A stretch of DNA of 63,630 bases, filler included. It is 5 parts of 5 records of this genome, joined end to end, with 100 filler letters (N's around TTAATTAATTAA, not from the genome) between each part and the next. Parts side by side here need not be neighbours in the genome. Positions count along the whole stretch, not along the records: positions 8,510 to 19,547 come from SRR31156797_11423; 4 more parts are not named here. The stretch is one strand, 5' to 3'. The position numbers and the translations under genes are program-made. Below are positions 1 through 63,630 of the stretch, piece after piece (the first letter of the stretch is position 1; every line of letters starts with the position of its first letter). A model generated the notes under the pieces. That model made no database searches and had not been told where the DNA came from. It was given only the letters and a program-made list of their open reading frames with translations.

Positions 1-79
1 CCGCTACGCTCCGCGAAGCCCTCCTGCTCCGCAACTGAAACGCCTCGGTCAGAATGGTTCTACTTAGCCGGAAAATGCC

Positions 80-748
80 CTAGCCGGTCCCCAGATTTTT
101 CAGGACCATTTCTGTGGCGCCGCTGCAATCGCCCAGCTTCTCGCCGTTGCGCACGCGTTCCATGTTTGCGGTGCTGCGGGCTTCCTTGGCGTGGGCGCTT
201 TCCAGTATTTGCTCGGCCTGGCCGCGCTCGACGACGACGACGCCGTTGGCGTCGGCGATGACAAGATCGCCCGGCGTCACCGATGCGCCGGCGCAGTCGA
301 TCCGTTCGTTCATCGATCCGCCGATACCCTGAAGCCGCGTCGTGATCGGCGAGATGCCGCGGCTCCAGACCGGAAAGCCGATTTCGTCCAGTTCGTCGGG
401 GTCGGTGCAGGGGCCGTCGACGATCGCGCCCAACGCGCCGGCCGTCAGCGCTGCCAGGCCGACACCGCCGCCGATGCAGGCATGGCGGTCATCGCCCTGC
501 CGGTCGATGACCAGCACGTCGCCGGGCCGTAACAGGCCGACGGCGTGGTGCAGGATGGTCGAATCCTGGCCGGCGAAGGAAACGGTGACGGCGCATCCGG
601 CAATGGCCGATCCGGGTAGTACCGGCCGGACGTCGTTGGCCATGAAGCCGCTGTCGATCAGATGGCCGATCGTGGCGCTGGCGATGCCGCGGGCGAGGTC
701 CACAATCCCGGCATCCAGCGGCGGCGGCATATTATTTACGATAAACAT
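80..748 (-). CDS. RraA-family / HMG-aldolase-like protein
   Basis: Motifs GCAVTV, LRPGDVLVID, GAIVDG, VTPGDLVIADANGVVV. Start reassigned to ATG 748 (MFIVNN), which overlaps the upstream stop (TAATG) and has a GAGGAGG RBS. Confidence 0.85.
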   Translation of the reverse strand: MFIVNNMPPPLDAGIVDLARGIASATIGHLIDSGFMANDVRPVLPGSAIAGCAVTVSFAGQDSTILHHAVGLLRPGDVLVIDRQGDDRHACIGGGVGLAALTAGALGAIVDGPCTDPDELDEIGFPVWSRGISPITTRLQGIGGSMNERIDCAGASVTPGDLVIADANGVVVVERGQAEQILESAHAKEARSTANMERVRNGEKLGDCSGATEMVLKNLGTG

Positions 749-1578
749 TATTCCTCCTCGAAACCCACCTTGCCCAATAATTTCCGATGGCCGGCCACGG
801 GGATGCGTGAACGAATCAACTCCTGATAGTCGAAGTCGAGAACGGCACTGACCACGCCTTCGCCGTCGCGGGCACGCGCGATCACCGTTCCCCACGGGTC
901 GACGATCATGGAATTGCCGTACGTCGGCCGGGTGCCGTCTTCAATCCGTCCCGCCTGCGCGGCGGCCAGGATGTAGCATTGGGTATCGATGGCCCGCGCC
1001 CGGAGCAATGGCTCCCAGTGGTCTTTGCCGGTCATCAGGGTGAAAGATGCGGGGACAACGATGATCTTGGCGCCGCGCCGCGCCAGTTCCAGGAACAGTT
1101 CCGGGAAGCGCAGATCGTAGCAGATGGTGCAGCCGACACGGAGGTCGCCGACGTCATAGGTGACGATGTCTCGGCCCGGAGTCGTGACGGCGGATTCGTG
1201 ATAGACGGTGCCGTCCGGGCCGGTGATGTCGAACATGTGAATCTTGCGGTAGACGGCGCGGACTTCGCCCGTCGGGTCGAGAACCATCGTGGTGTTGTGA
1301 TAGTGCCCTTCCGACTTTTCGCAGAAGCTGCCACCATGAACCCACAGCCGATGGCGGACGGCAATCGTCTTGAGGGTTTCGAAGACGGCGCCCTGGCCCA
1401 AGATCTCGGCCCCGGCGCGGCGGCGGTCCGGATCGTATTCCCGAAACGCGAAGTGCTCCGGAAAGACGACCATTTCCGGCCGATCTCGGGCTACGGCCTC
1501 GTCGACAAGACGTTGAACCGCGGCGAGATTTGCCTGCTTGTCCGACAGGCTCTCCAACTGGATCAAGGAGACTTTCAT
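748..1578 (-). CDS. Carbon-nitrogen hydrolase (Nit1/omega-amidase-like)
   Basis: Glu-Lys-Cys triad motifs FPEH, YRKIH and ICYDLRFPE, plus GNSMIVDPWG. Confidence 0.9.
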   Translation of the reverse strand: MKVSLIQLESLSDKQANLAAVQRLVDEAVARDRPEMVVFPEHFAFREYDPDRRRAGAEILGQGAVFETLKTIAVRHRLWVHGGSFCEKSEGHYHNTTMVLDPTGEVRAVYRKIHMFDITGPDGTVYHESAVTTPGRDIVTYDVGDLRVGCTICYDLRFPELFLELARRGAKIIVVPASFTLMTGKDHWEPLLRARAIDTQCYILAAAQAGRIEDGTRPTYGNSMIVDPWGTVIARARDGEGVVSAVLDFDYQELIRSRIPVAGHRKLLGKVGFEEE

Positions 1579-1599
1579 GATCGCGCCCTCAGACTATGA

Positions 1600-2883
1600 C
1601 TATTGCGGTCCCATGATCAGGTTGGGCAGAAACAGCGTCAGTTCCGGCACATAGGTAATCAGCATCAAAACCACCGCCAGCGGCACCAACAGCGGCGCCA
1701 CCGCGATGACGACCCGTTCGAACGGCAGGTTGCTGACGCTGGACAGGATATACAGGCCCAGGCCCATCGGCGGCGTCGCGTGCCCCATCAGCACCGTCAA
1801 CGTCAGGACCAGGCCGAAATGCACCCGATCGACGCCGTACTGATCGACGATCGGCAGCAAAATCGGCACCAGCATCAGTTTCAGCGGAACCGCCTCGATG
1901 ACGCATCCCAACAGCAGGATCAAGAAGATGCTCAGGATCAAAAAGACGCCGCGCTGTTCGGTCAGCGACAGGAAGGCGCGGGTCAGCTGTTCGGGCACGC
2001 CCTCGATGGTCAGCACCCAGCCCATGGCGATGGAAAAGCCGACGATGATCATGACGACGCCGGTCATGATGACGGTGGCGGTGATGGCGTGCCACAGCTT
2101 GTCGCGCTGAAGGGTTCCCAGTATGGCGCCGACGAACAGCGAATAGACGCAGGCCAGGACGCCGGCCTCGGTCGCCGTCGTGAATCCGGTGGTGATCGCC
2201 GCCAGGATGATGATCGGGGCGACCAGGGCGAGGATGCCGTCGCGGGCCGAATGCAGGACCTGCGGCAGTGTCGCCCGCGGTTCCCGCGGGAAGCCGCGCT
2301 TGTCGGCGATCAGCCGGTTGTAGACCATCAGCGAAACGCCGACCAGGACGCCCGGCACGATGCCGCCCAGGAACAGCCGTCCGACCGAAACCCCGGACAG
2401 GAACGAATAGACCACCAGCGCGATCGACGGCGGGATGATCGGCCCGATGATGCCGGAAGCGAGCGTGATCGCGGCGGCGTAGTCGGCCGGGTATCCGCGG
2501 TCGCGCATGGCCTTGACCTCGACCGCGCCCAATCCTGCCATGTCGGCCGACGACGAACCGGAGACGCCGGCAAATATCATCGATGACAGCACGTTGACCT
2601 GTGCCAGGCCCGCCTTGAAATGGCCGACCAGGGCGGAGGCGAAGGCGAATATGCGGTCGGTCATACCGACGGCGTTCATCAGGTTGCCGGCCAGGATGAA
2701 AAACGGCACGGCGACCAGCGCCGGCTTGTCGACGCCCTCGAGGATCTGCGTCGGCACGATGTAAAGGGTGTCGGCCCAGCCGGAAACCAGCAGCGCCACG
2801 ATGACGGCGGCGCCCATGGAAATAGAGATCGGCACGCTCAGCAGAATCAGCGCGAAAAAACCGAGAACCAGGATCGTCGTCAT
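1600..2883 (-). CDS. dctM: TRAP transporter large permease
   Basis: 427-aa hydrophobic protein with PFFILAG, GPIIPPS, TATEA and TPPMG motifs. Confidence 0.92.
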   Translation of the reverse strand: MTTILVLGFFALILLSVPISISMGAAVIVALLVSGWADTLYIVPTQILEGVDKPALVAVPFFILAGNLMNAVGMTDRIFAFASALVGHFKAGLAQVNVLSSMIFAGVSGSSSADMAGLGAVEVKAMRDRGYPADYAAAITLASGIIGPIIPPSIALVVYSFLSGVSVGRLFLGGIVPGVLVGVSLMVYNRLIADKRGFPREPRATLPQVLHSARDGILALVAPIIILAAITTGFTTATEAGVLACVYSLFVGAILGTLQRDKLWHAITATVIMTGVVMIIVGFSIAMGWVLTIEGVPEQLTRAFLSLTEQRGVFLILSIFLILLLGCVIEAVPLKLMLVPILLPIVDQYGVDRVHFGLVLTLTVLMGHATPPMGLGLYILSSVSNLPFERVVIAVAPLLVPLAVVLMLITYVPELTLFLPNLIMGPQ

Positions 2884-2899
2884 GTCTGTTTCCCCCGGC

Positions 2900-3445
2900 T
2901 CAGTGTCCCGGTTCCGAAGAAACCGGGATTTCGCGCGATATGGCGGCGCGCAGCAGGATAAGTGTGACGTCGGCCAGAATCAGCCCGCAGCTCATGAAAA
3001 ACGGAAAGGTCAGCCAGAACCGCTCGATCATCACGAAGTCCGACACCTCGCCGACCTGCAGGGCGATGACGCCCGGCGATTCGATCATGATCACCGCCAT
3101 CACGAACAGCGTGACGACATGGCTGGCGATCCAGCCGATCGCCGGCGCCGGTCCGCCGATGCGGTCGATGACAAAACTGACCGCGATGTCGCGGCCGCGC
3201 CGGTAGATGACAAAAAACGACAGGAAGCTCATCCAGACGAAAAACACCGTCGTCCACGGAAACACGTCCATGCTGGCGGCGCCGAAAAGATTGCGCGAGG
3301 CGATGTTGGCGGCGTTGGCCGCCAACATCGTAATCAGGCACAGCGCGGCGGCGACCAGAAACACCCGTTCGATCCGTCCGAACAGGCGTTCCAGTATGTC
3401 GAAAAACCGCACCGCCGTACTCCCGTCAGCCACCGGCGTTGGCAA
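2900..3445 (-). CDS. dctQ: TRAP transporter small permease
   Basis: About four TM segments; lies between dctP and dctM. Start uncertain. Confidence 0.85.
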   Translation of the reverse strand: MPTPVADGSTAVRFFDILERLFGRIERVFLVAAALCLITMLAANAANIASRNLFGAASMDVFPWTTVFFVWMSFLSFFVIYRRGRDIAVSFVIDRIGGPAPAIGWIASHVVTLFVMAVIMIESPGVIALQVGEVSDFVMIERFWLTFPFFMSCGLILADVTLILLRAAISREIPVSSEPGH

Positions 3446-4445
3446 TTGCCGCGGCTTCGAGGAAACCGTCCGGCAGTTCGCCGTCCGCCTTCCACTGTTT
3501 CAGCAGATCCTTCGTCTTCTCGACGAAGGGTGCCGGGTCGATGGTCGAAAACTTGGCGCCTTCGGCCTTCATCCGGGCGAACGATTCCTGCACCGCTTTT
3601 TCCATTACTTCGTGGCTATAGGCCGATGCCGCCGCGTGGGCGTCGAGCAGGGCCTGCTGTTTGTCCTTCGGCAGGGCATCGAAGGCCTTGCCGTTCATCA
3701 TGAAGGCAATCGCCTGATAAAACGCGTCGAGCCGGATCACATGGGGCGCAACCTCGTAAAAGCGCATCGATTCGACCAGGGCCGCCGGGCTCGTCACCGA
3801 TTCGACGATGCCGGTCTTGATCGCCTGGTAGGTGTCCGTCCACGGCAGGGTGCGGACCTCGACGTCCAGCGCCGTCCAGGTCAGAACGCCGGTGCGGTTG
3901 TTGGCCTGGCGCATCTTGAGGCCCTTGAAATCCTCCAGCGTCGCCAGCGGTTTAGCCGAAACGACGACCCGATAGGGCCCTCGCATGACGCCGGTGATGT
4001 CGCCCAACACACGGACGCCGCTGGCCTCTTCGGCCCGTTTGCGCCAGCCGCTGACGAGATCGGAATTCATGAACCGGACCCAGGATTCGCGGTCCTTGAA
4101 GACGAAGCGCGGATAGACCCAGGCCATTTCCTTCGCCCACTTGGCGAGCCAGCCCGGCCCTTCGCCGTAGATGTGGATGGTGCCTTTCTGAAGCTGCTCA
4201 AGCACCGCTTTCGATTTGCCGAGCTGTTCGGACGGGAACACCTTGACCGTCAGCTCGCCGTTGGTGCGCTTCGCCACCTCATCGGCAAAATACTGGAAGA
4301 CGACGCCTTCCGGGCTTTCCGGCGGCATCTTGCTGGCGAAGCGCCAGTTCTCGGCGGCCGCCGACGCCGTGATCCCGATCGAAACGATGCCGGCGATCAA
4401 CGCCGTCATCGCGGGTTTGCTCATCCTTCCCCGTTTCATAGTCAC
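3426..4445 (-). CDS. dctP: TRAP transporter substrate-binding protein
   Basis: Signal peptide, VFPSEQLG and DFKGLKMR motifs. Start uncertain (4445 or 4424). Confidence 0.88.
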   Translation of the reverse strand: MTMKRGRMSKPAMTALIAGIVSIGITASAAAENWRFASKMPPESPEGVVFQYFADEVAKRTNGELTVKVFPSEQLGKSKAVLEQLQKGTIHIYGEGPGWLAKWAKEMAWVYPRFVFKDRESWVRFMNSDLVSGWRKRAEEASGVRVLGDITGVMRGPYRVVVSAKPLATLEDFKGLKMRQANNRTGVLTWTALDVEVRTLPWTDTYQAIKTGIVESVTSPAALVESMRFYEVAPHVIRLDAFYQAIAFMMNGKAFDALPKDKQQALLDAHAAASAYSHEVMEKAVQESFARMKAEGAKFSTIDPAPFVEKTKDLLKQWKADGELPDGFLEAAAIANAGG

Positions 4446-4846
4446 TGTTCTCCCCTAGGTTTGCACGGAACCCGAAAAAAACCGGGTAATTTGTCCTAGA
4501 CGCAACCGGGCGAGCCGTCAAACGGATTATGTTGAAAATAGCATTTTATCGCTAATTTCGAAGATATGGATAAAAATTCGCCGCCAAGCCGCCCCCGGCC
4601 ATCGTTTGGCCGGAACCGAAAACGGCGCGTCCGGACCTGTCATTTACCCGTGACAATTCGTTACCGAATACTCCGTTTACAGACATCTGTGTGACACGCG
4701 CGTGCCCTAGTCTTACGTTCGAACAAATAGGGGAAAGACGAATTTCAACGGCATCCGGGCCGGCGTTTCCGGAAAATCTGGGTGCCGCGAAACGCAAACA
4801 AGATGCGAAACGCCAAGAACAAAAGAATGGACGGACGTTGCGGCTC

Positions 4847-7399
4847 ATGACCCGGTTCTGCTCCCGACTGTTTGGCGCGGCCTGCGGGGCGTTATGCTTC
4901 CTGTGCGCGGCCGTCGGCATTGCCGGTGCCGACATCCTGACACCGGACGAACGCGCTTTCGTCGATGCCCACCCGGTGCTGCGCGTCGGCGTCGGCATCG
5001 CCTTTCCGCCCTTCCAGTATGTTGAGGAGTATGCCGGAAAAACCGTCTTCAAGGGCATGGTGTCGGACTATCTGACACTTCTTGAAAAGCGCTTGGGGGT
5101 CAGGCTCGAGCCGGTCTTCGGGATTCCCTTCAAGACCGCGCTGGCGATGGGCCGGGCCGGCGACATCGACGTCTTCGCGGCGGTCTCGGAAACGCCGGAA
5201 CGCCGGGAATTCCTGGTCTATACCGAACCCTACGTCTCCTATCCGCTGGTCGTCATCACCCGCGACGGCGCGCCCTTCGTCGGCTCCGTCGACGACCTGC
5301 ACGGAAAAAAAGTCGCCATCGTCAAAACCCTGGCGAACTACAGCCGGTTCATCAACGATTTGCCCGACCTGTCGGCCGACTTCGTGTTCGAGGCGGATGT
5401 TCCGGCGGTTTTGAAGGCGGTCTCCATGGGCCGGGCCGATGCCTGTGTCGTCAACCTCGCCGCCGCAAGCTACCTGATCAATGTCATGGGGCTGTCGAAC
5501 CTGCGGGTGGCGGCGCCGACCCCGTGGGGCGGCAACAAACTGGCGATGGCGGTCAGGAAGGACTGGCCGATCCTCGCCGGTATCCTGCAAAAGGGTCTCG
5601 ATACCGTATCGGCCGACGAACGCGAGGCGATCGCTCGGCGCTGGATCGAGCTGCGCTACGAACCGCTGGTCGATCCGGCCTTTATCGAACGCTTTCTGGT
5701 GCCCGCCGGCGCAATTGTCGTCACCATACTGATCGTCGTGATTTTGTGGAATCGGCGGTTGCAACGCGAAGTCGCCGACCGCAAACGGATCGAAGCGGCG
5801 CTTCGGAAAAGCGAGGAAAAGCTTGCCAGAACCTTCGAAGCCAGTCCCGCCGCCATGGCGATCACCAACATCGACAGCGGCCGGCTGGTCGACGTTAACG
5901 ACCGATGGATGTCCCTGTTCGGTTATACCCGCAACGAAGTTATCGGCAAGACGGCCGACGAAATCGGCTGCTGGAACGATCTTGGCCGCCGCGCCGAATT
6001 CATCGGGCAACTGTCCCGCGACGGCCAAGTCCGCGATTTCGAGGCATCGATCACGTCGCATGCCGGTGCCAAACTGACCGTCGTGCTGTCCGGCGAAGTG
6101 TTCGTGATCGGCGGCGAGCGTCGGGCCTCGGTCATCTATCGGGACGTTACCGAATCGAGGCGGGCCGAAAGGGCGCTGAAAAAAAGCGAACGGCGGCTCG
6201 ATCTTGCGATCCGCTCGACCCAGGACGGCCTTTGGGACTGGATCGCCGAAACCGGCGAGTTTTTCATTTCCCCGCGGTGGGCGCTGATGCTCGGGCTGGA
6301 ACCCGATGAAATCGAGGTCGGCGCCGATCCGTTCCCCGATCTTCTGCACCCGGACGACCGGGGCCGGGTCCTGACCTGCATCGAGGATTTCTTCGATGGC
6401 CCGGAAACCTTTTACGAGCAGGAATTCCGGCTGCGCCACAAGGACGGCCACTATATGACGATCCTGTCCAATGCCTTCGCCGAGCGCGACGCTGACGGCC
6501 GGGTGCTTCGCTTTACCGGCCGCCACACCGACGTCACCAAGATCCGCGAAACCGAACGCCAGTTGCTGCAATCCCGGAAACTGGAATCGGTCGGCCGTCT
6601 CGCCGGCGGCATCGCCCACGATTTCAACAATCTGCTGCAGGTGATTTTATCGACCGCCGATCTCGCCAAGACCCTGTTGGCGCAACATCCGCCGCAACAC
6701 GACGGCGTTTGCCGGGGCCTCGACAACATCCTGACGGCAGCCGAGCGCGGCGCCGAACTGACCCGGAACATGCTGGCCTTCTCGCGCGGCCAGTCGCTGG
6801 CCCCTGAAACCGTCGATCTTTCGCTATTGATCGCCGAAGCGCTGATCCTGGTCCGGCGGGCCATGCCGGAAAACGTCGAAATCGAAACCCGGCTCGAAAC
6901 CGGCCTTCCGTTCATCACCGTCGATCCGAATGCCTTCGTAAACGCGGTTCTCAACGTCGGCATCAACGCCCGCTTTGCGATGCCGGCCGGCGGTACTCTG
7001 ACCATCGGGGGGTGCCGCAAAACGGTGGACCATCGGATCGCCACCAAGGAAGGCAGCCTCGCCATCGGCGACTATGTCGAAATCACCCTGGCCGACACCG
7101 GCTGCGGGATGTCGGCCGAAACCCTGGAAAAGGCGTTCGAACCCTTTTTCACCACCCGCGAGGTCGGCCAGGGCAGCGGCCTCGGCCTCAGCATGGTCTA
7201 CGGCTTTGCCGAACAGTCGAAGGGTCACGTCTCGATCGAAAGCGACCTCGGCAAGGGCACAGAGGTGCGCATCCTGTTGCCCGTCGCCGCGGTTGCCGGG
7301 TCCGAACAAAACCCGCGCCGCATCGACAAACCGGTGACGTCGAAGGCCAGCATCGTCTCGCCCGGCACCGGCATCTACGAGGTCGACACGACGGAATAG
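4847..7399 (+). CDS. Sensor histidine kinase: periplasmic binding-protein domain, TM helix, two PAS domains, HisKA, HATPase
   Basis: H-box GGIAHDFNNLL, N-box NVGINAR, DTGCGM, FEPFFTT and GSGLGL. Start reassigned to ATG 4847. Confidence 0.9.
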   Translation: MTRFCSRLFGAACGALCFLCAAVGIAGADILTPDERAFVDAHPVLRVGVGIAFPPFQYVEEYAGKTVFKGMVSDYLTLLEKRLGVRLEPVFGIPFKTALAMGRAGDIDVFAAVSETPERREFLVYTEPYVSYPLVVITRDGAPFVGSVDDLHGKKVAIVKTLANYSRFINDLPDLSADFVFEADVPAVLKAVSMGRADACVVNLAAASYLINVMGLSNLRVAAPTPWGGNKLAMAVRKDWPILAGILQKGLDTVSADEREAIARRWIELRYEPLVDPAFIERFLVPAGAIVVTILIVVILWNRRLQREVADRKRIEAALRKSEEKLARTFEASPAAMAITNIDSGRLVDVNDRWMSLFGYTRNEVIGKTADEIGCWNDLGRRAEFIGQLSRDGQVRDFEASITSHAGAKLTVVLSGEVFVIGGERRASVIYRDVTESRRAERALKKSERRLDLAIRSTQDGLWDWIAETGEFFISPRWALMLGLEPDEIEVGADPFPDLLHPDDRGRVLTCIEDFFDGPETFYEQEFRLRHKDGHYMTILSNAFAERDADGRVLRFTGRHTDVTKIRETERQLLQSRKLESVGRLAGGIAHDFNNLLQVILSTADLAKTLLAQHPPQHDGVCRGLDNILTAAERGAELTRNMLAFSRGQSLAPETVDLSLLIAEALILVRRAMPENVEIETRLETGLPFITVDPNAFVNAVLNVGINARFAMPAGGTLTIGGCRKTVDHRIATKEGSLAIGDYVEITLADTGCGMSAETLEKAFEPFFTTREVGQGSGLGLSMVYGFAEQSKGHVSIESDLGKGTEVRILLPVAAVAGSEQNPRRIDKPVTSKASIVSPGTGIYEVDTTE

Positions 7400-7458
7400 G
7401 GCCGTCCGGCACCGCCCGACCCGTTACCCGCCGAAACCGCCTTTGCCGTTCTCCCAAA

Positions 7459-7544
7459 CGTTATGCCCGTGCTTGACACGGGCATCCACGACTAAAAAAG
7501 CGTGGATGGCCGGGTCTCGGCCAATGTCCGGCCCGGCCATGACG
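7459..7544. repeat. REP-like extragenic palindromic element
   Basis: Hairpins ATGCCCGTG/CACGGGCAT, ATCCACG/CGTGGAT and ATGGCCGGG/CCCGGCCAT between convergent genes; resembles alphaproteobacterial REP sequences. Confidence 0.7.
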
Positions 7545-7625
7545 ATGAAGAAGAGACCGTCAACGACGTTCCAGGCAATTTTCGAATGCTGTGACCCTCC
7601 GGGACAATAAGGCTTCCCCATCCCC

Positions 7626-8114
7626 CTACCGACACTCGAACGGAAATTCCCCGATCATCGGCGACGCCGGCGGGCAGGGCGGCGGACCGTCATCGCCCTC
7701 GGTAAGCCGTTCAAGGCGCAGGTTCACCTCGCGCCCGGCCGCCAGTTCATCGACCGGCCGGCCGACGAACATGTACTGGTAGGTCTCGGCCTGCACCGCG
7801 TACCCGGGAGCGACGAAATAGACGTTGGAAAAGCCCATGGCACCAGTCGGCACGATGATATCGACCATCTGAAATTCCGAAACCGCGGCCAGGTCATAGC
7901 GCCCGTCGGCATCGGTTCGGGTTTCGACCGGCTCCATCTCCATGCCGGGAACATGGGCGATGACGCGCACGCCCGGGATCGGTGTGCCGGTCTCGGCATC
8001 CATCACTTGCCCGGTCATCGGCGGCACGAAGGTCTTGATGTGGGGCGAAACCACAACGCAGGCCGAAACCAGGAACAGCAAGCCGGACAAAATCAAAAAC
8101 CTGACGGGGTGCAC
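7626..8114 (-). CDS. Putative lipoprotein with carboxypeptidase-regulatory-like (prealbumin-fold) domain
   Basis: Lipobox LVSAC and a GQVMDAETGTPIPGV...TDADGRY motif. Confidence 0.7.
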   Translation of the reverse strand: MHPVRFLILSGLLFLVSACVVVSPHIKTFVPPMTGQVMDAETGTPIPGVRVIAHVPGMEMEPVETRTDADGRYDLAAVSEFQMVDIIVPTGAMGFSNVYFVAPGYAVQAETYQYMFVGRPVDELAAGREVNLRLERLTEGDDGPPPCPPASPMIGEFPFECR

Positions 8115-8409
8115 GCGGGACTCCTTTTTTTTCGATTGCTTTCAAGGACGCTTGGAATTTCCGCGCGCCCGGCCGTGCCACCGGCATCCCAATCGCCGGT
8201 ATTTCCTTTTCGCATTTATGAACGGGCGAGGGGTTTTGCGCAGCTTCGAATGTGGCGGGTTCACGATCCGGAACCTTGACAATTGCCTCAAAATAGGATA
8301 AAATTCATGTGTTTTTAATTTGGTCCTAAGAAACGCCGCCGCTGGCCATCTAATGGGCTGATAACAAAGGAGAGTTCGCCAAAATGACGATTGAGGACGA
8401 TGAATGACG

Positions 8410-8509
8410 NNNNNNNNNNNNNNNNNNNNNNNNNNNNNNNNNNNNNNNNNNNNTTAATTAATTAANNNNNNNNNNNNNNNNNNNNNNNNNNNNNNNNNNN
8501 NNNNNNNNN
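8410..8509. other. Artificial contig spacer
   Basis: N run containing TTAATTAATTAA (stops in all frames); base composition changes abruptly across it. Confidence 0.97.
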
Positions 8510-9451
8510 CTTACTATTATGGAAGAAGGAACTGAGTTGCTTGGCCGTTTACAAAAACATTTGGCTGGCGACAAAGAAGTTAAACTTCCAATTCTTACTT
8601 CTTGTTGTCCGGGATGGGTTAACTTCTTCGAAAGTAATTTCCCGGATATGTTAGATGTGCCTTCAACTGCTAAGTCACCTCAACAGATGTTTGGTGCAAT
8701 TGCTAAAACATACGTGGCTGAAGAGTTAGGAATTAAGCGCGAGGATATGGTGGTTGTTTCAATCATGCCTTGTCTAGCTAAAAAATATGAAGCGCAACGC
8801 CCTGAATTTGCTGTTGATGGTAATCCTGATGTTGATTTCTCTTTATCAACTCGTGAGTTAGCGCAAATGATTAAAGGAGCTAACATCAACTTTGAAGATT
8901 TAACTGATGAGGATTTTGATAATCCAATGGGAGAATCTACAGGTGCGGGTGTTATTTTTGCCAACACAGGTGGTGTAATTGAAGCGGCTGCTCGTACAGC
9001 TTACGAAGTTCATACCAAGAAAAAGTTAGATAAAGTGGAGTTCGAAGCTTTACGTGGTTTCGAAGGTATTCGTTCTGCTACAGTTGATTTCGACGGACTT
9101 CCAATTAAAATAGGTATTGCTCATGGTTTAGGTAATGCTCGTAAACTATTAGAAGATGTACAAGCTGGTAAATCAGAGTTTCATGCTATAGAAATTATGG
9201 CTTGTCCTGGTGGATGTATTGGTGGTGGTGGTCAGCCTTATCACCATGGAGATACCAGCATCCTTAAAAAGAGAGCTGCTGCAATTTACCGTGAAGATGA
9301 AGGTAAAACAATCCGTAAGTCGCATGAGAATCCATTCATTGTAAAATTATACGAAGAGTTCTTGGGTGAGCCTTGTGGAGAGTTGTCTCACAAGTTGTTG
9401 CATACACACTATTTTGATAAGAAAAAGAAAATTGAAATCAATAACGACTAA
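8510..9451 (+). CDS. [FeFe]-hydrogenase catalytic subunit, 5'-truncated
   Basis: H-cluster motifs TSCCPGW, MPCLAKKYE and EIMACPGGCIGGGGQP, plus SHKLLHTHY. Confidence 0.95.
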   Translation, partial: LTIMEEGTELLGRLQKHLAGDKEVKLPILTSCCPGWVNFFESNFPDMLDVPSTAKSPQQMFGAIAKTYVAEELGIKREDMVVVSIMPCLAKKYEAQRPEFAVDGNPDVDFSLSTRELAQMIKGANINFEDLTDEDFDNPMGESTGAGVIFANTGGVIEAAARTAYEVHTKKKLDKVEFEALRGFEGIRSATVDFDGLPIKIGIAHGLGNARKLLEDVQAGKSEFHAIEIMACPGGCIGGGGQPYHHGDTSILKKRAAAIYREDEGKTIRKSHENPFIVKLYEEFLGEPCGELSHKLLHTHYFDKKKKIEINND

Positions 9452-9456
9452 GAGTT

Positions 9457-9933
9457 ATGGCAGAGTTAAAATTAGCTGAAAGCAAAGTTCAGGAACTAAA
9501 GGACGTTTGCAAAAAGTTCGATTACGATAAAGGCGAATTAATTAATGTGCTGCACGCTGCCCAGGGAATTTTTGGGTATTTGCCTGCTGAAGTACAGGAA
9601 ATTGTTGCCGACCAATTAAATGTGAATATTGCTCATGTATATGGTGTAGTTACTTTCTATTCTTTCTTTACCATGATTCCTAAAGGGGAGCATCCTGTAT
9701 CCGTTTGTATGGGAACAGCTTGCTACGTGCGTGGTGCAGAAAAAGTACTAGACGAGTTTAAGCGTTTGTTAGATGTAAAAGTCGGAGAAACTACTCCTGA
9801 TGGTAAATTCTCAGTAAGCAGCCTTCGTTGTGTTGGAGCATGTGGATTAGCTCCGGTAGTAACAGTAGGTGAAAAAGTTTACGGTAGAGTAGCACCTGAA
9901 GATGTGAAAGATATTTTAGCAGAGTACAATTAA
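9457..9933 (+). CDS. NuoE/HndA-like [2Fe-2S] hydrogenase subunit
   Basis: VVTFYSFF, CMGTACYVRG and CVGACGLAP motifs. Confidence 0.92.
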   Translation: MAELKLAESKVQELKDVCKKFDYDKGELINVLHAAQGIFGYLPAEVQEIVADQLNVNIAHVYGVVTFYSFFTMIPKGEHPVSVCMGTACYVRGAEKVLDEFKRLLDVKVGETTPDGKFSVSSLRCVGACGLAPVVTVGEKVYGRVAPEDVKDILAEYN

Positions 9934-9957
9934 AACTCAGATAAAATAAACAAAGAT

Positions 9958-9989
9958 AAACCCGTTCTGCTTGTTGGAACGGGTTTTTT
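9958..9989 (+). terminator. Intrinsic terminator of the hydrogenase operon
   Basis: AAACCCGTTC/GAACGGGTTT stem followed by a T run. Confidence 0.8.
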
Positions 9990-10206
9990 ATTTCCAGATA
10001 AAGGTTAGTAGTCATAGATATAATTAGCTGTCCTTCTAAATGTCTAGAAAGAAAGGAGGAGTTCCACGAAACATGAGCGGTTAATACAATGAACTTAATT
10101 ATAACAACAAAAATTCGGTTCACTATATTTAACATTCGGCAACTATCTTTTATGATAAAATCCAATCATACATTCAGAATGATTGTACACATTTGCAAAA
10201 AAAAGA

Positions 10207-11121
10207 ATGCGCATAGATAAAGTGAAAGGGCATATGGCTATGATAGTAGCCAATATATCATGGGGGTTAATGGCTCCTTTTGTGAAAACGGTGGTGCTAG
10301 AAAGTAATATAAACGCTTGGAATATTGTTGCTTTTAGAGTTGCCGGTGCTGCCCTGGCATTTTGGATGACATCTTTTTTTATACCACGCGAAAAGGTAGC
10401 TCCAAAGGACTTACTCAAGCTGATATTTGCGGCGCTGTTTGGTATTATTCTTAATCAGGGAGTATTTGTGTTGGGCGTTTCCTACACATCACCAATAAAT
10501 GCTTCCATTGTAACCACTACTCTGCCTATAATTGCCATGATTATCGCGGCTTTTTATCTGAAAGAACCCATTACCTGGAAAAAGGTGGCGGGGATTATTG
10601 TAGGGGCATGCGGCGCTTTAATTATCATATTAAACAGTGCCAATGGCAATGGCACGGGAGATTTAGGTTTAAAAGGAATTTTATTGTGTTTTATGGCGCA
10701 GTTTAGTTATGCGGTATATTTCGTATTCTTTAAAAAAGTAATCAGCAAGTATTCGCCCATTACTAATATGAAATGGATGTTTTTATTTAGCTCGCTTATT
10801 TACATACCGCTTACCTGGTCGCAAATTACAAATATTGAATACGCTACTTTACCCTCTTCGGTGATAGGTGAACTGGCATTTATTGTTTTAGGCTCAACAT
10901 TTTTATCATATATGATGATTCCGATTGCCCAAAAATATCTGCGCCCTACTGTGGCTACCATGTACAATAATGTGCAACCTATAGTGGCCTCTATTGCCGC
11001 CGTGCTGTTACAGCTCGATTATTTTGGATGGTATAAAACGCTCGCGATTCTTTTGGTGTTCACCGGTGTTTATTTGGTAACTACAAGTAAGGCTGTAGAA
11101 ACAGAAAGTGTGGAGGAGTAA
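10207..11121 (+). CDS. EamA/DMT family transporter
   Basis: About ten TM segments in two EamA-like repeats. Start set at MRIDKV. Confidence 0.85.
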   Translation: MRIDKVKGHMAMIVANISWGLMAPFVKTVVLESNINAWNIVAFRVAGAALAFWMTSFFIPREKVAPKDLLKLIFAALFGIILNQGVFVLGVSYTSPINASIVTTTLPIIAMIIAAFYLKEPITWKKVAGIIVGACGALIIILNSANGNGTGDLGLKGILLCFMAQFSYAVYFVFFKKVISKYSPITNMKWMFLFSSLIYIPLTWSQITNIEYATLPSSVIGELAFIVLGSTFLSYMMIPIAQKYLRPTVATMYNNVQPIVASIAAVLLQLDYFGWYKTLAILLVFTGVYLVTTSKAVETESVEE

Positions 11122-11214
11122 AACTGGAATTAAGAAGGGATTGAAGCTTTGAGCGTATATCCTTAATAATTTCGAAGAGTAAATGGCTTTAGTATAAAAA
11201 GGCGAGAATTGTAT

Positions 11215-11465
11215 TGAGCTAGGGAAGTTTGTCCTATTACTATGGGAGATTATTCCCATTTACTATAGGAGAATCGTCCCCTTACCATCCACCGATCGTT
11301 TCCATTAGTATCCTCCAGTCGCTTCCATTGGTATTCTACAAATGTTTCCATTACTATGTCGAAGACTTTGATATGAGTATGTCACAAATATTGGCATGAG
11401 TATGTCGCACTCTTCGACATTACTATGTAACACTCTTTTATATGAGTATGTCGCAAGGTTCGACA
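11215..11465 (+). repeat. Degenerate tandem array of 11 units of 22-23 bp, many forming 6-bp hairpins
   Basis: Units start at 11215, 11237, 11260, 11282, 11305, 11328, 11351, 11374, 11397, 11420 and 11443, with a T(T/G)A(C/G)TAT-like head. Confidence 0.85.
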
Positions 11466-11635
11466 TGGAGATATCGTGATTTAATCACTGATTAGTGAAG
11501 GAACTTTGTTTGTTGTTTGATTCGGGCTTTGGAGTATTCTGTTGGGATAACAAACTGTAAAAGGTTAGTGGGGGGAGTTCTTTACTTATATCAGGTTATA
11601 GATCGATATGGAAAGCTCAGTTTGTCAGTGTTTAT

Positions 11636-12040
11636 TTAGATCTCTCTATCAACCCAATTTTCAATTTGAATATTCGAAATCCTATCAAACTCTTTTGTAT
11701 TTTCAGTTACCATTACCAAATCTTTTTCAACAGCAGTACAACCGATTAATAGATCAAAATCACTTATAGGAGTTCCATTTTTTCTTAATCGGGCTTTCTC
11801 TTTTCCATATAAGTAAATAGAGTCGTAAATAGGCAGAATTGTTATTTGGTCTACAAATAGGTCAATTAAATGATGATTTTTTTGTGGATTTGCGCTGTTT
11901 TCGGCTCCATAAACAAGTTCTGCAAGTGTTATTTCAGATATGGCACATTGATTTATTCCTGCTTCAACAAGCTTATCAATTAATCCGAATTTACCTTTGA
12001 AAAAATGAATACAAATGTTGGAATCAAGTAGATACTTCAT
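11636..12040 (-). CDS. vapC: VapC PIN-domain toxin
   Basis: YLLDSNICI, ITLAELVYG, DLLIG and VTENTKEF motifs. Confidence 0.92.
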   Translation of the reverse strand: MKYLLDSNICIHFFKGKFGLIDKLVEAGINQCAISEITLAELVYGAENSANPQKNHHLIDLFVDQITILPIYDSIYLYGKEKARLRKNGTPISDFDLLIGCTAVEKDLVMVTENTKEFDRISNIQIENWVDREI

Positions 12041-12279
12041 TAGAATTCAGCTAAGTTATCTTTGTCAGTTCTTGAAGCTCTTAATTCATTGATTATTTCA
12101 TCAGAATCTTTTGAATCATCCCAAGCACCGTATAAACTACTTAAATCGAAATTTTTGTCATCACTAACTTCTATTGATTCGGTTAGTTTTACAATTAACT
12201 TCTTCTTCGATTTGTTATCTAACTTTGTCAAAAAACTAAAATATTTATCTATCGCTCTATTTGATAATGCAAATCCCAT
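12040..12279 (-). CDS. Putative antitoxin of VapC
   Basis: Small protein whose stop overlaps the vapC start; acidic C-terminus LYGAWDDSKDSDEIINELR. Confidence 0.75.
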   Translation of the reverse strand: MGFALSNRAIDKYFSFLTKLDNKSKKKLIVKLTESIEVSDDKNFDLSSLYGAWDDSKDSDEIINELRASRTDKDNLAEF

Positions 12280-12367
12280 AAGCAAAAAATTACTTTATTC
12301 AAATATACAACAATTAAGAAGACTAAGAAGTTTTCTGTTTATGTGAGAACTATTGATAGGAATGTCT

Positions 12368-13552
12368 TTAATATTTATTGAGGATGGGATTTACCATTAA
12401 CTTTTCCTGTAGTTTCTGACGACGTACCAATAAGACGACGAACATAACGGCAATGATTAAATATCCCATACCAATAATGGAAGCATAATTTACACCCATA
12501 TTGTAATCGATAGATAAGCCTCCGCTGTACGATCCTAATGCATTTCCAAAGTTAAAGGCGATTTGAATCATGGCGGCTCCCATCATTTCACCTCCTCTGG
12601 AATTTTGTAAAACCAATAGCTGGTTGGGTGCACCTACCATAAACAAACAACAGGTACAGATACACATCATAAAAATGGATAAGTAGGATACAAAGGGTAG
12701 TAAAAAGATCACCACCATAGCTACGGCTGCAATGGAGTAAGCCATAGCCACTACGGATGCACTACGAAAACGATCGGATAGTTTCCCTCCGAAAACATTA
12801 CCCAGCACCATGCTAATACCACTTAGCATCATAATCCAGGTCATGTCCGAAGCTTTAAAACCCGACATGTCGGTCATGAGTGGCGCTATATAGCAGTAAA
12901 AACAAAATATACCACAATTTCCTAATCCGGTAGCCAATAGTATAAACCAGGGTTCAGGGTTTTTTAGGAATTTAAACTGGCCTTTTAATCCGCTATCAGG
13001 AAGAGGCGCTAAGGATGGCATCCACTTTAATAAGAAAAACAGGTTAAAAGCGCCCCAGGCACCGGTAATGTAAAATATCAATCGCCACGAAAAATGATTA
13101 CAGATATAAGCGCCCAGCGGTACGCCTATTAAATTCGCAATCGTCATTCCCGACACCATAATAGCCATAGCCGTAGAGCTTTTCCCTTCGTCGGCGAGTT
13201 TTTCGGCAGCAATAGAACCTACACCAAAAAAGGCACCATGTGGTAATCCGGAGATAAATCGCATGGCCATCATAAACCAGTAGTTATGTGATAATCCGGC
13301 CATGGTATTGCCCACGGCATACAAAAATATTAATAAGAAGAGCACTTTTTTTAGCGGGAACTTGCGGGCACTCAGTAACACCACCGGAGCACCAACACAT
13401 ACACCTATGGCATAAGCCGAAATCAAGTGACCTGCCGAAGGAATACTTACCGACATATCTTTGGCCACATATGGCAAAATACTCATCATTACAAATTCGG
13501 CAATACCCAAACCAAAGGTTCCTAAAGCTAAAGGGACTAAACTCTTCTTCAT
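12368..13552 (-). CDS. MFS transporter (AraJ-like)
   Basis: LALGTFGLGIAEF and RFISGLPHGAFFG motifs; about 12 TM segments. Confidence 0.85.
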   Translation of the reverse strand: MKKSLVPLALGTFGLGIAEFVMMSILPYVAKDMSVSIPSAGHLISAYAIGVCVGAPVVLLSARKFPLKKVLFLLIFLYAVGNTMAGLSHNYWFMMAMRFISGLPHGAFFGVGSIAAEKLADEGKSSTAMAIMVSGMTIANLIGVPLGAYICNHFSWRLIFYITGAWGAFNLFFLLKWMPSLAPLPDSGLKGQFKFLKNPEPWFILLATGLGNCGIFCFYCYIAPLMTDMSGFKASDMTWIMMLSGISMVLGNVFGGKLSDRFRSASVVAMAYSIAAVAMVVIFLLPFVSYLSIFMMCICTCCLFMVGAPNQLLVLQNSRGGEMMGAAMIQIAFNFGNALGSYSGGLSIDYNMGVNYASIIGMGYLIIAVMFVVLLVRRQKLQEKLMVNPILNKY

Positions 13553-13683
13553 TATTAAGCATCAATTATTTCAAGTGCAAAAATAAATGAGAGAATTGAT
13601 GCGTACAATGTGCAGAGCGTTAATTAAGTATAAATTGTGGGGTATTAGGATAATATGACGAACTAGGTTTTACTTGCTATGCT

Positions 13684-15006
13684 TTATAATGAGTTCTCAA
13701 TGGTTTCTATCACTTTTTCTTTTTTCAGAATATATAGCCCCAATCGATCTGCTGTAATACCTTCTTTTATAAGATAGGTATAGTTTGGTTTATCATTAAG
13801 CATTTTAGCTTCAAAATATTGGAATTTAACCTTTGGGTTATTCTGAAGTCTTTCAGCCGCTTCAACAATATGAGTCGATATAAAATATATTCCTTTATTA
13901 ATTTTAGAAAGCGCTTCAATCACGGAATAAGATGCTTCATAGGCATCTTTAACATTTGTACCTCTAAATAATTCATCGAATACAATAAATAAATTTCCAT
14001 AACTTTTAATTTTTTCTGCTACTTGTTTTACTCTTGATACTTCGCTATAAAAGTGGCTGTAACCTTTATTGATACTGTCGGATAAATTTATGGTGGTTAA
14101 TATTCCGCTAAAAAGAGATAGTTGCAGTCTTTTTGCTGGAATCGGGAAGCCGATATGTGAAAGAAAAATAGAAATACTTAGTGATTTTAGAAATGTTGAT
14201 TTTCCAGCCATATTTGGTCCTGTTAAAATACAAATATGATGGTCTTTCATTTCAAAATCGTTTTTTACAGGATCTTGGATAAAAGGATGAAACAGACCTT
14301 CGGCTTTTAAAAAATTATTATCAGTTGTAAACTCAGGTAGCGTAAAATTGAATTTAATAGCAGCATATGCAATAGATGAATATGCATCTAATTCATAAAA
14401 TAAGTGTAAAATTTCATTGAATCTTATTGATTCCGCTTTTCTAAAAAGGTGATCTAATCTGCCAATTTCGTGCGGATTTAGCTTTTGGGCATCTTTATAG
14501 TTTAAAACTATTTTTAGTTTTGATTTCTCTATCTTGTCTCGAATATTTTGCTTTAACTCTTTAATGTATTGACAACTAAAATCTACCGATTCATCAAGTG
14601 AATATTCGTATAGTTCATTTAATAAATGAATTGAAAACTTAATGCCTTTTTTAATTAAATAGTACTCGTTGTCAGGACTATATAAATATTTTAGTTCCCG
14701 GATATATGATTTTGTAATAGAGAATCTATTAGGCACATTTTGTTGAGATAAATAGTATTCTATAAAATCAATACAGTCTTTCTTTAGAACTATGAAAGGA
14801 CATACTTTCTGAAGATATCTGATTGCCTCAATTCGAATGTTTATTTCGTTAATGTTGGATAGTGGATTAAGGAAATAGCTGAAAAGTATTTTCTTGCCTT
14901 TTTTTGTTTTTGTATGATTAAATATAGAAAAGATTGATTTTTCACCATTTAAATTATCTAATATATCTAAATCATTATACGTCTGGTTATCAATTTCAAA
15001 GTTCAT
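13684..15006 (-). CDS. Short MutS-related ATPase (domain V plus partial core; no mismatch-recognition domain I)
   Basis: TGPNMAGKST, SHFYSEV, FDELFRGTN and STH motifs; only 440 aa. Confidence 0.85.
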   Translation of the reverse strand: MNFEIDNQTYNDLDILDNLNGEKSIFSIFNHTKTKKGKKILFSYFLNPLSNINEINIRIEAIRYLQKVCPFIVLKKDCIDFIEYYLSQQNVPNRFSITKSYIRELKYLYSPDNEYYLIKKGIKFSIHLLNELYEYSLDESVDFSCQYIKELKQNIRDKIEKSKLKIVLNYKDAQKLNPHEIGRLDHLFRKAESIRFNEILHLFYELDAYSSIAYAAIKFNFTLPEFTTDNNFLKAEGLFHPFIQDPVKNDFEMKDHHICILTGPNMAGKSTFLKSLSISIFLSHIGFPIPAKRLQLSLFSGILTTINLSDSINKGYSHFYSEVSRVKQVAEKIKSYGNLFIVFDELFRGTNVKDAYEASYSVIEALSKINKGIYFISTHIVEAAERLQNNPKVKFQYFEAKMLNDKPNYTYLIKEGITADRLGLYILKKEKVIETIENSL

Positions 15007-15286
15007 TGATTTCTTTTATGGTTTCTACACTTTCATCAAAGTTTATACCATGTTTTTATGTCAATGATTAGAATTACTATTTATTATTTCGTTTTCTTGT
15101 GATCTGCTAAAATAAATGCCGTTTTTAATTATAATTGATTCCTTCCATTTTCTTCCTAGTCCAGAAAATATATTTAGAGGTCGGTAGTTAAGCATTTATC
15201 AATTCTGTCTGATAAATTTGATTTGCATCGACCTCTATCATTTTATATTCTACAATTTTGGTTCATTCTTAGCTACCTAAAATGGC

Positions 15287-15417
15287 ATACAACAATACAG
15301 CTATAGCCTGTGCCACATTTTTCAGAATACAACTTAGCTTATTAGCATTACGTGCTTTCAAAATTAAGTTTCAATAAACAAACAAGCTGCGGCATTGGCT
15401 ATTAGCTGATGTTATGC
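15287..15417 (-). mobile_element. attC-like integron cassette recombination site (131 bp)
   Basis: Minus strand reads R'' GCATAAC, 5 nt, L'' CTAATAGC ... L' GCTATAG, 7 nt, R' GTTGTAT. L'' is the reverse complement of L' plus one extra base. It starts about 20 nt after the blaR1-like stop. Confidence 0.75.
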
Positions 15418-15439
15418 ACTTATGGTTTTTAACTATCTA

Positions 15440-16684
15440 TTAATTCCATACAAGAGTAAGACGAGCTCCATAACCTTCAGGTGTCAACTGATATTTAAAT
15501 GATTTAAATGAAGCAGCTGGTTCACTTTTATTAGAATTAAAGTAACATTTTTGTATCGTACCATTGTCGCCACTTAAAATCCCTTTTTGTAAATCATGCG
15601 TTCCCTCATTTACCTGTATTATTTCATAAAAATCATTGTGTCGCACTATAAATAATGCATTATTTAAACTCACAATTTTATTATTAATGGAGTTTGTTTT
15701 ACCCATTTCGAAGATATATTCAAAATTATTGAATGCACTTATTTGGATATTGTGTTTTTCAATAATTGGGAACCACCATTCTTTTTCGTAGTTTTTCAAA
15801 CTATCTTTAGGTATGGTTTTTTGACCATATGTAATGGTAACAGCCAATAAATAAACCAAAGGAAATATTGCAATTTGTCTTACAATAGTTTTTACTAAAG
15901 ATTCTTTTCTTTTCATCATAATTAGTCTTTTTTTAGTAAGTGAGAAATTTAAATCACTGGCCAGATATGTTGAGTTATTTCGAAATACAAGATTTAATAA
16001 TATATTTTGATAATCTTTTAGGTTTTGCGATTGTAAAACTCTCTTATCAGCAAGGTATTCATGGTTTAATTGAAGTTCTTTCTTAATAATCCATATAACA
16101 GGATTGAACCAGAAAATTATTTTAACTATTTCAACTAATAATATATCCAATGAATGATATTGCTTACAATGAGCCTGTTCATGTGAAATTAAACTATTAT
16201 CTATTTTACCATTTTCGAACTCAGTTATATTTACAATAATGTAATTCAGAAAAGAGTATGGCAATGTTTTATCTGTCGATAGTATGATATGGGGTAAAGT
16301 ATTAACAACTATTTTAGAATTCTTTATTGTGTTGGTAATTTTATACAAATTGAAAACAAATCGAAACGATAAGATACAGGAAATCAAAATATAAACTACA
16401 TATAAGATATGATGTAAATTTAATGTATTATTTATTTGTTCTTTTTCAATTGTCCCTTGTACACTAATGTTATTAATTGAAGAGGAATAATCCTCAATGC
16501 TTTGGCTAATTGCTAAATTGAAATCTGTTGTGATTTGAATAAAAGGAATTATAAATGAAAAGAGTATCGCAAATAGTAAATAAAAACGATTGAATTTAAA
16601 TGTCTTTATATTTTTGAGAAATAATAAGTACAATAAATATAATATCGTAATACTTACTGTCGATTTGATAACATACTCAATCAT
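15440..16684 (-). CDS. BlaR1-like M56 metallopeptidase sensor
   Basis: FNRFYLL, HEQAH (HExxH), FWFNP, HEYLAD and KKRLIMM motifs. Confidence 0.9.
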   Translation of the reverse strand: MIEYVIKSTVSITILYLLYLLFLKNIKTFKFNRFYLLFAILFSFIIPFIQITTDFNLAISQSIEDYSSSINNISVQGTIEKEQINNTLNLHHILYVVYILISCILSFRFVFNLYKITNTIKNSKIVVNTLPHIILSTDKTLPYSFLNYIIVNITEFENGKIDNSLISHEQAHCKQYHSLDILLVEIVKIIFWFNPVIWIIKKELQLNHEYLADKRVLQSQNLKDYQNILLNLVFRNNSTYLASDLNFSLTKKRLIMMKRKESLVKTIVRQIAIFPLVYLLAVTITYGQKTIPKDSLKNYEKEWWFPIIEKHNIQISAFNNFEYIFEMGKTNSINNKIVSLNNALFIVRHNDFYEIIQVNEGTHDLQKGILSGDNGTIQKCYFNSNKSEPAASFKSFKYQLTPEGYGARLTLVWN

Positions 16685-16685
16685 A

Positions 16686-17063
16686 TCATTTTTGTTTTTT
16701 GTTGGTTTCTAGTTTGTTATCAACAATCTGTTTTAATTCCTCTAAGTCCTTTGTACTTAAATTTGTCTCGTTAGTGAAAAATGAAGCAAATTGAGAGGCA
16801 GAATTATTAAAGAAATCTTTAACCAAAGAATTAATTTGTTTTGAAAAATATTGATTCTTTTTAATCAATGGATAATACTCTCTGTTACTGCCATGTTGGT
16901 TAAATCCAACAAATCCTTTGTCAATCATCCTTTTTAATAAGGTTGCAAGAGTAGTTGAGGCAGGCTTTGGTTCTGGAAATTCTTCTCGAAGATTTTTCAT
17001 ATATGCTTTCTCCAATTTCCAGAGGTGTCTCATTACTTGTTCTTCTGCATTTGTCAATTGCAT
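16686..17063 (-). CDS. BlaI/MecI/CopY family repressor
   Basis: LTNAEEQVMRHLW, TTLATLLKRMIDKGFV and YYPLI motifs; directly upstream of the M56 gene. Confidence 0.93.
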   Translation of the reverse strand: MQLTNAEEQVMRHLWKLEKAYMKNLREEFPEPKPASTTLATLLKRMIDKGFVGFNQHGSNREYYPLIKKNQYFSKQINSLVKDFFNNSASQFASFFTNETNLSTKDLEELKQIVDNKLETNKKQK

Positions 17064-17080
17064 GATTCTAAATTTTGAAA

Positions 17081-17121
17081 TTATACTCTACAAATGTAGA
17101 ATATAATTTCAGATTGTCAAA
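17081..17121 (-). promoter_or_regulatory. BlaI-type operator overlapping a Bacteroidota sigma70 promoter
   Basis: Palindrome TTATAcTCTACA-AA-TGTAGAaTATAA (17081-17106) with a TACAnnTGTA core; minus strand has TTTG, 19 nt, TACATTTG (-33/-7). Confidence 0.8.
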
Positions 17122-17162
17122 TATATATTGCTTTTATTTTATGCAGTATATTTCTTCCACTT

Positions 17163-17171
17163 GTGCCTAAC
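17163..17171 (-). mobile_element. Cassette 5' boundary core site GTTAGGCAC
   Basis: Matches GTTRRRY and is complementary at 8 of 9 positions to GTGCATAAC at the cassette's 3' end. Confidence 0.6.
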
Positions 17172-17298
17172 AGAACAATAATCGTAATTGCGTGTATCGT
17201 TTTTAACTATGCGAACGCATATACATAATAAATATAGGGTAGCTGAATTATTTAACTTAAAACTCTGGTTTCTATATTGGATTAATTATTTCTAGAGC

Positions 17299-17332
17299 AA
17301 AAAAAGCCCGTTCTGATGAATCAAAACGGGCT
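17299..17332 (-). terminator. Intrinsic terminator
   Basis: AGCCCGTT/AACGGGCT stem with a minus-strand T run downstream of the reductase gene. Confidence 0.75.
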
Positions 17333-17354
17333 GATAATATTATATGGAAAGGAA

Positions 17355-19355
17355 TTAATTGCGCGACATCATGGCTGCAATTCCTCCTCCGTTTTTAACG
17401 TTTGAAAATCCACGGCTTTCCAGTATTTGTTTGGCATAAGCCGAACGTGCACCGGAAGCACAGTAAACAATGATTTCTCTATTAGGCTCGCCTAAATCTG
17501 CTCTGTTGGCCATAATATCATCCAAAGGAATATTTACGGCTTCAGGGAATGCACCTCCCATAAACTCCTCACGGGTTCTAACATCTACAATCACTCTGGC
17601 ATTTTGGTCTACTTTTTCTTCCTGTGCTGCTTCTGGCTTTTCTTCCTCTGCATGATCTTCAATTAGTTTATCTTCAATAGGAAGAATACCAATCTGCAAA
17701 TGATTAAAACCAACGGTAATAGCTTGCCTTTGTAAAGAGGTGTGACCACCTGAAATATTAACCACCTTTTTGTATCCGGCTCCAACCAGCGTTCTTAATG
17801 CCTGGTGACCTTTTTTCCCGGTTTCATCATACACAATAATTAATCGGTCTGCAGGCAATTCACTTACATGCTCAGCCAATAGCTCCAATGGAATATTAAC
17901 GGCTCCTTCTACATGACTTTTACGGAATGCAAAAACATCACGCACGTCAATAAATAAATGGCTCTTACCTTCAATCAGTTGATCTAATTCAGATACAGTA
18001 ACCGATGGACTAAAACCAGACATTTTGTTTTCAGCTGTATAAGCAGCCATGTTCATCGCATCATTGGCAGTTCCAATTGGTGGTGAATAAGCAAAATCGA
18101 TATCCGCTAAATCGCTAACGGTTAATTTAGCCGCTGTAGCAGTAGCAATAATATCCAATCGTTTATCCGCACCCTTGTATCCAGCTGTTTGTCCTCCTAG
18201 TATAATACCTGTTTTTTTATCGAATACCACCAATACCGAAACCGTTTCTGCACCCGGATAATATGAGGTATGATGTTCCTTATGAACGACAACCGCATCC
18301 GCATCAATACCGGCTGCTTTGGCTTGTTTCAACGATAATCCGGTTGTTCCGGCAACAGCCTCAAACACACGAACCACAGAAGTGCCAATAGCACCTTTGT
18401 AGGCATGATCTCCGCCTAAAGCATTCTCAGCAGCAATACGTCCTTGTCTGTTTGCTGGTCCTGCCAAAGGAATACGAACTTTTTTATTGAACACACGATG
18501 CTCCAGTTCAATCATATCTCCAGCCGCATAAATGTTATCGTCAGATGTTTTAAGTCTGTCATTTACCAGTAAACCACCTGCTTCACCAATCGCCAAACCA
18601 GCGTCAATGGCTAATTGTAATGTTGGTCGTACCCCAATGGATAATAAAACCATATCTGCTTCCAGTTCTTTACCATTGTCCAGAATAACAGAATCAGGAT
18701 GGATTTCAGTAACGCCGGAGTTGGTATGCACACCCACGCCATACGAATGCAACTCTCGCTCTATAAAACCAGCTGTTTCGGCTTCCATAATGGACATAAC
18801 GTGAGGCATTTTTTCAACCACGCTTACTTTTAAGCCTCTTTTTACAAGCGCTTCTACCATCTCCAAACCAATAAAACCACCACCTACAACAACAGCTGTT
18901 TTAGGATTGCGTTCTTCCAGGTGATAGGTAATCTTATCCATATCCTCCAGTGTCCAAAGTGTAAACACATGGTCGTTATTGGCTCCCGGAAGATCAGGTG
19001 CAATTGGACGTCCGCCCTGAGCTAAAATCAGTTTGGTGTATTCAAATTCTTTGTGTTCACCGCTTCTTCCATCAATCGCTTTAATCACTTTGTTTTCTCT
19101 TTCGATGGAAGTTACAATGGTATGTATATGCACTTCAACGGCATATTGCTCGTTAAAGCTTTCGGGGCTTTGTAATATCAGTTTCGAACGACTTTTAATA
19201 TCGCCGGCTATATAATAAGGTAATCCACAGTTGGCAAATGAAATATCCGGACCTGCTTCAAGCATCGTAATTTTTGCATCCGGTGATAATCTTCTTGCTT
19301 TGGCTGCTGCTGTTGCTCCTGCAGCAACCCCTCCGATAATGATAATTTTTTCCAT
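17355..19355 (-). CDS. CoA-disulfide reductase with two rhodanese domains (Npsr-like)
   Basis: GGVAAG, SFANCGLPY, GGGFIGLE and AYSPP motifs; rhodanese loops YDETGKKG and YCASGARS. Confidence 0.88.
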   Translation of the reverse strand: MEKIIIIGGVAAGATAAAKARRLSPDAKITMLEAGPDISFANCGLPYYIAGDIKSRSKLILQSPESFNEQYAVEVHIHTIVTSIERENKVIKAIDGRSGEHKEFEYTKLILAQGGRPIAPDLPGANNDHVFTLWTLEDMDKITYHLEERNPKTAVVVGGGFIGLEMVEALVKRGLKVSVVEKMPHVMSIMEAETAGFIERELHSYGVGVHTNSGVTEIHPDSVILDNGKELEADMVLLSIGVRPTLQLAIDAGLAIGEAGGLLVNDRLKTSDDNIYAAGDMIELEHRVFNKKVRIPLAGPANRQGRIAAENALGGDHAYKGAIGTSVVRVFEAVAGTTGLSLKQAKAAGIDADAVVVHKEHHTSYYPGAETVSVLVVFDKKTGIILGGQTAGYKGADKRLDIIATATAAKLTVSDLADIDFAYSPPIGTANDAMNMAAYTAENKMSGFSPSVTVSELDQLIEGKSHLFIDVRDVFAFRKSHVEGAVNIPLELLAEHVSELPADRLIIVYDETGKKGHQALRTLVGAGYKKVVNISGGHTSLQRQAITVGFNHLQIGILPIEDKLIEDHAEEEKPEAAQEEKVDQNARVIVDVRTREEFMGGAFPEAVNIPLDDIMANRADLGEPNREIIVYCASGARSAYAKQILESRGFSNVKNGGGIAAMMSRN

Positions 19356-19488
19356 ATGAATATTTATTTTTTATTATTTACTGTTTTATTCGGAATCCTC
19401 ATATGATTCCTAATTATTATGGTGTCAAAAATAGTAGCCTCTGCCTTCATTCTAAAAGAAATGCAGTTGAAACAGATCCGGTTCTGAA

Positions 19489-19502
19489 TTGATCTTGCTC
19501 AA
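19489..19502. promoter_or_regulatory. Possible FNR/Crp-like box
   Basis: TTGATcttgCTCAA, one mismatch to TTGAT-N4-ATCAA, upstream of the reductase. Confidence 0.3.
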
Positions 19503-19547
19503 CTTTTTTATTGTTATTAACCTGAGTTCGACATAAAATTTCGGATT

Positions 19548-19647
19548 NNNNNNNNNNNNNNNNNNNNNNNNNNNNNNNNNNNNNNNNNNNNTTAATTAAT
19601 TAANNNNNNNNNNNNNNNNNNNNNNNNNNNNNNNNNNNNNNNNNNNN
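19548..19647. other. Artificial contig spacer
   Basis: N run with TTAATTAATTAA. Confidence 0.97.
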
Positions 19648-19672
19648 TATAGGCTTTTTTTCAAGGAGTAAC

Positions 19673-20002
19673 ATGGCATACCTCTATCTCATGCTGGCGA
19701 TCATTTCCGAAGTCATTGCAACATCGGCCCTGAAGGCGTCGGCGGAGTTCACGAAACTCGTGCCCGCCGTGATCGTTGTGATCGGATACGGCTTTTCGTT
19801 TTATTTCATGGCCCTGACCCTGAGAACCATTCCCCTGGGCATTACCTATGCCATCTGGTCGGGGCTGGGTATTGTGATCATCGGCGCCATTGGCGTGGTC
19901 TTTTTCAAGGAGAGCCTGGATCTGCCGGCCATGGTGGGCATGGGGCTGATCATCGCCGGGGTGGTTGTGGTCAACCTCTTCTCAAAGACGGCCGGCCACT
20001 GA
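19673..20002 (+). CDS. SMR family efflux transporter (EmrE-like)
   Basis: 109 aa, four TM segments, conserved Glu in AIISEV, and a YAIWSG motif. Confidence 0.9.
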   Translation: MAYLYLMLAIISEVIATSALKASAEFTKLVPAVIVVIGYGFSFYFMALTLRTIPLGITYAIWSGLGIVIIGAIGVVFFKESLDLPAMVGMGLIIAGVVVVNLFSKTAGH

Positions 20003-20105
20003 CCTTATTTCCCGGTGAAACACCGCTTTTATCGTTCCTTGCACGGTAAAGCGGGTATCCATTCGAGTCCGAATGTTATCGCTGCCAGGCCATGTCCCGG
20101 GGGGA

Positions 20106-20855
20106 TCATGCCGAGGTGGTGGCGGAGATTTTTGCGGAGATCTCATGGCCCAGGGCCATGATCTTTTTGATCACTTCGGGCTGGTTGTCGCTGAACACCT
20201 TGAGGCCGGAGAAGCTCACCGCCGCAAGCACCCGTTCATGGTCGAAGATGGGGACGCTGATGCAGAAAAAGTGGTCGGTGTACTCTTCGTTGTCAATGCC
20301 GTATCCCCGGGCCTTTGTCAGTTTCAGCTCCTCCTGGAGCCCTGCCTTGTCCGTGATGGTTGCTTCCGTGAATTTCGTAAATTCCATGTTTTCGATGAGC
20401 CGTTCCCGCTCTTTTGAATCGAGGTTGGCAAGGATCACCTTGCCCGAGGCGGAAGCGTGCATGGCGCCGTTCAGGTCCACGGGCCGGGACTGGACATAGG
20501 ATTTGAGGGGATCGTACTGGAACACGTAGTTGAGCACCCCGTCTTCGTAGAGGATCAGGGAGACCGACAGCTGGATCTCTTCGGCCAGCTGGGTCAGGCT
20601 TTCCTTGGCCACACTGTAGAGATCCTTGGTCCGGATATAGGCGCATCCGATCTTATAGGCGTGGAAACCGATGGTAAAGCGCTTGTTGTCCTGGCGGAGC
20701 ATGTGGATGCTCTTGAGGGTGTGAACGATGTCAAATACGCTGGTCTTGGGCAGTTCCAGGTGTTTGACGATTTCCGAAAGGGTCAGCCCGTCTTCATGTT
20801 CCGTGAGCAGGTCCATGATTTGAACCACCCGGAGAGCCGTTCTGTTCTGTTTCAT
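20106..20855 (-). CDS. IclR family transcriptional regulator
   Basis: HTH LTLSEIVKHLELPKTSV, HASASGKVILA and RGYGIDNEE motifs. Start set at MKQNRT. Confidence 0.9.
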   Translation of the reverse strand: MKQNRTALRVVQIMDLLTEHEDGLTLSEIVKHLELPKTSVFDIVHTLKSIHMLRQDNKRFTIGFHAYKIGCAYIRTKDLYSVAKESLTQLAEEIQLSVSLILYEDGVLNYVFQYDPLKSYVQSRPVDLNGAMHASASGKVILANLDSKERERLIENMEFTKFTEATITDKAGLQEELKLTKARGYGIDNEEYTDHFFCISVPIFDHERVLAAVSFSGLKVFSDNQPEVIKKIMALGHEISAKISATTSA

Positions 20856-20995
20856 GAATGTTTTCCTAGTGCCAAGGCAGTAATGGCGGTCCAGGGTGGT
20901 TGCTGGATCGCTGCCGGCTGTTTCTTGGTTAATGTTGATGATAAATGCCCGATGTTCCAATGAAAAGGCATTGGCTACGGTTTCTATACTTAGCA

Positions 20996-21011
20996 ATTCG
21001 GATATTCGAAT
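20996..21011. promoter_or_regulatory. Putative IclR operator upstream of the IclR gene
   Basis: Near-perfect palindrome ATTCGgATATtCGAAT, related to the boxes at 30394-30504. Confidence 0.55.
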
Positions 21012-21069
21012 GCAAGGACAAAAATGGGAATTTATTGCTTTTTCTTCTTGTATGAGACAAATGTAAAGG

Positions 21070-21121
21070 AAAAAGGAGAGGGGGAAAAGGGGCGTTTCCC
21101 CTTTTCGCCCCTCTCCTTTTT
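21070..21121 (-). terminator. Intrinsic (possibly bidirectional) terminator after the BCCT gene
   Basis: AAAAGGAGAGGGG...CCCCTCTCCTTTT long stem. Confidence 0.8.
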
Positions 21122-21138
21122 ATGGGTGAACCGTTGTC

Positions 21139-22731
21139 TCAGGCGGCCATCTTTTCGATTGACACGGGGTGTTCCTTTTTCTCTCCGTTCTCATATTCCA
21201 CCTGTTGGAGAACCGGTGGGGAAACGATTTCGCCAAAGTCTTCCTTGATGCTTTTCATGAAGGACCAGACCATCACCAGCAGGGCAAACATCAGGGGAAA
21301 GGCCAGGACGATGGAGGATGCCTGGATCACCTTCAAGCCGCCGATGGAGAACATCATCACGGCCATCAAAGCAAGAATCATGGCCCACAGCAGGCGGTTC
21401 CAGCGGGCGGGTTCCTCTTCGCTCCGGAGCTCTTTTGTGGAGACCGAGGCCAGGATATAGGCCGAGGAGTCCAGGGTGGTGGCCAGGAAGACGAACATCA
21501 ATACCACGAAAAGCGGCAGCAGATAACTGCCGAAGGGCAGGGACTCGAGTATGGTGGTGATGGCCTGGGCCGCGCCCTGCTCCGCCATCAACGCGGTCAT
21601 GGACTGGGCGCCGTAGAGCTCGATATTGAGGGAGTAGCACCCGAAAACGGCAAAGTAAATCCAGCAGCCAAGGGGCCCCCAGATGCACATGCCCATGATC
21701 AGCTCCCGGATGGTCCTGCCCCTGGAGATGCGGGCCACAAAGAGGCCCATCATGGGGGAGTAGCCAACGGCCCAGGCCCAGTAGAAGATGGTCCAGGACT
21801 GGGGAAATTCGCTTTTGGCAACCGGATCGGTCCAGAGGCTCATGCGGAAATAGTTGTCGAACATGAGGCTCAGGCTGTTGGTAAAGGTGTTGAGGATAAA
21901 GGCCGTGGGCCCGGCCACCAGGACGAAGAGGGCCAGGGCCAGGGCCAGACCGATGTTCAGGTCGCTCAGGCGCGCGATTCCCTTTTTGAGACCCAGGCAG
22001 ACGCTGGTGCCGAAAATCACCGACCAGATCACCAGGATACCGATGTTGAGCCAGAAACTCTGGGGAATGTGGAAAATCCGGCCGATGCAGGCGGCGATCA
22101 TGGGGGTGCCCAGCCCCAGGGAGGTGCCCACCCCGCCGATGATCCCGAACATCACTGCCACGTCCATGGCTTTGCCGATGGGACCGTTCACATGTTTGCC
22201 CAGCACGCTCCTGGAGGCGATGCTCAGGGTGAGCCGGGTCTCCTTCCTTATATAATAGGCGTAGGCAATGGGGATGGTGGCGATGGTGTACCAGGACCAG
22301 CAGGTGATGCCCCAGTGGAAGGCGCCGTAGGTGGCGGCCCATTCCGCCGCTTCATGGGACCCCGGGGAAAGACCGAAGGGCGGACTCTGCATGTAGTAGA
22401 TGGGTTCGATGATGGACCAGTAGACCAGGCTCGACCCGATACCGGCGCAGAAGAGCATGGAGATCCAGGTGAAGGTGGAGAATTCGGGTTTTTCGGTGGG
22501 GCTGCCGAATTTGACATTGCCGTACCGGCCCATGGCAAGCCACAAAAGCAGGGCGGCCATGGCAAGGCCCACCACCAGGTAGGACCATCCGAAGTTGTTA
22601 ACGATCCAGGACATGATCCCGTTGACGGCCTTGCCGGTGGCGTCGGGCCGGATGATGGAAGCCGTGCACATGGAGAGGATGATCACAAGGGAGGGCCAGA
22701 AGATGTGCGGGTCAATTTTCGAGTTTTTCAT
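21139..22731 (-). CDS. BCCT family transporter
   Basis: KPEFSTFTWISMLF, FHWG, WTIFYWAW, ARISRGRTIRE and TTLDS motifs. Start set at MKNSKID. Confidence 0.92.
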   Translation of the reverse strand: MKNSKIDPHIFWPSLVIILSMCTASIIRPDATGKAVNGIMSWIVNNFGWSYLVVGLAMAALLLWLAMGRYGNVKFGSPTEKPEFSTFTWISMLFCAGIGSSLVYWSIIEPIYYMQSPPFGLSPGSHEAAEWAATYGAFHWGITCWSWYTIATIPIAYAYYIRKETRLTLSIASRSVLGKHVNGPIGKAMDVAVMFGIIGGVGTSLGLGTPMIAACIGRIFHIPQSFWLNIGILVIWSVIFGTSVCLGLKKGIARLSDLNIGLALALALFVLVAGPTAFILNTFTNSLSLMFDNYFRMSLWTDPVAKSEFPQSWTIFYWAWAVGYSPMMGLFVARISRGRTIRELIMGMCIWGPLGCWIYFAVFGCYSLNIELYGAQSMTALMAEQGAAQAITTILESLPFGSYLLPLFVVLMFVFLATTLDSSAYILASVSTKELRSEEEPARWNRLLWAMILALMAVMMFSIGGLKVIQASSIVLAFPLMFALLVMVWSFMKSIKEDFGEIVSPPVLQQVEYENGEKKEHPVSIEKMAA

Positions 22732-22943
22732 GACACTATTCCTTTTTCCAGGCATGGAACCGGGGAAGGGGGCCGTAAAGGCTCGATTCTGTAGAAAAAG
22801 GATGCGCCGGGCCATACCGTTAATGGGCGAAAATCGGGTCCCGGGCAGGGGCATGGAATTGCCCCCTGTCCGGGGCTGTATGCATTATCCGCGGGGGAAC
22901 AGACAGGAGGGCGTCTGTTCCCCCAGGGATAACATGGGTGATC

Positions 22944-24212
22944 TTAAGCCGTCTCAAGTGCGATTTTACCGGACTCCATGGCCTCCACCTTCCTGCAGTG
23001 GCGCAGGATGGCGTAGGCGGCGCAGGTGCCCACAAAGGCCACCACGGCGAGATAGATGAAGATGTAGGTGTAACCGGTGTTGCCGTAGTTGTCCAGCCAG
23101 GTGCCGAACATGGCGGACATGAACAGGTCCGGGGTGTAGCCCGTGATGGAGGCGATACCCACGGCGGTGCCGGTCACGGCCAGGGGGATCTTTGCTTCGT
23201 CCACGATGGAGAAGAGCACGCCGTAGAGGGCAAGGCCCACGGCCCCCGGCAGCAGGGTGAAGACGCTGACAAAGAAGGGGGACGCGGTTGCGGGGATCTT
23301 CATGACGCCGATGAACATGAGGGCCAGAATGGTGAAGGCGGTCATGAACCATTTGCTGGTGGATTTGAACACCTTGTCGGCCAGGAACCCGCCCACCGGT
23401 GCCAGCAGCATGAAAATATAGGTCCGGATGATGGAGAAGATGCCCGAATCCTCAGGGGAGACACCGATGACATTGGTGAGATAGGGGGTAAAGTAGGTGG
23501 TGGAGGAGTACATGGTGTAGCCGCAGAAGATCACCAGGGAGAAAAGCCATACAACCGGGTTCTTGATCAGCACCTTGACATCCGCAAGCTTGATCTTGTC
23601 TTCGTCCGACACGCCGTCTTCGGCTTTGTCGCTTTTCAGGATGAACATCACCATCACCGCTGCCACGGCCGTGGACAGGCCGATGACGGTAACAGCGTTG
23701 AACAGGCTTCCCTTTGCCGTGGTGGCCAGGCCCGAGGCCCACAGGGCCGCCGAGTTGCCAACGGCCCCGGCAATGCCGTTACCCGCATAATAGAGGCCGA
23801 AGATGAACCCCTGCTCATCGTCGCCCGCCGTCATGCGGATGGTCTTCATGAGGGAGCTCCAGAAAACAAAAGTGGTTGTTACGGCAAATAACAACCAGAT
23901 CAGGAGCGCGATATTGAAACTCATTGTAAAGGTGAAAGCGTGTATGAAGGTGAGGATGGTGGTGGAGATGAGGGAGAAGAGGATACACTTTTTGGCCGAT
24001 AACCGGTCGGCCATCATCCCCCCGGGTATGTACAGCAGCATGGTGCCGGCGGCGAAAACCGAGAGAAGCAAGCCGGACTGTTGGTTGGTGATCCCCATTG
24101 CCTCTATCTGGTAATCGTAGAACACATATTTTATATAAGGTATCAAGTAGATCGAACCGCCACTAATTGATAATGCCAATACCGTTAGATATTTCCGTAG
24201 TTTATTGTCCAT
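22944..24212 (-). CDS. MFS transporter
   Basis: GGMMADR and GGFLADK motifs, about 12 TM segments. Start set at MDNKLR. Confidence 0.85.
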   Translation of the reverse strand: MDNKLRKYLTVLALSISGGSIYLIPYIKYVFYDYQIEAMGITNQQSGLLLSVFAAGTMLLYIPGGMMADRLSAKKCILFSLISTTILTFIHAFTFTMSFNIALLIWLLFAVTTTFVFWSSLMKTIRMTAGDDEQGFIFGLYYAGNGIAGAVGNSAALWASGLATTAKGSLFNAVTVIGLSTAVAAVMVMFILKSDKAEDGVSDEDKIKLADVKVLIKNPVVWLFSLVIFCGYTMYSSTTYFTPYLTNVIGVSPEDSGIFSIIRTYIFMLLAPVGGFLADKVFKSTSKWFMTAFTILALMFIGVMKIPATASPFFVSVFTLLPGAVGLALYGVLFSIVDEAKIPLAVTGTAVGIASITGYTPDLFMSAMFGTWLDNYGNTGYTYIFIYLAVVAFVGTCAAYAILRHCRKVEAMESGKIALETA

Positions 24213-24359
24213 AATACCCTTCTCAATGTTATTATTGGTTAATAATGCGTCACATCTCAATGGTGGTGTCGGGGTCAGACCCGTCCGGGGATCGCCGGCC
24301 GGCCGGCTTCGTTGGCTTCCGGCCGGCGATCCTCCTATGGGGTCTGACGCGTATCTGGC

Positions 24360-25508
24360 TTAGTTGTCCGGCGTATCAAAGACATCGGGAGCAAAGAGTT
24401 CCCGTGCGGCCTGGCGCTGGGTTTTGCCTTCGGCTTTGGCCTTTTCAAAGACCCGCTTCATCTGCCGTCTGATGATGGAGGTGGTGTCGTTGACAATGTC
24501 TTCGGGAACAGGCTCGATGATGCCGAAGACCAGTGCCTCGTAGATGCGGATGCCGCCCATGTTGTCGATGAAGTCAACGGCGATGTCCACACCCATTTTT
24601 TCAAGGATCTCGTCCGCCTCGGGGGTGACGGGGATGTTGGCCGCCTCGCAGATGAGGGAGGCCTTGACCTTGTGGGCGTTGTCCTTGTTGATTACGTCTT
24701 CCAGGGCGGCGGGAACGAGGATGTCGCACTCAACGTCCAGCCATTCGGTGTTGGACCGGGTGATGTAGTTGTCCTCAAAGGCCGCAGGGTCCATCTCGCC
24801 CTTGGGAAGGCGGGTCTTGACCAGTTTCTTCACGTCCAGGCCGTCCTGGCACTCGACCATGCCGTTGGCGTCCGCGATGCCAACGACCTTGTAGCCCATC
24901 TTGTCCAGGCAGAAGGCCATGCTGGCGCCGGCGCAGCCGAATCCCTGGAGAACGACCTTGGCGCCCTTTTTGCCGTTCTTGAATGTCCACGCCTCGTCCA
25001 GGCCGTGGGCGCAGCCGTAACCGGTGATCATGTCGTACATGAGGAACCCGTCATAGGTCATGTCGCAGGCATCGTCATGGTTCTTGATCCACTGCTGGAA
25101 CTTGGGATCGTTTTTCATCTCCTTGGTCTGGGGAAGGCCCACACCCAGGTCGTCCAGGATGGCGAGAACGTCTGCGTAGTCGACACCCAGGTCGCCGCCG
25201 ATGGAAACACCGGAGGTGATGTAGGGCAGCATGGCGGTGAGGTACCGTCTCAATACGTCCTTGGAATCCGGCGCCTTGGAGTCATAGGCAATACCGCCCT
25301 TGCAGCCGCCGGTGGTGACGGACTCGCAGGCCTTGTACTTGTAACCCATGGTGGTGGCGAGACGGATCACCTCTTCCTTGGTGACGGTGGGATGCATCCG
25401 GGTGCCGCCGCCGCAGTAGTGGTTTACGAAGTTGTAGGCACACAGCCAGCCTTTTGCTGAACTTTCGGTATCATTCCACTCGACTACGATGTAAGGTTTC
25501 TTTTCCAT
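24360..25508 (-). CDS. Glu/Leu/Phe/Val dehydrogenase family protein
   Basis: GGTRM, GGCKGG, QGFGCAG (NAD binding), PAALE and EAAN motifs. Confidence 0.88.
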   Translation of the reverse strand: MEKKPYIVVEWNDTESSAKGWLCAYNFVNHYCGGGTRMHPTVTKEEVIRLATTMGYKYKACESVTTGGCKGGIAYDSKAPDSKDVLRRYLTAMLPYITSGVSIGGDLGVDYADVLAILDDLGVGLPQTKEMKNDPKFQQWIKNHDDACDMTYDGFLMYDMITGYGCAHGLDEAWTFKNGKKGAKVVLQGFGCAGASMAFCLDKMGYKVVGIADANGMVECQDGLDVKKLVKTRLPKGEMDPAAFEDNYITRSNTEWLDVECDILVPAALEDVINKDNAHKVKASLICEAANIPVTPEADEILEKMGVDIAVDFIDNMGGIRIYEALVFGIIEPVPEDIVNDTTSIIRRQMKRVFEKAKAEGKTQRQAARELFAPDVFDTPDN

Positions 25509-25610
25509 TTTATTGTCTCCTGATAATAACGTGTGTTTTAAAAAAACGATTACAAGTCTGAAGTATCGGTTTTCCGATTTTTCTTCAGCCGGTCAGGGTT
25601 TCAGCTAAAA

Positions 25611-27701
25611 CTAAGCCTTGACCACCAGTGCATCGGCTGCGCATACGCCTTTGCCCTGCTCATATATGAAGACCGGGTTGATGTCCAGCTCCCGGATCGT
25701 CTCCTTGTTGTCGGCCGCAAGCTCGGCCACCCGGGCAATGGTGGTTGCCAGGGCTTCGATGTCCAGGGGCGCGTTGCCCCGGTATCCCTCGAACAGGGGC
25801 AGTGCCTTGAGCTCGCGCACCATGGCTTCGGCCTCTGTTTTACCGAAGGGCGCGGGCAAAAGGGCTGTGTCTTTGAATATCTCCACAAACACCCCGCCCA
25901 GGCCGCAGAGGACGGCCGGGCCGAACTGGGGGTCGTTGTTCACCCCGATGATCGCCTCGAGTCCCGGTTCCAGCATGTGCTGGACAAACACTCCGTCCAC
26001 CTGTGCGTTTGGGGCCTTTGCCTTGGCCTTGGCCATGATCTCGTCATAGGCCTTGCGAACCGCGTCCCCATCCTTGAGGTGGAGCTTGACACCGCCCATG
26101 TCGGACTTGTGGGGGATATCGGCGGAGGCCACCTTGAGCACCACGGGAAAGCCTACCCGCTCCGCCGTTGCCACGGCCTCGTCCGCGCTGGCGGCCACAT
26201 CTCCCTCGGGCACGGTGATGCCGTACTCCCGGCAGAGCCGCATGCTGTCAAACTCGGACAGGGTTTTTGCTTCGTCCAGTTCGGCGGCCTCGGGCACGGC
26301 GATCTCCAGGGTGTGGGCGTCAGGATTGTAGGCCAGGTACTCCTTGAGATACTTGAGGGCCGCAAATCCGTACACCGGCGGCGGCAGCACCGGCACCCCG
26401 AGTTTTTCGAGCCTTTCCCTGTATTCGGGGTTTCGGGTGTTTTCCAGGAAGGGCATCATCACCATGGGTTTTGTACGCCCCTTGGCTACCACCTTTTCGA
26501 TACCCTCGGTCATGTAGTGGATGCAGGGGTCTGCGATCTCCATGAGCAGGGTGTATCCGATGATCACAAGGCCCACCCCGGGATCGTCCATGACCGCCTG
26601 GAGTGTGTCTGCATACACGTCGGCGTCATAGGAGATGGTGGCCGTGGTGTCCAGGGGGTTGGCCGGGCTTGCATAGCTCGGCAGGAGTTCCCGGAGACGG
26701 GCCACGGTTTCCGGGGTGAAGTCCGGATACGGTATTTCAAAGGCTTCGCCAAGGTCGGCACACATGCCTGTCTCACCCCCGGAGAGGTTGATGGAGGCAA
26801 AAGTGGGTTGATTGGGCAGTTCGGGCAGGGTGGAGAAGATCTGGGTCGTTGCCAAGAGCTCTTCCATGTCGTTGACCCGGATCACCCCGAATTTCTTGAA
26901 GATGGCGTCGTACATCCGGTCGGCGCCCGAGAGGCTGCCGGTATGGGAGGCGGCCACCTGGCTGCCCTTTTCGCTGCTGCCCGCCTTGAGGACCACCACG
27001 GGTTTGCGCTTGAGGGCCGCTTTTTTCAACGCTTCGATAAAGCGGTTGGGCTGGGTGACCCCTTCCAGGTAAAGCCCCACCACCTTGGTGCTCTCATCGT
27101 CCACCAGAAAGTGGAGGTAGTCCTCCATGGAGACCACCGAGGCGTTCCCGGCCGAGATGGCGTAGGAGAACTTCATGTTGGGGCTGTCCATGAGGGAGAG
27201 GCAGAGCTGGCCGCTCTGGGAGACCACGCCCACCGCGCCTGTCCGGTCCCGCTCTTCGGAGATGAAGGCAAAGGCGTGGGTGTTCTCGATATAGTTGACA
27301 AAGCCTGCGCAGTTGGGGCCCATGAGGGCCATGTCCAGCTCCTTGCAGAGTTCTTTCAGCTCTTTCTCCGCCTGCCTGCCTTCGTCGGTGCCCACCTCGG
27401 AGTAGCCGCTGGCGTATACCACGGCGCCCCGGGCGCCTTTTTCCCAAGCTTCCCTCAGCACCATTGGAACGATGCGCTGGGGGGTGGAGACAACCACCAT
27501 GTCGATGGCCTCGGGCAGCTCGGCAAGGCTTTTGTAGCACTTTCGGCCGAACACCTCGTCACGTCCGGGATTGACAAAGTAGACATGATCCAGGTTGGCG
27601 TAGGAGAGGATATTGCGGCAGGTATCTCCGCCAAATCCCTCTTTTTCGCTTGCCCCGACAACGGCCATGGCCTTGGGGGATAGTAGTTTGTTTAAATCCA
27701 T
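25611..27701 (-). CDS. ADP-forming acyl-CoA synthetase (fused alpha/beta)
   Basis: GPNC, SQSG, ASHTGSL (phospho-His), NPLD, HKSD and ELDINP motifs. Confidence 0.92.
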   Translation of the reverse strand: MDLNKLLSPKAMAVVGASEKEGFGGDTCRNILSYANLDHVYFVNPGRDEVFGRKCYKSLAELPEAIDMVVVSTPQRIVPMVLREAWEKGARGAVVYASGYSEVGTDEGRQAEKELKELCKELDMALMGPNCAGFVNYIENTHAFAFISEERDRTGAVGVVSQSGQLCLSLMDSPNMKFSYAISAGNASVVSMEDYLHFLVDDESTKVVGLYLEGVTQPNRFIEALKKAALKRKPVVVLKAGSSEKGSQVAASHTGSLSGADRMYDAIFKKFGVIRVNDMEELLATTQIFSTLPELPNQPTFASINLSGGETGMCADLGEAFEIPYPDFTPETVARLRELLPSYASPANPLDTTATISYDADVYADTLQAVMDDPGVGLVIIGYTLLMEIADPCIHYMTEGIEKVVAKGRTKPMVMMPFLENTRNPEYRERLEKLGVPVLPPPVYGFAALKYLKEYLAYNPDAHTLEIAVPEAAELDEAKTLSEFDSMRLCREYGITVPEGDVAASADEAVATAERVGFPVVLKVASADIPHKSDMGGVKLHLKDGDAVRKAYDEIMAKAKAKAPNAQVDGVFVQHMLEPGLEAIIGVNNDPQFGPAVLCGLGGVFVEIFKDTALLPAPFGKTEAEAMVRELKALPLFEGYRGNAPLDIEALATTIARVAELAADNKETIRELDINPVFIYEQGKGVCAADALVVKA

Positions 27702-27734
27702 TTCACTTTACTCCAAAAAAAATCCACGTCCGGA

Positions 27735-28271
27735 TCAGGCCTGCTCGGCGGCCTTGACCCCCGCCATGTAGCATTCCCGGTTGAGGGGGGTGTTCCTGCC
27801 CTTGGCATCAAAATACGCATCAATGCCGTCGGCGAAAAATGTCGGTTCAAACAGGCCGGTGGCCTGGATCATGGAACCCAGCATCACCAGGTTGGCGCCC
27901 CGGATGTTCTTGAGTTCCTCGGAAATCCCGGTGGCCGCCACCTCCACCACCTTGATGTCGTCCCTGAAGGTACGATCCTGGATGATGGTTGAGTTGGAGA
28001 TCAGCACGCCCCCCGGTTTGACAAGGGCTTCGAATTTATCCACCGATGCCTCATTCATGGCAACAAGGGTGTCCATCTCCTTGATGAAGGGACTGTAGAT
28101 CTCCGTGTCGCTCACCTTTATATTACAGCTGGCCGTACCGCCGCGCATCTCTGAACCGTAGGAGGGCACCCAGCTCACCTGCTTGCCGCCGTCCATGGAG
28201 ATCTTGGCCAGGATGAGGCCCGCGGTGAGAATTCCCTGGCCGCCAAAGCCTGAACAAACAATGCTATTCAT
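27735..28271 (-). CDS. 2-oxoacid:ferredoxin oxidoreductase gamma subunit
   Basis: GFGGQG and SYGSEMRGG motifs. Start set at MNSIV. Confidence 0.9.
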   Translation of the reverse strand: MNSIVCSGFGGQGILTAGLILAKISMDGGKQVSWVPSYGSEMRGGTASCNIKVSDTEIYSPFIKEMDTLVAMNEASVDKFEALVKPGGVLISNSTIIQDRTFRDDIKVVEVAATGISEELKNIRGANLVMLGSMIQATGLFEPTFFADGIDAYFDAKGRNTPLNRECYMAGVKAAEQA

Positions 28272-29007
28272 TGGAATTGCCTCCTTTTTTAACAAATTCG
28301 CCAAGGGGATAGTAGGTCGTGACCGTGTTGTCGATGTGCTCAAGGGATTTGTCCGGCATCATCTTCCAGTTGGTGGGGCAGGGGGAGAGGATCTCCACCA
28401 TGGAGTAGCCGCCGCCGCTCATCTGGGTCTCAAAGGCGTTGCGGATATACTTCTTTACCCGGTTGATGTTCTTGATGCTGGTCACCGATCCCCGGGCAAG
28501 GTATCCGATGTCCAGATTCTTCATCTGGTTGATGATGTTCAGGGGCTGGCCCGTAAGATCCGTGTTCCGTCCCATGGGAGAGGTGACCGTCTTCTGGCCC
28601 GGCAGCGACGTGGGGGCCATCTGGCCGCCGGTCATGCCGAAGATGCCGTTGTTGACAAGGATGGCGGTGATGTTCTCGTTTCGCAGTGCCGCGTACATGG
28701 TCTCGGAAAAACCGATGGACATGGAGTCGCCGTCACCCTGGTAGGTGAAGACCGGGTTTTCCGGACGGCAGCGCTTGACGCCCGTGGCAAGGGCGGCAGC
28801 CCGGCCGTGGGGGGACTGGATCCAGTCCACGCCAAAGGTGTCCACCATGAGGCAGGCGCAGCCCACGGCCATGGAGCCGATGGCCTTGTCCGTCAATTTC
28901 ATTTCGTCCAGTACCTCGGCCAGGATCCTGTTGATGATGCCGTGTCCGCAGCCGGGACAGAATTTATTGTCCTCCACCAGTGCAGTGGGGATGAGTCGTT
29001 CAACCAT
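28264..29007 (-). CDS. 2-oxoacid:ferredoxin oxidoreductase beta (TPP-binding) subunit
   Basis: FCPGCGH, GDGD...NN and MTGGQ motifs. Confidence 0.92.
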   Translation of the reverse strand: MVERLIPTALVEDNKFCPGCGHGIINRILAEVLDEMKLTDKAIGSMAVGCACLMVDTFGVDWIQSPHGRAAALATGVKRCRPENPVFTYQGDGDSMSIGFSETMYAALRNENITAILVNNGIFGMTGGQMAPTSLPGQKTVTSPMGRNTDLTGQPLNIINQMKNLDIGYLARGSVTSIKNINRVKKYIRNAFETQMSGGGYSMVEILSPCPTNWKMMPDKSLEHIDNTVTTYYPLGEFVKKGGNSNE

Positions 29008-30067
29008 TGCAAGCCCCCTTGGCCGTTTCTTTGATGCAGTCGGCCGCTTTCTCTACGATGTCAATGGGTTCCGGGATGTTCATCCCGGCAAGGAAATTGT
29101 GTACGGGTTTTCGGGTGTCCAGTGACAGGAGCACATCTTCCTGGATCATGGGCATGGGGCTCAGCTCCACTGTCATGAACGAGGCAACCGTGTCCGGAAG
29201 CGCCTTAAACGCCTTGGCAGGGAAGGGCCACAGGGTGATGGGCCGGATCAGGCCCAGCTTGATCCCCTTTTCCCTTGCCAGCATCACGGCTTCCTTGCAG
29301 ATACGGGAGGTGATGCCGTAGGCCACGAGGACCAGCTCCGCATCCTCCACCTGGACGGACTCCCACCGCTCCTCGTTGGCGGCCATGGTGTCGTACTTCT
29401 TCTTTATATAGGTGTCGAAATCCTCGATGTAGTACATGGTGGAGGTGATGCGCTTGAACGGGCCGTCCCCTTTTCCCATGGCCGATGCCGGGTGCTGATT
29501 GGGATCGTGCTCGTGCATTTCGGGAAGATCCACCGGCTCCATCATGGAGGCGATGGAGGCGTCCGAGAGAACCAGGACCGGGTTGCGGTACTCATCGGCC
29601 TTGTCAAAGGCAAGGGTGGTGAAATCCACATTCTCCTGGATGGAGGCCGGCGCATATACGATCATCCGGTAATCGCCGTGGCCGCCGCCCTTGACCGCCT
29701 GGAAGTAGTCGCCCTGGGCCTGGAAGATATCGCCAAGGCCGGAACCGTAGCGCTGAACATTGATGATAACGGCGGGAAGCTCGGCCGATGCAATGTAGGA
29801 GATGCCCTCCTGGAGCAGGCTGAAGCCCGGACCGGAGGAGCTGGTCATGGTCCTGAAACCCGCTGCCGCCGCCCCGTGAACCATGGAGATGCCTGCCAGC
29901 TCGGATTCAGACTGAACAAAGTGGCCCCCCACTTCCGGCATGCGTTTGGAGAGATATTCCAGGATTTCGCTCTGGGGGGTGATGGGGTAGCCGCCAAAGA
30001 AGCGGCATCCGGCCCGAACGGCCGCTTCGGCCAGGGCATCGTTTCCCTTCATAAGTTTTAGTGCCAT
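29000..30067 (-). CDS. 2-oxoacid:ferredoxin oxidoreductase alpha subunit (VorB-like)
   Basis: GYPITPQSE and TSSSGPG motifs. Start set at MALKLMKGN. Confidence 0.92.
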   Translation of the reverse strand: MALKLMKGNDALAEAAVRAGCRFFGGYPITPQSEILEYLSKRMPEVGGHFVQSESELAGISMVHGAAAAGFRTMTSSSGPGFSLLQEGISYIASAELPAVIINVQRYGSGLGDIFQAQGDYFQAVKGGGHGDYRMIVYAPASIQENVDFTTLAFDKADEYRNPVLVLSDASIASMMEPVDLPEMHEHDPNQHPASAMGKGDGPFKRITSTMYYIEDFDTYIKKKYDTMAANEERWESVQVEDAELVLVAYGITSRICKEAVMLAREKGIKLGLIRPITLWPFPAKAFKALPDTVASFMTVELSPMPMIQEDVLLSLDTRKPVHNFLAGMNIPEPIDIVEKAADCIKETAKGACNG

Positions 30068-30068
30068 G

Positions 30069-30296
30069 CTATTGCACCTCCTTGATTTCGAAGACATAGT
30101 CCGGGCAGATCGTGTAGCAGGACCCGCAGCCGATGCACGTTTCCATATCAACAACGACGGGTTTGTATCCCTTTTGATTGATCTTTTCGGAAACTGAGAT
30201 CGCGTCCTTTGGGCAGGTTGGAATGCAGTATCTGCACCCCTTACATCGCTCCGGATGCAGGGTTAAAACGCTCTTTGTGGTGTCTTTCTTTGCCAT
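30069..30296 (-). CDS. 2[4Fe-4S] ferredoxin (oxidoreductase delta subunit)
   Basis: Two CxxCxxCxxxCP motifs; AAGGAG RBS before MAKKD. Confidence 0.9.
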   Translation of the reverse strand: MAKKDTTKSVLTLHPERCKGCRYCIPTCPKDAISVSEKINQKGYKPVVVDMETCIGCGSCYTICPDYVFEIKEVQ

Positions 30297-30393
30297 TGAA
30301 TGCTCCTTTACCCGAAAAAGCCCCTGGGGATGTTTCCGGGCAGATTGCAAAACCGTAACTGTTTACACTCGTCTCTTCGCAATTCGAGATATA

Positions 30394-30504
30394 TTCTTAT
30401 ATACGCACACAAGTTCGTATATTCAAACTATTGGGTAGATAGACCTTTAGAGGGAGGTTGTCAAGAATTATTTTTATATACGTACGGGTGTTCGTATATG
30501 CGAT
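30394..30504. promoter_or_regulatory. Two paired operator sites flanking a TTGACA promoter of the oxidoreductase operon
   Basis: ATATACGnAC-N4-GTTCGTATAT occurs twice, 77 bp apart; minus-strand TTGACA at 30464-30459 lies between them. Confidence 0.65.
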
Positions 30505-30643
30505 TTTTAGACATCAAGGGCGGTGGGTGCTTTTAAGGGGTGTCTGGGGTAAGTTGTTTTAAATCAGGGCGTTATGCCGGGTGTGGTGGTTGGGGGAGTG
30601 GGCGGGCCGGCCGGGCAACCGGCCCGCAAGTATGAGTTATATC

Positions 30644-31771
30644 TTATTTCCAGGTCAGGGATTTCAGCTTCACCAGCTCATATTTTCTTGTACCAAGCCC
30701 GATGGTTTCGGCATAGTCCAGCTGGATTTCCCAGTCAACATCGGGATAGAGTCCCTTGAATTTGTCTTCCCCGGCCTTGGTGTTGTGTTTCAGGCAGGTG
30801 CCGGGAAAGGCCTCTTCGGCATTGACAAGGTCCGCCGACGCCTGGTCAATGGCCACGGGATCGGTGGAGGCAACGATGCCGATGTCCCTCACAATGGGGG
30901 AATCGTTGTAGGGCAGGCAGTCACAGGCCGGGGAGATGTCGGTGATGAAGTTGATAAACAGGGCCTTATCCTCTTTGTCCTGGAGCACGCCCTTGGTGTA
31001 CTCCATCATTTTTTCAAGGAACACCGGAACGGTCTGGTTCCACCGGATGTTCACGGCGCCCGTGGGGCAGCGGATGATACACTCCCCGCATCCGATGCAG
31101 CGGTCCTGATCGATGGTGGCCTTTTCGTCCGCAAGGGTGATCGCCTCCCCCGGACAATTGTCGGCGCACTCCCCGCACCCGATGCAGAATTTCTTCTTTA
31201 TTTTGGGGCTCACCGTGGAGTGCTGGTCCAGCTTTCCCTTTCTGGAGGCGCACCCCATGCCCAGGTTCTTAAGCGTTCCACCGAACCCCGACAGCTCGTG
31301 GCCCTTGAAGTGGGCCACGGAGATAAGGGCGTCGGCCCCGATGATTTCCGAGCCGATGTAGACCTCCTTGCAATGCTTCAGTCCCACCCGGACCGCGGTT
31401 TCACTCTTTCCCCGGAGGCCGTCGGCAATAATGACGGGAGCATTGTCCATGCTGGAAAAGGAGAACCCGTTGGCAACGGCCGTGGTGATGTGGGATACCG
31501 TGTCACTCCGGGTTCCGGCATAGAGGGTGTTGGCGTCGGTGAGAAAGGGGGTCGCCCCGGTCTCCCGGATGGCCTGGACGATGCGCCGGATAAAGGGGGG
31601 GCGGATAAAGGCGGTGTTGCCCCGCTCTCCAAAATGGAGCTTTACGCCGGTGAGGTCGTTTTTCTCAAGCACCTCCTTAAGTCCAGCCGTGGTGATGAGC
31701 CGTGCCAGCTTCTCCGGAAGGTTTTCCTTGGAGTTGGCCTTGAAATCGGTAAAATAGACGGTCGCTGTCAT
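30644..31771 (-). CDS. DUF362 Fe-S protein with inserted 2[4Fe-4S] domain
   Basis: VKLHFGERGN, HFKGH and KNLGMGCASR motifs, two ferredoxin motifs, DPVAID. Confidence 0.88.
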   Translation of the reverse strand: MTATVYFTDFKANSKENLPEKLARLITTAGLKEVLEKNDLTGVKLHFGERGNTAFIRPPFIRRIVQAIRETGATPFLTDANTLYAGTRSDTVSHITTAVANGFSFSSMDNAPVIIADGLRGKSETAVRVGLKHCKEVYIGSEIIGADALISVAHFKGHELSGFGGTLKNLGMGCASRKGKLDQHSTVSPKIKKKFCIGCGECADNCPGEAITLADEKATIDQDRCIGCGECIIRCPTGAVNIRWNQTVPVFLEKMMEYTKGVLQDKEDKALFINFITDISPACDCLPYNDSPIVRDIGIVASTDPVAIDQASADLVNAEEAFPGTCLKHNTKAGEDKFKGLYPDVDWEIQLDYAETIGLGTRKYELVKLKSLTWK

Positions 31772-32244
31772 TGTCTCCTCCTGTGATCGCTTACCGCGAA
31801 GGTATGGGTCCTATAATGGTTCTTTCTCTCGGTCTGTTCAGCAATTGCATGTAACGATGTCGCCTTAACGGTACGCCTGCAGTTAACATCTCTAATTATC
31901 ATGCAAACCTGTCGGATTCAAGCAGAAGCAGTGCCGGGCCGATCCTTGCCCTGAAATTCACCCCTGGCGTCAACGGCATATAAAATTATCATGAATTTAA
32001 TGGTTTAATTTACTATGTGTTTTGTAAAAAAGTCCAAACACGCATCATTTTAGATGAAAAATCCAAAAGAAGTAAATTTGAAGAAATTGCTAACGGGGAT
32101 CACACATTATCGGAATTCATCCATCAAGGCTTGCGTTCCTGGTTGACAGGGGTATACTGTTCTGGACCGTAAGGTGTGACAAATATTTTTTATACAGCCG
32201 ACGATATTGTCACTTTAATCCAATCACACACAAAGGAGATAGAT

Positions 32245-32655
32245 ATGGCCCAGATGACAGAACGGATGAAGGAACTTTTTGAAAAGGTGCCCACTGCGAT
32301 CCTGTCCACCGCAACCAAGGACGGTATTCCCAATGCCGTGCCCGTGGGGGCAAAGAAGATCATCGATGACGAGACCATCCTCATATCCGATCAGTTTTTC
32401 AACAAGACCCTGGAGAACATGAAAGCCAATCCCAATGTGGCCGTCACCTGGTGGGAAGGCCATGAAGGGTACCAGCTCAAGGGAACCGTCACCATCGAAA
32501 CCACGGGGAAACGCTATGAATCCACCGCCCGCTGGATTGAAGACCTGGGTGCCAGGGCCGGTTTTCCCTTGAAATCCAAAGGGGCCGTGATCGTGCATAT
32601 CGATGCGATCTACGGGGTGTCCCCCGGGCCCGGTGCCGGAAAACAGCTGGCCTGA
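32245..32655 (+). CDS. Pyridoxamine 5'-phosphate oxidase-like FMN-binding protein
   Basis: LSTATKDGIPN, KTLENMKANP and GYQLKG motifs; AAGGAG RBS. Confidence 0.85.
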   Translation: MAQMTERMKELFEKVPTAILSTATKDGIPNAVPVGAKKIIDDETILISDQFFNKTLENMKANPNVAVTWWEGHEGYQLKGTVTIETTGKRYESTARWIEDLGARAGFPLKSKGAVIVHIDAIYGVSPGPGAGKQLA

Positions 32656-32809
32656 TTTGACAATGGGGAGTGCCGGATGCTTATTTCATGGGCCTCCCCC
32701 TTATTTTTGTTGATCCACTTTTCCATATCCTCTATTATCAAATAATCCTTCATGTAAATTTTCTTTACATCAGGCGGCTTCGTCCGTTTCGTTTATCCGC
32801 TTTGATTGC

Positions 32810-33808
32810 ATGCGGAAGTCGCTGCCCAAGTTGACGGGAGTGGAGATGGCCCGTTCCGAGTTGCATCCAATTCATCGCTTCAACGCCTGGCAGGTGTGGC
32901 CCGGGTCCTATGACAATCCTCCCCTGGACAGCCACTATCCCTTCCCGGAAGGGGCGGGCCTTGGGATCTCCCGGACAACGCCCATCGCTTCCATGGGTTC
33001 CTGCTTTGCCCGGGAGATCCGGAAGCGGCTGATCCGGCGGGGGTATAATTACATCCGGGAGGAGGAACACCATCCCGCATCGGTTCATGCCAGCGCCGCC
33101 TGGGAGCGGACCTACAACACCTTTACCATGCGGCAGATCTTTGAATACACCTTTGAGACCTTCGAGCCCGGCGTGCGGTGGTGGATCGCGCCCAAAACAG
33201 CCGTGGTGCAGGACCCGTTTCGCAGGATCATCCTCTATGACAGCCTTGAACAGGCAAAGGCGGATTTCAGCCGCCATATTGTTCATTCAAGAACGGCCCT
33301 GACAAGGGCCCGGGTGGTCATCCTGACCCTGGGGCTGACCGAGATCTGGGAGGATCGGCTGGACAAAACCGTGATCTGCCTGCCCTCGGGTCCCTATGTC
33401 AACGAGGGCGGCGACATGGACCGGTACCGGTTCCGGGTGAGCCGGTACCGGGAGAACCTTGATAACCTGGAAGCTGTTTACCGTATCCTTTGCCGCCACA
33501 ATCCGGGGTGCAAGTTTGTGATCACGGTCTCCCCGGTGCACCTCTGGGCGACCTTCAGAACCGACCTGGATGTGATCTCCGCAAGCTGTAACTCCAAGTC
33601 CACCCTGAGGGCCGTGGTGGACGAGTTTGTCTCAAACCATGAGGATGTGTTCTATTTTCCGGCCTATGAAATGGCCACCATCCATTGGGTGATGATGGGA
33701 AAGACGCCATTTGAAGTGGGCAAGGAGAACTTTCATATAAAGCCTCAGACCGTTGATCATATCATGGAGCAATTTTTTAATGTTTACGCCAGGGAAAGAC
33801 CGGGATAG
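32810..33808 (+). CDS. GSCFA-domain (SGNH-like) protein
   Basis: SMGSCFA, TLGLTE, TVSPV, SKSTLR and YFPAYE motifs. Confidence 0.88.
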   Translation: MRKSLPKLTGVEMARSELHPIHRFNAWQVWPGSYDNPPLDSHYPFPEGAGLGISRTTPIASMGSCFAREIRKRLIRRGYNYIREEEHHPASVHASAAWERTYNTFTMRQIFEYTFETFEPGVRWWIAPKTAVVQDPFRRIILYDSLEQAKADFSRHIVHSRTALTRARVVILTLGLTEIWEDRLDKTVICLPSGPYVNEGGDMDRYRFRVSRYRENLDNLEAVYRILCRHNPGCKFVITVSPVHLWATFRTDLDVISASCNSKSTLRAVVDEFVSNHEDVFYFPAYEMATIHWVMMGKTPFEVGKENFHIKPQTVDHIMEQFFNVYARERPG

Positions 33809-33820
33809 GAGAGATCGTCC

Positions 33821-35032
33821 ATGGAAAACAAAGCGAGATTCAACATCCTCATGTACTCCCACGATACCTACGGACTCGGCCATATCCGTCGAACCATGGC
33901 CATTGCCGAACACCTGAGCTGCCCCGACACCAACATCCTCATCCTGACAGGATCGCCCCTTGCCGGCAGGTTCACCTTTCCCCAGGGGGTGGATCATGTG
34001 CGCATCCCCGGGATGATCAAGCGGGCCAACGAGGACTATTTTCCCCTCTCCATCAGGATCGATCCCTTGCATGCCCTGGAGATCCGGAAGAGCATCATCC
34101 TTGCCACCGCGCAAACCTTCCGGCCCGACCTCTTCATCGTTGATAAGGAGCCTCTGGGGCTGAAGCGGGAGGTGTTGCCCACCCTCCAGTGGATGAGCAC
34201 CCACCCTGCTAAATGCCTGACGGTCCTGGGATTGAGGGATGTGATGGACGATGCCGAAACGGTTCGGCGGAACTGGCGGGAAAAAGGGGTGTATGAAAAC
34301 GTCGAAAGACTCTACAGCGAGGTGTGGGTCTATGGGGACAAGGCGCTCTACGATCCGATCGTTGAGTACGCCATTCCCGAGGCCATTGCCGGGAAACTCA
34401 CCTTTACCGGGTATATTCCGCGGAAGATGCCAGGCCCGGACGAGGTCCGGGAAATTCGCAAGCGTCTTGATATTTCTCCGGAGGAGCGCCTGGTCACCGT
34501 GACCACCGGGGGAGGGGGGGACGGGTTGTGGGTGCTGGAGTCCTATCTTGCCATGCTCGAAACCATGGCAAGGGCGTCGGATTCGCCTTCTTTCAAAAGC
34601 GTTCTCATTACCGGGCCTTTTCTCTCTGAGGATGACAAACGTGTCGTGCTGGAACGGGCCAGGGCCCTTGGGGTGATCGTGTATCAGTTCTTTACCGGTA
34701 TGGAGCAGCTTTTTTCAGCCTCGGATCTTGTGGTGTGCATGGGGGGATACAACACCGTGTGCGAGATCCTCACCCAGCAGACGCCTTCCCTGGTCATTCC
34801 ACGGGAGACGCCCCGGAAGGAGCAGCTCATCCGGGCCATGGCCATGAAAAAGAGGGGGCTTCTCGACTATATCCCTTGGGGGGAGGTGAACCCGGAGGTG
34901 CTGGAGAAGAAGATCCACGGGATCCTCGGCCAGCCGGAAGCGTTTCGCAAGGCCATGGCCGGCTTCGAGTTGACCGGCATCCATCGGATCTGTTCCCGGA
35001 TATCAACCTTTAAGGAGCGTATCATGCCGTGA
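33821..35032 (+). CDS. GT-B glycosyltransferase (GT28 C-terminal-like)
   Basis: YSHDTYGLGHIRR, GGGGDG, MGGYNT and EQLIRA motifs. Confidence 0.85.
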   Translation: MENKARFNILMYSHDTYGLGHIRRTMAIAEHLSCPDTNILILTGSPLAGRFTFPQGVDHVRIPGMIKRANEDYFPLSIRIDPLHALEIRKSIILATAQTFRPDLFIVDKEPLGLKREVLPTLQWMSTHPAKCLTVLGLRDVMDDAETVRRNWREKGVYENVERLYSEVWVYGDKALYDPIVEYAIPEAIAGKLTFTGYIPRKMPGPDEVREIRKRLDISPEERLVTVTTGGGGDGLWVLESYLAMLETMARASDSPSFKSVLITGPFLSEDDKRVVLERARALGVIVYQFFTGMEQLFSASDLVVCMGGYNTVCEILTQQTPSLVIPRETPRKEQLIRAMAMKKRGLLDYIPWGEVNPEVLEKKIHGILGQPEAFRKAMAGFELTGIHRICSRISTFKERIMP

Positions 35033-35709
35033 TTTCCTGGAACGGAAAAAAGGAGCGAAGACGGTTGAGATCGGGGCGCCAGGTGACCCTTCCCTTTCTT
35101 AAATCGGTGGAGATCGCCGTCAAGAGCATCCGGGCAAGGTTTTTCCGTTCGTTCATCACCCTGCTGAGCCTGGTGCTGGCCATCTCGTTTTACAGCTACG
35201 TCTCCGTCAACACCATTCTTATCCAGGGGATGCGCCTTTCCCAGGATTTTGCTTCCGTGGAACGGCTGGTTCAAGGGGAGGAGGGGGCCCCGGATCCCGC
35301 CAATGACCCAAAGCAGCGGTGGATTCTGTTTCTTTCGCTCCTGGTTTGTGTGGTGGGCATCGTCAACACCCAGCTCATGGCCGTGACCGAGCGGTTCAGG
35401 GAGATCGGCACCATGAAGTGCCTGGGGGCCCTGGACCGGTTCATCCTGAGGCTCTTTTTGATCGAGGCGACCATCCAGGGAGTGATTGGTGCCGCCGCAG
35501 GGGCGCTCCTGGGCACCGTGGCCTCGCTTATGTGGGCGGTTTTTCGGTTTGGCGGCCAGGTGCTCATGGTGACCGCCTGGTCCGATGTCGCTCTTTCCCT
35601 GGCATGGGCAATGGGGCTGGGGTGCCTGCTGAGCGTGATCGGGGTGCTCTATCCGGCCCTTGTGGCGGCAAGGATGCAGCCGGTGGAGGCCATGAGGGGA
35701 AGGGAGTGA
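35029..35709 (+). CDS. FtsX/MacB-type ABC permease (minimal)
   Basis: TERFREIGTMKCLGA and YPALVAARMQPVEAM motifs. Confidence 0.88.
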   Translation: MISWNGKKERRRLRSGRQVTLPFLKSVEIAVKSIRARFFRSFITLLSLVLAISFYSYVSVNTILIQGMRLSQDFASVERLVQGEEGAPDPANDPKQRWILFLSLLVCVVGIVNTQLMAVTERFREIGTMKCLGALDRFILRLFLIEATIQGVIGAAAGALLGTVASLMWAVFRFGGQVLMVTAWSDVALSLAWAMGLGCLLSVIGVLYPALVAARMQPVEAMRGRE

Positions 35710-35777
35710 ACGGGTAAGCCGCCCGGGATTATGGGGCCAGGGCAGACCTAACGCCGCCCGGGCAAGTCACCTGGGCC

Positions 35778-36536
35778 ATGGAGAAAGGGGCAGGGGGAAG
35801 TATGGAAGGGGCAACCAGAATCGTCCGGGTCGTCAAGGTGAAAAAGGACTTTACCATGGGGCGCAATGTGGTCCGGGTGCTCAAGGGCATCGATCTTTCG
35901 ATCCTTGCCGGAGAGTACATCTCCATCATGGGGCCCTCGGGCTCGGGCAAGAGCACCCTCTTTAACATGATCGGGGGCCTTGACAAGCCCTCTTCCGGCG
36001 CCGTGTTCATCGACGAGGTGGATATCGCCCAGCTGGACGCCTACGAACTGGCCTGGCTCCGTTGCCGGAAGATCGGCTACATCTTCCAGACCTTCAACAT
36101 CATCCAGGTGATGACCGCCCTGGAAAATGTGACCCTGCCCATGGTGTTTGCCGGGGTGGGGCCCATGGATGCCGCGAAAAAGGGGATGGAACTCCTGGAT
36201 ATGGTGGGGTTGAAGGACCGGTGCAGCCATAAGCCGTCCGAGCTGTCCGGGGGCCAGCAGCAGCGGGTGGCCGTGGCCAGGGCCCTGGCCAACGATCCGG
36301 CCATCATCCTTGCGGACGAACCCACGGGAAACCTGGATCTTACGACCGGGGAGGAGATCATCGATCTGCTGAAGATGCTCAGCGTCGAAAAAAGGGTGAC
36401 CGTCATTTCCGCCACCCACGACTTCAAGATGCTCAATGTGTCCGACCGGGTGGTTTGGATCGAGGACGGCAGGATCGATCGGATCGAAAACCGGGATGAA
36501 CTATCCATCTCCATGGGAACCATAGGAGAACGATGA
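35778..36536 (+). CDS. ABC transporter ATP-binding protein (LolD/MacB-like)
   Basis: GPSGSGKST, LSGGQQQR and ADEPTGNLD motifs. Start may be 35802. Confidence 0.93.
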   Translation: MEKGAGGSMEGATRIVRVVKVKKDFTMGRNVVRVLKGIDLSILAGEYISIMGPSGSGKSTLFNMIGGLDKPSSGAVFIDEVDIAQLDAYELAWLRCRKIGYIFQTFNIIQVMTALENVTLPMVFAGVGPMDAAKKGMELLDMVGLKDRCSHKPSELSGGQQQRVAVARALANDPAIILADEPTGNLDLTTGEEIIDLLKMLSVEKRVTVISATHDFKMLNVSDRVVWIEDGRIDRIENRDELSISMGTIGER

Positions 36537-36537
36537 G

Positions 36538-39500
36538 TTGAAACGCCTGCTTCAAATAACAGGAGGGATGATCGTCCTCGCATTTTTCCTTGTCGAACCT
36601 GGAATGGTCAGGGCCTCTGCCCCTGAGTTCCCGGTCGCCCCAGGAACGGCCCAGTCGTCCGCCCCTGAAGACCCCGGCTATTTCAGGGCGGTTGTCGAGA
36701 CCCTGGAAAGCTTGGGGGAGAGGCGGCCGGGCAGCCCCGGGGCCCGGGAGGCGGCCCGGTTCATCCGGGGAGAGTTTGAACAGATGGGGTTTGAAACCCG
36801 GGGCACCCACCGGTTTTCCCTGCCGGCCATCACCGGTAACGGGGCCGCCGTCACCCTTATGGCCACCGGGGAGACCCACGGGATCGATCCCTTCCTGGGA
36901 AATGTGATTTCGCCCCCCAGCATTGCCCAGCCGGGCCTGGAAGCGGATCTCGTATATGTGGGAGACGGCGGGATCCAAGCGTTTAATAATAAAACCATTG
37001 CCAACGCCTGTGTGCTCATGGATCTTGATTCCGGCAAAAACTGGCTCAACGCCCTGGCCCTCGGGGCAAAGGCCCTCATCTACCTTAGCCCGGAAAAGAC
37101 CGACCGGTTCCTGTTTGAAGATAAGATGGAGCTGTCGCCGGTCCGGTTTCCCCGGTTTGTCATGGCCCGTGCCAGGGCGGAAAAGCTCTTCGGAGACCTT
37201 GAGGCCCTTGGATCGGAACGAAAAGGGGTAACGGTGGGACTGACCTCGGATTTTTCCTGGCACCGTGTCCGGGGGGAGAATCTCTATTGCCTGGTGCCGG
37301 GAACCACCCTTGACAAGGAACTGATCGTGGTGGAGTCGTTCTACGACACCTCGGCCTTTGTGGCCGGCCGCGCCCCCGGGGCGGACCAGGCCTGCTCCAT
37401 GGCGACCCTGCTTATGTTTGCCCGCCATCTCAGGGACCATCCCCCCAGGCGGTCGGTCCTGCTGATGGCCACCTCGGGCCACGGATCAAGCCTTGCCGGC
37501 ATGCGTGAGATTCTCTGGAGTCTCCGGGAGAAGCAAAAAAGGCTGGATGCCATGATGGATCGCCTGGATGCCGAAATCGAGATGTCCAGCCGCTCCCTGT
37601 CGGCCCTGGCCGGTTTCAGGGCCATGGAAGCCCCCGGTACCGAGGCGTTTTCAATGATCCTTGCCCATGTTACCGAGGATGTGAAGGCCAGGGTGGAGGC
37701 GCTGAACAGCCGGCTGATGCAGCTCAGGCTGGCAGGTACGGACCCGGAGGGGCTCATTCCCTCCCTGGCCCGGGAGCGCATGATGCTCAAGCAGCTATCC
37801 TGGAAAACCGGTGCCCGTTTTTTTTCCCCGGGGGAGAAAGAACTGGTGGCCGCCCTTGTGCCCGGGGCCGTCACCCGGTTGGAGCGAAGGCTCGCGGATG
37901 CCCGGACACAGAAGCGAAACCTCGATTCGTCCCTGGCCCTCAGGCAGGTGCTGGCGGACCGGAAGATACGGCTTTTCATCTCCCTGCACCTTTCCAGCCA
38001 CGGCAACGGGGTGGGGGCCTTTAACCGGGGCGGGCTCTATCCCATCAAGGAGAAGATCAATCCCTATCCCCCCTATGCCAAGGTTGACAGGGTGCTTGCA
38101 GAGGTTGCAAAGACCCTTGACCGGCGGCTGAACATGCCCGGCTTCTTCAAGGACACCCTGCGCCCCAGCTTTAAGCAGTCCTGGGACAGTTTGCTGTTTG
38201 ACACCCCCGCTTTGGGGGGGGAGGTGAGCCAGCTGGCAGGCTTTCTGGGCGTAAGCCTTGTCACCCTCTCCGATGCCCGTCCCCTGTGGGGAACGCCCCG
38301 GGACCGTGCGGCGTCGGTGGATTTCAGCAACGCCAGGGCCCAGAGCCGGTACATCACCGAATTGATCGCCCTTGTGGCCGCCGCCCCGAAACTTGCCACG
38401 GGCCGTAAAACCAGGAACGGTTTTGCCACCATCAAGGGCCGGGCCAACTTCCTTCGCTCCGGGGAGCTCTTTGCCGATGCGCCGGCTGCCCAAACCATGA
38501 TTCTCTCCTTCCAGGGGCCGGGCATCCGTTACGCCATGGCGGATGAGACCGGCCGTTTTTACATCAAGGGGGTGGCCGATAAAAAGCATGTGCTCCACAA
38601 GGTGATCCTGGAGGGGTACCGGTTCGATCCTGAAACCGGGGAGGTGGTGTGGGCCGTCGATAAGAAAAGGACCTCCAAGGCGGGCTACCGGGTCAAGGTC
38701 AAACGGTTGACCAACGAGACCGATCTTGTGATCTTTCCCTGCCGCCAGACAACCCTTGTCAACCTCCTGGAACCCCGGACCTTTGAATACATGACAAAGA
38801 TCCAGGTGCTGGACGGCGTGTTCGACGCCCCGCCCATCCGGTACTGGTTCAGCCGGATCGACACCCGGGCGTCGACCCTCTGCTCCCTTTTTCTTGCTCC
38901 CGGTTCCTCCCTCAAGCTGACCCTGTCCGACACGCTTCTCACAAAGAAGCTGATCCTCACCAATGGCGGCCCGGATTATCCCCAGGGACGGGGCTATACC
39001 ATGGAGGCGCACCCCCTGATCGCCCCCACCCGCTACCTTGCGGCAAGGGACATGTGGGCCCTCCTGAACCCCAGGATCGACAACCTGGAGGAGAAGGGGA
39101 TCAACAACCAGAAGATCAGGGATCTGAGAACCCGGGGCAACCTTGCCCTTGATGAGGCGACCCGCTTGCGGGGGGCCGGAATTTATGACGGGTTCTTCCG
39201 GGCCGCGGGAACGGCCCTGGCCCTGGCCGGCAGGGTGTACCACCATGTGGAGGCGGTCCAGAAGGATGTGCTGTTCGGGGTGCTTTTTTACATCGCCCTG
39301 TTTGTGCCCTTTGCCTTTTGCCTGGAACGGTTTCTCTTCTGTTTCACCAACATCTACAAGCGGATTATTGCGTTCCTTTCCATCCTGGTTCTTCTCATCG
39401 CGGTGATATACAAGGTCCATCCCGCGTTTGAGCTGGCCTACTCCCCCCTGGTGGTGATCCTCGCCTTTTTTATCCTTTCCCTGTCCGCTTTGGTTGCGTG

Positions 39501-40260
39501 GATCATCTTTCTCCGGTTTGAAGAGGAGGTCAAGGGCGGCGGGCAATCCCCGGGGGAGGGGACCGAGATCGGTCTTCTCAAGGCCTTTTCCGCCTCGTTC
39601 TTCATGGGGGTGGCCAACCTGAGGCGGCGGCGCATGCGAACCGTGCTCACCTGTACCACCCTGGTGATCCTCACCTTTACCGTCATGAGCTTCACCTCGG
39701 TCAGGAACATCCGCAAGCATACGCGGATGGCCTTTGACGACCATGCCACCTACCAGGGGATGCTCATCAAGAAGCTCAACTGGAAGCCCCTTCCCGAATC
39801 CGGGGTTAAGACCCTTGGGAACGCCCTTGACGCGCCCGCTGTCACCGCCCCCCGGGCCTGGCTCGAAGCCCGGGACAGGACCCGGGCCCTGTCGGTTCCC
39901 GTCCGGTTCGAAGGAAACAGCGCAGCGGGTCACGGCCTTCTGGGGCTTTCGGCCATGGAGCCCCGGGTGTCGGGCCTTGGCCGCCAGGGGGTAAAAGGAG
40001 AATGGTTCACGGGAAAGGAGCGCTACGCCGTCATGATTTCAGAAACCATGGCCCGGCAGCTCAAAATCGATGCCACGGACGTGGGCCGTGCCGTCATTCA
40101 ACTCTGGTCCCTTCCCTTCCGGGTGGTGGCCGTGTTTGACGAAAAAACCTTTGATGATTTCAGGGACCTGGACGGTGAGCCCCTGACCCCGGTGACCTTC
40201 CCGGACGAGGTGTTCCAGCAGACCACCCAGGCGGAAATGGACGCCATGGAGTCGGGCCAG
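36538..40260 (+). CDS. Large M28-peptidase-like / FtsX-MacB permease fusion, 3'-truncated
   Basis: Signal peptide, RRPGSPG...APGAD (M28-like), three TM segments, then NLRRRRMRTVLT (MacB TM1); runs into the N gap. Confidence 0.75.
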
Positions 40261-40360
40261 NNNNNNNNNNNNNNNNNNNNNNNNNNNNNNNNNNNNNNNN
40301 NNNNTTAATTAATTAANNNNNNNNNNNNNNNNNNNNNNNNNNNNNNNNNNNNNNNNNNNN
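40261..40360. other. Artificial contig spacer
   Basis: N run with TTAATTAATTAA. Confidence 0.97.
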
Positions 40361-41774
40361 CGCGGTTATCGCCCATCATCCAGTAATAATCCTGTTTAAA
40401 GGTGTAGGATGTAACGGCTTCACCATTGATTATAAATTTCCCGTCTTTTTCAACCAGATCATTATTCTCATAGGTATTGATTATTTTCCTGTAAAGTGGG
40501 ATGCTCACCTGGTTCAGTTCAACAGTTGTACCAGCACCTGGTATAACCAACGGGCCAAAGTTATCTTCGTTCCAGGGATAGTTTTCATTATCGTGTGGGA
40601 AAATATTTGCATTTGGCTTATCCTTACTTTTAATCATCGGTCTGATTTCCGCAACCGTTTTCGCTTTTGCAATCATATCGGCTTTGGCTTTGGTTGTGTG
40701 AATCAGAAACATGTTGGGCCTGTTTTTTACTGAGTTTATTTCATCCTGTCTTAGATCATAAACCTCCATAATTTCTTTCAAAGATACCAACGAGCGCCCT
40801 TTGAGTGTGATATAATATGCCCATTGCATCCCAGGCGGATTAAATGCCTCTTCACCATTGATGTAAACCTGTTTATCGATGATCTTTATTTCATCGCCCG
40901 GCATCGCCATACAACGTTTAATGTAGTTTTCGCGTTTGTCAACCGGCCGGGCAACAACATTATAATCCCTCCAGATCATATCTCTCCCCATGCCTTCGTG
41001 ATACCTGTCGCCACGCTGGGCTTTCAGCGCAATTTCTGCCTGCCTGACTACTCCGTAATAATCCTGATTCTGCATCTCAAGAATTACAGTATCACCACTT
41101 GGATAATTGAATACTGTAGCATCATACCGGTCGACACTGCCAAATCCCGGAAAACGGTAATATGGAAGCTTTATCCATTCCACGTAACTTTTGGTGTATT
41201 TTGTGAGTGGTAGTGTGTGATGCACAAAAGGAAACGCAATCGGGGTGTTGGGGACCTTTGGCCCATAGGCCATCTTGCTTACAAACAGAAAATCACCAAC
41301 AAGCAACGAACTTTCCATGGATGAGGTTGGGATGGTGTAGGCCTCAAAAATAAAAGTCCGGATAATGGTGGCCGCCACCACGGCAAAAATAATGGCATCA
41401 ACCCATTCCCGAACACCACTCTTCTTAATTTTGGGCCTGTCGGCTGGTGGTAAATATTTTTCAGTGTCGCTAACTCCGAGATATGGAAGATAAGCAAAAG
41501 GGAAAAGTACAGCCAGAGCCTGATCGCCAAGGCCATATTTCCCGAATGATTTGGCCGTTTCAACAATCATCAAAAACACCATGAAAATATTGATAAAAGG
41601 CACAAATAAAATAAGGAACCACCAAAAAGGCTTACCATTCATTCTATTCCATTCCCAGTAGTTAAGCATCGGAATTACAGCTTTGAATGCCGGAACTCCG
41701 GCTTTTCTAAATATCGGGATCAGAAAAACAGGAAAGAACAGAAAAATGATGATGAGAACTGTAAGTGTATTCAT
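40361..41774 (-). CDS. lepB: Signal peptidase I with N-terminal membrane domain, 3'-truncated
   Basis: IPTSSM, YIKRC and MMGDNR motifs. Confidence 0.92.
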
Positions 41775-41849
41775 TCTTTTAAATTTAGAGTCTTGAAACG
41801 GCAAACCACTCAATGCCTTGCCGCCTGTTCGTTAATAAATGTTAATGTG

Positions 41850-42575
41850 TTAAATGATGTCAGCCATAAAATCATCCATGGTAAAAAAACCGGATTTACC
41901 GGATATCCATTCAGCTGCCTGCACGGCACCCCGGGCAAACCCGATTCTGCTTTTGGCTGTATGCTTAATTTCTATAATATCTTCTTCTGAAGTATAACGC
42001 AATTCGTGAGTTCCGGGAACATCTTCCAAACGATGTGAAATTACGGGTAAAACTCCTGACTCGTCATCATTATCGGATTTCCAGCTGTTAATTCGGTTTA
42101 GGATGTTGACCATTTCATCGGCAAGTTGCTTTGCTGTTCCGCTCGGTTTATCCAGTTTTTTAACATGATGTGTTTCTTCGATCTGCGCTTCATATTGGTC
42201 AAATTTATCCATCATGGTTGCGAGATGATGATTCAACCTGAAAAAAATATTCATTCCGATGCTGAAATTGGACGCCACGAGCAAAGTTTTTGATTCAGAT
42301 ACACACCGGAATTTTACCTCAGGCAATGAATCCTCCCATGCGGTAGTCCCCGTAACAACAGGTATGTCATAATCGAAACAGCGATTCAGGTTTGCTGCAA
42401 CCGTTTTGGGCATCGAAAATTCAATGGCTACCTCAGCTTTTCTTATCTCGAATGATTTGAATTTCCAGTCGGCTTCAGAGTCGATTACAGCAACAACCTC
42501 ATGATTCTTTGCGAGGGCTGCCTGCTCCACCGCCTTTCCCATTTTTCCGTAACCAATAATCACAATTTTCATCAT
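41850..42575 (-). CDS. dapB: 4-hydroxy-tetrahydrodipicolinate reductase
   Basis: GYGKMG and ETHHVKKLDKPSGTA motifs. Confidence 0.93.
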   Translation of the reverse strand: MMKIVIIGYGKMGKAVEQAALAKNHEVVAVIDSEADWKFKSFEIRKAEVAIEFSMPKTVAANLNRCFDYDIPVVTGTTAWEDSLPEVKFRCVSESKTLLVASNFSIGMNIFFRLNHHLATMMDKFDQYEAQIEETHHVKKLDKPSGTAKQLADEMVNILNRINSWKSDNDDESGVLPVISHRLEDVPGTHELRYTSEEDIIEIKHTAKSRIGFARGAVQAAEWISGKSGFFTMDDFMADII

Positions 42576-42577
42576 CT

Positions 42578-43153
42578 TCAAAATTTTAATTTCAAGGTCA
42601 GGCCCATAGAGGGTTGTGGCCTGAAAATGTTTTGGCTCCTAATGGGGTCGAACCTGATACTGAGATCTTCACCAACATCGAAATTGTAGAGATTAGCATC
42701 CACACTGGCATCCACAATATTAAGAATATAAAGCAATCCGGTGAGGATGTAATTCAATTCAAGGTTTCGCCTGTAATAGTTTCGCCCTTCCTCAAGTTGG
42801 TTGAGGTTTGCATTATATTTCACCACATATTCGTTATTCTCGAAATTGACCGTATCACCCGTTGCCACAATATTATAAGCCTCCCTGAATTTCCGGTACT
42901 CCTTTCCGTTAAAATTGATGAAGTAAATCAAGGTACCGAATCCCGCATATATAATTGGAATTTTCCAGTATTTTTTGTTGTAGGCCTGTCCAAGCCCTGG
43001 CAGTATTGCCGAATAAATTGTAGCTTTTTTAGCTGAATGATAATCTGCTGAGTCACTAACAACCCACATCTTCGTTTTAGGCTGTTCCTGTGCTTTTGCC
43101 TGCTGAAGGAACAAACCGAAAAATACGATACCAAAAAGTACCGTTGCTTTCAT
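42578..43153 (-). CDS. DUF5683-like membrane protein
   Basis: SAILPGLGQAYNKKYWK motif; conserved parB-dapB position in Bacteroidota. Start uncertain. Confidence 0.75.
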   Translation of the reverse strand: MKATVLFGIVFFGLFLQQAKAQEQPKTKMWVVSDSADYHSAKKATIYSAILPGLGQAYNKKYWKIPIIYAGFGTLIYFINFNGKEYRKFREAYNIVATGDTVNFENNEYVVKYNANLNQLEEGRNYYRRNLELNYILTGLLYILNIVDASVDANLYNFDVGEDLSIRFDPIRSQNIFRPQPSMGLTLKLKF

Positions 43154-43246
43154 ACAGAAACCGGAATTGGTAATTTGGCTGGACGTTTTCCCTATCAACT
43201 TTTTTGTTTTCAGCATTCAAGAGCTACAAACTGTTTTCCGGAAGTT

Positions 43247-44125
43247 TTATTTTTTGATGAGCTGTAAAATACGCTCCATCTCGTTTTCGGAGGTAAATTT
43301 GAACACGATGCTCCCGCTACCGCGGTTGTTTCGCTTAATCTCAACTTTGGTACTAAAATCTTCGCTCAGGTTTTTCGACATTTCCCTGTACTTTTCAGGT
43401 AATGTTGTCCGCTTTGCCCCACCTTTGTTAATTTTCTTTACCTGCTTTTCAATCTCTCTGACTGTCATACCTTCGTCGGTGATCTGTTTCAGGAGCCGCA
43501 GTTGCTCCTCGCGGTCTTCAATATTTACAAAATTCCGGGCCTGGCTCATCGAAATTTTTTGCTCACGAATGGCCAGTTGCAGTTCAGCCGGAAGCTTCAA
43601 GAGTCTGAGGTAGTTTGTGATGGTGGTTCGTTTTTTACCTACACGCTTACTCAATTCTTCCTGGGTTACCTCGCATTCCTCAATAAGACGCTGATAGCTG
43701 ATGGAAATTTCGATGGCATTGAGATCTTCCCGGTGGGTATTTTCGATCAGAGCCAACTCAAGCATCTGCTCATCATTGGCAACACGGATAAAACACGGGA
43801 CATCCTTAAGACCAACAATTTTTGCCGCCCGCAACCTGCGTTCACCTGAAATGATCTGGTACTTGTCGTACCCCAACTTACGCACGGTAAGTGGTTGTAT
43901 GATACCCTGTTCTTTTATAGAATCAGCAAGCTCCTGCAACGCATCATGATCAAAATCAGTTCTGGGCTGAAAGGGATTGGTTTCAATTTTCCCAACCTCA
44001 ATATCTGCCGTTGCTCCAACAACATAATTACCTGAAATATCCTTGGAGGTAATATCAGTATCCGGACTTTGCAAAATGGCTTCCAGTCCTCTGCCCAACG
44101 CGCCTTTTTTGTTCTTACTTTTCAT
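43247..44125 (-). CDS. parB: Chromosome partition protein ParB
   Basis: LGRGL, NPFQPR, GERRLRA and IENTHREDL motifs. Confidence 0.95.
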   Translation of the reverse strand: MKSKNKKGALGRGLEAILQSPDTDITSKDISGNYVVGATADIEVGKIETNPFQPRTDFDHDALQELADSIKEQGIIQPLTVRKLGYDKYQIISGERRLRAAKIVGLKDVPCFIRVANDEQMLELALIENTHREDLNAIEISISYQRLIEECEVTQEELSKRVGKKRTTITNYLRLLKLPAELQLAIREQKISMSQARNFVNIEDREEQLRLLKQITDEGMTVREIEKQVKKINKGGAKRTTLPEKYREMSKNLSEDFSTKVEIKRNNRGSGSIVFKFTSENEMERILQLIKK

Positions 44126-44930
44126 TTAAAAAATCAATTTCGTAATCTGAACTTTCCATTCTTGTCATGTTGTTTTTCTGCAGAATCTCCCTGGCAAGGT
44201 TCAGGTAATTCATGGCACCTGTCGACTGGGCATCGTGCATAATGATGGTTTCGCCAAAACTAGGTGCTTCACCCAACTTGGTATTTCTACTGATAATGGT
44301 ATCGAAAACCATTTGCTGAAAATGTGTCCGCACCTCTTCAACTACCTGTTTGGCAAGCCGAAGTCTTGTATCGTACATGGTAAGCAGAATACCTTCGATA
44401 TCCAGTTTATCATTCAACCTCGATTGTACAATTTTAATGGTATTCAGCAATTTACCCAGGCCTTCCAGGGCAAAATACTCACACTGCACAGGAACAATCA
44501 CAGAATCGCTGGCACTCAAAGCATTTATAGTTACCAGCCCGAGTGATGGCGAACAATCGATAAGTACAAAATCGTAATCGTTCCTGAGTTTGTCGATTAC
44601 CCGTTTCATCATCTTCTCGCGGTTGGGCATATTTATCATTTCAATCTCGGCACCAACCAGATCAATGTGTGCCGGAATAAGGAAAAGGTTTGGTGTGGTA
44701 GAAGTGATAATCGATTTCTCTGGATTCACCTCATCTATGATGCACTCGTAAATACTGGTTTGGATGTTGCGCGGGTCATGCCCCAAACCGGACGTAGCAT
44801 TTGCCTGAGGGTCAGCGTCGATCACCAGGGTTTTGTATTCCAGTACTGCAAGTGCAGCACCCAGGTTAATGGCTGTGGTCGTTTTTCCAACACCACCTTT
44901 TTGATTCGCAATTGAAATGACTTTACCCAT
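44115..44930 (-). CDS. parA: Chromosome partition ATPase ParA/Soj
   Basis: NQKGGVGKTT, DADPQAN and DCSPSLG motifs. Confidence 0.95.
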   Translation of the reverse strand: MGKVISIANQKGGVGKTTTAINLGAALAVLEYKTLVIDADPQANATSGLGHDPRNIQTSIYECIIDEVNPEKSIITSTTPNLFLIPAHIDLVGAEIEMINMPNREKMMKRVIDKLRNDYDFVLIDCSPSLGLVTINALSASDSVIVPVQCEYFALEGLGKLLNTIKIVQSRLNDKLDIEGILLTMYDTRLRLAKQVVEEVRTHFQQMVFDTIISRNTKLGEAPSFGETIIMHDAQSTGAMNYLNLAREILQKNNMTRMESSDYEIDFLNEK

Positions 44931-45053
44931 GAATTTTGTGTTCATTTTGGAGTGCAAAAATAGAATTTAATCTGCGGATATGCTCGCATAATTACAAAAA
45001 GTAATCAACACGACGAATCAAAATTATCAGATCATCAAATATGACATAAACAC

Positions 45054-45080
45054 AAAAAAAGCCGGCTTTAAGCCAGCTTT
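45054..45080 (-). terminator. Probable intrinsic terminator
   Basis: AAAGCCGGC/GCCAGCTTT stem with a minus-strand T run. Confidence 0.55.
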
Positions 45081-45104
45081 ATATGTTATCAAGATTCTAA
45101 TAAT

Positions 45105-45542
45105 CTACAATTTATCATCTTCTTTTTCAGCTAAATCCGAATCATCATCCGCCTTGGATTCCTGATCCGTATCTGTGCCGGATTCATCATCCTTTACCTC
45201 ATCAGAAGGTTCGAAACTACCAATACCAGATGTGGCTTCTGTTGTTTTCTCCTGACTTTCGTCCTCCTGCTGCTCTGGCCCTGGATTTGCTCTGATGAAA
45301 TCAATCACGCCAGTCAGGCCGTCAGCAAATTTATCAAAGTCTTCTTTGTACAGGAACAACTTATGTTTTTCGTAAAAGAACTTGCCTGAATCGTTGTTAA
45401 ATCTCCGTTTACTTTCGGTAATCGTCAGGTATTTTTCTTTTGCCCTTGTTTCCTTCACATCAAAGAAATAGGTTCTTTTCCCTGCTCTTACAACAATTGA
45501 ATAAATCTCTTCTCTCTCTTGTTTTTTATCTAACGCGTCCAT
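45105..45542 (-). CDS. PUR-family (DUF3276) nucleic-acid-binding protein with acidic tail
   Basis: RAGKRTYFFDVK and HKLFLYKEDF motifs. Confidence 0.85.
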   Translation of the reverse strand: MDALDKKQEREEIYSIVVRAGKRTYFFDVKETRAKEKYLTITESKRRFNNDSGKFFYEKHKLFLYKEDFDKFADGLTGVIDFIRANPGPEQQEDESQEKTTEATSGIGSFEPSDEVKDDESGTDTDQESKADDDSDLAEKEDDKL

Positions 45543-45798
45543 TTTCTTGCTTCTTTAATGAGTTTCTCCAACGCAAAAGTATGTATTTATATTTTAAATA
45601 TGCAGCACTCAGGCATTTTTTTTAGGAGCTGGTCTTATTCATAAATGGGTCAATATTTGTGAATGGTTAAATCCTAGTTTTTATGTTGATTTTATTTTGG
45701 AAGAGGTGTATACGACGGTTTGAAAATGTTTAGGAACATTACAGATAAAAAAAATACTTTTGCATCGTAAAATAAACAGATAACTGTTCTTCAATATT

Positions 45799-46761
45799 AT
45801 GCTCAGCAGAAGGCACTTACGCATCAAAGCACTCCAGGCACTGTATGGTTATTTTTTGAGCAACAACACTGACCTGGCCATCGGGGAGAAAAACCTGATT
45901 AAAAGTACAGCCCGAATTTACGAACTTGTGATGTGGCAAATTGGTTTTCTATTCCAGGTGGTGAAATTTGCATCCCGGCGGATTGAAGAAAACAAAAAGA
46001 AGTTCTACCCAACCGAAGAAGATATCAACCCGAATCTAAAGTTTATCAACAACCAACTGGTATCACAATTGAAGGAGAATAAGGATTTCACCAGGAAATG
46101 GAATGCTTATTCTATTAATTGGACTGATGAAACTGAACTAGTTAGGAAAATATATAACGAATTCAGGGAAACCGAAGCATATGGCCGTTATATGGTAAAA
46201 CCCGGGCAATCCTTTGATGATGACCGCGAAATCCTGATCAATTTATTCAGAAATCATGTGGCTTACAGGGATTCGCTGGACTATTTCTATGAAGAAAAAA
46301 ATATTTTCTGGGCCAATGATCTTGAAATTGCCAACCCCCTGGTTATTAAAATTCTCAACTGGTTTAAGCCCGGTTTTGACGAGTTTAAACTTATGCCCCC
46401 ACTTTTTAATACCGATGGAAAAACTGACCCGGATGAAGACAAAAAGTTTTTAGTAGAGCTCTATCATAAAACCATATTAAAAGGCAACGAGTTTGAACAG
46501 ATCATCGAAACGCGTGCTAAAAACTGGGAATTAAACCGTATTGCCATAATGGATATTATTCTGCTAAAAATGGCCCTTACCGAATTAACGCAATTCCAGA
46601 GCATACCGGTTAAGGTTACCATGAACGAATATATCGAGCTATCGAAATATTACAGTACGCCAAAAAGCCGCGTTTTTATCAATGGCATATTGGATAAGCT
46701 GATCATTGAAATGAAAGCTGAAAATAAAATCGTAAAACGCGGGAGAGGTTTGATCGACTAA
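45799..46761 (+). CDS. nusB: Transcription antitermination factor NusB
   Basis: MLSRRHLRIK, NEYIELSKYYS and FINGILD motifs; TACTTTTG -7 box at 45755-45762. Confidence 0.92.
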   Translation: MLSRRHLRIKALQALYGYFLSNNTDLAIGEKNLIKSTARIYELVMWQIGFLFQVVKFASRRIEENKKKFYPTEEDINPNLKFINNQLVSQLKENKDFTRKWNAYSINWTDETELVRKIYNEFRETEAYGRYMVKPGQSFDDDREILINLFRNHVAYRDSLDYFYEEKNIFWANDLEIANPLVIKILNWFKPGFDEFKLMPPLFNTDGKTDPDEDKKFLVELYHKTILKGNEFEQIIETRAKNWELNRIAIMDIILLKMALTELTQFQSIPVKVTMNEYIELSKYYSTPKSRVFINGILDKLIIEMKAENKIVKRGRGLID

Positions 46762-46764
46762 AAA

Positions 46765-47526
46765 TCAGAGCGACCTGGCATAACCCTTAAGTGCAGTAAT
46801 AAAATCATTTTTCTTCCTCACCGAAACATCCACCTCATCACTATTGTCAAGCACAACACTGCCACCCTTTCCTTTAACATAACGCTGCACATACTTAAGG
46901 TTTACCAAATGTTTGGAATGTATTCTCGAAAAGGCCTGATCAGAAAGAATTTTTTCAAAATTATTTAGCGATTTGGAGGCCAGTAATTTCCTGCCATCAG
47001 CCAGAAAAAATTCCGTGTAGGTATCACTAGCTTCAAGCCGCACGATATCCTCAATCAATAAAATATTTAAGCCATCATTGGAAGGGACAATAATTTTTTC
47101 GTGCTTGTGCTGGAGGTTATCTTTCAATACACTCAGCCGGGCACTGATACTTCCTTTCAACTTAACTTCATTATACCGGTTAATGGCTTTCCGCAGCTCT
47201 GTGTACTCAATAGGTTTAAGCAAATAATGAACTGCTGAATAATCGAAAGCCTTGAGCGCGTACTGATCGTGGACAGTGGTAAATATAACTTCAAATGAAC
47301 GGAATTCAACTTTTGCCAGCAAGTCGAAACCATCGCCATCAGGCATCGAAATGTCAAGGAATATCAGATCAGGATGATGTTTATCAATCGCCGCTACTCC
47401 CTCAGTAACATTTTTTGCAGTTTCAATAATATCAATACTGGGGAAATATTTAACGAGCAAACCTTTAAGTGTGAGAATATTGGTTCGTTCGTCATCAATA
47501 ATAATGGTTTTTGTTTTATGCTCCAT
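46765..47526 (-). CDS. LytTR-family response regulator
   Basis: REC domain (IIDDE, FLDISMP, LLKP) and LytTR domain (RIHSKHLVN). Confidence 0.9.
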   Translation of the reverse strand: MEHKTKTIIIDDERTNILTLKGLLVKYFPSIDIIETAKNVTEGVAAIDKHHPDLIFLDISMPDGDGFDLLAKVEFRSFEVIFTTVHDQYALKAFDYSAVHYLLKPIEYTELRKAINRYNEVKLKGSISARLSVLKDNLQHKHEKIIVPSNDGLNILLIEDIVRLEASDTYTEFFLADGRKLLASKSLNNFEKILSDQAFSRIHSKHLVNLKYVQRYVKGKGGSVVLDNSDEVDVSVRKKNDFITALKGYARSL

Positions 47527-47709
47527 GGGTTGCAATTTGGCTCTTGCATACAAATGTACATATAAACTGGCTGGCTTCGACTATTGACAGGAAAAATCCA
47601 GAATTCTGAATATGGCAGTTCTTGAAATATCAATCATTTGGATAAAATTTCCAACCTGCAAAATCACCAATCACATCAATTATATCTTTGCAGGCTAAAA
47701 TTTTAAATT

Positions 47710-49119
47710 ATGGCTAGAAAGAGAGCTCCACTGCCCGTTTTTGAAAAAGTTGAAATTAAGGATGCCGGCTCAGAAGGAAAAGCGATTGCCCGTGTTGACA
47801 ACCGCGTGATATTTGTTCCTTTTGTTGTACCAGGCGATGTTATTGATATCAGGGTGGTTAAACGACGTAAAAAATACCTTGAAGGCAAAGCCGTAAAACT
47901 GCACAAGCCTTCACCATTGAGGATTGAGCCACGTTGTGAACATTTCGGGAAGTGTGGCGGATGCAAATGGCAAAACCTGGCCTATGCCGATCAGTTAAAA
48001 TACAAACAAAAGCAGATTACCGATAATTTTGAACGAATCGGGAAATTGACTGTCCCGGAGATCAATCCCATCATAGGATCGGAGGACAAGTATTTTTACC
48101 GGAACAAACTTGAATTTACTTTTTCGAACCGGCGCTGGCTAACTGAGGAAGAGATGGAAAATGAGGCAGCATTGGATATGAACGGGCTTGGCTTTCATCT
48201 GCCCGGCATGTTCGACCGTATCATCGATTTAGAAAATTGTTACCTGCAGGCTGAACCCTCAAACCAGATCAGGCTGGCAATAAATAAATTCTGTCGTGAA
48301 CAGGGATTCAGTTTTTATGATAGCAGAAAACAGGAAGGATTCCTGAGGAATTTACTCATCCGTAACGCCACAACCGGAGATCTTATGGTAATTATGGTTT
48401 TCGGGCAGGACAAATCAGCAGATATTAAAACGGTGATGGACTTTCTCAAGGATGAATTCCCACAAATTACATCGCTGTATTATTTGTTAAATACCAAAAA
48501 GAACGACTCGATCAGCGACCTGGAACCACAGCATTATGGTGGTGAGAAATTTATCATGGAGGTTATGGAAGACCTGAAATTCCGTATTGGCCCACTATCG
48601 TTTTACCAAACCAACTCAATGCAGGCATACCAACTTTACAAAGTTACCAGGGAATACGCTGGCCTAAGCGGTACCGAAACTGTTTATGACCTGTATTGTG
48701 GTATCGGCACCATTTCTAATTTCGTTGCAAAACAGGCAAGGAAAGTTATTGGTATCGAATACGTGGAAGGCGCCATTCAAGATGCCTTTGAGAATTCAAC
48801 GCTTAATGGTCACTCAAATACAGATTTTGTTGCCGGCGATATGGCAAAAGTGTTGACCACAAGCTTTATAGCTGAACATGGACATCCCGATGTTGTAATT
48901 ACGGATCCACCAAGAGCGGGCATGCATCAAAAAGTGATCGATCAGTTGCTGGAAGCGGCTCCCGACAAAATTGTTTATGTGAGTTGTAATCCGGCAACAC
49001 AGGCCAGAGATATTGCTTTACTAAGCGAAAAATATGATCTGGTAAAAGCGCAGCCTGTGGACATGTTTCCGCAAACACATCATGTTGAGAACGTTAGTCT
49101 GCTAATCCTGAAAGATTGA
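47710..49119 (+). CDS. rlmD: 23S rRNA m5U1939 methyltransferase
   Basis: TRAM domain, CGGCKWQ, FYQTN, DPPRAG, YVSCNP and DMFPQTHHVE motifs. Confidence 0.92.
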   Translation: MARKRAPLPVFEKVEIKDAGSEGKAIARVDNRVIFVPFVVPGDVIDIRVVKRRKKYLEGKAVKLHKPSPLRIEPRCEHFGKCGGCKWQNLAYADQLKYKQKQITDNFERIGKLTVPEINPIIGSEDKYFYRNKLEFTFSNRRWLTEEEMENEAALDMNGLGFHLPGMFDRIIDLENCYLQAEPSNQIRLAINKFCREQGFSFYDSRKQEGFLRNLLIRNATTGDLMVIMVFGQDKSADIKTVMDFLKDEFPQITSLYYLLNTKKNDSISDLEPQHYGGEKFIMEVMEDLKFRIGPLSFYQTNSMQAYQLYKVTREYAGLSGTETVYDLYCGIGTISNFVAKQARKVIGIEYVEGAIQDAFENSTLNGHSNTDFVAGDMAKVLTTSFIAEHGHPDVVITDPPRAGMHQKVIDQLLEAAPDKIVYVSCNPATQARDIALLSEKYDLVKAQPVDMFPQTHHVENVSLLILKD

Positions 49120-49621
49120 GCATTTTTGTGATTTTGCCGGCGAGCGCATCAATGTCGATATCTTCACCTTTAACCTCCATTTGCGCCTGTTTATAATATT
49201 TTTCGCGAACGGTCATATCATCCATTATTCTTTTTTTCAGGGCTTCATCATCCAAAAAAGTGGTGCGTGGCCTGGGGCGTTTGGCATGTTTCAACCGATC
49301 AAACAAAGAATTGGGATGCATTTGTATGTAAACCGAAAAACCATTGGCATTGATCAGTTCCATATTGTTGTTGAAGCATGGCGTACCTCCACCAGTAGAA
49401 ATAATGTAGTTTGAATAAGCTAAAGTCTTCTTCAGCATGCTGGTCTCAATCCGCCTGAAAGCATCTTCATCATATTTTTTAAAAAAATCCATGATACTGA
49501 TTTTGTAGTGCTCTTCAAAAAAATCATCCAGGTCGAGATGCGAAAAACCAATTTTACCAGATAATAGTTTCCCAATAGTAGATTTACCACTCCCCATGTA
49601 CCCAACAAGATAAATATTCAT
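49094..49621 (-). CDS. aroK: Shikimate kinase
   Basis: GYMGSGKST and STGGG motifs. Start set at MNIYLVG. Confidence 0.9.
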   Translation of the reverse strand: MNIYLVGYMGSGKSTIGKLLSGKIGFSHLDLDDFFEEHYKISIMDFFKKYDEDAFRRIETSMLKKTLAYSNYIISTGGGTPCFNNNMELINANGFSVYIQMHPNSLFDRLKHAKRPRPRTTFLDDEALKKRIMDDMTVREKYYKQAQMEVKGEDIDIDALAGKITKMLNLSGLAD

Positions 49622-49809
49622 GCTCCTGATTTTGATGCAAAAATAGGTATATCCTGATTTCACCCAAACCAGGCAAGGCCGATCTGAATCAGCAAGCAAA
49701 TTATTAACTCCGAAATTCCTTTTGCAATTTTGGATGTTACGCATCGTTAGAACCCTTACACTGTTCATTCACAATTTTTCCTACTTTTGCCGCTCATTTT
49801 ACGTCACTT

Positions 49810-50280
49810 ATGCGATTTATACATAACATACTCATTATTACCATTTTAATATTTTCTGTTTTCGGATGTAATAACAACACGGAAAAAGACAACTCGCTGC
49901 CCCCCGATATTGTTAACAACCCAAAAAGTGCTGACGGAGAAATAGATAATGATGGCGTTCCAAAAATTGCCTTCAAAGAGTTGGAGCACAATTTTGGCCG
50001 GGTTATCGAGGGTGAAAAGATAACTTATGCTTTCAAGTTTACCAACACCGGTAATGGCAACCTGGTTATTACAAATGTGAGTTCGAGTTGTGGTTGCACT
50101 GTGCCGGAGTTTACCAAAGACCCGGTTAAACCCGGCGAAAAAGGCAACATCAAGGTTACTTTCGACAGCAAAAACAGGATGGGATTTCAGAATAAAACTG
50201 TTACGGTTGTTTCAAATACGCAGCCAAACACAACAGTACTCAGAATCAGGGCACAAGTGATTGAACCGGAGAAATTTTAA
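49810..50280 (+). CDS. DUF1573 lipoprotein
   Basis: Lipobox VFGC, FTNTG and SCGCT motifs. Confidence 0.85.
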   Translation: MRFIHNILIITILIFSVFGCNNNTEKDNSLPPDIVNNPKSADGEIDNDGVPKIAFKELEHNFGRVIEGEKITYAFKFTNTGNGNLVITNVSSSCGCTVPEFTKDPVKPGEKGNIKVTFDSKNRMGFQNKTVTVVSNTQPNTTVLRIRAQVIEPEKF

Positions 50281-50316
50281 TTATCAAAGAAATATACATT
50301 TTAAACAGATTAAATC

Positions 50317-50643
50317 ATGTTACTCAATTCAATTTTTTTAATGATGCCGCAGGAAGGTGAAGGCGGCTCCGGACCATTTCTGATTATGATGGTTCTGATG
50401 ATCGTGGTATTTTATTTTTTCATGATCAGGCCTCAGATGAGAAAAAGTAAGGAACAGAAAAATTTCAGGGAATCCCTTAAAAAGGGTGATAAAATTGTAA
50501 CCATTGGTGGAGTCCATGGGAAGATTCTTGAAGTGAAAGATACCACCATTATAATCGAGACTGAAGGCCAGGGCAAACTAAAAATTGAAAAGTCAGCTGC
50601 CAATGCAGACAGTTCTTCGATGATGAATCAACAGCAGAAATAA
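50317..50643 (+). CDS. yajC: Preprotein translocase subunit YajC
   Basis: FYFFMIRPQ and GDKIVTIGGVHG motifs. Confidence 0.93.
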   Translation: MLLNSIFLMMPQEGEGGSGPFLIMMVLMIVVFYFFMIRPQMRKSKEQKNFRESLKKGDKIVTIGGVHGKILEVKDTTIIIETEGQGKLKIEKSAANADSSSMMNQQQK

Positions 50644-50668
50644 CTGCTCCAGAATAATATTCGGACTG

Positions 50669-50702
50669 AAACTTCACCCCTACTAAGGGTGGAGTTTTTT
50701 TT
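50669..50702 (+). terminator. Intrinsic terminator
   Basis: AAACTTCACCC/GGGTGGAGTTT stem and T run. Confidence 0.75.
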
Positions 50703-50753
50703 GTGCTGCTAATTTGGTTTTGATAACTTTGCACAAACATCAGGATAATTCGT

Positions 50754-51743
50754 ATGCAAAGGTTGAATATCTTCAGGGCCAAAACCGATAAAACCTATCG
50801 TTATAAACTTATCGTATTTCTGATTTGTCTGGCCCTTTCATCCTTTATCTGGATGCTGATTAAACTTTCAGGGAACTTTACTTCTGATATTATTATCCCG
50901 GTAACCTATTCCGAAATCCCGGAAGGAAAGATCCTGATTAACAATGTAGATACAACCCTAAAAATTGGTATCACCGAGCAGGGATTTTCTCTTGCCTGGA
51001 TCAAGTATTTCAGACACAAGGAGCCACTTCGCATAAACCTGAAAAACTACAGGTTGAAACAACAAATGCATCAATATATCAGCCTTGTAAATACCGACGC
51101 CTGGGCTCAACAATTTAGCCAGCAATATGATCTTCAAGGCAAGATTGAATATATCTCGCCCGACACCATTCCTTTTTACTTTGAAGATCGCTACACCAAG
51201 GTAGTGCCTGTTGAACCGGACATAAACATCAAATACAAAAAACAATATTTCGCCTACGACACACTTTCCATCACGCCTAAAAAAGTAACCATAAGCGGGC
51301 TTAATAAAAATATCAGCCAGGTTAAATCCATCAAAACTATTCCGGTTAGCTTTACCAACCTAACTGAAAATCTGGATAAAAATATCGCCCTCAAAAAACC
51401 TGTGTTTGCTTCTGATATAATACTCAACCCGGATGCGGTGAATATTCAATTGACAGTGGAAAAGTTTACGGAATCAAAAATCGAAATCCCAATCACAAAA
51501 ATTAATGAACCGGATGATCAAAGGGTTAAAGTATTTCCTGACAAGGTTACCATTACCTACCTGGTTGCCTTAAAGGATTACTCCAAAATGTCGCAGGACA
51601 TGTTTTCATGCCGCGTTGATCTGCTGGATATCGGTTTTAGGAACGACAACAAACTGGATATTAGCCTGAGTAGCCATCCCCAATTTATAAAAATAGTAAG
51701 CATTGAACCTGCTGAAGTTGATTACCTGTTGTTAAAACGATGA
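50754..51743 (+). CDS. YbbR-like membrane-anchored protein
   Basis: N-terminal TM helix, repeated beta domains, conserved yajC-coaE position. Confidence 0.7.
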   Translation: MQRLNIFRAKTDKTYRYKLIVFLICLALSSFIWMLIKLSGNFTSDIIIPVTYSEIPEGKILINNVDTTLKIGITEQGFSLAWIKYFRHKEPLRINLKNYRLKQQMHQYISLVNTDAWAQQFSQQYDLQGKIEYISPDTIPFYFEDRYTKVVPVEPDINIKYKKQYFAYDTLSITPKKVTISGLNKNISQVKSIKTIPVSFTNLTENLDKNIALKKPVFASDIILNPDAVNIQLTVEKFTESKIEIPITKINEPDDQRVKVFPDKVTITYLVALKDYSKMSQDMFSCRVDLLDIGFRNDNKLDISLSSHPQFIKIVSIEPAEVDYLLLKR

Positions 51744-52342
51744 TTAAAGTTGGCCTCACCGGAAATATTGGCAGTGGCAAAAGCCTTGTAGCCAAAATTT
51801 TTGAAACCTTACATATCCCGGTCTTCTATGCTGACATAGAAGGTAAAAAGGTTTTGGACAGAGATGAGGTCGTAAACAAACTCGTTACAATATTTGGGGA
51901 TAATGTGATCTCAAATGGGAAGATCATACGGCCCAAACTTGCAGAAATAGTCTTTGCTGATCAGGCAAGACTTGAAAAACTTAATCAGATTATCCACCCG
52001 GCTGTCAGAAACGATTTTTTGATGTGGTCCGACAGGCAGCTATCACCCTACGTGATTTACGAAGCGGCCATTCTTCATGAATCCGGGCACTATAAAAACA
52101 TGGATAAAATCATACTGGTAAAAGCAGTTGAGGCATTGCGGATTCAGCGGGTTGTTCAACGGGATAAAGTATCCAAAGAACAAGTCAGATCAAGAATGCA
52201 AAACCAATGGCCGGAATCCAGAAAGGAGAAGTTATCGGATTTTGTGATTGATAACAATGGCAATGAACTTGTAATTCCACAGGTTTTAAGAATCCATGAA
52301 GATTTATCAGACAATCACGGCCTTTGCCATCACGTAGTATAA
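51740..52342 (+). CDS. coaE: Dephospho-CoA kinase
   Basis: GLTGNIGSGKS and IIHPAV motifs. Confidence 0.93.
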   Translation: MIKVGLTGNIGSGKSLVAKIFETLHIPVFYADIEGKKVLDRDEVVNKLVTIFGDNVISNGKIIRPKLAEIVFADQARLEKLNQIIHPAVRNDFLMWSDRQLSPYVIYEAAILHESGHYKNMDKIILVKAVEALRIQRVVQRDKVSKEQVRSRMQNQWPESRKEKLSDFVIDNNGNELVIPQVLRIHEDLSDNHGLCHHVV

Positions 52343-53541
52343 ACCGAATTAAAAAGAACATACTCCGTTGTAAGATCTGTACCCCAGCCTTTTAAGCTTG
52401 TTTTTCCGTTGTTTAGGTCTAGTTTGATCCGGAGATGAGATTCCCGAAGCAACTTTTTCATGAAATGGGTATCATATTCCATGGGCCGGCCTTTTTCCAG
52501 CACTTTCACAATTTTTTCATCCGAACCGAGATAAAGGTCTGCTTTACGGTAATCGAACGGAACACCGGCATTCCCTGCTGCCCCTATTATACGACCCCAG
52601 TTTGGATCGCGCCCGTACATAGCTGTTTTCACCAAAACTGAATCTGAAATGGCTCTGATCAGTTTCTTTGCATATGCCCTGTCAGGAGCACTTGTTACTT
52701 CATATTCAATAAACTTACTTGCCCCTTCGCCATCAGAAACAATTTGCTGTGCCAGGTGGATCATCAACTCCTGAAGGTTTTTCCTGAAAACCTTATAGTC
52801 ATTACTGCGTCGGCTTGTTATGGTGTCATTTTTTGCCAAACCGTTTGCCAGCACAACAACCATATCGTTTGTGGATGTATCACCATCAACAGTGATCATA
52901 TTAAAGGAATTGTCCACCGTTTCTCTCACGGTTTGTTGCAGCAGCTTACTATCGATGTCCACATCAGTCACAATAAATGAGAGCATGGTGGCCATATCGG
53001 GATGTATCATTCCTGATCCTTTCGCAATGCCTGCCATATTTACCTCACGTCCATCAATTTCAAATTCAACGAAACCTTCTTTGGCAAAGGTGTCTGTGGT
53101 CAGAATGGCATTGGCTGCAAAAGAGCCGGCATTTGATCTGGTCGACAGTTTCTTCACATTGTCACGGATACCCTCAACAATTTCATCGGTCGGAAAAGGC
53201 TCACCAATAATACCGGTGGATGAAACGATAACCATTTCTTTATCAATTTTTAGCTCCTCGGCCAGGGTTTCAGCCATAACATTGGCGCCCTGCATGCCCT
53301 GTTCACCTGTGGCTGCATTGGCGTTTCCTGCATTGATCACGATAGCTTGCGCTTTACCATTTTTGATATGTTTTTTCGAAACGACAACAGGAGCCGCAAC
53401 AACCTGGTTTTGCGTAAACACTGCCGCTGCGCTTGCCGGTACATCTGAGTAAATAATTGCTAGATCACGTCTGAGTGACTTCACACCAATATGCGCTCCC
53501 CAACATGAAATTCCCCTTACATTGGTAATATTCTTAATCAT
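52330..53541 (-). CDS. argJ: Ornithine acetyltransferase
   Basis: KGSGMIHPDMATML autocleavage site, DTSTND and DPNWGR motifs. Confidence 0.95.
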   Translation of the reverse strand: MIKNITNVRGISCWGAHIGVKSLRRDLAIIYSDVPASAAAVFTQNQVVAAPVVVSKKHIKNGKAQAIVINAGNANAATGEQGMQGANVMAETLAEELKIDKEMVIVSSTGIIGEPFPTDEIVEGIRDNVKKLSTRSNAGSFAANAILTTDTFAKEGFVEFEIDGREVNMAGIAKGSGMIHPDMATMLSFIVTDVDIDSKLLQQTVRETVDNSFNMITVDGDTSTNDMVVVLANGLAKNDTITSRRSNDYKVFRKNLQELMIHLAQQIVSDGEGASKFIEYEVTSAPDRAYAKKLIRAISDSVLVKTAMYGRDPNWGRIIGAAGNAGVPFDYRKADLYLGSDEKIVKVLEKGRPMEYDTHFMKKLLRESHLRIKLDLNNGKTSLKGWGTDLTTEYVLFNSVYTT

Positions 53542-53589
53542 AGTTTAAATATTTAACTGGTTAACCTTTGTTGATTTTTTGACTATTAA

Positions 53590-54636
53590 TTATGGATTCA
53601 ACGGAAAGTGATCAAGCCCGGCGCTTTCCTCAAATCCAAACATCAGGTTCATATTCTGAACGGCCTGCCCTGCAGCTCCTTTTACAAGGTTATCGATTAC
53701 ACTCACCACAATGATCATGTTTGTTCGTTTGTCGTAAACTGGAAATATATCACAATAATTTGTACCCCGTACATCTTTTATGGTTGGCGCCTGGCTTCTC
53801 AACCTGACAAATGGGGCCTGACGATAGAATTTTTCATATCCTGCCCTCAGGCTTTCAATATCCATAGGTATTACCGGCCGGGTATACGCTGTGGTAAGGA
53901 TTCCCCTATCAACCGGCAACAGATGCGGCGTAAACTGGACAGTTGGTTTTTTCTCACTCAACCGATCCAGAATACCCTGTATTTCTATGGTATGCCTGTG
54001 TGTCATCAGGCCATAGGCTTTAAAATTATCGTTCACATTTGAATACATATTTACAGATTTGGCCTTCACGCCTGCTCCTGTAACCCCGGATTTAGAATCG
54101 ATCACCAGCGGGCTGGATTCAACCAGGTCGTTTTGAATAAGCGGTGCCAGCGCCAATATGGCACTTGTTGGATAACATCCCGGATTGGCAACCAACCTGG
54201 CAATCTTTATTTTTTCCTTAAAAAGCTCCGGAAGGCCAAAAACTGCTTCCTCAATACCTTCGGGATAAGTATGCGGCTTTTTATACCAGGATTCATATTC
54301 CGCTTTGGATCCCAGTCTGAAATCTCCCGAAAGGTCTACGATCTTCCAGGGTTTATTCCTGAATTTCCTGGTGTATTCCATGGACACACCATGCGGTAAA
54401 GCCAAAAACACCAGTTCAGGGTTATAGCTGTCAATGTCGTCCACAGAAACCAGTTTCTGCTCTACTAGACCTTCAAAGTGTGGATGCACATCGGAGAATT
54501 TATCTCCTGCCCTGCTTTCGGATGTAATTACAGCAATTTCCACATTTGGATGATGGCTCAGTATTCTTACCAGTTCTGATCCTGTAAATCCTGTAGCTCC
54601 AATAATTCCAATCTTCTTCTTAACTTTCATTTTCAA
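53590..54636 (-). CDS. argC: N-acetyl-gamma-glutamyl-phosphate reductase
   Basis: GATGFTG, ANPGCYPT and DNLVKGAAGQA motifs. Confidence 0.95.
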   Translation of the reverse strand: MKMKVKKKIGIIGATGFTGSELVRILSHHPNVEIAVITSESRAGDKFSDVHPHFEGLVEQKLVSVDDIDSYNPELVFLALPHGVSMEYTRKFRNKPWKIVDLSGDFRLGSKAEYESWYKKPHTYPEGIEEAVFGLPELFKEKIKIARLVANPGCYPTSAILALAPLIQNDLVESSPLVIDSKSGVTGAGVKAKSVNMYSNVNDNFKAYGLMTHRHTIEIQGILDRLSEKKPTVQFTPHLLPVDRGILTTAYTRPVIPMDIESLRAGYEKFYRQAPFVRLRSQAPTIKDVRGTNYCDIFPVYDKRTNMIIVVSVIDNLVKGAAGQAVQNMNLMFGFEESAGLDHFPLNP

Positions 54637-55816
54637 TTTCTTTTAAAGATTCTTTAATTACTTCCATCACTTTTTCTAAATCACCAAAACTGATATTAAG
54701 GGGAGGAACCAACCGGAGCACATTACCTGCCGTGGCATTGGCCAGCACACCTTTATCAAAGAGCTTTTGCACAAGGGGTTTGGTTTCGAAAGTAAATTGC
54801 ACACCTATCATTAAACCTTTACCACGGATATTGGAAATATGAGGCGATTCAAGGACTTTGAACTGATCCATGATCCACTTACCTTTTTCTTCGGCCTGCT
54901 TTGTAATTTCCTCAATCTCGATGGTCTTGATGGTAGCCAGCGATGCAGCACAAGCCAGTGGGTTACCTCCGAAAGTTGTGCCGTGATCTCCGTAATCGAT
55001 TGCTGAACTCACTTTTTCATTAGAAAGGATGGCACCAATGGGAACACCGCCTCCTAAGGCTTTGGCAAGCGTCATAATATCGGGCTGAACATCATAATGG
55101 TCCTTGGCAAACATTTTACCTGTCCGGCCCATTCCACATTGAATTTCATCAAAAATCAGAACGATGTTGTTTTCATTGCAAAAATCTCTTAGTTGTTTCA
55201 GAAAAGATTTTTCAGCCAAATTGATACCTCCTTCACCCTGGATTGGCTCAACAATTATAGCAGCCGTATCCGAACCGGAAATTTTCTTCACAGAATCCAT
55301 ATCATTGAACCTGGCCTGTTTAAATCCGTCAGGAATGGGCTCGAAACCTTTTTGCATGGCCTTTTTCCCTGTGGCAATGGTAGCCAGTGTACGTCCGTGA
55401 AAACTCCCATCGAATGAAATAATGGTTCCACCCCTGCCCTGACTATGTGCATATTTACGGGCAACCTTTATGGCGCCTTCCACAGCTTCTGCGCCACTGT
55501 TCGAAAAAAACACCCTGTCAAGCCCTGAAATTTCAACCAGTTTTTTCGAAAGTTCAGCCTGGGGTACATTAAGGTAAAAGTTGGAAATATGTAAGAGATT
55601 TTCAGCCTGATGTTTAATGGCATTCACAACTTCGGGATGGTTATGCCCGAGACTGTTAACGGCTATGCCACCAAGCATATCAATAAATTCATTCCCTTCC
55701 ACATCCCAAACATGCGCTCCAAGTCCTTTTTCAAGTGTTACCGGGTATCTTCGGAATGTTTGCAAATAATAAGCTTTATCCAAATCAAGAAAAGTCTTGT
55801 TTGTTCTTTTTTTCAT
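54620..55816 (-). CDS. argD: Acetylornithine aminotransferase
   Basis: FHGRT, DEIQCG, AKALGGG and HGTTFGGNP motifs; lies within the arg cluster. Confidence 0.9.
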   Translation of the reverse strand: MKKRTNKTFLDLDKAYYLQTFRRYPVTLEKGLGAHVWDVEGNEFIDMLGGIAVNSLGHNHPEVVNAIKHQAENLLHISNFYLNVPQAELSKKLVEISGLDRVFFSNSGAEAVEGAIKVARKYAHSQGRGGTIISFDGSFHGRTLATIATGKKAMQKGFEPIPDGFKQARFNDMDSVKKISGSDTAAIIVEPIQGEGGINLAEKSFLKQLRDFCNENNIVLIFDEIQCGMGRTGKMFAKDHYDVQPDIMTLAKALGGGVPIGAILSNEKVSSAIDYGDHGTTFGGNPLACAASLATIKTIEIEEITKQAEEKGKWIMDQFKVLESPHISNIRGKGLMIGVQFTFETKPLVQKLFDKGVLANATAGNVLRLVPPLNISFGDLEKVMEVIKESLKEIENES

Positions 55817-55831
55817 AATTATAAAATGATT

Positions 55832-56671
55832 TTATTCGGTAATGAGTGTTCCTGTATTTTTACCATCCAGAATTTGGGTTACCTGTTCAGGTTTTGTACC
55901 ATTGATAATACGTGCAGACTGAGCCCCTTTATTGATGGCTATTTCGCACGACTCAACCTTTGGGATCATCCCACCAGCGATAATACCCTCGTCGATTAAC
56001 CGGTTGGTTTCCGGTAGCCGAAGGGTTTTAATCAGTGAGCCCGGATCATTTTTATCCTCTAGCAAACCATCCACATCAGTTAAAACAATGTATTGCATTA
56101 CACCCAGTTCGCCGGCCAAATGGCCTGCAAACATATCGGCATTAATGTTATAGCCTGTTCCTGATTTATCAGCTGCCAAACAGGTAATTACAGGAATGTA
56201 ATCCCTTTCAATCAATGTCCGGATAAGTGTTGTATCCACTTTAGCCACATCGCCTACCTGGCCCAGGTCTACCACTTCTTCTTTTCCCTGGGCAATACGT
56301 TTGTGAAAGCGTTTGGTTGCCGTAACCATGGCACCATCTTTCCCGGAGAGCCCAACAGCTTTGTAGCCCATGGCATTGATCATGCCCACCAGGCTGCCGT
56401 TTACGCTTCCCTTCAAAGCCATTTCAACATATTCGTAAGCTTCCGGGGTGGTTTTGCGGTGGCCATCGATAAATTCGGATTTAATTTTTGCGTTTTCCAG
56501 AGCCTTTTTAATGAAGGGGCCTCCACCGTGAACAATGACAATTGCATGGCCCTGGGCGTGTAAGGAACAAATATTTTTTAGAATTTCATTTTTTAACTTG
56601 TTATCGGTCATAGCGTTGCCGCCGTACTTAAACAAGAAAACCTGGTTATCAGGATCGTCGTTATCAAGCAT
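55832..56671 (-). CDS. argB: Acetylglutamate kinase
   Basis: KYGGNAM, VHGGG, NINAD and GGMIPK motifs. Confidence 0.93.
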   Translation of the reverse strand: MLDNDDPDNQVFLFKYGGNAMTDNKLKNEILKNICSLHAQGHAIVIVHGGGPFIKKALENAKIKSEFIDGHRKTTPEAYEYVEMALKGSVNGSLVGMINAMGYKAVGLSGKDGAMVTATKRFHKRIAQGKEEVVDLGQVGDVAKVDTTLIRTLIERDYIPVITCLAADKSGTGYNINADMFAGHLAGELGVMQYIVLTDVDGLLEDKNDPGSLIKTLRLPETNRLIDEGIIAGGMIPKVESCEIAINKGAQSARIINGTKPEQVTQILDGKNTGTLITE

Positions 56672-57209
56672 AAATATATTCTGTCACTCCTTTCCTTTTT
56701 GTTATTTTACAATAAATAAATGGACAGGGCATGAAATTGTTCAAATTAATGAGTGTCGCCAGCAGGTTACTAAATACAAAAATTCAATTGAGTGCTGGAT
56801 CCTGATCCTATTGCTGAGGGCAAGGAGTGCAAAACCAATAACTGTGTTCAGACACAAAACAGCTATCGGATTTTGTGATTTTTAATGAGATGCATGCACC
56901 GATTATTCAGCAGGTTATAATGATTCGCAGGTAAACATAAAAACATCTCAAGGACATTTATCCCCTTCCGCAACGTTAAGCCCAACATAAATTTCTTTTC
57001 ATTGATGTCCGGTAAGGTTTTGCGGATTTCTCCCTATGGTACCAATGACAAGGATTTTGGAAATTTGATTTGAATTACATAATGGTAAATATCCTTGCTG
57101 GACAACATTTATTTCTTTTATAAAAATCAACCACGGTAATCAATCCCAGATGGAATGCAAGTCTGTTACATGCAACAATACATGAAAGTTTCACGACTCC
57201 ATCGCAGTC

Positions 57210-57256
57210 AAAAAAAAAAAAAAAAATCGCCTCTCTTTTGAGAAAGGCGATTTTTC
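57210..57256 (-). terminator. Intrinsic terminator after the S9 peptidase gene
   Basis: AAAATCGCCT/AGGCGATTTT stem with a long minus-strand T run. Confidence 0.75.
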
Positions 57257-57275
57257 GGTTACTTAAAATCAAATC

Positions 57276-58460
57276 TTATTGTTTTAACCATTGATCCAGC
57301 CAGGCAAAGAATGTGCGCTGCCATAATATTCCATTCTGCGGTTGCAATACCCAGTGATTTTCGTCGGGGAAGAACAAAAATTGTGCGGGCACATCGCGGA
57401 GGACGGCTGCATTAAATGCGGTCATGCCCTGCGTATAAACCACCCTGAAGTCCTGCTCACCGTGGATAACAAGAATTGGGGTATCCCAGTTTTGTACAAA
57501 TTTGTGGGGTGAATGCTCATAAGCTTCCATGGCCACATCGTTGTCAAAATCCCAGAACGCACCGCCTTTGTCCCAGTTTTCGAACCACATCTCTTCCGTT
57601 TCCAGGTACTGGGCTTCTTCGTTAAAAATACCATCATGGGCAATGAACGCCTTAAAACGTCCATCGTGATTACCGGCCAGATAAAATGCTGCATATCCTC
57701 CTGCACTGGCGCCAATCGCACCCAGATTATCCTCATCAACAAAAGGCTCCTTAGCCATAACATCAATAGCTGTAAGGTAATCCTGCATACTTTTTCCGTG
57801 ATAATCACCACTGATCTGCTCCTGCCATGCCTGTCCGAACCCGGAAACCCCACGGCGGTTTGGTGCAACAACGATATAATCATTGGCCACCATAATCTGG
57901 TAGTTCCACCTGAAATGGAAGCTTTGGCTGAGTGGTCCCTGTGGGCCTCCCTTTAGATAAAGCAGGGTTGGATATTTTTTATTCGGATCGAAATCCGGCG
58001 GATAGATCACCCAGGTCAGCATGTCTTTACCATCATGAGTTTTCATCCATCGGCCTTCGGTTTCACCCATTTTAAGTTTGGCAAGCAGGTCTTTGTTGGT
58101 AAATGTGATTTGCATCTCGCTGCCGTCAGCCGGATTTACGGCAAACAGTTCAGTTGGATGTTTCATGGTCTGCTTGGTTCCGATTAACACATCTCCTGCC
58201 AGCATAACGCCTCGGTAATCGTGCAATCCATCGGTGATCTTGCGGATCGATTGATCTGCCAGCGTGTATTGATATATTTGGAATGTACCCTGCACATCGC
58301 TGGTAAAATAAATGGATTGGCTATCATCAGCCCACTGAATACTACCAGCATTCTGGTCAAAACCCGCTGTACAGTAAGTTTTTTCTCCAGTGGCGACATT
58401 CATCATAAACAGCCTGTTTTTATCAGATTCGTAACCATCGCGCTCCATACTTTCCCAGGC
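57276..58460 (-). CDS. S9 family peptidase (DPP5-like), 5'-truncated
   Basis: GASAGG nucleophile, DFRV and ENHW motifs; reading frame open to the N gap. Confidence 0.88.
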   Translation of the reverse strand, partial: AWESMERDGYESDKNRLFMMNVATGEKTYCTAGFDQNAGSIQWADDSQSIYFTSDVQGTFQIYQYTLADQSIRKITDGLHDYRGVMLAGDVLIGTKQTMKHPTELFAVNPADGSEMQITFTNKDLLAKLKMGETEGRWMKTHDGKDMLTWVIYPPDFDPNKKYPTLLYLKGGPQGPLSQSFHFRWNYQIMVANDYIVVAPNRRGVSGFGQAWQEQISGDYHGKSMQDYLTAIDVMAKEPFVDEDNLGAIGASAGGYAAFYLAGNHDGRFKAFIAHDGIFNEEAQYLETEEMWFENWDKGGAFWDFDNDVAMEAYEHSPHKFVQNWDTPILVIHGEQDFRVVYTQGMTAFNAAVLRDVPAQFLFFPDENHWVLQPQNGILWQRTFFAWLDQWLKQ

Positions 58461-58560
58461 NNNNNNNNNNNNNNNNNNNNNNNNNNNNNNNNNNNNNNNN
58501 NNNNTTAATTAATTAANNNNNNNNNNNNNNNNNNNNNNNNNNNNNNNNNNNNNNNNNNNN
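58461..58560. other. Artificial contig spacer
   Basis: N run with TTAATTAATTAA. Confidence 0.97.
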
Positions 58561-58586
58561 ATTATCACCAGGAAATCGGACACTAT

Positions 58587-61124
58587 TTATAACTCAGGAG
58601 AATAGTCGTTAAGGTAGGGATAGCCGCTGTTTATTGCGGAATCGCTGCTCCAGATTGACTCTGCTCCATTTATCTCCTCTCCTGTAAAGCCCCATCCGGC
58701 GGCAGTGAATGTTTCCCTGCTTTTCATCTCTGCGGTTGAAGTTTCGGTTCCTTTTCCGGTATCCGTCTGTCCGGTCAGTTCGTCGTAGAAGCTCCCATTC
58801 ACGGTTGAAGAATCATAGTGGTAACCTATGAGGCCTCCCATATCGGTACCTTCAGCTTCACCTTCCGTAAGAGTGACTGTTCCCGCCGCGTAGCAATTCT
58901 CCACCGTACCGGAGTCGGTGATGTTGGCGTAATAGGTGGAGTAACCGGTATCAACCCGATAACTGAGCCGCCCTCCATTCATCCCCACCAGACCGCCGAC
59001 ACTACTGGTGCCTGCTACTGTGCTCAGGGAGTAGGAGTTCTTCACCAGGGCGCTGTTCGTCGCCCTGGCATCGTAGGAGTGCTGCAGCCCTATGAGTCCC
59101 CCCAGATAGTTGCTTCCGGTCACAGAGCCGGTGGCATAGGAAGCCGTTACGCTTCCCCCGTTGGTGCCGATCAGGCCGCCGGAAAAGTTGCCGCTTACAG
59201 CTGAGGAGGATGAGGTGTGGGTGAGAGTCCCCCTGTTTATTCCCGCGATGCCGCCGATATGGGAGCCTCCTTCAATGGTTCCTTCGGAACGACAGTTGCT
59301 GATGCTGCTGTTCTCCTCGTTGAGTCCGATAATACCCCCGGTATACATGCCGCCGGTTACAGATCCGGTGCTGACACAGTCGCTGACAACAGCAAGAGAT
59401 TCAGGAGAGACGCTGTTGGCGGAAACATATTCGTTATAGCCGGTGATTCCACCGACATAGTCTTCTCCTTCGACGGTACCCGACATAAGGCATTCCGTAA
59501 TGGAGCCTCCGGAATTTTGTCCCGCCAGGCCTCCGACTTTATCTCTCCCGACGACCTCTCCAGTGAAGCTGCTGTCGACAATGACGGCCCTGCTGTTGTA
59601 ACCGGTGAGCCCTCCTATGTGGTCGCCGCCGCCGGCCACTTTTCCGGAAGCCTTACTTCCACGGATCACTATTTCATTTTCAATCGCGTAATTCCCCCCG
59701 GTAAGTCCTCCGAGTTTGCTGGCATAGGTTGTGTACTGCGGGCCGTTGACTGCGGAGCAGATGGCCAGAACGTCGCAGGAGGATTCGCTGTTTTCGATAA
59801 TCCCTCCCGGACCGTTATACCCGATAAGTCCCCCGACGGTTCCTGTCGAGGAAATATAATCAGTGTCGGGATAATCGATTGTCAGGCTGCCGCTGGTGAC
59901 ACACTCAAATATGTAACCGCCGTCGTTTCGTCCAATAAGGCCGCCCATCTCTTTATAGCCGGTGATTGTGGCCGTAACCTCACAGGAGGAAATTTCGGAC
60001 GAAGAGTCCATATGACCTATCAGGCCTCCGACCCGATACCCCCCCGACAGGGATTCATTGGAGATGTCAATGATGTGTTCACCGCTGGTGATTGTCACAT
60101 TCACCGATATATCAGTAATGTCTCCGAACCCCGTGTGTGAACCGGCCAGTCCCCCGATGTTGCCTGCGGTTGCCGCTATCTCACAGGATACCTCTGCTCC
60201 GGTGTATTCGCCGTTGAAGTCACCCCCTGCTACACCGCCTACATAATTCACTCCCGTGATGTCCCCCCGGGACACTGCGGAGAGGATCCTTCCTCCGTTG
60301 TTGTAACCGGTAATTCCGCCGGTATAGTCGGAGGAGCCGGATACCGAGGCATCATTCACCCCGTTTTCGATGGTCCCGTAGTTGAATCCGACCAGTCCTC
60401 CCACGTAGTCCCTGCTTCCGGATACGGCTCCGGAAACGGTGCAGTTGATGACTCGCCCCCGGTTTATCCCTGCCAGGCCCCCGGCACAGCCGGCACCGTT
60501 GACCACGATATCTTCCAGGGTGAGATCCCGCACCAGGGCTTCGTCTCCAATTACGCCGAACATCCCTGTCAGACTTTCCCCTTCTTCCGGGGAGAGGCCG
60601 GAAATTTTATAACTGTTACCATCGAAAATTCCTGTAAACGGATCGGTGTGGTTTCCCAGGGGGGACCATTCGGTATCGGTTAAAACAATGTCCGCAGCTA
60701 ACTGATAGAATCCTCCCAGATCCGTGATGGCCTCCAGCTCAGCGGCCGTTGTGATTCTCTGAGGGGGGAGGAGGGTTATGGACAGGGTGGGGCTCCAATC
60801 GGTGGATGAAGTTCCGTCGATACCCCGTACCCGCCAGAGATAGGTTTCTCCCTCCGTCAGGTCTTCCTCAGGGATGTAATTATTGGCATAGACCGTGATG
60901 ATTTCTGCCTCCTCCAGGCTGTTCGCGGCCGTTGTGATCTGAACTTCATATCCTGAGAGTCCGACGACCGCCTGCCATGTCAGAGTCGGTCTTGTCTTGG
61001 TTAGTTCCTGACCGTCGGTCGGGGAAAGGCCGTTGATGGTGATCTTTCCCTCTCCTTCAGGAGCACAGGCGAAAAATAGAAGAGAAAGGATGAGCAGAAC
61101 GGCTCCGGGAAATGCGTTTTTCAT
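58587..61124 (-). CDS. GLUG-repeat lipoprotein with N-terminal FN3-like domain
   Basis: Lipobox FFAC, FTGIFDGNSYKISGL, and many GGLxGxN repeats. Start set at MKNAF. Confidence 0.8.
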   Translation of the reverse strand: MKNAFPGAVLLILSLLFFACAPEGEGKITINGLSPTDGQELTKTRPTLTWQAVVGLSGYEVQITTAANSLEEAEIITVYANNYIPEEDLTEGETYLWRVRGIDGTSSTDWSPTLSITLLPPQRITTAAELEAITDLGGFYQLAADIVLTDTEWSPLGNHTDPFTGIFDGNSYKISGLSPEEGESLTGMFGVIGDEALVRDLTLEDIVVNGAGCAGGLAGINRGRVINCTVSGAVSGSRDYVGGLVGFNYGTIENGVNDASVSGSSDYTGGITGYNNGGRILSAVSRGDITGVNYVGGVAGGDFNGEYTGAEVSCEIAATAGNIGGLAGSHTGFGDITDISVNVTITSGEHIIDISNESLSGGYRVGGLIGHMDSSSEISSCEVTATITGYKEMGGLIGRNDGGYIFECVTSGSLTIDYPDTDYISSTGTVGGLIGYNGPGGIIENSESSCDVLAICSAVNGPQYTTYASKLGGLTGGNYAIENEIVIRGSKASGKVAGGGDHIGGLTGYNSRAVIVDSSFTGEVVGRDKVGGLAGQNSGGSITECLMSGTVEGEDYVGGITGYNEYVSANSVSPESLAVVSDCVSTGSVTGGMYTGGIIGLNEENSSISNCRSEGTIEGGSHIGGIAGINRGTLTHTSSSSAVSGNFSGGLIGTNGGSVTASYATGSVTGSNYLGGLIGLQHSYDARATNSALVKNSYSLSTVAGTSSVGGLVGMNGGRLSYRVDTGYSTYYANITDSGTVENCYAAGTVTLTEGEAEGTDMGGLIGYHYDSSTVNGSFYDELTGQTDTGKGTETSTAEMKSRETFTAAGWGFTGEEINGAESIWSSDSAINSGYPYLNDYSPEL

Positions 61125-61171
61125 AGTAAAGGGTGTCTTTGTTTGAATCATTTTATTCCTCTTGATGATTT

Positions 61172-63439
61172 TTAGTTCTGCGCGAGTACGATCCCTGTGA
61201 GATAGGGATAACCGTTGTTTAGGGTCAGTGATGAATCGATTTGCCATATATCATCGTTACCGTTGTCCGTCTCGCCTTCAAAGTCCCAGGAGGCATCGGT
61301 GAAGGTCGATGCGGTTTTCATGACCGATGTTGAAAGACCTGAACCCTTGCCTGTATCACTCTGTTCGGTGGTCGTTCGATCGTAAAAGGCTGAGGTAATC
61401 ACTCCCCCCTCCAGATTCTCTCCTATCAACCCCCCTTCGTAATCAGATTTTGAAGCGAAGGTGTTACTCCTTTCCACCAGTCCCGTGGCATAGCAGTTCG
61501 TGATGCTTCCGGAATTCTGGCCAATGAGTCCGGCGTACCGTTCATCCGTGGTACTGGATCCCGAAACCTCGCCCCGGGCGAAGGAGTTCTCAACAATCCC
61601 GCTGTTGGTTCCCACCAGGCCGCCGATCCTGCCGTAACCGGCCGCATCTCCCGTGGCATAGCACTGCTGAATGGTTCCGCCGTTGCCGCCGGCTAAACCT
61701 CCTACGGAGTAGGTGGAGCCGAAGGCTCTTCCCGTGGCATAGGACGCGATGATATCGCCGCCGTTGCTCCCGACGAGACCGCCCACGGCCGCGTTCCCGG
61801 ATAATCTTCCGGTGGCGTAGCAGTCGCTGATAACCGTCTCTTCATCCGTGCTGCCCACAAGGCCGCCGAGATTACTGCTGCCCGTGATACTGATGGTACC
61901 GGTGGCGGAGCAGGAGGTTATCAGGGTGTCCTGTGAATTTCCGATAAGCCCTCCCAGACCGGAACCGATGTCCAAATCATCGATGATCGAGCCTGTTGCC
62001 CGGGAATCGGTGATTTCGGAACCGTTGACGCTCATCCCTATCAGCCCTCCGTAGTAGTTCTGATCGTGGCCTTTTATCAAGGCCGATGAGGTGGCCCTGT
62101 TGATGATTCCTTTCTCGTTGTATCCGATGAGGCCCCCGGTATAGCCATTATAGCCAAATATGATTCCTGCTGAGGTTACGTCTTCGATGAGGGCGGTGTC
62201 GCTGTACCCGACGAGGCCGCCGACGTAGGAGTACCCTTCTATGGTCGGGGTTCCGGTCAGTTCACAGTTCCTGATGATAGCGGGACTGACGGTTCCGTCG
62301 TTATAACCGACCAGACCTCCCACATGTTTCCCCCCGCTGACATCGCCTTCGGCGGTGCAGTTTTCTATCCTTCCTCCGAAATTATACCCCGCCAGACCGC
62401 CGGTTTTGGCATCATAGGCGACCAATCTTTCGGTGAGGACGGCGATGGAGGTCGAGTCGGTGATTGTACCGAATCGGTTGAACCCTACCAGCCCGCCGCA
62501 GACAGTTGCTCCCACCTGTCCCGATGTCCACTCATGGGTCACAGATTCTCCTGTCATGGAAACTTCCGTCAGAGTGCCCCCGTCGTTGTATCCGGTGATC
62601 CCTCCGGCGTAGGCTGCCTGGTGTTCGGTGTGAATAACAGCCTCCGATGTACTCCCCTGGATTGTTCCGTAGTTATAAGCCGCGATACCTCCCAGGTAGT
62701 GGATTCCCGTATATTGATGTTCCGTATGGACTGTGCCTTCTACCGTGCAATCTTCTATCAGGCCCCGGTTTTCCGCTGCGATGAGACCGAGGTATCCGAT
62801 ACCGCTTATACTGAAATCGGTTATCTTCAGATTTCGTATTTCCGCGTTCGTACCGAGAAACCCGAACAATCCCAGATTCATTTCCTCATCTGTTCCTGTG
62901 TCCAGGGTCAGGTTTGAAATGGTGTATCCGTTCCCTATGAATATCCCTTCGAAGGGAGTCTCCCTGGTTCCCAGGGGGGTCCATTCGGTCTCTGCCAAAT
63001 CAACATCGGCCGAAAGTCGATAGGTTCCTTCCATTTCCATGGCGGCCAGTTCCTCGGCGGTAGAGATAGTGATGCCGAACCTTGTTGTAAAACTCTGTAC
63101 CTCGCTCCAGTCTGATGACGAAGTTGAGCTCAGGGCCCGGATTTGCCAATAATAGGTCTGATTGTCTGAAAGTTCCTCTGCAGGGATGTACCTGTTACGC
63201 GTCAGTATCGCGCTTTCTTCTGTAGAAAAATCACTATCGGTTGAGAGCCGGATTTCGTAGCCCTGGCCGTTTGCCACCTCATCCCAGGTGAACTCCGGCC
63301 TTGTTTCAGTGACCATAAGGGCGTTTTCCGGAGTCAGGTTTCCCATGTCTCCGAATATGATTGATGTTGTATCGTCGCAGGCGGCTGTACCTATCAGTAA
63401 ACTGAGGGACAGAAACAGAAGTGTTGTACACTTTTTCAA
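61172..63439 (-). CDS. GLUG-repeat lipoprotein, paralog of 58587-61124
   Basis: Lipobox TAAC, FEGIFIGNGYTISNL, and GGLxGxN repeats; probable TTG start at 63439. Confidence 0.8.
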   Translation of the reverse strand: MKKCTTLLFLSLSLLIGTAACDDTTSIIFGDMGNLTPENALMVTETRPEFTWDEVANGQGYEIRLSTDSDFSTEESAILTRNRYIPAEELSDNQTYYWQIRALSSTSSSDWSEVQSFTTRFGITISTAEELAAMEMEGTYRLSADVDLAETEWTPLGTRETPFEGIFIGNGYTISNLTLDTGTDEEMNLGLFGFLGTNAEIRNLKITDFSISGIGYLGLIAAENRGLIEDCTVEGTVHTEHQYTGIHYLGGIAAYNYGTIQGSTSEAVIHTEHQAAYAGGITGYNDGGTLTEVSMTGESVTHEWTSGQVGATVCGGLVGFNRFGTITDSTSIAVLTERLVAYDAKTGGLAGYNFGGRIENCTAEGDVSGGKHVGGLVGYNDGTVSPAIIRNCELTGTPTIEGYSYVGGLVGYSDTALIEDVTSAGIIFGYNGYTGGLIGYNEKGIINRATSSALIKGHDQNYYGGLIGMSVNGSEITDSRATGSIIDDLDIGSGLGGLIGNSQDTLITSCSATGTISITGSSNLGGLVGSTDEETVISDCYATGRLSGNAAVGGLVGSNGGDIIASYATGRAFGSTYSVGGLAGGNGGTIQQCYATGDAAGYGRIGGLVGTNSGIVENSFARGEVSGSSTTDERYAGLIGQNSGSITNCYATGLVERSNTFASKSDYEGGLIGENLEGGVITSAFYDRTTTEQSDTGKGSGLSTSVMKTASTFTDASWDFEGETDNGNDDIWQIDSSLTLNNGYPYLTGIVLAQN

Positions 63440-63630
63440 GTTGCGTGATTTTGCTTTCTGCACAGAGAGGCTCCTACTGAGGATTATTTTCTTTGTACAG
63501 AAAGTAGCATGACAAAAATTTTCAGTCAAACTATTTTTTTAGGTCATTTCTTTCTACATAGATGGCACCTTTTCCGAGGTGCTTCCCACAGATTACCGGA
63601 ACTTCTAAATTTCGTAGGGTGTCCTGATAT

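Follow-up and report, generated by a model that had tools for sequence, protein, structure and literature searches.

A non-coding tandem array of 22-23-bp units, many of them small hairpins, belongs with BrickBuilt and other repeats of constant size and variable sequence

The window (the whole 63.6-kb stretch of DNA analyzed in this work) is made of five contigs separated by N/TTAATTAATTAA spacers at positions 8410-8509, 19548-19647, 40261-40360 and 58461-58560. The G+C content alternates between about 63% and 28-41% along these contigs, so that the pieces may derive from different organisms of one bin. The tandem array that is described here is carried by a low-GC contig of 11 kb (8510-19547), where it is placed between the 3′ ends of two convergent transcription units: (i) an EamA-family transporter gene (10183-11121, + strand; Pfam PF00892, E = 3.5e-42) whose stop is located 94 nt 5′ of the array and (ii) a VapBC (PIN) pair including a PIN-domain toxin gene (11636-12040, - strand; Pfam PF01850), whose stop is located 171 nt from the array, and an upstream 81-aa ORF (12040-12285, - strand) without Pfam match. 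An MFS transporter gene lies beyond this ORF. No terminator-like site was found between the EamA gene and the PIN gene, so that read-through from the EamA gene into the array is likely. A scan for sigma-70-type promoters at the array locus did not return more sites than shuffled sequences. The -7 box of Bacteroidota-type promoters has the consensus TAnnTTTG; none was found beside the array, the sole nearby box (TATATTTG at 12307, - strand) fitting the PIN operon. Both convergent operons likely extend over the array, which would then be transcribed passively within their 3′ ends.

The array itself (11215-11465) consists of eleven abutting units of 22, 23 and 22 bp followed by eight units of 23 bp. 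These units had been listed by the first-pass annotation, and tiling, TRF and junction-motif shuffles all confirmed them. TRF resolves the array into three period-23 blocks with 66-80% matches. The junction ATKRSTAT at 23-bp spacing (≤2 mismatches) has nine occurrences within the array and two in the rest of the window; none of 100 shuffles reaches this total of 11 (mean 1.21). A CRISPR array was ruled out, as the units abut without spacers. The locus is a real, non-coding tandem array, many units of which are small hairpins. Each unit is made of a 4-nt linker and a segment of about 19 nt that has A-T pairs at both ends and often forms a 5-7-bp hairpin. Three unit types, all described on the + strand, follow each other: (i) units 1-3 ("A type", 11215-11281), with stems of the GGGA/TCCC kind, of which units 1 and 2 fold and unit 3 folds partly, (ii) units 4-6 ("B type", 11282-11350), which are C/T-rich and, as already noticed at first reading, keep the head and the period without folding (helix of 2), and (iii) units 7-11 ("C type", ATGTCG...CGACAT, 11351-11465), which all fold. 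A head-like sequence in register (TTTAGTAT) suggests, with low confidence, a decayed twelfth unit at the 5′ edge (11190-11214, + strand); this stretch is not common to the allele of the relative described below, in which homology begins at 11223. On the other side, a tail conserved in the relative (11466-11565, + strand) starts with decayed units, which appear to fill its first 20-45 nt and include a small hairpin (GTGAT-TTA-ATCAC), and continues with a T/G-rich stretch. No inverted terminal repeats surrounding the array and tail were found within 11050-11700. With its three unit types, its decayed edges and its lack of transposon ends, the window array would be an old heterogeneous copy.

The folding of the units was compared with two kinds of simulated sequences. 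The initial description is confirmed: each of units 7-11 closes a 7-nt loop with six pairs, and wherever these stems depart from Watson-Crick pairing (four pairs in all), the pair is G-U on the + strand; units 1-2 fold too, with stems unlike those of units 7-11. An unbroken helix of at least 5 pairs is found in 7/11 units if G-U pairs are allowed and in 3/11 with Watson-Crick pairs alone. Shuffled cores give a mean of 1.2 folding units, and none of 5000 shuffles reaches seven. Neutral decay from one perfect ancestor, against which the first-pass annotation had proposed to judge the pairing, gives seven or more folding units with a probability of 0.0013 (star tree, matched to 50% pairwise identity), a simulation that treats the units as more independent than they are, given the close kinship of units 7-11; counted by unit type, two of the three types fold.

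The first-pass annotation had proposed that a + strand RNA with several hairpins, acting as a sponge or decoy or processed into ~23-nt products, or else single-stranded DNA, is under selection for its folding. Several features of the locus point in this direction. Besides the number of units that fold only with G-U pairs and the four G-U wobbles of units 7-11, the + strand folds better than its shuffles (z = -2.63, 0/100), whereas the - strand does not (z = -1.12, 14/100), and the non-Watson-Crick pairs of the window lineage comprise six G-T versus one A-C. Read-through from the EamA gene would provide a transcript, and some loci of BrickBuilt, a minisatellite of Porphyromonas gingivalis, are transcribed, one of them overlapping a proposed sRNA, according to the passages of Klein et al. 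(2015, PMC4596501) considered here. However, no TAnnTTTG box adjoins the array, and units 4-6 as well as one whole array of the relative (L022) do not fold, while another (L135) has A-C mismatches in its C-type units. Furthermore, an Rfam scan of 10500-12500 with E up to 10 gave nothing but chance hits to snoRNAs and miRNAs, with best E values of 0.64-6.5, all far below gathering scores.

The contig is collinear with the chromosome of a Saccharicrinis MAG (G001, 5.7-Mb genome), with 97% identity over 8510-11120, 95% for the MFS gene and 96% over 17164-19547. This relative carries an orthologous array (L070) followed by a 97-nt tail whose homology ends at about 11564. Six units, among which units 2 and 3, are identical between the two arrays. 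By contrast, each genome has two units that the other lacks: units 9 and 10 in the window (46-base skip in the relative) and two A-type units in G001. The same allele as in G001 was found in sequencing run X2, which is hence not independent of G001, and paralogous arrays are present on contigs of run X1. The number of units at one locus thus differs between close relatives, as among strains carrying BrickBuilt. Three arrays were found in all in G001: L070, L022, which consists of B-type units throughout, and L135, which is 75% identical to the window array and keeps the A-B-C order of units. The A-type stems of L135 (ATGGGA/TCCCAT and ATAGGA/TCCTAT) differ on both sides of one pair.

Purifying selection on the array and tail was considered, as their conservation seemed fivefold above that of the fourfold sites of the MFS gene, but it was dropped since intergenic DNA shows the same degree of conservation all over the contig. 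Compared to G001, the tail carries 4 substitutions in 97 positions, the other intergenic DNA of the contig 36 in 728 and the fourfold sites of five genes 113 in 817. As the rate of the tail matches that of other intergenic DNA, the array does not exceed the non-coding DNA around it in conservation. The folding units common to both orthologues have ~60 stem positions, none of which is substituted (~3 expected), and four substitutions fall in the non-folding unit 5; these numbers are too small to weigh.

Both edges of the array-plus-tail block are breakpoints relative to G001. On the 5′ side, the 102 bases of the window at 11121-11222 are replaced in G001 by 9,166 bases carrying DUF805, DUF58 and MoxR-type ATPase genes, and the breakpoint sits in the head of unit 1. 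On the 3′ side, 11566-12367, which carries the PIN gene and the 81-aa ORF, corresponds to L070:3059-3885, which carries MNT and HepT genes (PF01909, PF01934); the swap of the toxin-antitoxin cassette is precise, between the common tail and the stop of the common MFS gene. However, a third swap, located away from the array (13649-17163), exchanges genes encoding a MutS2-like protein, a BlaR1-like M56 peptidase and a BlaI-like repressor for three small ORFs without Pfam match in G001. Such islets are common in the region and, therefore, the coincidence of the array edges with breakpoints is weak. Two other repeated sequences were noticed on this contig. The 33 nt of its end (19515-19547) are present at five other places of G001 with 93-97% identity, besides a longer match at 83%, and probably mark the end of a dispersed repeat at which the assembly was interrupted. 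About 60 nt at 17175-17239 match, at 80-83%, sequences located near the L022 array (~100 nt away) and the L135 array (3.5 kb away).

The neighborhood of a toxin gene raises the question of a functional link. VapC toxins cut the anticodon loops of tRNAs, and RNA antitoxin repeats of the ToxI type are tandem non-coding repeats adjoining an RNase toxin gene, located upstream and on the same strand (type III systems). The array has a similar neighborhood, as the 3′ end of an RNase toxin gene faces its tail in both genomes (PIN in the window, HepT in the relative), and its hairpins with 7-nt loops resemble anticodon arms. The array could thus be an RNA decoy or antitoxin-like repeat whose hairpins soak up the adjoining toxin. 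Unlike ToxI-type repeats, it lies on the wrong side and the wrong strand, downstream of the toxin gene and convergent with it. Moreover, the cassette was swapped while the array stayed, each toxin gene is preceded by an ORF in antitoxin position (MNT in the relative, the 81-aa ORF in the window), and L070 alone has a toxin gene as nearest gene among 47 other loci (among the matches listed). We consequently regard such a partnership as very improbable.

Related arrays were found in other genomes. A search for three junction motifs in phase with a 23-bp period, in one genome per species, found the motif at this period at at least 120 loci. Among the matches listed, and by record title, 83 loci belong to 40 Bacteroidota genomes and 37 to other phyla. 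The Bacteroidota carriers among these matches include Prevotellaceae, Bacteroidaceae, Tannerella, Porphyromonas levii and Paludibacter, as well as Saccharicrinis, Arcicella, Ekhidna and Balneolaceae. Cultured species with head-bearing arrays are Bacteroides pyogenes, Prevotella histicola and Arcicella aurantiaca, besides P. levii. Seven of the Bacteroidota genomes listed harbor 11, 7, 6, 6, 6, 4 and 4 loci, and the core sequence is genome-specific in the listed multi-copy genomes. When 400 further Bacteroidota genomes were drawn evenly, not one showed three in-phase junction motifs; the family is therefore sporadic, and "phylum-wide" would be a wrong label for this head-bearing family. The arrays found outside Bacteroidota were used as a control for what the search pattern alone selects: among the matches listed, a mean best-helix score of at least 4.5 is reached by 38 of the 84 Bacteroidota arrays (window included) versus 5 of the 37 others (Fisher p = 0.0008), and stems are weak or absent in the 46 remaining Bacteroidota arrays. 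Head, period and in-register hairpin were nevertheless encountered together in Electronema (L044, L091), in Treponemataceae (L046, L053, L065) and in one Anaerolineae (L081), which suggests transfer or convergence. In addition, a collection of viral sequences gave 16 matches, some of them in giant-virus bins.

The arrays are mostly intergenic. Among the matches listed, 43 of the 45 arrays with enough flanking sequence overlap no ORF of at least 100 aa, and the neighbor configurations of the 45 loci listed are divergent (n = 13), convergent (n = 12), co-oriented (n = 10) or anti-oriented (n = 10), both counts relying on crude ORF picking. The tabulation of flanking genes thus does not support a fixed relation to genes: arrays are oriented relative to flanking genes as expected from random insertion. 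The nearest genes are mostly housekeeping ones, encoding tRNA synthetases, PFOR, IF-2, ClpB, thymidylate synthase and a clamp-loader subunit of DNA polymerase III. No transposase family was recognized among the nearest-gene matches (95 of 143 ORFs scanned). In one Prevotellaceae MAG, six of the seven arrays are carried by an element that has inverted ends (ACGTGAGTTCGA...TCGAACTCACGT) and whose leader and tail are shared by its copies, two of which have flanks duplicated over 7 bp. In a Bacteroidaceae MAG, a 13-nt inverted repeat brackets the arrays. Such a layout is that of BrickBuilt. A transposon origin is not demonstrated for the window array, since it has no inverted ends and only three arrays were found in G001.

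REPs are short extragenic palindromes, dispersed and genome-specific, that have a conserved tetranucleotide beside their hairpin and occur singly or in inverted pairs. The units of the array resemble them by a semi-conserved 4-nt linker beside a hairpin whose foot is conserved and whose upper stem varies, and could accordingly be served by a Y1 transposase (RAYT or IS200/IS605 type) reading the hairpin and the adjacent tetranucleotide. Unlike the units of REPs or BIMEs, they are arranged head to tail at a fixed 23-bp period and not as single copies or inverted pairs. The Y1 transposase domain (PF01797) was found in two of five array-bearing genomes that were searched, some of them incomplete MAGs or drafts, and not in the MAG with seven MITE-borne arrays; furthermore, the inverted ends and flank duplications of the Prevotellaceae MAG point to a DDE-type transposon. 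A REP-like element is hence a scarcely probable origin of the array.

The symmetry of the units was evaluated on an ungapped alignment (A3) of one real unit per genome-specific family (43 families among the matches listed, plus two units from the window, 45 in total). Six pairs were counted in a fixed register, of which the outer two are A-T pairs imposed by the search pattern. In these 45 units, 75.9% of the cells are paired, compared to 59.9% in shuffles (0/500) and 32-42% with slid partners, and the covariation score is 0.405, compared to 0.163 in shuffles (0/500) and at most 0.185 with slid partners. All four Watson-Crick types occur at every inner pair. In 21 of the 45 units, three or more of these four pairs are Watson-Crick (~5% expected), and in nine units all four are (0.4% expected). 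The dyad is absent from about half of the families, as it is from units 4-6 of the window. Since the in-register pairing of the cores is far above that of shuffles (0/500), dyad symmetry is a real family trait; the symmetry claimed by the first-pass annotation for the window array thus recurs in independent arrays elsewhere. This recurrent dyad is the one feature that is not predicted by neutrality alone.

The strand bias, by contrast, is not robust beyond the window lineage. The raw counts of G-T versus A-C on the head strand are 110 to 57 among the matches listed. After symmetric stem finding and with each distinct unit counted once per genome, they decrease to 22 to 13 in Bacteroidota (p = 0.18), or nine genomes to six, among the matches listed; with one unit per family, a trend of 21 to 10 persists (p = 0.07; among the matches listed). 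The G-U excess is true in the window lineage but is not a family rule. Together with the random orientation of the 45 listed loci relative to their flanking genes, this argues against selection acting on a + strand RNA in particular, which we now consider distinctly unlikely.

Absence of strand and orientation bias is, on the other hand, what would be expected from a phased platform of double-stranded DNA, in which each palindromic unit would be the site of a dimeric or structure-preferring protein (nucleoid-associated, HU-like or transposase of a parent element) and in which a spacing of about two helical turns would keep the sites nearly in phase. This idea is also raised in the passages of Subirana and Messeguer cited here (PMC8161180). 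It is consistent with a dyad that stays in register with the junction over unrelated cores, with a single core type per genome in multi-copy genomes and with a 22-23-bp period that is preferred independently of the head motif. A gene encoding an HU-HIG, HU-DNA_bdg or DUF4469 protein is the nearest one at four of 47 loci (L018, L022, L025 and L068; among the matches listed); the adjacency with HU-HIG/DUF4469 genes is unlikely to be due to chance in two genomes and provides a weak lead. However, the reverse check of this lead found PF18291 hits in four array-bearing genomes, none of them beside an array, and no candidate protein was identified. The combination of three unrelated core types in the window array, one of which (B) lacks the dyad, and the weak or absent stems of 46 of the 84 Bacteroidota arrays (among the matches listed) also fit poorly with a platform, as does a period of 23 bp, which makes 2.2 helical turns and not 2.0. 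Altogether, we hold a platform to be unlikely. A paper published in 2017 notes an expansion of an HU clade of the HU-HIG type in Bacteroidetes and its transfer to spirochaetes, an unusual combination of phyla that also harbors hairpin arrays in the present work.

The first-pass annotation stated that the array matches no feature class. This does not hold: the window array is not a new class but belongs to the BrickBuilt kind and to the repeats of constant size and variable sequence, as these are described in the passages of two papers (PMC4596501 and PMC8161180) used here. In the former (Klein et al. 2015), BrickBuilt is a 23-nt minisatellite located inside a MITE, intergenic and present in 19 copies in P. 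gingivalis, whose unit number differs between strains, which has no Rfam match and whose leader and tail were active as promoters in E. coli reporters. Within those passages of PMC4596501, its authors report no BLAST match outside P. gingivalis. Like BrickBuilt so described, the window array is a 23-nt direct repeat, head-to-tail, without spacers and intergenic, with imperfect units whose number varies between strains, without Rfam match or known function. The fetched BrickBuilt units (AGACCATAGTATCCTCTCATGTG) also display an AT-N3/4-AT junction and an inner dyad, and the related arrays of one Prevotellaceae MAG lie between inverted ends. There are, however, differences: (i) the linker has 4 nt in the window array and 3 nt in BrickBuilt, (ii) the window array lacks a leader and a tail ending in inverted repeats, (iii) it combines three unit types, and (iv) only three arrays were found in the genome of the relative, compared to the 19 copies given in the passages of PMC4596501. 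The fetched BrickBuilt units were found in two of 86 genomes of their family, and a BrickBuilt unit has no match in the window at up to 3 mismatches.

The "enigmatic" bacterial tandem repeats of Subirana and Messeguer have a constant size (20-23 or 52 nt) and a variable sequence (passages of PMC8161180 used here). As in those passages, the arrays analyzed in this work have a fixed period of about two helical turns and unrelated sequences, form several species- or genome-specific families, are non-coding, contain short conserved motifs within their units and lack a known function. Furthermore, 348 kb of Bacteroidota flanks contain 15 other tandem repeats with a period of at least 11; seven of them have a period of 22-23 and no head motif, which fits a class of constant size and variable sequence as portrayed in those passages. 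The passages are centered on Bacillus and do not contain "hairpin", "palindrom" or "Bacteroid"; compared to the repeats that they describe, a dyad in register with a common junction is a feature of the Bacteroidota arrays found here. Our literature search returned no such arrays in Bacteroidota beyond BrickBuilt, a point on which the species lists of Subirana and Messeguer (2020, J Bacteriol) may bear. In P. levii (G002), the units of at least 12 loci combine a constant part of 17 nt (ATTAGTATATATTAA-type) with a hexamer that varies, and oppositely oriented arrays abut at two of these loci. Units of the ATTAGTATATATTAA type are also present in an unrelated "Bacteroidetes" MAG (L015, L028, L084, L106, L119 and L120).

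Taken as a whole, these data lead us to favor, with little more than even confidence, a selfish or neutral hairpin minisatellite of the BrickBuilt kind, driven by slippage. Palindromic units would fold in single-stranded DNA at the replication fork, favoring the gain or loss of whole units by slipped-strand events, and intrastrand template switching would copy changes from one arm to the other. As template switching would transfer changes between arms, the arms could stay complementary without selection on an RNA or on a protein site, and the recurrent dyad may thus result from the mechanism itself, hairpin-favored slippage combined with template switching. Miniature transposons or recombination would disperse families within a genome, where the copies would then decay in place. 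This reading fits best because the arrays are dispersed, genome-specific, intergenic and orientation-free, with a fast turnover of units, decay at the edges and, elsewhere, carriage by MITEs. The window array probably has no dedicated function for the cell.

Some points run counter to a neutral minisatellite: the in-register dyad in unrelated cores, the + strand bias in the window, the A-B-C order kept in L135, the absence of substitutions in ~60 stem positions (a weak point) and the promoter activity of the BrickBuilt leader and tail, on account of which, as far as the passages of PMC4596501 go, members of the class may act on neighboring genes. Furthermore, the platform and the + strand RNA keep a sizeable share of the probability because either explains the dyad equally well. 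A broader proposal, which we regard as quite improbable, would make 22-23-bp hairpin minisatellites a structural device that is maintained here and there among Bacteroidota and has reached some Treponema and cable bacteria by transfer, in which a dedicated structure-specific factor would read a linker and an A-T-closed hairpin every two helical turns and which would mark sites of cassette exchange. Candidate factors would be a fast-evolving protein of the HU-HIG type or a nuclease, and the exchanges would be represented here by the toxin-antitoxin swap on one side and the 9.2-kb insertion on the other.

Taken alone, the array is unexceptional within a class of repeats that has been little studied, and it leaves the reading of the genome unchanged. 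Such arrays break assemblies, differ between close strains and can mimic a covarying RNA structure. Overall, the common period, the A-T-closed junction and the in-register dyad found over unrelated cores provide a testable structural hypothesis for the "enigmatic constant-size repeat".

Follow-up and report, generated by a model that had tools for sequence, protein, structure and literature searches.

attC sites are defined by the geometry of their R'', L'', L' and R' boxes and integrons have mainly been described in Proteobacteria and count as rare in Bacteroidota; an IntI-specific domain is considered necessary for the recombination of folded attC sites. Integrons have already been reported in Bacteroidota (accessible text of PMC8618304), and for complete RefSeq genomes of Bacteroidota the available portion of a second source gives, apart from In0 elements, a single integron, that of Salinibacter (PMC9024848). 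A cluster of attC sites without an integron integrase is termed a CALIN (IntegronFinder, PMC9024848). Recombinase-associated acquired interbacterial defence clusters (rAID-1) have been described in Bacteroidales (Ross et al., bioRxiv 10.1101/471110; PMC12247911; excerpts of both). According to the accessible part of the former, rAID-1 is present in 226 of 423 Bacteroidales genomes and is recognized by a XerD-like recombinase at the 5' end, with over 44% identity to BF9343_RS08045, and by at least two co-directional genes downstream whose GC content is 41% or less; its repetitive intergenic sequences were called reminiscent of integrons by the authors (bioRxiv 10.1101/471110). In their accessible parts, the two rAID-1 accounts (bioRxiv 10.1101/471110, PMC12247911) make no mention of folded sites of the attC type, of complementary cassette ends, of an attI-like core or of satellites lacking an integrase, and the words hairpin, excision and cassette are absent from the available text of PMC12247911. 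No paper on attC-type folded sites behind a long Xer-like recombinase was found by literature search.

The window analysed here, the whole stretch of 63 630 nt to which all positions refer, consists of several joined contigs, and the contig under study occupies 8510–19547. It was compared with a near-conspecific chromosome (G001) and its matching locus (L001), and with 133 genomes of the family. The host lineage of the system is Marinilabiliaceae-type Bacteroidota. The interval 17170–15291 (minus strand) is very probably a genuine integron-type cassette inserted at an attI-like core, forming an integrase-less satellite of a lineage-wide system (table 1). What the comparison establishes is a family of sites with a conserved and covarying structure, the signature of once-circular cassettes, the alternative cassettes at GTT, and a junction homologous to the head of an array that is linked to an integrase.

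Table 1. Features of the cassette locus, in window coordinates.
Feature	Position	Strand	Details and basis
attI-like core motif, AACGATACAC-N8-GATTATTGTT, 28 nt	17174..17201	-	homology to G001 array head
Left junction of cassette 1, GTTAGGCAC	17163..17171	-	end of homology; 8/9 complementarity to R''
Promoter-like motif of the cassette (TTTG, 19 nt, TACATTTG)	17089..17121	-	read from sequence
blaI-like repressor gene, 125 aa	16686..17063	-	PF03965 Penicillinase_R, E 8.8e-28
blaR1-like M56 membrane protein gene, 414 aa	15440..16684	-	PF05569, residues 165-256, E 1.6e-14
attC-like site of cassette 1, 133 nt	15287..15419	-	fold, covariance models, G086 homologue
R'', GTGCATAAC	15419-15411	-	20 nt after blaR1-like stop codon
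L'', CAGCTAATAGCC	15408-15397	-	11 pairs with L'; one extra A at 15403 or 15402
Third helix	15394-15389 with 15316-15311	-	recovered by fold
L', GGCTATAGCTG	15308-15298	-	pairs with L''
R', GTTGTAT	15293-15287	-	read from sequence
Cassette 2	13649..15292	-	begins at TT of R' of the cassette 1 site
MutS-like ATPase gene of cassette 2, 440 aa	15006-13684	-	PF00488 MutS_V, E 2.4e-32; PF05192 MutS_III, E 3.6e-11
Strain-variable low-GC segment	13649..17163	.	blastn breakpoints, GC profile, L001 sequence and ORFs

The initial annotation had placed an attC site with R''/L''/L'/R' spacing on the minus strand, and all of its boxes were located there; the element forms the R''/L''/loop/L'/R' imperfect palindrome with an extrahelical base by which attC sites are recognized. 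The extra L'' base is A rather than the usual C, as annotated. Predicted folding of the site recovered the L''/L' and third-helix pairings, with z-scores of −1.34 (top strand) and −0.82 (bottom strand), no better than shuffles. A crude geometry scan gave two chance matches besides the target in 66 kb and a relaxed scan was unspecific (94 matches versus 77 in reversed controls); the one specific scanner was a strict version (16 matches versus 1 in the control). Geometry and folding alone do not set the site apart from chance. An Rfam scan of 14000–18000 returned no family, with sub-threshold chance matches only. The z-scores, the loose scans that match controls as often, and the missing Rfam family all suit an explanation in which the 133-nt element is a chance palindrome or a terminator-like, REP or MITE-like repeat, and the blaI/blaR1-like pair is an ordinary chromosomal island. 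This explanation is highly improbable in the face of full-length homologues in other species, a match with exact ends to an independent model, a structure that covaries, flank complementarity in 26 of 26 cases in the G001 array, and a breakpoint exactly at GTT. It is because of this comparative evidence (homologues, breakpoint, complementarity and independent model) that the site is regarded as significant.

Two covariance models were used. Model R1 was built on a structure supplied by hand, because RNAalifold on 14 sites recovered the third helix only, and alignment A5 was fitted to R1; MAFFT alignments of two sites put the 3' arm in the wrong place. Model R2 was trained on the main array of G001 only. 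R1 gave 70 bits for the window site, which was among its training sequences, and the independent R2 matched the site over its full length with exact ends (21.1 bits, E 0.0014), as the top R2 match of its contig. With default filters, R2 missed both the window site and its homologue in G086. At E ≤ 0.01, the covariance models detected a single site in the window, and it is a weak, AT-rich and divergent member relative to the main-array type.

Sites matching R1 numbered 34 to 90 per genome in each of five genomes (E ≤ 0.01) and were present in 81 of the 133 family genomes (E ≤ 1e-6); control searches of 1.36 Mb of unrelated loci gave four matches, one of them a training site. The geometry of the window site was common to 13 other sites. 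Across 24 sites, 97.6% of cells paired, versus 21–50% with the partners slid, and compensatory changes were seen at 10 of 14 pairs, a level reached by 0 of 500 shuffles. The closest homologue of the window site (101/134 identical) belongs to a large array in another species (G086), where it sits behind a CarbopepD_reg/thioredoxin/OMP gene, and the L001 site has a full-length homologue behind unrelated genes in G019. These two were the only full-length homologues given by an exact motif search of the family, which was not enriched overall (11 matches versus 13 in reversed controls). The initial annotation had made its reading depend on similar sites behind unrelated genes, and such sites are provided by the G086 homologue and the 81 genomes; the custom covariance modelling that it proposed found the family, with the window site among the R2 matches.

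The start of the window cassette was complementary to its own R'' at eight of nine positions by direct reading, in agreement with the initial annotation, and that of the first L001 cassette at nine of nine. On G001:C1, 27 co-oriented sites lie between 7.5 and 41.3 kb, and the R' flank of site i matched R'' of site i + 1 at 6/6 positions in 26 of 26 neighbours; non-neighbour pairings averaged 2.58/6 (n = 703) and the flank-match sum of the array was reached by 0 of 20 000 permutations. For G086, the 9-mer predicted from R'' was found exactly (9/9) 29 nt before the ORF start, and the 9.8 kb upstream held no other sequence with at most one mismatch to it; cassette pairs in G019 gave 9/9 and 9/9 (10/10 on the 10-mer), with one pair differing by an indel. 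A G|TT boundary followed by a start complementary to the cassette's own R'' was found in the window, L001, G086 and G001.

The junction belongs to the CoADR-MFS locus. Its flanks and those of L001 in G001 were aligned by blastn, one aligned stretch of 2384 nt being 96.2% identical and another of 1283 nt 95.1%. Homology stops at 17164, i.e. at the GTT (17164–17171), and resumes at 13648; the variable segment between has a GC content of approximately 25–31%, versus approximately 40% in the flanks. Its G001 counterpart measures 2625 nt and carries four other ORFs and an attC-like site of its own. The GTT junction annotated at 17171 was present as such, L001 has GTTGGCAAC where the window has GTTAGGCAC, and the crossover would lie between G17171 and T17170. 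An empty-site allele had been proposed for relatives; what G001 holds is alternative cassettes beginning at the same GTT. The 24-mer spanning the junction had 0 matches in metagenome contigs, and the only sequencing run with the locus, probably that of the source sample and available as contigs, contained no recombination joints in those contigs.

The same comparison bears on a different account, by which relic cassettes entered by site-specific recombination and are now fixed, the difference between window and G001 being a segment swap through the flanks by homologous recombination. Where homology resumes (around 13648), no GTT is found in the window strain or in G001, and the far end of cassette 2 has no recognizable site (best R2 match 7.5 bits, E 2.5, at 13612–13684); since cassette 2 lacks a recognizable terminal site and the right boundary a GTT, the whole segment could have been swapped by homologous recombination. 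Another islet (window 11564–12367), at a distance of 1.3 kb, was also exchanged between window and G001, with no attC-like site of this type by eye or by R2, and compared with sites of the main-array type the window one is degenerate. The relic account is nevertheless unlikely: the left breakpoint falls to the base on the GTT after the attI-like core, and the first cassette of both alleles matches its own R''.

The initial annotation had described the upstream site as lacking an attC arm. The arm is absent, but the site is a copy of an array-head attI-like core: it is homologous to G001:C1:6692-6718, directly before the first cassette of the G001 main array, and in the window only CT separates it from the crossover GTT. 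The core pattern had four matches in G001 and none in reversed controls. One of the four is the same locus as the window junction, and only one adjoins the recombinase gene.

The blaI-like and blaR1-like genes annotated after a promoter-like motif were recovered as ORFs in that place, with Pfam support. The pair resembles BlaI/BlaR1 (MecI/MecR1) in that a Penicillinase_R gene lies directly upstream of a gene for an M56-peptidase membrane protein, and also has a dyad over its promoter-like motif. This motif, which would correspond to the Bacteroidetes −33/−7 consensus, is contained in an imperfect inverted repeat of 28 nt (I3) and overlaps the TACATTTGTA dyad, a candidate BlaI operator presumably of the TACA/TGTA type. 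In contrast to BlaR1/MecR1 sensors, the blaR1-like protein has no penicillin-binding (transpeptidase-like) sensor domain, Pfam giving Peptidase_M56 only, and unlike in beta-lactam pairs no beta-lactamase or PBP gene stands alongside; nothing about the pair indicates drug resistance. Among the 133 family genomes, relatives of the BlaR1-like protein were paralogues only (≤36% identity) and no second copy of the blaI/blaR1 cassette was found. Homologues of the MutS-like protein of cassette 2 occurred in 6 of the 133, with 37–41% identity.

Pfam scans of 13 ORFs of contig 8510–19547 gave no tyrosine recombinase, as the initial annotation had stated. In G001, the ORF for a 679-aa Xer-like recombinase, present in a single copy, lies directly upstream of the 27-site array and is co-oriented with its cassettes. 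The protein has approximately 400 extra N-terminal residues, where Pfam recognizes a second SAM-like domain only, and in pairwise alignment with a true IntI it misses approximately 45 residues (the IntI-specific insertion). A score of 265 bits or above with TIGR02249 was taken to define canonical IntI; the best match in G001 reached 192.6 bits, in two stretches skipping model positions approximately 181–240, and no canonical IntI was found in G001 or on contig 8510–19547. Orthologues of the long recombinase were found in 22 of the 133 family genomes at the threshold used (sites in 81), and sites lay 1–10 kb downstream on the same strand at at least ten loci in at least eight genomes. The link between recombinase and sites in G001 and its relatives is one of position. 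A 295-aa recombinase beside the G086 array is not the array integrase, because it belongs to a multicopy element of the IS91 family, present in 10 identical copies. By extension from G001, the enzyme acting in trans on the window locus is probably the long Xer-like recombinase. Of the IntI-like recombinase postulated for the lineage, the array-linked recombinase was found (G001, 22 of 133), but as a long Xer-like protein without the IntI insertion.

Intact IntI genes were found in one of the 133 family genomes (G093), which has two above the TIGR02249 cut-off (383 and 356 bits) within 8–17 kb of arrays of the same site type, one gene lying 8 kb upstream of a co-oriented array; in G045 a weak site follows 1 kb after an IntI fragment. 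Together with a site geometry and cassette logic that are those of attC sites, these loci would fit classical integron cassettes served by a canonical IntI of other strains or species, the Xer-like enzyme being a mere neighbour and the window a CALIN or single attC. We consider this quite unlikely, as an intact IntI in one genome stands against sites in 81, and neither G093 gene has a site in the 20 kb on its divergent side; moreover, the 27 or more cassettes of G001 are perfectly chained without an IntI, and array heads bear the long recombinase or a 479-aa relative.

The system shares with integrons co-oriented cassettes of one or a few genes, each ending in a palindrome of R''...AAC, L with an extra base, variable loop and R' GTT; it also shares cassette starts complementary to their own R'' and a place of insertion at the head of the array. 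Satellites without an integrase, and a cassette content that differs between close relatives, are further features in common with integrons and CALINs. Unlike in integrons, the array-head recombinase lacks the IntI insertion, carries the N-terminal extension and is co-oriented with the cassettes; the sites are uniformly approximately 131–136 nt long (a few 140–198), and conserved in sequence throughout the loop; the extra base is not C but A, which makes it T on the bottom strand; and approximately 6 of the 27 R' sites in the G001 array fit GTTRRRY (by eye). The R boxes here are complementary over as many as 9 nt, a short dyad makes up the attI-like core, and the window cassette has a promoter-like motif of its own. 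The canonical layout of attI next to a divergent intI, with a Pc promoter driving promoterless cassettes, is found neither in the window, where the attI-like core adjoins no integrase, nor in G001, where the recombinase points the same way as the cassettes. With a single detectable site in the window, the locus stays below the default CALIN threshold of IntegronFinder 2 (two attC sites).

The array layout resembles the one already published as rAID-1. The G001 main array has this layout, with the Xer-like recombinase at its head (likened to that of rAID-1 by layout), and the window segment shows the low GC content over three co-directional genes; no 5' recombinase is present at the window locus. 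Unlike in rAID-1, the cargo of the window locus does not consist of immunity genes.

In the reading that we favour, the blaI/blaR1-like pair would be self-regulated cargo ending in an attC-like site of approximately 133 nt, which takes its fold in single-stranded DNA. Cassette 1 would have been inserted at the chromosomal attI-like core, with the MutS-like cassette 2 next to it. A recombinase supplied in trans would release cassettes in circular form and integrate them at G|TT, and the approximately 680-aa Xer-like enzyme heading the main array of the sister genome is the candidate for this role. The initial annotation had envisaged a dispersed cassette system with divergent attC sites and a trans-acting integrase; the site family, the allele swap and the array-linked recombinase largely bear this out, with the likely enzyme corrected to a Xer-like type. 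That one long Xer-like recombinase services several scattered attI-like sites and exchanges cassettes with approximately 132-nt folded sites among them, as a multi-locus, single-integrase analogue of an integron, is put at an even chance.

In this family of Bacteroidota, most genomes (81 of 133) have textbook chains of cassettes, behind a recombinase without the IntI domain, and integrase-less satellites occupy extra attI-like sites. The window and G001 provide two natural alleles of a single junction, a clean pair on which the hypothesis can be tested directly. If a single integrase does serve scattered sites, the window would be a satellite caught with a first cassette unlike that of its sister genome. 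If the recombinase acts on the attC-like sites, the range of enzymes able to drive cassette capture would widen, and the published rAID arrays would gain a mechanism. Surveys anchored on IntI would then miss a large cassette pool, and the system would be common in Bacteroidota.

At least five unrelated contigs make up the window; N runs separate them at 8410-8509, 19548-19647, 40261-40360 and 58461-58560, and their GC content ranges from 28% to 63%. Along the minus strand of contig 8510-19547 the order is reductase/rhodanese, blaI-like, blaR1-like, MutS-like, MFS transporter, PIN toxin pair, and EamA transporter plus hydrogenase genes. Each element named in the initial annotation for an integron-type blaI/blaR1 cassette (cassette 1) was found on the minus strand, correct to the base, and the cassette start was complementary to its own R'' arm at 8/9 positions. 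Judged alone, the attC-like site of this cassette is unimpressive; its folding z-scores were -1.34 and -0.82, and loose geometric scans gave matches about as frequently in controls.

Features of the window contig and of the sister genome G001
Feature	Position	Strand	Sequence or remark
CoA-disulfide-reductase/rhodanese gene	19355-17355	minus	hairpin-plus-T-run terminator behind gene
attI-like core, window	17201-17171	minus	AACGATACAC-N8-GATTATTGTT-CT-GTT
Cassette start	17171-17163	minus	GTTAGGCAC
R''	15419-15411	minus	GTGCATAAC; stop codon 20 nt before
L'' / L'		minus	CAGCTAATAGCC / GGCTATAGCTG; 11 pairs plus one extra A
Third helix		minus	GC-rich; further inside the site than L''/L'
R'	15293-15287	minus	GTTGTAT
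attC-like site of L001	L001:13040-13175		136 nt; behind first of four ORFs
attI-like core, G001 main array			AACGATAAAC-N7-GTTTATCGTT-AC-GTT; directly upstream of first cassette
679-aa ORF, G001			upstream of and adjoining the 27-cassette array, co-oriented

The matching locus (L001) of the near-conspecific genome G001, a complete MAG chromosome labelled uncultured Saccharicrinis sp., was found via the flanking reductase (99% identical protein). Window and L001 DNA were 96.2% identical up to 17164, where the match ended, and matched again from 13648 with 95.1% identity; after the common ...ATTATTGTTCTGTT, the window continues with AGGCAC... and L001 with GGCAAC.... The 3515 nt between these breakpoints in the window (GC of the variable segment ~25-31%, against ~40% in the flanks) are replaced in L001 by 2625 nt with four small ORFs, none of which matched a Pfam family, and G001 is a relative with another allele, carrying a different cassette from the GTT onward. 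The L001 site has the register of the window site (AAC, 2 nt, an L'' of 12 nt including a bulged A within TAATA, third helix, L', 4-5 nt, GTTGTA), and its L-box letters differ by compensating changes. Its R'' was complementary to its own cassette start at 9/9 positions, and its bottom strand folded better than 200/200 shuffles (z -2.88).

A second strain-variable islet was located directly after the MFS stop codon (window 11564-12367, L001 16099-16927), consisting of a PIN-domain gene and an 81-aa ORF in the window and of a different pair of small ORFs (105 and 110 aa) in G001; no sites of the attC-like family were seen in either version.

Replacement of the variable segment through its homologous flanks, instead of by site-specific recombination, is a partial rival. 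A recognisable terminal site is absent from the far end of cassette 2 (MutS-like), GTT is absent in both alleles where homology resumes, and the rival is retained because the neighbouring toxin-antitoxin islet has likewise been swapped between window and G001 without attC-like sites. Products of excision or insertion did not appear in the assembled contigs of one run. The breakpoint at GTT, the site family and the complementarity of the ends support the integron-type cassette proposed initially.

A motif search over 133 genomes of the family of G001 (Marinilabiliaceae-type Bacteroidota) gave 11 matches against 13 in reversed controls, with overall enrichment absent. The same search returned two full-length homologues, both members of chains of such sites and placed, as the initial annotation had anticipated, behind unrelated genes: one in G086 (101/134 identical to the window site; behind a 456-aa CarbopepD_reg/thioredoxin/OMP-barrel gene) and one in G019 (130/136 identical to the L001 site; behind a short cassette without a long ORF). 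For G086, the R'' was used to predict its reverse complement upstream: allowing one mismatch, 9.8 kb contained a single copy, which was exact and lay 29 nt ahead of the start of the ORF. Scanning with strict structural criteria yielded 16 matches against 1 in the control (314 kb, both strands counted).

The attC-like bodies L001:13040-13175 and L135:2177-2312, from different species, were 130/136 identical, with wholly unlike R'' hexamers and cargo; site body and cargo-plus-hexamers seem to have been exchanged independently, an outcome not predicted by a canonical crossover confined to R'. A record from another genus, labelled Maribellus, has a strong site of 65.6 bits (L043:5782-5916) on the strand of the orthologous reductase gene and 2.8 kb downstream of it, and the reductase neighbourhood may host cassettes in that genome too.

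Custom covariance models, as proposed initially, were run in two versions. R1 was trained on 14 sites with the structure supplied by hand and, scoring 150 candidates per genome so that counts are lower bounds, found full-length sites in G001 (at least 50), G019 (at least 44), G086 (at least 87), G093 (at least 90) and G045 (at least 34), and sites at E<=1e-6 in 81/133 family genomes. Applied to the surroundings of the reductase gene in 80 genomes (1.36 Mb in all), it gave only 4 matches, one of them a training site. R2, trained on 24 sites of the G001 main array only, gave 53.5 bits for the L001 site and 25-104 bits for sites from other genomes. The window site was missed with default filters; with filters off it was top of its contig with exact ends (21.1 bits, E 0.0014; next match 9.1 bits), and it is therefore a genuine yet divergent, AT-rich family member. 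In the 24-site alignment, which was fitted to the model, 97.6% of cells paired, against 21-50% with partners slid, and compensatory changes occurred in 10/14 pairs (reached by 0/500 shuffles).

The main array (G001:C1, 7.5 to 41.3 kb) comprised 27 sites, on the plus strand throughout and each behind plus-strand ORFs. In 26/26 cases the hexamer behind the GTT of site i was exactly complementary to the hexamer ahead of the AAC of site i+1; complementarity averaged 2.58/6 between non-neighbours (n=703) and 2.7 between R'' and R' within a single site, and the neighbour sum was reached by 0/20000 permutations. This pattern is the signature left by formerly circular units joined between G and TT. 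The site upstream of cassette 1, initially described as having no attC arm, is instead attI-like, matching the site that heads the main array. The attI-like pattern occurred 4 times in G001 (main array, the counterpart of the cassette 1 locus, a third locus, and a fourth with 2 mismatches) and 0 times in reversed controls. The third locus (L153:1650-1975; G001:C1 about 4,877,650-4,877,975) duplicates the ~330 nt that come after the recombinase gene at the array head, with an identical core; the gene itself is absent, and co-oriented cassettes and sites then follow.

No tyrosine recombinase was found on contig 8510-19547, in agreement with the initial annotation. The 679-aa ORF, present as a single copy in G001, ends in ~270 residues of Xer-like tyrosine recombinase (NF040815, 217.9 bits, cut-off 220); the TIGR02249 match, split into two stretches, reached 192.6 bits (cut-off 265), and the first ~400 residues contained a second SAM-like domain and otherwise no match. 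Alignment to a true IntI from G093 shows the protein to be missing ~45 residues of the IntI insertion. Full-length orthologues (42-58% identity) were present in 22/133 family genomes, and 65 relatives carried generic names in a large protein collection. Among the sites listed, those at 10 loci of 8 genomes begin 1-10 kb downstream of the recombinase on the same strand, and at the heads of the G086 arrays is a relative of 479 aa, with 44% identity across the catalytic part. The proposed search for IntI-like recombinases yielded the Xer-like protein and canonical IntI above cut-off in 1/133 genomes (two genes, G093), plus a fragment in G045. No attC-like sites were found within 20 kb on the divergent side of either G093 gene; co-oriented sites do occur 8 kb downstream of one of the two. 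We infer the enzyme acting on the attC-like sites from position only, because the G093 IntI genes also lie near arrays. The trans-acting integrase proposed initially fits the contig, but its identity probably changes from IntI to Xer-like.

The canonical IntI genes of the family (L113-L116, G093) are at distances of 8-17 kb from arrays with sites of this type; the IntI fragment in G045 (L117) has a stop codon, with a weak site 1 kb beyond. The array at L116:8292-18919 (G093:C2), whose distance from an upstream canonical IntI gene is 8 kb, has a conserved element of 43-100 nt that recurs eight times at cassette starts, immediately behind R', and may be a common cassette promoter or leader. In G086 a 295-aa tyrosine recombinase overlaps an IS91-family Y2 transposase (NF033538, 400 bits) in 10 identical copies (L134:11772-13776, G086:C1 about 2,680,771-2,682,775, and nine other places), mostly within three cassette-array regions; one copy begins ~80 nt away from an attC-like site, and the element may be an insertion sequence targeting the arrays.

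The blaI-like repressor of cassette 1 matched PF03965, and the blaR1-like gene encodes an M56 membrane protein in which the penicillin-binding domain is absent; the two would form a signal-transduction pair. The stretch from the junction to blaI contains a TTTG-19 nt-TACATTTG motif overlapped by a TACATTTGTA dyad, by consensus a candidate promoter and a candidate operator, respectively. Cassette 2 encodes 440 aa with MutS domains III and V. No close relatives of the blaI/blaR1-like or MutS-like cargo were found in the family.

In reviews, Bacteroidota count as one of the integron-bearing phyla (PMC8618304, PMC9668308). IntegronFinder 2 reported only In0 elements and one Salinibacter integron in Bacteroidota, and its authors caution against single-attC calls (PMC9024848); in a tyrosine recombinase classification the IntI insertion shows incomplete conservation within the integron-like subgroup (PMC8138268). 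[quoted passage not shown] Folded sites, end complementarity, an attI-like core and satellites behind such a recombinase were not found described in the portions of this literature covered. The initial observation is confirmed and its interpretation supported, with the probable integrase re-identified as Xer-like.
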